Part shown: piece after piece, positions 1 through 20,000 of the stretch | How positions within the stretch are numbered: the first letter of the stretch is position 1 | Layout of the letters: each line of letters opens with the position of its first letter | NCBI GenBank assembly: GCA_003971905.1 | Contig: RSEE01000055.1 | Location: forward strand, 433,579 to 453,578 | Source of the DNA: Moniliella sp. 'wahieum' | Taxonomy: Eukaryota | Reading direction: 5' to 3' | DNA: 20,000 nucleotides | Translations under genes and position numbers: made by a program | Notes under the pieces: generated by a model | The model's database searches: none | Told to the model about the DNA's origin: nothing | What the model saw: the letters and a program-made list of their open reading frames with translations, nothing else

Positions 1-1238
1 GCCAGGGAAAGCCAAAGCTTCAGGTTTGTGGCCGGCTATCTGGTTGATGGGCAACTTGGGCCGCGCAGGGTACGGTGCTACCCTAGAAGGAACCTGGCCT
101 TATAGTTACGATGCGTGTGATGTGGGCACCTTGGCCAACCAAACTGACCCAGCCACCAACTTGCCTGATTCTTCAACTTGGGCAACTGCCCCTTTAACCA
201 AAAACACAGTAGCAAGTCCCTTTCCTTCCTCCCGGGACAACGCTTGTCGGCGTGCACGTGCCCAGGAGACGATCATCCCGGTCCGCAGTTCCCCAATGGC
301 TCTTACCCGGGACGCATGGCCCCAGAAATCGACCTGTTTGAGGCCCAGGTCAACCAACAGGAAGGTATGACGGTCAGTCAAAGTTGCCAATTTGCCCCGT
401 ACAAGTATGTATCCCCCCCCCCATCCCCCCTTTCACCCATGTTGGGTTGTTTCCAAATGTCCCACTATTAGGAGAAGAGAGCTGACCGATCGGGGGCTAT
501 GTGATCTTCCATCATTAATCGTTCCGCAGCGCATACTATCGTCCCACTGCCAAACCCATGTTGCTCGACAAACGTACCATTGTCAATAGCTACACGGGCG
601 AGCTTACGCAACAAAGCATGTCGGGCGTCACCCCCACCAACCAACAGGGCATGCAGTACCTCCAGGACAACTCGACGGGAATCTTTACCGAATACGCCGT
701 CGAGTACCAACCGGGTCAAGGGGGTACGTACAATGGTGGGCGAGCGGTACGCCTGCCTGGCGGTTAACTGCGGACGAGTTAGCGGCCGACCCAGTGTCGA
801 AAATTTCCTCCCGCCCCGTCCCGCCCGAACCACTGTACATTCTCGCCAACGTGGGCATCTCGCAAAACTTTGGCACTCCGTCTTGGCAGCAACTCATTTG
901 GCCTTCGGCCATGGAGTTGGATTGGATTCGTGTCTACCAGCCACAAGGTAAGACCAACGTCGGTTGCGACCCTCCGGATTACCCTACCGCAGCCTACATT
1001 GCTCGCCATCAAGAAGCCTACACCAATCCCAATTATACCCTCTGGGGAGGGGGGCTACGGCGCCGTCTGGCCCCGCAACCGTTTGAACCCAGATGGTTGT
1101 AATGCCGTTCCATCTAAAAACCCTGGAAGTCCCACCAAGCCCATGCCCAAGGCTAAAAGTTTCCCTTCCCACGCCATTGGCAACAACCAGCAACAGTGCC
1201 AGATCAATTCGTGGAATGACGGACAGCAGCAGAATTGA
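1..1238 (+). CDS. KRE6: Beta-1,6-glucan synthesis-associated GH16 protein, KRE6/SKN1 family (5' partial; intron 405-529; about 3 frameshifts)
   Basis: Stitched frames read GLWPAIWLMGNLGRAGYGATLEGTWPYSYDACDVGTLANQT...LSFLPGQRLSACTCPGDDHPGP...APEIDLFEAQ (GH16 E-I-D-x-x-E at 325-342)...PEPLYILANVG...MELDWIRVYQ...GCDPPDYPTAAYI...EAYTNPN. The intron GTATGT(405)...GCTGAC...CAG(529) restores the frame (APYN|AYY). Frameshifts lie near 172, in the G-run at 720-724 and in the G-runs at 1044-1055. Confidence 0.93.
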
Positions 1239-1299
1239 GCGGTTGCAAGGAAAGTGGGAGCTCGATTTTGTATGTGCGAAAAAAAGATTTTATCCACTC

Positions 1300-1490
1300 A
1301 CCTTTTCCCCAATTCTCTTCCTGTCCCTGTCCCTGTCTCTCTGTCTCTCTCGGCCTCTCTCTATCCCTCTTCCCACTCACTGTATCTGTCCCTTGGACTC
1401 TCACACGTAATTTTCCTCACTCCCCCCCTTTCCCTCCCGTTTTTATCCCTCACTCTCTCTTCATTTCTCTCCCCCCCTGCCCTATTTCTC
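1300..1490 (+). repeat. CT-rich polypyrimidine low-complexity tract in or after the KRE6 3' UTR
   Basis: Strongly C/T-rich, with CTGTCC and CT repeats. Confidence 0.7.
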
Positions 1491-1496
1491 CACGGT

Positions 1497-1914
1497 GTGA
1501 CCCCCGTGACCTTGGACCCGTCTTTTGCTCTGTATCTAAGAGCGCAGCTCGAGCGAGACAGCCACAGTAAACACCCACAGTTAGGTATAGCCAGTGGCCA
1601 GTGACTAGTGGCTGCGCGCGACCCGCATACAGATACTCCTCGCTCTCTCGTCGGTCTCGGTTCGTCCGTTTGGGGAGAAGCACAATCGCGTTATTTGTTG
1701 GCAGGAATCCGAAGGGCCCCAAACGGAGGAACTGAGCGAAAGGATGATCGATGAAGAGCAAAACAATGAATCCGCGCGGGAGCTCATTATTCGGTGTACA
1801 CAGAGGTGAGTAGCGGGGAACCTTGGAAACGTTTGGAGAACGTAGGACCTCGCCTGGAGGCGAGACTACTGAGGCTCTTGGGGGCGCGGGACGGACACGG
1901 TTAAGGAGGGTTAC
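1497..1914 (+). ncRNA. Candidate structured non-coding RNA of unassigned family
   Basis: A hand-folded hairpin at 1642-1759 has 32 bp including three G.U pairs, with further hairpins at 1829-1843 and 1849-1864. Terminal pairing is possible between 1497-1503 and 1908-1914. There is no credible ORF. Confidence 0.35.
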
Positions 1915-2023
1915 GAGTAACTTATTTAGGGTGATATAAAGAGACGTAGAAGCGCAAGTGGTTCAGATTATTGATTTTCTTTTACCTCAACACTCCAAAT
2001 AATGTGGGCAGTTTAGTTAAGCC

Positions 2024-2108
2024 GGGCGGATAGCTCAGTTGGTAGAGCGCACGCTTCGCATCGTTCTGTGTATTTGTGAGGTCTGGGGTTCGATTCCCTA
2101 TTCGTCCA
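2024..2108 (+). tRNA. tRNA-Ala-CGC: tRNA-Ala, anticodon CGC, with a 12-nt intron at about 2061-2072
   Basis: Acceptor stem GGGCGGA/TTCGTCC carries the G3.U70 alanine identity pair, with discriminator A2108. D-arm GCTC-AGTTGGTA-GAGC, anticodon CGC at 2057-2059, variable loop AGGTC, T-arm TGGGG-TTCGATT-CCCTA. Confidence 0.93.
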
Positions 2109-2119
2109 TTTCTTTTTTT
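2109..2119 (+). terminator. RNA polymerase III T-tract terminator of tRNA-Ala
   Basis: TTTCTTTTTTT immediately follows the tRNA 3' end. Confidence 0.8.
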
Positions 2120-2453
2120 CTTGTTTGGGGAACGGACCACTCTTTTAGCCTCGTTGTGCTAACTGGCTACCACTACTACTACTACCCTCTCGTCGTGGCG
2201 ACCATCGGGGTGGTACATTGCCCCGAGCGCGCCGGACTCTCGTTCTGTTGTTTTAGAGAAATCTCAACACAGCTATCGATGGACCATATGGACCGGAGAG
2301 ATAAAAAGGGCGAATAAGAGCGTAGAAGACGGGGATTACGAAGATCCTGATAAGCACTTGAATCCAAAGCATAGAACTGTGCCCTTCTGATACCTGCCTC
2401 GTAGCCGGTGGGGATAGCAGTATCATCAGTGGACACACAAAAATTTGGTCACT

Positions 2454-2542
2454 GGTGTTTTGTAGTTGGTGTTTGGTGTTTGGAGTTTGTGTTGGTGTTT
2501 GGTGGTTGGTGGTTGGGGGGTGATGATTGATGATTGATGATG
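2454..2542. repeat. Degenerate period-7 tandem array (GGTGTTT / GGTGGTT / GATGATT)
   Basis: About 12 heptamer units read directly from the sequence. Confidence 0.75.
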
Positions 2543-2570
2543 GAAGGCCGAGGGCGTGGTCAAGGGCCCA

Positions 2571-4603
2571 TCAAGGGCCCGTCGACTCGGATCGTAACCG
2601 CTCATTCCATCCGATCTCGACTGGCCGCTCGCGGGGTGGGAGGAACGGTCGTTGTCCTGGCCTCGGTCCGATCGGGAAAAATTTCCGATCCCAACCCAGT
2701 TTCCGACTCGGCATCCCATCGCTCCAATTCCTCCGTCCCATGCGAACCCGACTCCGAATCGGAATCCGATTCGAGGGGGCCTGCACGCTCGCACCGTCGG
2801 TCTTGGTGCCCAAGACCCGCCCAACCCGGGCGACGGAGCACGCACGCTCTTCGGTCGAACAGGCGTCGACGTAGCGGATGCAGATGCAGATGCGACCCCG
2901 AAGCGGAAGCGGACATGGCTGACGTCGAAGGTATCGATCGACCCCACGCTTCTGTCTCAGCAGCTGCATCAGGTGGTGCACCTAGCGCACTACTTTCCTC
3001 AGCGATCGGACTTGCCTCCCTCTCACCCCAGGCGGGCACACTCAGAACGCTCCGGATCGACCCGTGGCTCGACCGACGAGGACGGCGTCGATTCACCAGG
3101 TCGCGGCCCACGCGGCGCAGAGTTCACTGTTGCCCCGTACGTGCTCGTGCTGCGCGCCGCTTGCACTTCAGCACTCAAAGTCAAATCCAGCCGCTGCTCC
3201 AAAGGCCATAGTGCGTTTGCAGTACCGGCCCCAACGAGAGTAAGAGTAGCGCCAAGAGCAGCGTGGGGACAGGATGCGGAGACCACCCGCTGGGATCGGT
3301 GGGATCAGTGGGTTTGGGAAGGTACAGCCACCCTACCACCCCGGCTCCCAACCATGCTTGGCCCGCGTCCAGCCGCTCGTCCGACAACCGTGGCACAACA
3401 AACGTCCGTCGCGGCGTACCCACACTGGCACAGGCTAATGTCACTAGACTCCCACAGGGCCAGAACGCAATTCGCGACCAGAGAAGGTACGCTGCCAAGC
3501 GGTCCGTAGCTTGGGCATGCGAAAGTACCTGACGCCAGTACCCGACGTGGCTTTCTACCACTTCCATCCCAGCTAATGACATGCGCAGCGTACGTCCAGC
3601 TCGTACGCTACTACACAGCTCGGGATCGTCGCCTGCCGCCAAAAATGAAAAAAAAATGAACATGGGGTGAGAGGGGAGTGGTGAGTGGTGAGTACTGAGT
3701 GAACAAGGGCAGCCTTCCGGAACAGATAGCGTCAATACGTACCATCAGTACCCATATCGTTGCCAACATAGGACTCCAGAAGGCTCCGGCACACATGGTG
3801 AGAGACAGGTGCCCGGTAACGAGAATGCTTGCACACTGCCACGGCACTGGGTCAGCTAACTGTAGGGTCCGCACCAGCGCAGAGAGCAAGGGCCAAGAGC
3901 CGAGAACAAAGTGCAAAGTGCAAAGTGCAAAGGGAAGGCGCAACGTACCAGAAAAAGGATGGTCCAGGCGAGGTGCAGCCGAACAGGATGCGCATGGACG
4001 TAGCGTCGGACCGCAGCGAGCAGCTGGGAAAGGTCGGTGTGGCTGCTGGGCCAGTGCCACAAGGGCCGGTCGGCACTAGGAGGGAGGAGGAGAGAGGGAA
4101 GAGGGAAGAGGGAAGGGCAGAGGTCAGGTTGCTGGCTACCTCGTCACGAAGAGGGAAAGCAAAAGTAAAGCGAGGGAGAGGGGAACGTACGGATCGACGT
4201 GGGGCAAGATGCGCGCGACAGTGGTAAAGACAATGGCAAGAACAAGGACGAGGATGAGGGCGGCACGCACGAGGGTGAGCAGCGTGCGTTGCTTAGCTAC
4301 GGGGGGAGGCATTGTAGGCGGAAGAGGGAGCTCGGGTCAGACGCATCGGCCTCAATGTCCAAGTTGACGTGCAGCGGCAAGTGCGAACTAGAACGAAGCG
4401 CGTACAGCGTGCCCCAGTCGTTCCGCCCTAGGTACTCGTCCTCGCCCCATCGGCCGGCTCGACGGGGGCGACAATATCAATGTGCGCACTGGCGTTGGCG
4501 TCGTCCGTGTCGGGCAGGAAGAGGATCGGGCGGGAGGCTCGGCGGGCGGGGAGGCTGGCCGTGCGTGGGAGGCGGTGGGCTCCGGCGTGGACTCGGCGGC
4601 CAT
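2571..4603 (-). CDS. DedA/VTT-domain (SNARE-associated Golgi, TMEM41/Tvp38-like) membrane protein; 4 exons, frameshifted, 3' end uncertain (about 2571-3020)
   Basis: ATG at 4603. Introns 4190-4076, 3948-3836 and 3742-3633 all read GTACGT...YAG on the minus strand. The reconstruction is ...LVRAALILVLVLAIVFTTVARILPHVDP|ADRPLWHWPSSHTDLSQLLAAVRRYVHAHPVRLHLAWTILF..|VQAFSLPGT(fs)LSLTMCAGAFWSPMLATIWVLM|ATIPSCVVAYEL(fs)GRTL...LAAYLLWSRIAFWPCGSLVTLACASVGTPRRTF...TLLLALLLLSLGPVL. QAFSLPG and the helix pattern are characteristic of TMEM41-like proteins, recognised from memory and not by search. Confidence 0.75.
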
Positions 4604-4949
4604 CGCGAGCTGTTTGACCGGCCGGCTGGAGGGGATGGGGGGGTTACTGAGTCGTGTTGTTGTTGTGTTGTGTTGATTGTGGTGGGCGGGCAGGCCGGCA
4701 CGGGGCGGGTGCGCATTAGCTAAGCCAAGCCGCGCCGTCATCCATGCCTGTCACCCATCCCTCCCGCCCAGCCGACGTCGCTCGAGATCGGCCGGACGCA
4801 TCTCACCCATCGCACCTCTCACCCTTGGACCGTCTGGCCACGCCCGACTGGCTACGCAAGAGAGCAAGCAGCTCGTCCAGCGCCTATGTCGCGTCTCCCA
4901 CCACACTTACCACACTTACTTCGTGCTTGCCATCGATTGCAGCTGGTTT

Positions 4950-5834
4950 CTACGCACTGCCCGCGCCAGTCATCGTGGCCTGCGCAGACGACGTGGCAGC
5001 GAGCCGGTTCCGCCTCCGCTCCGCCTCGGCTCCTTCTCCACCTCACTCCTTCACCACCTTTTCAATCTCCGGCAGCTGCAGTGTCCGCATCTGCCCATGC
5101 CCCTCAAACACAGCAGCTCAATGTCTGCCCCAACACGCGTCGTCAGTATCCTCACCGCAGGGAAAAGTAGCAACGGAACCCAGGCTGCCAAACACGCAAG
5201 CAAGCAAGCAAACACGTACTCTTCGCCCCCGTCTGCACCACCTCGAGCAAGCTCTTGACCGCGAGCTTGATCGTGTCTTCCTTGTTCATCTCATCCTTGT
5301 AGTTCTTCTCGAGAAACTCGCGCACCGTCTTGGACGACCGGCCGATGGCACACGCCTTCCACGAGTAAAAGATGCCCGACGGCTCGGTCTGGTACAGCCG
5401 CGGCGTAGGGTCGTTGGGGTCAAAGCCCATGATGAGGCACGAGATCCCGTACGGCCGCACACCACCCGACTGGGTGTACTTTTGCGCCATGCCACCAATG
5501 TAGCGCGTGATGTACTCGACCGTCACGGGGTCCTCGACAGTCAGGCGGTGCGACTGGCATTCGACCCGAGCACGGTCAATCAAAATACGTGCATCGGCCT
5601 GCAGACCAGCAAAGGCAAGACACCATGGTCGTCCAGCATCGCCGTCTTGCGCACCGTACGCGGGTCCTGCAGTTGCAGCACACTCTTCTTCTCCACGCCG
5701 AGCACCACAACGTCCTTGCCCTTCACACCGAGCGCGCAGGTACCCTTGCGCACAGCCTCGTTCGCATAGTCCACCTGGAACAGATGCCCGTCGGGAGAGA
5801 AGACAGTGAGTGCACGGTCGTAGCTGCGGGACAT
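4950..5834 (-). CDS. PRE6: 20S proteasome subunit alpha-4 (PRE6/PSMA7); intron 5219-5125; frameshifted
   Basis: [51 protein letters not shown]...[20 protein letters not shown]...[13 protein letters not shown]...[16 protein letters not shown]...[15 protein letters not shown]...[25 protein letters not shown]. Intron GTACGT(5219)...CTGAC...CAG(5125); TAG at 4952-4950. Confidence 0.96.
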
Positions 5835-5864
5835 GTGGTGGTAGTGGTGGTGGTGGTGGTGGTG
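5835..5864 (-). repeat. (CAC)n microsatellite immediately upstream of the PRE6 ATG
   Basis: About 10 GTG units on the plus strand abut the start codon. Confidence 0.85.
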
Positions 5865-6208
5865 GGGCAAGGCAGCGAGCGCTTGGGCCTGGTTGCTGGT
5901 GCGACACGACGCTTGCTTGGCCCGACCAGGCGGCGCTGACGTTGCCTCGGCCCGTTCCGCCCGGGCGTTCCGCTGTGGGCGACCGTTGATTGATGAGAAT
6001 GGGTGAGGGGCGGCAACGCAGAGTACGTAAGCGTGTGCCAGTAGGGTTGGGCGAGCGGCGCGAGCTTTTTAAATGTTAACATTGAAGGACGCTTATCAAT
6101 ATCAGCCAACTGCGGGCATTCCGTATTGTTCCCATCCCAGCATCCGCCACATCGCATCGCATCCCTCGGCCCTCAGGAGCCACTCTCCGCGGCCACGCCT
6201 CTCCCGCC

Positions 6209-7811
6209 ATGTTCGCCCGCGCCGCGCCCGCCCCACCCCCTCTCCGCCCCATGGCCAGCGCACCCCCCGCCGCGCAGCGCCCATCCCCCGTTTCTCTCCG
6301 CCCCGTCTACGCCCGCAGCAGTGCGCCACCACCCTCGTCTGCTCCATCACCGCCCTGCCCCCGTTCGAGCGCCTGAGCTTGAGGAGCTGCGCGCAGCCGA
6401 CTATGCGCATGGACGCGCCCCGCCTGCCCGCTGATCAGTGCGGCCGATCGCCTGTGGGATCCTTCCTACCATGCCCAGGCACACGAGGAAGCTGGTGGGA
6501 TCATCATGTCGCCGGTTACCCTACCTGGGTACGAGCACCTGAGCTTAGAGGAATTGCGCCTGCTCGATTCCCGTTATGGATTGTGTTTTCCACCTTCCTC
6601 CTGCCCTGTACCTCCAAACGGCACAGCCGCTCACCCCGAACCGCTCACCCCGAATACCGCCCGGCCTCCTTGCCCGATGGATTGTACATGTCCATCACAG
6701 CCATGCCCCCCTACGCCAAAGCCAGCTTCGAAGAGCTCCGGGCGCAGGATTATGCTTGCATGAAAGCCCGAACAAGCTTGGTTGCGTCTCAATCGCCATC
6801 TATATCGAAATTGCCTTCGGAATCGCAATCACAACCGCAATCGGAATCGCAATCGCAATCCGAGCCGGTAGCTTCCGTACCTACTACGCCTACAACCGGC
6901 CCTGCTGTGCCCCACAATGTTGATGCCTTACGGGGACATGAACCACTGGCACCTTTGCCATCGCACTCGGTACCAGCATTGTCGCGCCCACGTTCTTCCT
7001 CTGTGGCTAACGCCAATCCTCCATGCCCCGCTCGAGAGGACAACTGCCCTTTCACCCTACCTGTTCCCCCCACCGCATCAAGCTCCTCCTCACCCCTCGA
7101 CATCGGGATCGACTATGCGCCTATTTGATCCCAACAAGGAAGTGCAATCCATGCCCAAGAGCCTTACCGCAGTCCACCCTTACCTCTGTCCCGCCCTGGA
7201 GGAGCGCCGCCACCGAGCTGGGCGCCTACACGTCCATCGAGCCGGCATCGGGATCGGGATCGGCATCCGCATCGGGTTGGGATTGGTATCCTGCCTTCGT
7301 TCCATTTTCTCTGCACCACTTGAGTTTCATCCGATGGGCTACCACGTCTCCCCTCCCCTTCGCCACCTGGCCACCTTATCCTCGGCCCAGTTGGCTGCAG
7401 TTGACGATCTGACGATCCAAAGGGACGGCTATGGCCTGATCCAGTTCCTCGAACCGGTCGATTTGACCCAGGTACCACTCTCGACCCTCTTGGGCGGCGT
7501 GGTGGTGGTGCGCAAGAAGACCGTGCTGCTGTACCCAGACGCAAAGGAAGTGGACGAATCGGCAGAGGGCGTAGTGGATGGCTGGATCGGCGTTCCACGT
7601 CCACCAGTAGGAAGGGATTGTTGCGCACAGCTTTGGTACGCTTGGAACAGTGCTGGCCTACCACCATACCGCACACTAACTGGCCCATTCGCGATACTGC
7701 CCATCCTGCCTCCCGTCGGTACGTGGCGAGCTTGCGCGCCCGCCGAAGCAACGCTTTGTCGCGTACGACGCAGACAAGGGCCGCTGGACTTTCCTCACAC
7801 ACTGGGATTGA
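6209..7811 (+). CDS. Nup98/Nup116-family-derived protein: 3-4 GLEBS motifs plus a C-terminal nucleoporin autopeptidase-like (peptidase S59) domain, with no FG repeats; frameshifted, start uncertain
   Basis: GLEBS-like motifs are SITALPPFERLS(x)EELRAADY (6343-6404), SPVTLPGYEHLSLEELRLLDS (6509-6571) and SITAMPPYAKASFEELRAQDY (6691-6753). The APD-like region at 7334-7811 reads GYHVSPPLRHLATLSSAQLAAVDDLTIQRDGYGLIQFLEPVDLT...VLLYPD...PPVG(fs)GLLRTALVRLEQCWP...(fs)FVAYDADKGRWTFLTHWD*. The putative ATG at 6209 is in GCCATG context. Confidence 0.8.
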
Positions 7812-8239
7812 GTGATGCATGATGGGAATGAGCACAGCGTGGGGGTAAGCGTGCGGTTGGTGGGATCCTTTTTCTTCTTTCTTTTGAGCCCGATTGGGTT
7901 GGAGTGTGCATGTGGATCGGAGCAAACATCTGGGAAACTGTCGCAACCAACAGATATATAGTCCGCGTAGATCTTACGCCCTTGGATGGGTCGTGAACGA
8001 TGCGTGGTGATCGACAAGTACCAAGTGCGGGCGCGTTGAAACGTTGAAGATTCAATTGAATGGCGAGGGGCGTCCACGCGTCACCTATCTTTCACGCATC
8101 ATCCGTTTCCCTGCTGCCTCCGTCGCTGTTCCGCCAGAGGGCGGAATGGGGCGTGCAGCGCACTGATGCATGATGCTGCGCCATCGCATGCCATGTCGCA
8201 GATGGCTCCCCTCAGGCCTCCCGGGCGCCACCACCACCG

Positions 8240-8300
8240 ATTGCCACCCATTGCCACCGCCATTGCCACCGCCATTGCCACCGCCATCGCCACCATTGCC
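8240..8300 (+). repeat. 12-bp tandem repeat (CATTGCCACCGC, about 4 copies) upstream of the TAF1 start
   Basis: Read directly; translates as IATA repeats. Confidence 0.8.
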
Positions 8301-8311
8301 TGTTGCGCACG

Positions 8312-11300
8312 ATGGACGAACGTGACGAGCGTGGGGCATCCGACATGCTCGGGGCCTTGGCCTGGGCCAGGTGCTGCGTGAGCTCGGCGTCGCCGACGAG
8401 GGTCGTCCGAGGCAATGCACAAGCTCGGGCTGGCCCAGCACTCGGCTCTGCAGGCATCGACCATCTACAATGACAACTTTGAGGACGACGATGGCGGTCT
8501 TCCTGAGCCCGAGATGACCGAGGAGGAAAAAATCGCTCGCGCCCAACAGCAGGCCGAAGCTGAAAAGTATTATCGTCTTGGTGCCGCCTCGCTCCTGCCA
8601 CAACACAAGTCGGAGGAACAAATCCTCCGCGAGAAAAAGGAGAAAGCACAGCTCGTTCTTAACCAACTCAAACAATTGTTGCCTGCGTACAAACGTGATG
8701 CCGTACTTGACTTTACCGAGCTGTTTACTGCACCCCGCCCAGCCAAGAAGCGCAGGTTGGTCCCACCCAAGGGGTTTGGTGCGTATCCCCTATCTTTTGC
8801 CCTCCCCTCGCCCCCCTTCCCCACCCCCCGCCACTCCCTCGTGCTAACACTAACACTCTCTTCCAGGTCTGGCTCCTCCTCCGGCTGTGCCCTTGAGCAG
8901 CGACAGGAGGTGTCGCGCTATCACCCAGATGTGACAGTGCGGCCAGTTTCAGACTTGGTGGACAAATTCAAAACGACCTCGGGCCGGCCCGCGGCCGGGT
9001 GGAGCAATTGCAGGAAGAACTGTTGGACCCTTCCTTGTCGACGGAAGGATGGAAAAGCCAAGCGTGGACTGTGGCTGAGGGCGACTTCTTCCGTAAGGCC
9101 GCCACACTCACTGACGACTTTGATTGGGACGACGCGATTCGGTGGCACGCTCAACTCAAACCCAAGGGACCCACCCAGTTTTACTTTGACCTGAACGATG
9201 ACCAGATGGTGTTTGAGGAGGTGACGCCGGATGCGTCCAGTGCCCAGGTACAGCACCTTTCTGCCCGTGCCGCACGCTCGGCAGCCAACTTGAACCCCTC
9301 AATTGTCCAGCGACCGGTTCTATGAGATCCCAAGAGAGCATCGGCAGAAGGTGCGACAGACTTTGGGTCAATTGGTTGTCCAGCACGCTCGTCCTGCTGC
9401 CCATCTTCAACTGCCGTTCTACAAGACGCGCTTGATCAAGGAAGAACTCAATTCGCTCCATCGTCCTCCCATCCAATTCCCAACCAACATTGTCATCCCG
9501 TTCAACAAGGTCCAGTCCAGTCGCAAGGACCGACACAAGAAAGCTAAGGGAAAAGATGCGTTTGACGTGTTCCACTCGACCAGCGATTTGAGTCTGAAGG
9601 ATACAAGCTCGTTTGTTGTACGAGTACTCAGAGGAACACCCGCCCGTACTGTCCAACTATGGTATGGGCCACATTCTCGTCAACTACTTCCGTAAGAAGA
9701 GTGCCAAGGAAGAAACCATCCCGCGTGCCGACTTGGGCGAGACATTTGTGTTGGAACCACAGGACGAATCGCCGTTTATGGGATTTGGTCAGTGGAGCCA
9801 GGACAGATGCAGCCAACACTGTACAATAATATGATCCGAGCCCCACTCTTCCCCCACAAACCCCAACCCACTGATTTTCTCTTGATCCGCAACACTAACA
9901 AGGACCAAGTCACCTACCATCTCCGCAACATTCAACACGCCTTTGTTGTCGGCCAACAGTTCCCCATTGTCCAGATCCCCGGACCACATGCACGCTTGGC
10001 CACCAACTTGATCAAAACTCGCCTCCACATGATTGCCCACAAACTCATCCAGCGCAGCAAGGGTCATCGGATCAAGATGCATCGCGTCATGCGCTACTTT
10101 CCCGATTACAACGAGTTGCAGATGCGCCCACGACTCAAAGAGTTTATGGAGTACAACCGCAAAGCTGGCGATCCCGATCAGGGCTTTTGGAAATTGATGC
10201 CCGGAGTGGTGGTGCCAGAGGAAGGTGCATTGTACAAGCAGCTCCCACCGGAACATATGGTCCTATGCGAGAGCATGCAAGCTGGCCAACAGCGTTTGGT
10301 CGATCTGGGTCTACTGAAATTGGGCGACGATGCGAATGAAGATGAAGATTCGGGCGAAGGGAACGAAGTGGAGCAGTCAGTGGCACCTTGGTTGTCGAGC
10401 AAAAACTTTTTGAATGGTGCATCGGGCAAGGCGATGCTGGCCCTTCATGGAGAAGGTGATCCATCCGGTCGTGGCGAGGCGTTCAGTTTCATTCGTGTCT
10501 CGATGAAGGAGATTTTCATTGCGGCGGGCGAGGATCCATTGGAAAAGCGCGCGGCAATGGAGGCTGAAGCAATGAGCAAGTCGGGTCACCGGTACAATGT
10601 CGCAGAACAACAACAAATCTATCGCTCGGAAATCAATCGTATCTGGGCGGCGCAACGGCGTGCGCTCAGCGCCCCTAAACCACCCAAAATCACACGTCGC
10701 GATTTGGTCCCCCTCCACCGTGCTGTGCGCGCATACGAACAGGAAATCCTGGCCAACCAAGAAGCAAGGGAGGACGAGGCGTTCTCGGCTCCACCTACGA
10801 ACCACGATCGGTACGAGGGTAAGATCCTTCGTATTCGTCGCTTGGTCGATGGCGAATGGCGCACCGAGTATGTACGCGACAGGTCAACGATGGAGGATTA
10901 CCTCCGCCAACGACAGACCATGTTGGATGCCCAGATGGAGACGGAACAGCTGGCTCCGACGGGCGATGCAGTGTTGGATGCTGCGCGGCAAAAACGCATT
11001 GCACAAGCTATTGCTCATCTTAAGAAATGCCAGGACCGGCGGATGCAACGGAAACAAGCCCAGGCTGCCTCGGTGGGAAAAACGTTGGAAATCAACTTAC
11101 ACAAAGCAGCTACCCAACGCACGTGTGGACGGTGCGGTCAAGTAGGCCATATGGCCACCAACACTTCCTGTCCCTTGTTCAATAAAGTCCCACCGGCTCC
11201 AGCCTCTGCTGCCGCAGCTGCCGCTGCAGCTGCAGCGACGCTAATATGTCCTTGACCAACATGCCCGTCGGACTGGGATCAGCTAACCCCTTTGCCCTGT

Positions 11301-11467
11301 CCTCCTCCACGGTTAATATTCGTGGTCCGGCAGGTTCGCCTCCAGGCTCAGCTCGTAGCCCTATCGCCCCTCTCTCGGCGGCCTCATCTCCTCCCCCTCC
11401 CCTCCCCGCTGGACCAAAGCTCAAGTTTAAGATGAAGAAGCGCCCGAGCACCCCGGCTGCAGGGTGA
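8312..11467 (+). CDS. TAF1: TFIID subunit 1 (TAF1); intron 8779-8866; multiple frameshifts
   Basis: TAF1 central-domain motifs are YFDLNDDQM, SSDRFYE...VRQTLGQLVVQHARPA..LQLPFYKT...LHRP, DLSLKD...EYSEEHPPVLSNYGMG..LVNYFRK, LYNNMIRAPLF, ESMQAGQQRLVDLG, LHGEGDPSGRGEAFSFIRVSM and YNVAEQQQIYRSEINRIW. A zinc knuckle CGRCGQVGHMATNTSC lies at 11124-11171. Intron GTGCGT...GCTAAC...CAG. The ATG at 8312 is in ACGATGG context (start inferred). Confidence 0.95.
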
Positions 11468-11470
11468 CGC

Positions 11471-11505
11471 GGATGTCGGACGTTGGACGTTGGACGTTGG
11501 ACGTT
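11471..11505. repeat. (GGACGTT)4 heptamer array in the TAF1 3' UTR
   Basis: Four perfect copies at 11478-11505 plus one variant. Confidence 0.9.
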
Positions 11506-12441
11506 GATGGGGAGCGAACGTCCTGTTCCGTTCTGTTCCGTTTGGTTCCGGTCCGTTTGGTTTCGTTCGGTGGGCTCAACGGATATGCCTACTGATCTCT
11601 GAACTTCAGAGCGGACCCGTCGGACCGCACAGTGTATTTTTTGTTTTGTTTTTATATTTGGTTTGTTTGTTCGGGTGCTCAGGTACCAGTACGAGGTAGT
11701 GCACGCAAGTACTCAGCAAGTACTCCGTAGAAAAAGACCAAAAACAGGCAGTCGCTAGGGGAGTAGAGTCGACATGGTTGGGAAGGAGACGAAGGAAGAA
11801 GGTATAGATAGAGGCGAGCGCAAAAGATAAGGCCGAGGCGCAAGGACAATGCAGCAACTATATACTAGTGGGTGTGGTCAGGGCAGAGCAAATGCAGATT
11901 CGCTCGGTTGACGGATGATGCACTGATGAAGACTCGACGCTGAGCCCGCAGGCGCTTCTCGCAGGAACAGACTTCCTATACTACATCTTAATCCGGCCGA
12001 ACCACATAGAACCGCACCAATGGGACGCGCAAGAACACGGGTTGACCGTTGAGACGAGACGCCCGGACGACGGGATTCACTCCTGCGCGGCCTGTGGTCG
12101 ATCGAAATAGACAAAAAGCGCCAGTCTGCTCCCCTTTCCCCCGGCGAGAATCCAGAACATCATGATGCTTCACCTCTGCGAGCTCGCGATCTCCTCTCCG
12201 CCCTCCTCGTCTACCCCTCGGGAGCGATGAGGCGGCCGCAGATGCTGGCGTGATAGTAGGCCGGCCTGCGCCCAGGACCGTCAGGGTGCCTGTACCTGGC
12301 TTGCATGGAGCTGCGGAAGAAGAACCCGGACTTGGGGAAGACTCAGTCCAGCAGAGGGGCAGGACGATTTCGCCGTGGTATATCGATGACAAAACTTTGC
12401 CCTGCGAGGATGCCCGTGGGGTTAATTGGATAAATGGGAAC

Positions 12442-12518
12442 GTTCAGTGTTCAGTGTTCAGTGTTCAGGGTCAGTATTCCGTCCGCCCCCGGCCATTGGC
12501 CATTGGCCATTGGCCATC
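12442..12518. repeat. Two adjacent heptamer arrays, (GTTCAGT)3-4 and (GGCCATT)3-4
   Basis: Read directly at 12442-12469 and 12491-12518. Confidence 0.9.
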
Positions 12519-13492
12519 ATCGACATCCCAGCAGTTCGAAGAGGAGACCGGTTGGGCTGAGTTCGCTGCTTTTGTATGGACATTTCGACGGAAGAGAGGA
12601 AGCACGAAAACAAAGGAAAACATATTACCGGCTGGGTTGCTCCTGAAAGAGGATAATGATCATTATAATCATTGGAACACGTTCTGTACGAAGCAACAGC
12701 TGCCCTTAGTACCTGCCAATGGGATGTCTATAAAATGTGTGAAGGGGATTGCTTTGGGTGCCGAGATGGTATCTATTCCTCCTATATTCATCAGGCCTCA
12801 GGCTGCATGGAATGGTGCCTTCTATACCAGAGAAGACGGAGAAGCAATCGCGCACGGTAAACGTCGCGTGATGAGGGAGAGAAACACAAAGAGGTCAAAA
12901 GCTTCGAGGAAGATCTAGAACAGAGTCATACGCACAGCCGGAGGATATGTGTGTGTGACCCGTCATATATAGACTAGCGTGTACTAGTGAAAGAAGCGTA
13001 TGGATTGAAGTTGGGTGAGTTTCAACGATCCCTACTAGTCACTAGTAAGTCACTCCGAACATATTCATAGTCTCATGGTCCTCATCGACCCCCGCTGCGC
13101 GCCCTAGGGCCACGCGAGAGCCTAACCTGAAGCGAGCCGTTCATTAGGTTCCCTCCGGCGCAACTTTTTCAGGCCACAACCGAGATAGGGCTCTAGTTTC
13201 TTTTCGACCGAATACTGAGGGTCTTGTTGATCACATTTCTATAGCGCCTGACATTTGCCCTTTGCCCCCCCAAGCAGGGCCCAGCTGCCACCGCTCCCCG
13301 TCCCTGTCGCAAGCGCTTCATCGATCATCCCAGGCATCTAACCTCACGCACCACGCTACGGCTACCACGACTGCTCTACACAACCAAGATGGGAACGGAT
13401 TGAAAAGAGAAACCCCCAACAAACAAGCTTGTTACCACTGTTGGGACAAAGTATGGAACCGAGGCAAGGACAAGGAGGCAGAGACGTAGACT

Positions 13493-14692
13493 TTACTCCG
13501 AGTCCGACTCTTCTTCGGACGAGTCATCATCGGCCTCCTCAAGCCACTGGAGGAAAGGAGCAGCCGAACGACGAACCTTCTTGGAGATATCCTTGTCAAC
13601 GTATTTTTTGCTCACATGGGTCCCCCAGTTCTTGACAAACTCATCGTCCAGCACATCGAGCTGGTACAGCATCATCAGCAGCTTCGGCACGCCAAGCGGG
13701 ACAAGCGAAGGTTGTTCAACCCCGGCCAAACGCTCCAAGCCGCCCAACAGGGACTTTTGGTGCTTCTCCGACGTGCACATCTTGGCAATCACCGGCTCGT
13801 ATTCTTCCAGCTCCTTGACGGCATCGGCCGTAAACAGGTTTTCCATCAGCACCTGCAACGTCTTGTGTTCGACGCAATCCCCAACTCTTGGGCCATCTTG
13901 TACACTTCGGGCGCAGGCGCACCACGGTGCTCGCGCAGCCATTGGCCATACTGGCCATAGGGGCTGTTGGCATCATCGCCCTCGTCGTCGTCACCAAGGA
14001 CGAGAGAGGTGGCCATGCCGCCAGCCAAGGCCTCCGTACGAGCCTTGACGGCCGCCTCGGACATATCGGTCGCCCAGCCCTTGGAAGCGGCTGCATCAGT
14101 AGCCGACGGCAAGGTAGCGGCGTCCGAAGTAATTTGCTTGGTCATCTCATCATCCGAACCAGCGGCAGGGGCGCCATCGGCGTCCTCTTCATCTCCGCCT
14201 ACATGTTGGCCAGCATCCTTGCCAGCGCCCTTGACACCCTTTTGCGCTTGGGAGGGGGGTGGTTGATAATAAAGGTGTGAGTTTGTGACGCATGTCAACC
14301 ATAGTGACAGCGCCGCAGGCCTTGCAGTTGCGACGGATCAAACCATCTTTGCCCTTGAGCACAAGGTCCGTCTCGGGATTCTTGCACTCGCCACAGAGGA
14401 CAAACTTGTCGATAAACACGTCCAGAACTTCGCGCAGACGGTCGGCCTCGTGCTTGCCATTGATAATGTAGCGCTCGTTCTTCTCGTCAAACTGGGTCTG
14501 GGCACCGAGCTCATAGCCAAAGAATTTGGTCGGGTACGACGGCGGGCGCGACAGCGCACGGCCAATGTCGACCATATTGGGGATCACCGTCTTGATGCCA
14601 TTGCCACGGCCTTCGACCTTGGTCTCGAGGAGCGGCATCTTGTAGCGGTAGAACTTGTCGTCAACATCGCGACGCACATTGACATTCACCAT
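13493..14692 (-). CDS. TIF5: Eukaryotic translation initiation factor 5 (eIF5); frameshifted near 14280 and 13870
   Basis: MVNVNVRRDVDDKFYRYKMP...EGRGNGIKTVIPNM...PTKFFGYELGAQT...FIDKFVLCGECKNPET...CKACG gives the GAP domain and zinc finger. The C-terminal W2 domain ends SKKYVDKDISKKVRRSAAPFLQWLEEADDDSSEEESDSE*. The start is in optimal CCACCATGG context. Confidence 0.97.
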
Positions 14693-14702
14693 GGTGGGCA
14701 GT

Positions 14703-14769
14703 CTGCAAGGCGCAAGAGGGGCGACGGTCAGTCAGGGGCGGGCGGCAGAAGGGGACGAGGGGTACGTAC
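14703..14769 (-). other. Spliceosomal intron in the eIF5 5' UTR
   Basis: Minus strand GTACGT(14769)...CTGACTGAC branch...TTGCAG(14703), ending 10 nt before the ATG. Confidence 0.75.
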
Positions 14770-14778
14770 AGTTAATGC

Positions 14779-14880
14779 TTAACAGGGGGAGTGGGGGCAG
14801 GGGTTATAGGGAAAGGGAGGCTTGGACCTGCGGGGGACGTGGTGACAGCGGACGACGTGGCCGGGAAGCGGGTAGGACAT
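14779..14880 (-). promoter_or_regulatory. Poor-context uORF (33 codons) upstream of eIF5
   Basis: TTTAC-ATG-T at 14880 (T at -3 and +4) reads MSYPLPGHVVRCHHVPRRSKPPFPYNPCPHSPC*, with TAA at 14781-14779. Inclusion in the mRNA is not demonstrated. Confidence 0.45.
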
Positions 14881-15599
14881 GTAAAGCGGGCGAGGCGGCA
14901 GCAGCTGGGTTGCAGGGAAACCACAGGGGTGGACGCGGGGTGCAGGTGTGGGCGGGGGCGGGGCAGCAGCGGGAGATGGGGCTCGTGCGCTGGCGGAGTG
15001 CGGGGTGGGGGTGGGGCGTGCAGCGGGGGCTGGTGCGACCCACGATGCGGTTGGGGAGGAGGAGGAGGAGGTGGTGGTGCGAGTGGCGGCGGCGGCGGGT
15101 GTAGGAGTCGTGAGTCATGTCGGCGGAAGGCAGAAGGCCGAAAGAAAGAACAAAGGCGGAATTGCGGCGGCGGTTCTGCGGTGTTCCCTGGCAGGACAGT
15201 GGCGCTGTGCCTGGCCGCCGCTCACGCCATTCGTCATCGCCTGACGTAAGCGGTGCCTCCGCAGCCGGCAGGGGCAGGCAAGCAAAGAGGATGACGTAAC
15301 CCGCCCGCACATCACATCCATACCCAGGACGCAGTGTGGGCATTGAATTGGCGGCGCTAAAAGAAAAAAACAAAAACCACAGTGGCTCCTGCTCCAACGC
15401 TGCCCCCGCACCACCCTCCTTTGACCAGGTCCACGACACAGCTGCTGCGACACCGTCCGAACGGTCTGTATCCTGTTCAATGTTTCCGGCCGTTGGATTG
15501 TTTTAGTCCCCTTCGGTGACCATACTTTCCAAGAAAGATATACGCCAACGTCTCGGTCTGTACTCACGCTTTTCGTTTGCCCCCCACCCTCGGCTTTCT

Positions 15600-18500
15600 C
15601 TGGTTTACATTTTTCATCAGCGAGTTTCATTCACACTCTGAGATTGAAGGACCGACACTTCCGAATCTTTTCTCAGTCGTGGATGGCATGCAGTCTGCAG
15701 AGTGTTATATCTAGTGCAACCATGCATGGCTACCATATATAGGCAGCTGGTGTGGCACGTACGATCCACACGGCGCAACAAGATCTAGTACTGAGGCTGC
15801 GCAATTGGAATATCTGATACTGGACGGCCGGGTGCATGTCTTGTTGCCCATTCTTACTTTCGAAGCAACACCACACAGACACTCTCCTCGGAGAGTGCCA
15901 GAGCGCTGTGCTCCTCCAAACGGATATAACCCTCACCCAGACGGAAGAGCAATGGTAAACTTTTGGCCGATCCCTTTCAACTGGCTTTTACGCGGCGTCG
16001 TGCTGCCGCCTTCCCGCTCCAGCGTATATAGACAAACGCCGTCTTGGGACAGCAATGCTCGGTATACGCCTCGTTAACCAGGTCACCATATCACGCTCTT
16101 CCTGGCACCGCCGCCCGAGGCAATCTCCTGAGGAGGACTCCGTTATTGTAGATCATGTTTACCATATCGACGTCCATTTCATCCTGGTCAATCTCTTCTC
16201 CACGCGAGGGTGGTGAAGCTGCTCCACCACGGCATCCTCTGCCGTGCACGTTCTTCATCGCCTAGTCCGCATCCGGTCTCGTGTGTCGGACAAGTACCCC
16301 TGGTTATCTAAGGTGGATCCGACATCAGAGTACCCCACACTCTTCTTCTATCCAGGTCGCCTACCCAAAGACGATCCATCACAGGGTACAAACCCAGCCA
16401 GGATTTGGGGGGGGGAGAGGTACCCAACCGCTCACGGACTCGGTGGACCACGAATCATGTTATGTATGTTGTCGGGCAGCAGCATCCTTCTCCTTCCATC
16501 CGAAAGAGGTTCATTCCATTGGTCTATAGACGACCATCCGTCCATCACCTTCCTTAGTTGTCTGAGGGGGCCGGGTTAGCCAAGAGCCTTGCTGTGGTGC
16601 AATTGGGTTGTTGTACGAAGGATGGGCTTAGTGGGTTGCGAGGTAGCGTTGAGGGGCGATGTTCCAGTCCTACAGTGGAACGCGTAGCCGGTATCGCCAT
16701 TGCGTTCCAGCATGCTGTACATGTTCCATGTTACGCTCGCTTGCTTCCGGAGCGTGTTCTCATCCGGATCGGTGGAGTCTACCGAGGCGTTCGCAGCAGA
16801 AAAGTCACGGCTTACTCGTGAGCGGGGATGGGTAAATAACCAGCGGGGATGGGTAAAATAACCACTACTTTGCCGGCGTGAGTGGTAAATGCGTATAGTA
16901 TGTGGGAGAAGGTGAAAGGCGGGCGAGATGCTTAGCAAAGTTGAGAGAGGTTGGCTGGTAAACAACGGGTAAGGAACAGAGGAGGGTTGATAAGGACCAC
17001 AACTAGCAAACCGTAGACAGCCTGAGGGCTGCTTACTACAGACAGAAGGGATCAGCCTCCTAAATAGGGATCAACATGGCATAGGGGAGCTTTCAGAGAG
17101 ATAATAAAGTCTCATAATACGCAGCGCGTTCTTCCAAAAGCGCTGGGGTCAGCATGCGCACAGCCGGGCCCAGCAGGAAAATGATTCTTCCATGACTGGG
17201 CACTTTGGGTGCAAAGCATCGCACCCATTGGCCCCAACAGCGGCCAGGGCGGCCGCCGGAGGTTGTTAGCACTGATGGATAGGTCACATGTGCTGCCTCG
17301 TCGCAGGAGTCTTTGGAAGAGACGTGGACGGCATGGTTGCGAGCTCTGCGTCCCAGGTAATATTTCGTGGCAGCCACTCTCGGGGGTGTTGTTTGTAAAT
17401 GTGCTGGATGGACCCATGCGAGGCAGCCAGAGGAAACCACGTGCCACCTTGCCCTTTCGCTCGTTTGCTGTGTTGCCCAATGAGGAGGCACATGTGATCC
17501 AACGGTGATTGAACCGGACGTGTATGCATTTTCGTGCCTCCACGTCACGGGCCAGATCATATGGGGCCACACTGCGTCTTGACCCCGACGGGCTTTCTGG
17601 TTCCTCTGCAGAGCAGTAACAAGTCCTCCTTGTCTACGTGATGGGCATGACGTCACAACTGGACGAGCACGACCTGCACACCCCATTCATGATCCAGATG
17701 TAGCGATTGGATCCCATTATTCCCAGCGAGTCAGTTACTTGGCGGGCAGGGTCACTCACCAGTCGGTTCAGCTGCCACATGCCTCTCCTCGACGTGTCGT
17801 AGGGAGTTCCTTGATCTGGGAGCCCAGTTCGGCGACGGAAGTCGATGCCCAACCCGGCAGCCAAATATCGCAGCCGTCCCAACTAAGATTAGCCATAATC
17901 AGGGAACCTTCCATCTACTGCGGTACCTCATGCCATGCGCAGAGGGCATGATCTCCATCCAGACGTCCAGTCCATGTCACGGGCCAAGGCGGGATGGCAA
18001 GCCCTGCGGCACCTATGTGCAGCGCGATTATCAGTCTACGGATCCGAGCGACGATAGTCGCCTTCCGCCTCAATTGATTGAGGACCCTCCCAGTTTCGTC
18101 GCTCTCAGCTTTCCATTGCTCCCCGTTTTCCCTTTGCGATCTTGCGACGCTAGTCGCCCATGCTTGTTGATGTTACTTCTCTGATCTGATAGTAACCCCG
18201 AGCGACGCTAGTCGCCCCATGCCTGTTTCCCTTACCTTTCTACGTCTCCCCTGTTCTCCCCTGTCCCCCATTCTCCCACTGTTGCCTTGTTTCCCTTTTA
18301 ATCCCCCTGCCTGTTAGCAATGGTTCGTGGCTTTCCCCCACGGTCCATCTTCGTCACCTCCCTTTGTCGCCCCTTGTCTCCTCTCGCCTGCTTTCTCTTC
18401 ACCCCTGCCCGCTTCTCGCCAATGATGATTCAGTACAGGCAACTCCTCCCGTCTTAGTCGACGTTCCGTCCCGGCACAGATCGCCAGCCCTCGTCCTCGT

Positions 18501-19437
18501 CCTCAGCACTCAGTACTCTGTACTCAGTTCTCCTAGTCCGCGTGAGCCGTCCTCGTGCCACGCTCGGTCCAGCCCAGTTAAGCGACGTGTGATCTGGTTC
18601 TTGCCACGCCGCTCCCAGTCTCAGCCCAGCCTCAGTCTAGCAGCATCGGTCCTCTGCTGCCTTCCCTTCCCTGAGCCCGAAGGCTTCAGACACGCTACTG
18701 CCGCCCAAGCGGGTGCTACGCAGCCTGCCACACTTGCAGCCGCCTCTGCTATACGCCGAGGCCTCTCCTTGTCCCTAGCTCCGCAGCGGAACCACCAACC
18801 AGCCCAAGCGCGTAACTACCGTGAGTCGTCCTTAGGACCTCCAGGGGATTGTACCCCTTAAACACCCGGGGCGGGCCCCATGGCGGCGCCCGCCCATGAC
18901 AGTTCACGTCGAATTCACTCCATTGTGGGTCTCTCTCCGCAGAGGAGAGTCTCCTTCCACGAACGGCGCAACAAATCGTGATGCTTCCGAGCCCTTAGGT
19001 ATACTCCCGTATCTATAACCTTTTTGCCAATGCATGGGAAGCACTCGGAGGCCACACGAATGCGCAGTGGGCGTGACCCTCTGTGGGCTCAGCCGTGCCA
19101 ACGTCGTCTCCCCCATGCTTGTTGGCTTCGTGGTTGTACTCGTCAAGTAGGGACGGCCTGTGTAGGACACCCCCCCCCGTGCAAGACGGTATGGGTAGGC
19201 AATCAGTCCTGGCGGCTGCTGCCCACGGTGCATCCGAGCTTTCATGGTCGTAAGCAGAACCATCTCTGCCAACCCTCCCATCAGGCCCTTGATTACCTGC
19301 TCCTCTGCACCACACCAACGGAATGGACCTCTTGTATCACCACCATTCGTATGGTTGTAGTGATTACAGGTTGGACATTTGTCAGGGGAAAGGCTGAGAA
19401 TTTTGCCAAACCAATGCGTCGGTAAGACCATTTGCAC
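15600..19437 (-). pseudogene. Degenerate, unassigned coding-like sequence (possible decayed lineage-specific genes or element remnant)
   Basis: Protein-like minus-strand segments are interrupted by in-frame stops and frameshifts and share a repeated WPVTW motif. I recognise no domain. Confidence 0.25.
16821..16863. repeat. 21-22 bp direct tandem duplication
   Basis: AGCGGGGATGGGTAAATAACC followed by AGCGGGGATGGGTAAAATAACC. Confidence 0.9.
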
Positions 19438-19550
19438 AGTTCGGCACAGCGGATCACGAAAGACATAATTTAGTTATGATATAAAATACCTTCAAAAATG
19501 TCAGAGGAGTAATTTGCCGCGGGTGAGGCAATTTTGTCAGCGCGTGCAGT

Positions 19551-19680
19551 CAGTGACGTCGTCGATGTCACACCCTGAACGTCAGATATGTCCTCGATGT
19601 CATCCCCCTGCAGCAGTTATGTCGCCGACGTCACCCCTTGACGTCAGAAACGTCATTGACGTGCCCCGGGGACGTATCAG
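19551..19680. repeat. Degenerate ~31-33 bp tandem array (4 units) rich in GACGTC/GATGTC
   Basis: Units begin with CAG at 19551, 19583, 19614 and 19645. Confidence 0.75.
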
Positions 19681-19863
19681 AAGAATCTGATCCTCCTATG
19701 CTCGCTCTCCTGGGTTACTATTGGTATTACATTTTATACTACTACTCATTCTAGCACCATCGATGCAGTGCAATCGTCTTCGAGGGTACTTTTTGCATTG
19801 CGATGGGTCAATATGGATTGGGGGCTTGCCATTGAGAGGTCTTTGGAATGTATAGCCGCCAAA

Positions 19864-19998
19864 TCACTCTTCAGTCTCAGAGGCGTCTGTGCGGTCGTCG
19901 TCCTCGCCATCTGTGCCCTCAGCGCCAAAGAGATTGACTGCAGTCATCACAAACTCATTTGACAGTTTCGCTGTTCCGCCCGTATGACTGATTGCGGT
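19864..19998 (-). CDS. Possible 3' end of a gene entering from beyond the window (acidic C-terminal tail)
   Basis: An open frame from the window edge reads TAISHTGGTAKLSNEFVMTAVNLFGAEGTDGEDDDRTDASETEE*, with an AT-rich stretch downstream. Confidence 0.25.
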   Translation of the reverse strand, partial: TAISHTGGTAKLSNEFVMTAVNLFGAEGTDGEDDDRTDASETEE

Positions 19999-20000
19999 TG

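What the first reader, a model, noticed from the sequence alone, without database searches (positions are those of the whole stretch)
6209..7811. FG-less Nup98 paralog carrying a tandem array of GLEBS (Rae1/Gle2-binding) motifs
Seen: three ungapped motifs of the form S-x-x-x-(L/M)-P-x-(F/Y)-x-x-x-S-(F/L)-E-E-L-R-x-x-D at 6343, 6509 and 6691. They sit in successive frames (1->0->2->1), as single-base deletions would predict, and each is preceded by a (H/D)Px(F/Y)-like element. A Ser/Pro-rich linker and a nucleoporin APD follow, and I found no FG/GLFG repeats in any plus-strand frame. Established: Nup98 and yeast Nup116 carry one GLEBS within long GLFG regions; GLEBS binds the WD40 protein Rae1/Gle2, related motifs in Bub1/Mad3 bind Bub3, and the APD anchors to Nup96/Nup82. 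Inference: this could be a pore-docked multivalent Rae1 (or Bub3) scaffold or decoy that regulates mRNA export or mitosis without adding to the FG barrier. I do not know this architecture as a characterised protein.
Basis: partly seen in the sequence, partly recalled or inferred. Interest (0 to 1): 0.8.

Follow-up and report, generated by a model that had tools for sequence, protein, structure and literature searches.

The report
FG-less Nup98 paralogue with three GLEBS
A fungal gene related to the nuclear-pore protein Nup98 has lost the usual FG repeats and carries three copies of the Rae1/Gle2-binding motif, but its reading frame is broken in a very error-prone assembly, so it is unclear whether it is still a working gene.

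Summary
The architecture is real. On the + strand, about 6209-7811, lie three diverged GLEBS-derived units, a Ser/Pro/Gln-rich linker and a complete Nup98-type autoproteolytic domain (APD). The APD ends the protein at the position of the cleavage site. None of the reading frames used encodes an FG dipeptide, and no frame in the 20 kb is FG-rich.

"Three ungapped motifs" is only partly right. The units at 6509 and 6691 are ungapped; the unit at 6343 is cut by a frame change inside it.

The locus needs 6-7 frame changes, and introns do not explain them. The essential neighbours (proteasome PRE6, TAF1, KRE6) are broken in the same way, so most breaks are probably assembly indels. The density here is about twofold higher, and one break coincides with an exact 14-nt tandem duplication. 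A young pseudogene is therefore not excluded.

Synonymous divergence between the units is saturated while the motif residues are kept, and the APD is full-length. Both point to long purifying selection.

Only unit 3 is a strong GLEBS match; units 1 and 2 keep only the core.

I found no orthologue and no paper describing this architecture. Binding to Gle2/Rae1, expression and a canonical NUP98-96 elsewhere could not be tested.

Verdict: a new variant of a known kind, of moderate interest.

The parts
6209..6279 (+). Putative start (ATG at 6209, second ATG at 6251; frame 2) and a Pro/Ala-rich N-terminus. The start is not established, and a change to frame 1 is needed before unit 1.
   Evidence: The divergent PRE6 gene starts at 5834 on the minus strand, which leaves about 375 nt between the two genes.
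6280..6416 (+). GLEBS-derived unit 1. The N part runs in frame 1 (IPRF ... SITALPPFERLS). The frame breaks at about 6379-6381, then LEELRAADYAHGR follows in frame 0.
   Evidence: N half 3.6 bits (profile 11-45), C half 12.6 bits, i-E 3.3e-3 (profile 45-57). One search gives the codon layout; tblastn pieces from P0004 and P0006.
6458..6580 (+). GLEBS-derived unit 2 in frame 2 (DPSY ... SPVTLPGYEHLSLEELRLLD). Only the core is conserved, and DS stands where canonical motifs have DY.
   Evidence: regex; 14.2 bits, i-E 1.1e-3, profile 37-52; Pfam PF21240 11.9 bits, E 0.25.
6627..6654 (+). Exact 14-nt tandem duplication (2 x CCGCTCACCCCGAA). Its length accounts for the frame 2 -> 1 change between units 2 and 3.
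   Evidence: The HMM score cannot tell this apart from a one-base deletion further on (48.0 vs 46.6-48.0 bits).
6640..6762 (+). GLEBS-derived unit 3 in frame 1 (TAHPEY ... SITAMPPYAKASFEELRAQDY). This is the best-preserved unit.
   Evidence: 42.3 bits, i-E 1.8e-12, profile 10-54; Pfam PF21240 21.9 bits, E 1.9e-4, cut-off 27. In one search the only PDB chains at E<=10 are 5 Nup98 sequences with the motif, E 0.1-0.31.
6763..7110 (+). Ser/Pro/Gln/Thr-rich linker in frame 1, the only frame open throughout. It includes a TCGCAA microsatellite at 6817-6860.
   Evidence: The coding-potential scan is uninformative here.
7100..7330 (+). Low-complexity segment before the APD, in frame 2 and perhaps partly frame 0. 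It holds a hexamer microsatellite at 7243-7291 and a GLEBS-like stretch near 7160 that is not significant.
   Evidence: frame 0 favoured at 7210-7299; 2.2 bits, i-E 6.3; no hit at E<=10.
7319..7609 (+). APD, N-terminal part, frame 2.
   Evidence: PF04096 8.9e-16, profile 2-75; Nup116 CTD 3nf5, 4.5e-14.
7612..7743 (+). APD, middle part, frame 1 (KGLLRTALVRLEQCWP ...). The break at about 7609-7612 fits one base missing in a short run.
   Evidence: colinear tblastn pieces for 8 of the 10 queries; P0001 and P0023 gave none.
7746..7811 (+). APD, C-terminal part, frame 0 (FVAYDADKGRWTFLTHWD), followed by the stop TGA at 7809-7811. The protein ends one residue after the position of the HF|S cleavage site.
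   Evidence: PF04096 E 0.11, profile 117-139.

Best explanation
This is a stand-alone, lineage-restricted paralogue of Nup98/Nup116 in a basidiomycete of the Ustilaginomycotina type. It would encode about 530 aa, between the PRE6 proteasome gene and TAF1. It keeps two modules of the family and has lost the third.

Kept: the C-terminal APD, which in Nup98, Nup116 and Nup145N docks the protein to the pore (established for those proteins, inferred here). Also kept: the Gle2/Rae1-binding GLEBS hairpin, which has been triplicated. Lost: the FG repeats, so the protein cannot add to the permeability barrier or bind transport receptors.

The most likely working mode is a pore-anchored dock that holds up to three Gle2/Rae1 propellers per molecule. 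Unit 3 is the most convincing site and units 1 and 2 are probably weaker. Such a dock would raise or buffer the local supply of Gle2 for mRNA and pre-60S export. The protein ends at the position of the cleavage site, so like Nup116 it needs no autoproteolysis.

The 6-7 frame breaks are most likely indel errors of an unpolished assembly.

Shown here: the architecture, the family, the absence of FG, and past purifying selection. Inferred: pore docking, Gle2 binding, multivalency, and that the gene is intact in the organism.
For: - Family and domain: PF04096 8.9e-16. The read-through APD is full-length at 143.5 bits. Its best PDB match is the Nup116 CTD, 4.5e-14.
- GLEBS: unit 3 scores 42.3 bits, E 1.8e-12, against 45 canonical fungal GLEBS. 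Units 2 and 1 score 14.2 and 12.6 + 3.6 bits; all other ORF pieces score 3.0 bits or less.
- All three units keep the Glu-Glu pair. In Nup98 and Nup116 this pair makes the salt bridges needed for Rae1/Gle2 binding (PMC3783196, passages).
- Unit 3's Pfam score (21.9 bits) lies within the range of 8 canonical fungal Nup98 proteins, 15.3-29.0 bits.
- Selection: across the 21-codon cores pS is 0.60-0.79 and pN is 0.23-0.44. The units are therefore old, and the motif was kept.
- Coding potential follows the homology-defined frames.
- No FG.
- Breaks as errors: PRE6, TAF1 and KRE6 carry frame changes or in-frame stops inside conserved domains, with no room for introns. The three well-localised breaks here each fit one missing base at a short run.
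- Only 1 weak intron candidate in the gene.
Against: - Break density is about 3.8-4.4 per kb here against about 1.6-1.8 per kb in the neighbours' conserved domains. By my own Poisson arithmetic P is about 0.04-0.07. Homopolymer density is similar, so composition does not explain the excess.
- One break coincides with an exact 14-nt tandem duplication, which is unusual for a consensus error.
- The APD has the lowest profile score of the 61 sequences scored, although the other 60 trained the profile. It sits on an end branch of 0.79 against a median of 0.27.
- No orthologue was found in four searches.
- Units 1 and 2 match only the core, have shorter loops, and unit 2 lacks the DY.
- There is no expression data, no whole genome, and no binding test.
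Confidence: 0.45

Rival explanations
1. Young or decaying pseudogene. The locus was a functional FG-less, multi-GLEBS Nup98 paralogue for a long time. In this strain it is disabled by real frameshifts, including the 14-nt duplication, and assembly errors have been added on top.
For: - Breaks are about twice as dense as in the neighbours (own arithmetic).
- An exact 14-nt tandem duplication gives the 2 -> 1 frame change.
- Long branch and the lowest APD score.
- No orthologue in large protein collections.
Against: - The essential neighbours are broken too, so breaks by themselves say nothing.
- The APD is full-length at 143.5 bits, with no in-frame stop in the homology-supported frames.
- Motif residues are kept despite saturated synonymous change.
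- The excess of breaks is only marginal.
Confidence: 0.33
2. The gene is functional, but the array is not a Gle2/Rae1 dock. Either the units bind Bub3 (the Rae1 paralogue) or another WD40 protein, or only one unit is active and the others are spacers.
For: - GLEBS-type motifs in Bub1 and Mad3/BubR1 bind Bub3 (established knowledge; search listing).
- Units 1 and 2 are diverged, and unit 2 has DS in place of DY.
Against: - No Bub1/Mad3 family appeared in the Pfam scans at E<=1 or E<=10. Only Nup98_GLEBS did.
- The only PDB matches to unit 3 are Nup98 GLEBS sequences.
- Each unit aligns to canonical Nup98 GLEBS, including the upstream xPxY element.
Confidence: 0.1
3. Artefact of assembly: a collapsed or duplicated stretch, or a chimera, creates the apparent array or the FG-less form.
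For: The assembly is clearly of low base quality.
Against: - The three cores are only 48-67% identical at the DNA level, so they are not recent copies or an assembly duplication.
- The gene sits between single-copy genes, with a plausible start and stop.
- The APD is colinear with canonical APDs.
Confidence: 0.04

Closest known systems
Saccharomyces / Candida Nup116 (GLEBS + GLFG repeats + C-terminal APD-fold domain)
   Same: A GLEBS lies upstream of an APD-fold domain that ends the protein, and no Nup96 part follows. The best solved-structure match of the APD N half is the Nup116 CTD (3nf5 4.5e-14; 2aiv, 7tbi and 3pbp about 6e-11).
   Different: This gene has no GLFG/FG repeats and three GLEBS-derived units instead of one. 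The units have shorter hairpin loops than canonical GLEBS.
Canonical Nup98-96 of Ustilaginomycotina, e.g. Tilletiaria anomala KDN42866.1 (P0035, 2057 aa), Tilletia horrida (P0015) and the Malassezia obtusa cluster (P0018)
   Same: Same APD family. In the pieces shown, this gene and P0002, P0003, P0012, P0018 and P0021 carry extra residues before the GLN-type strand of the APD. The GLEBS is of the same type.
   Different: The canonical proteins have 38-62 FG, one GLEBS, an HFS cleavage site and a Nup96 half. This gene has none of the first, three of the second, HW-D-stop in place of the third, and no Nup96. Its APD lies outside the well-supported canonical clade, on a long branch.
FG-poor proteins that end in an APD, known only as database entries, e.g. 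Obelidium mucronatum KAI9339364.1 (P0147, 680 aa) and Fistulina hepatica KIY42877.1 (P0037, 388 aa)
   Same: Few or no FG, and the APD is at the very C-terminus. P0147 also has one GLEBS at its N-terminus.
   Different: They have one GLEBS or none, not an array. They are not close relatives of this gene (E 7e-5 and 8.5e-8 to the APD N part). As far as my searches show, they are uncharacterised.
Bub1 / Mad3(BubR1) GLEBS motifs that bind Bub3
   Same: A short Glu-Glu-containing motif that binds a Rae1-like WD40 propeller (established knowledge).
   Different: Different protein context (no APD), and no Pfam match of that family here.

Membership tests
Nup98/Nup116/Nup145N family (peptidase S59 / Nucleoporin2 APD) | APD fold domain detectable by the curated profile PF04096 | tested here: met
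   58.8 bits, E 8.9e-16 (cut-off 28.4) for the N half alone; the C piece gives E 0.11. The read-through with X covers profile 3-144 of 148 of my own APD profile, 143.5 bits.
Nup98/Nup116/Nup145N family (peptidase S59 / Nucleoporin2 APD) | FG/GLFG repeat region N-terminal of the APD | tested here: not met
   0 FG in the frames used. No frame of the 20-kb window exceeds 3 FG per 100 aa. Canonical relatives have 38-62 FG.
Nup98-96 / Nup145 (autoproteolytic precursors) | His-Phe-Ser cleavage site followed by a Nup96/Nup145C half | tested here: not met
   The frame ends ...TFLTHWD, then a stop at 7809-7811. No Nup96 profile match in the window's ORFs. The end resembles Nup116-type proteins (a recalled comparison).
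GLEBS (Gle2/Rae1-binding sequence of Nup98/Nup116) | Match to the curated profile PF21240 at its gathering score (27 bits) | tested here: inconclusive
   Unit 3 scores 21.9 bits, unit 2 scores 11.9 bits, and the halves of unit 1 score nothing. However, 5 of 8 canonical fungal Nup98 proteins also score below 27, with a range of 15.3-29.0.
GLEBS (Gle2/Rae1-binding sequence of Nup98/Nup116) | Full-length similarity to the ~57-aa fungal GLEBS hairpin, including the upstream NPxY-type element | tested here: met
   Met for unit 3 only: 42.3 bits, E 1.8e-12, profile 10-54 of about 57. Units 1 and 2 match the core only (12.6 + 3.6 and 14.2 bits) and have shorter loops.
GLEBS (Gle2/Rae1-binding sequence of Nup98/Nup116) | Conserved Glu-Glu pair that forms salt bridges with Rae1/Gle2 (E201/E202 in Nup98, E154/E155 in Nup116; PMC3783196, passages) | tested here: met
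   EELR is present in all three units.
GLEBS (Gle2/Rae1-binding sequence of Nup98/Nup116) | Physical binding to Gle2/Rae1 | not testable with these tools
   No Gle2/Rae1 or Bub3 sequence of this organism was available, because no genome is held. No co-fold was run.
Bub1/Mad3 Bub3-binding region | Match to a Bub1/Mad3 family profile | tested here: not met
   No such family was listed at E<=1 or E<=10 for the pieces holding the units.

The most novel reading that the evidence does not exclude
An intact, expressed, FG-free nucleoporin that docks at the pore through its APD and displays three Gle2/Rae1-binding hairpins in a row. This would be a dedicated multivalent Gle2 platform, or a buffer or decoy, separated from the permeability barrier. 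It would be a division of labour within the Nup98 family that has not been described, arising in an under-sampled Ustilaginomycotina lineage.
Probability: 0.3. Interest if true: 0.65.

Novelty: new variant of a known kind. Interest (0 to 1): 0.42.

Why it matters
In every characterised Nup98-family protein, the single GLEBS is embedded in cohesive FG repeats. That makes it hard to separate Gle2/Rae1 recruitment from barrier function. A natural protein that keeps only the pore anchor and multiplies the GLEBS would be a ready-made separation-of-function form. It would let one ask how many Gle2 sites a pore needs for mRNA and pre-60S export. It would also let one ask whether a pore-bound or soluble GLEBS array titrates Gle2. 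Overexpressed GLEBS mislocalises Rae1 and blocks poly(A)+ RNA export in HeLa cells, as summarised in PMC3783196 (passages). If the locus is a pseudogene, it is still a record of a lineage-specific experiment in Nup98 architecture, but of limited interest.

Tried and rejected
- Introns as the cause of the frame changes. A scan for GT..branch..AG introns of about 44-300 nt found 1 weak candidate (6321-6478), and it would remove unit 1. At three breaks homologous residues abut directly. Rejected.
- A fourth GLEBS unit near 7160. It scores 2.2 bits, i-E 6.3, with the canonical profile. It gives no hit at E<=10 with a profile of the three in-window cores. Rejected as not significant.
- GC3 frame tracking was uninformative.
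- Orthologue searches:
  - The search for homologous proteins with the APD N part, longer proteins: 2312 candidates, none at E<=1e-3.
  - The same tool with unit 3 plus linker, proteins of 193-615 aa: 1338 candidates, none at E<=0.01.
  - phmmer over 1.84 billion representatives: 219 hits, the best at 38-44% identity, all ordinary Nup98-family proteins or fragments.
  - Metagenome scan: 13 loci. Twelve match only 19-21 residues and one matches about 50 residues at 30%; none is a relative.
  - ESM Atlas: best score 0.77, not meaningful.
So there was no read-level check of the indels and no expression evidence either way.
- No whole genome is held, so a canonical NUP98-96, GLE2 and BUB3 could not be looked for.
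- Earlier notes of this scan: nothing.
- Placing the APD on a tree was unresolved.
- Telling the 14-nt duplication from a one-base deletion by HMM score: scores were equal.
- Minus-strand ORFs over the locus have no Pfam family.
- No co-fold was attempted, because no partner sequence was available.

Full report
CONTEXT. The window is eukaryotic DNA of 57% G+C. The genes around the finding are:
- a KRE6/SKN1 glucan-synthesis gene (1-1100, +);
- the proteasome alpha-4 gene PRE6 (4956-5834, minus strand);
- TAF1 (about 8400-12900, +);
- eIF5 (13496-14731, minus strand).

The PRE6 product is most like that of Tilletiaria anomala, at 84-92% identity. Many other fungi follow at 76-85%. The source is therefore a basidiomycete of the Ustilaginomycotina type with no closely sampled relative. 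No whole genome is held for it.

THE OBSERVATION. The first motif is not ungapped. SITALPPFERLS is read in frame 1 and LEELRAADYAHGR follows in frame 0. One base is missing at the codon between them.

I built a profile from the GLEBS regions of 45 canonical fungal Nup98 proteins found here and searched the window with it:
- unit 3: 42.3 bits, i-E 1.8e-12, covering profile 10-54, including the upstream NPxY-type element;
- unit 2: 14.2 bits, i-E 1.1e-3, core only;
- unit 1: 12.6 bits for the C half and 3.6 bits for the N half;
- every other ORF piece: 3.0 bits or less. 617 pieces were searched (count).

Each core is preceded in frame by an xPx(F/Y) element: IPRF, DPSY, HPEY. The loops are 11-16 residues long, against about 22 in canonical proteins.

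Pfam's Nup98_GLEBS profile gives 21.9 bits for unit 3 and 11.9 bits for unit 2. Both are under the cut-off of 27. However, 5 of 8 canonical fungal Nup98-family proteins also fall under it, with a range of 15.3-29.0 bits. Failing that cut-off therefore does not disqualify unit 3.

Unit 3's only PDB sequence matches at E<=10 are 5 Nup98 GLEBS-bearing sequences. These matches are weak (E 0.1-0.31).

A fourth GLEBS-like stretch near 7160 is not significant.

THE APD. The N part (7319-7609, frame 2) matches Pfam Nucleoporin2 at 8.9e-16. Among solved structures it is closest to the Nup116 C-terminal domain: 3nf5 at 4.5e-14, ahead of Nup145N and Nup98.

The middle part (7612-7743, frame 1) and the C part (7746-7808, frame 0) are colinear with canonical APDs in tblastn. 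The middle part is aligned by 8 of the 10 canonical queries and the C part by 6.

Read through with X at the two breaks, the domain matches a profile of 60 APDs end to end (positions 3-144 of 148) with 143.5 bits. That is the lowest of the 61 sequences scored, but the other 60 trained the profile.

The frame ends ...TFLTHWD, then a stop. The protein therefore stops one residue after the position of the His-Phe|Ser cleavage site and has no Nup96 half.

On a tree of 61 APDs the window's domain has an end branch of 0.79 against a median of 0.27. It lies outside the supported clade (SH-aLRT 95) that holds the canonical Ustilaginomycotina proteins: Tilletiaria, Tilletia, and the representatives of the clusters holding Tilletiopsis and Malassezia proteins. 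Its position is otherwise unresolved.

NO FG. The frames used contain no FG dipeptide. No frame anywhere in the 20 kb has more than 3 FG per 100 residues. The divergent PRE6 start at 5834 and TAF1 downstream leave no room for FG exons nearby.

THE BROKEN FRAME. Going by homology, the frame runs 2 (start) -> 1 -> 0 -> 2 -> 1 -> 2 -> 1 -> 0. That is six certain changes plus one near the start.

Introns do not explain them. A consensus scan finds one weak candidate, and it would delete unit 1. At three breaks homologous residues abut directly. Those three fit one base missing at a short run.

The neighbours are broken in the same way:
- PRE6 changes frame at residues 72-75 with overlapping alignments, and has a stop inside its conserved last exon.
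- The KRE6 domain is read in frames 2, 1, 0, 2 with contiguous or overlapping profile positions.
- The TAF1 DUF3591 domain is read in frames 0, 1, 0.

These are essential, conserved genes, so the assembly itself carries indel errors. That amounts to about 6-7 breaks in 3.8 kb of conserved domains.

The locus has 6-7 breaks in 1.6 kb, roughly twice the density. By my own Poisson arithmetic P is about 0.04-0.07. Homopolymer density is similar.

One break (frame 2 -> 1 between units 2 and 3) coincides with an exact 14-nt tandem duplication at 6627-6654, whose length gives exactly that shift. A one-base deletion just downstream would explain it equally well by HMM score: 48.0 against 46.6-48.0 bits.

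The breaks therefore do not decide between an intact gene in a poor assembly and a young pseudogene. The mild excess and the duplication lean a little towards the pseudogene.

SELECTION. The three 21-codon cores are only 48-67% identical in DNA. The proportion of synonymous differences is 0.60-0.79, which is saturated. The proportion of non-synonymous differences is 0.23-0.44.

The triplication is therefore old, and the motif, including the Glu-Glu pair, was kept by selection. Together with the full-length APD and the coding-potential signal in the homology-defined frames, this shows the architecture was a working protein for a long time. It also rules out an assembly duplication.

RELATIVES AND LITERATURE. 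phmmer of the APD N part against 1.84 billion representatives gave 219 hits at E<=1e-3. The best reached only 38-44% identity, and all were ordinary Nup98-family proteins or fragments.

Of the 150 listed, none has two motif cores by a strict pattern. One has two by a loose pattern, and its second is clearly not a GLEBS.

Searches for orthologues of unit 3 plus linker found nothing, nor did a metagenome scan or the ESM Atlas.

FG-poor proteins that end in an APD do exist in databases. A chytrid protein (Obelidium mucronatum, 680 aa) has one N-terminal GLEBS, 2 FG and a terminal APD. A Fistulina hepatica protein of 388 aa has an APD and no GLEBS. The loss of FG is therefore not unique; the GLEBS array is what stands out.

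Four full-text searches found no paper on multiple or tandem GLEBS or on such a paralogue. For these I saw only listings and the start of abstracts.

From PMC3783196 I read passages. They state that:
- the GLEBS is a 57-residue hairpin that tethers Gle2/Rae1 to the pore without FG contacts;
- two conserved glutamates make the critical salt bridges;
- anchoring to the Nup116 GLEBS is needed for Gle2 to join pre-60S particles;
- overexpressed GLEBS mislocalises Rae1 and blocks poly(A)+ RNA export in HeLa cells.

MECHANISM AND VERDICT. The best reading (0.45) is a lineage-restricted Nup98/Nup116 paralogue. It would dock at the pore by its APD and display up to three Gle2/Rae1-binding hairpins without contributing FG repeats. 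Its frame in this record is broken mainly by assembly errors.

The main rival (0.33) is that the present copy is a young pseudogene of such a gene.

Binding to Bub3 or activity of only one unit (0.10) and an assembly artefact (0.04) are less likely.

Docking, binding, valency and expression are inferred, not shown.

The finding is a new variant of a known kind. It is interesting if the gene proves intact, and modest otherwise.

Noticed in passing
window 157-196, 713-722 (KRE6); 5610-5622 and 4956-5114 (PRE6, minus strand); 9613-9620 and 9783-9807 (TAF1): Essential, conserved neighbour genes carry frame changes or an in-frame stop inside Pfam domains, with no room for introns. The assembly has roughly 1.6-1.8 such breaks per kb of conserved coding sequence, so any gene call in this record needs polishing first.
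   Followed up: partly
window 6627-6654: An exact 14-nt tandem duplication (2 x CCGCTCACCCCGAA) lies between GLEBS units 2 and 3. Both copies encode AHPE in their respective frames. Whether it is a real slippage mutation or an assembly artefact is open.
   Followed up: partly
window 6817-6860 and 7243-7291: Hexamer microsatellites lie inside the linker and just before the APD: TCGCAA x7.3, and CGGCAT/GGGATC-like x5.5. These are likely hot spots for length errors or real length variation.
   Followed up: no
window 7100-7215: A stretch in frame 2 (SLTAVHPY...ALEERR) looks like a decayed fourth GLEBS core. It is not significant: 2.2 bits with the canonical profile and no hit with a profile of the three in-window cores.
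   Followed up: yes
window 5836-5866 and 8230-8300: Triplet and dodecamer repeats. A GGT run lies just upstream of the PRE6 start and reads as a His run on the minus strand. A repeated CCATTGCCACCG-like unit lies upstream of TAF1.
   Followed up: no
P0019 (583 aa, unnamed Logan protein): This protein carries two APD copies in tandem, each ending in a VEHF/IEHF-type site. That is another unusual Nup98-family architecture.
   Followed up: no
P0147 (Obelidium mucronatum KAI9339364.1), P0037 (Fistulina hepatica KIY42877.1), P0023, P0029: These are short, FG-poor proteins that end exactly at the APD; P0147 also has one N-terminal GLEBS. FG-less Nup98 paralogues may be more widespread than the literature suggests.
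   Followed up: partly
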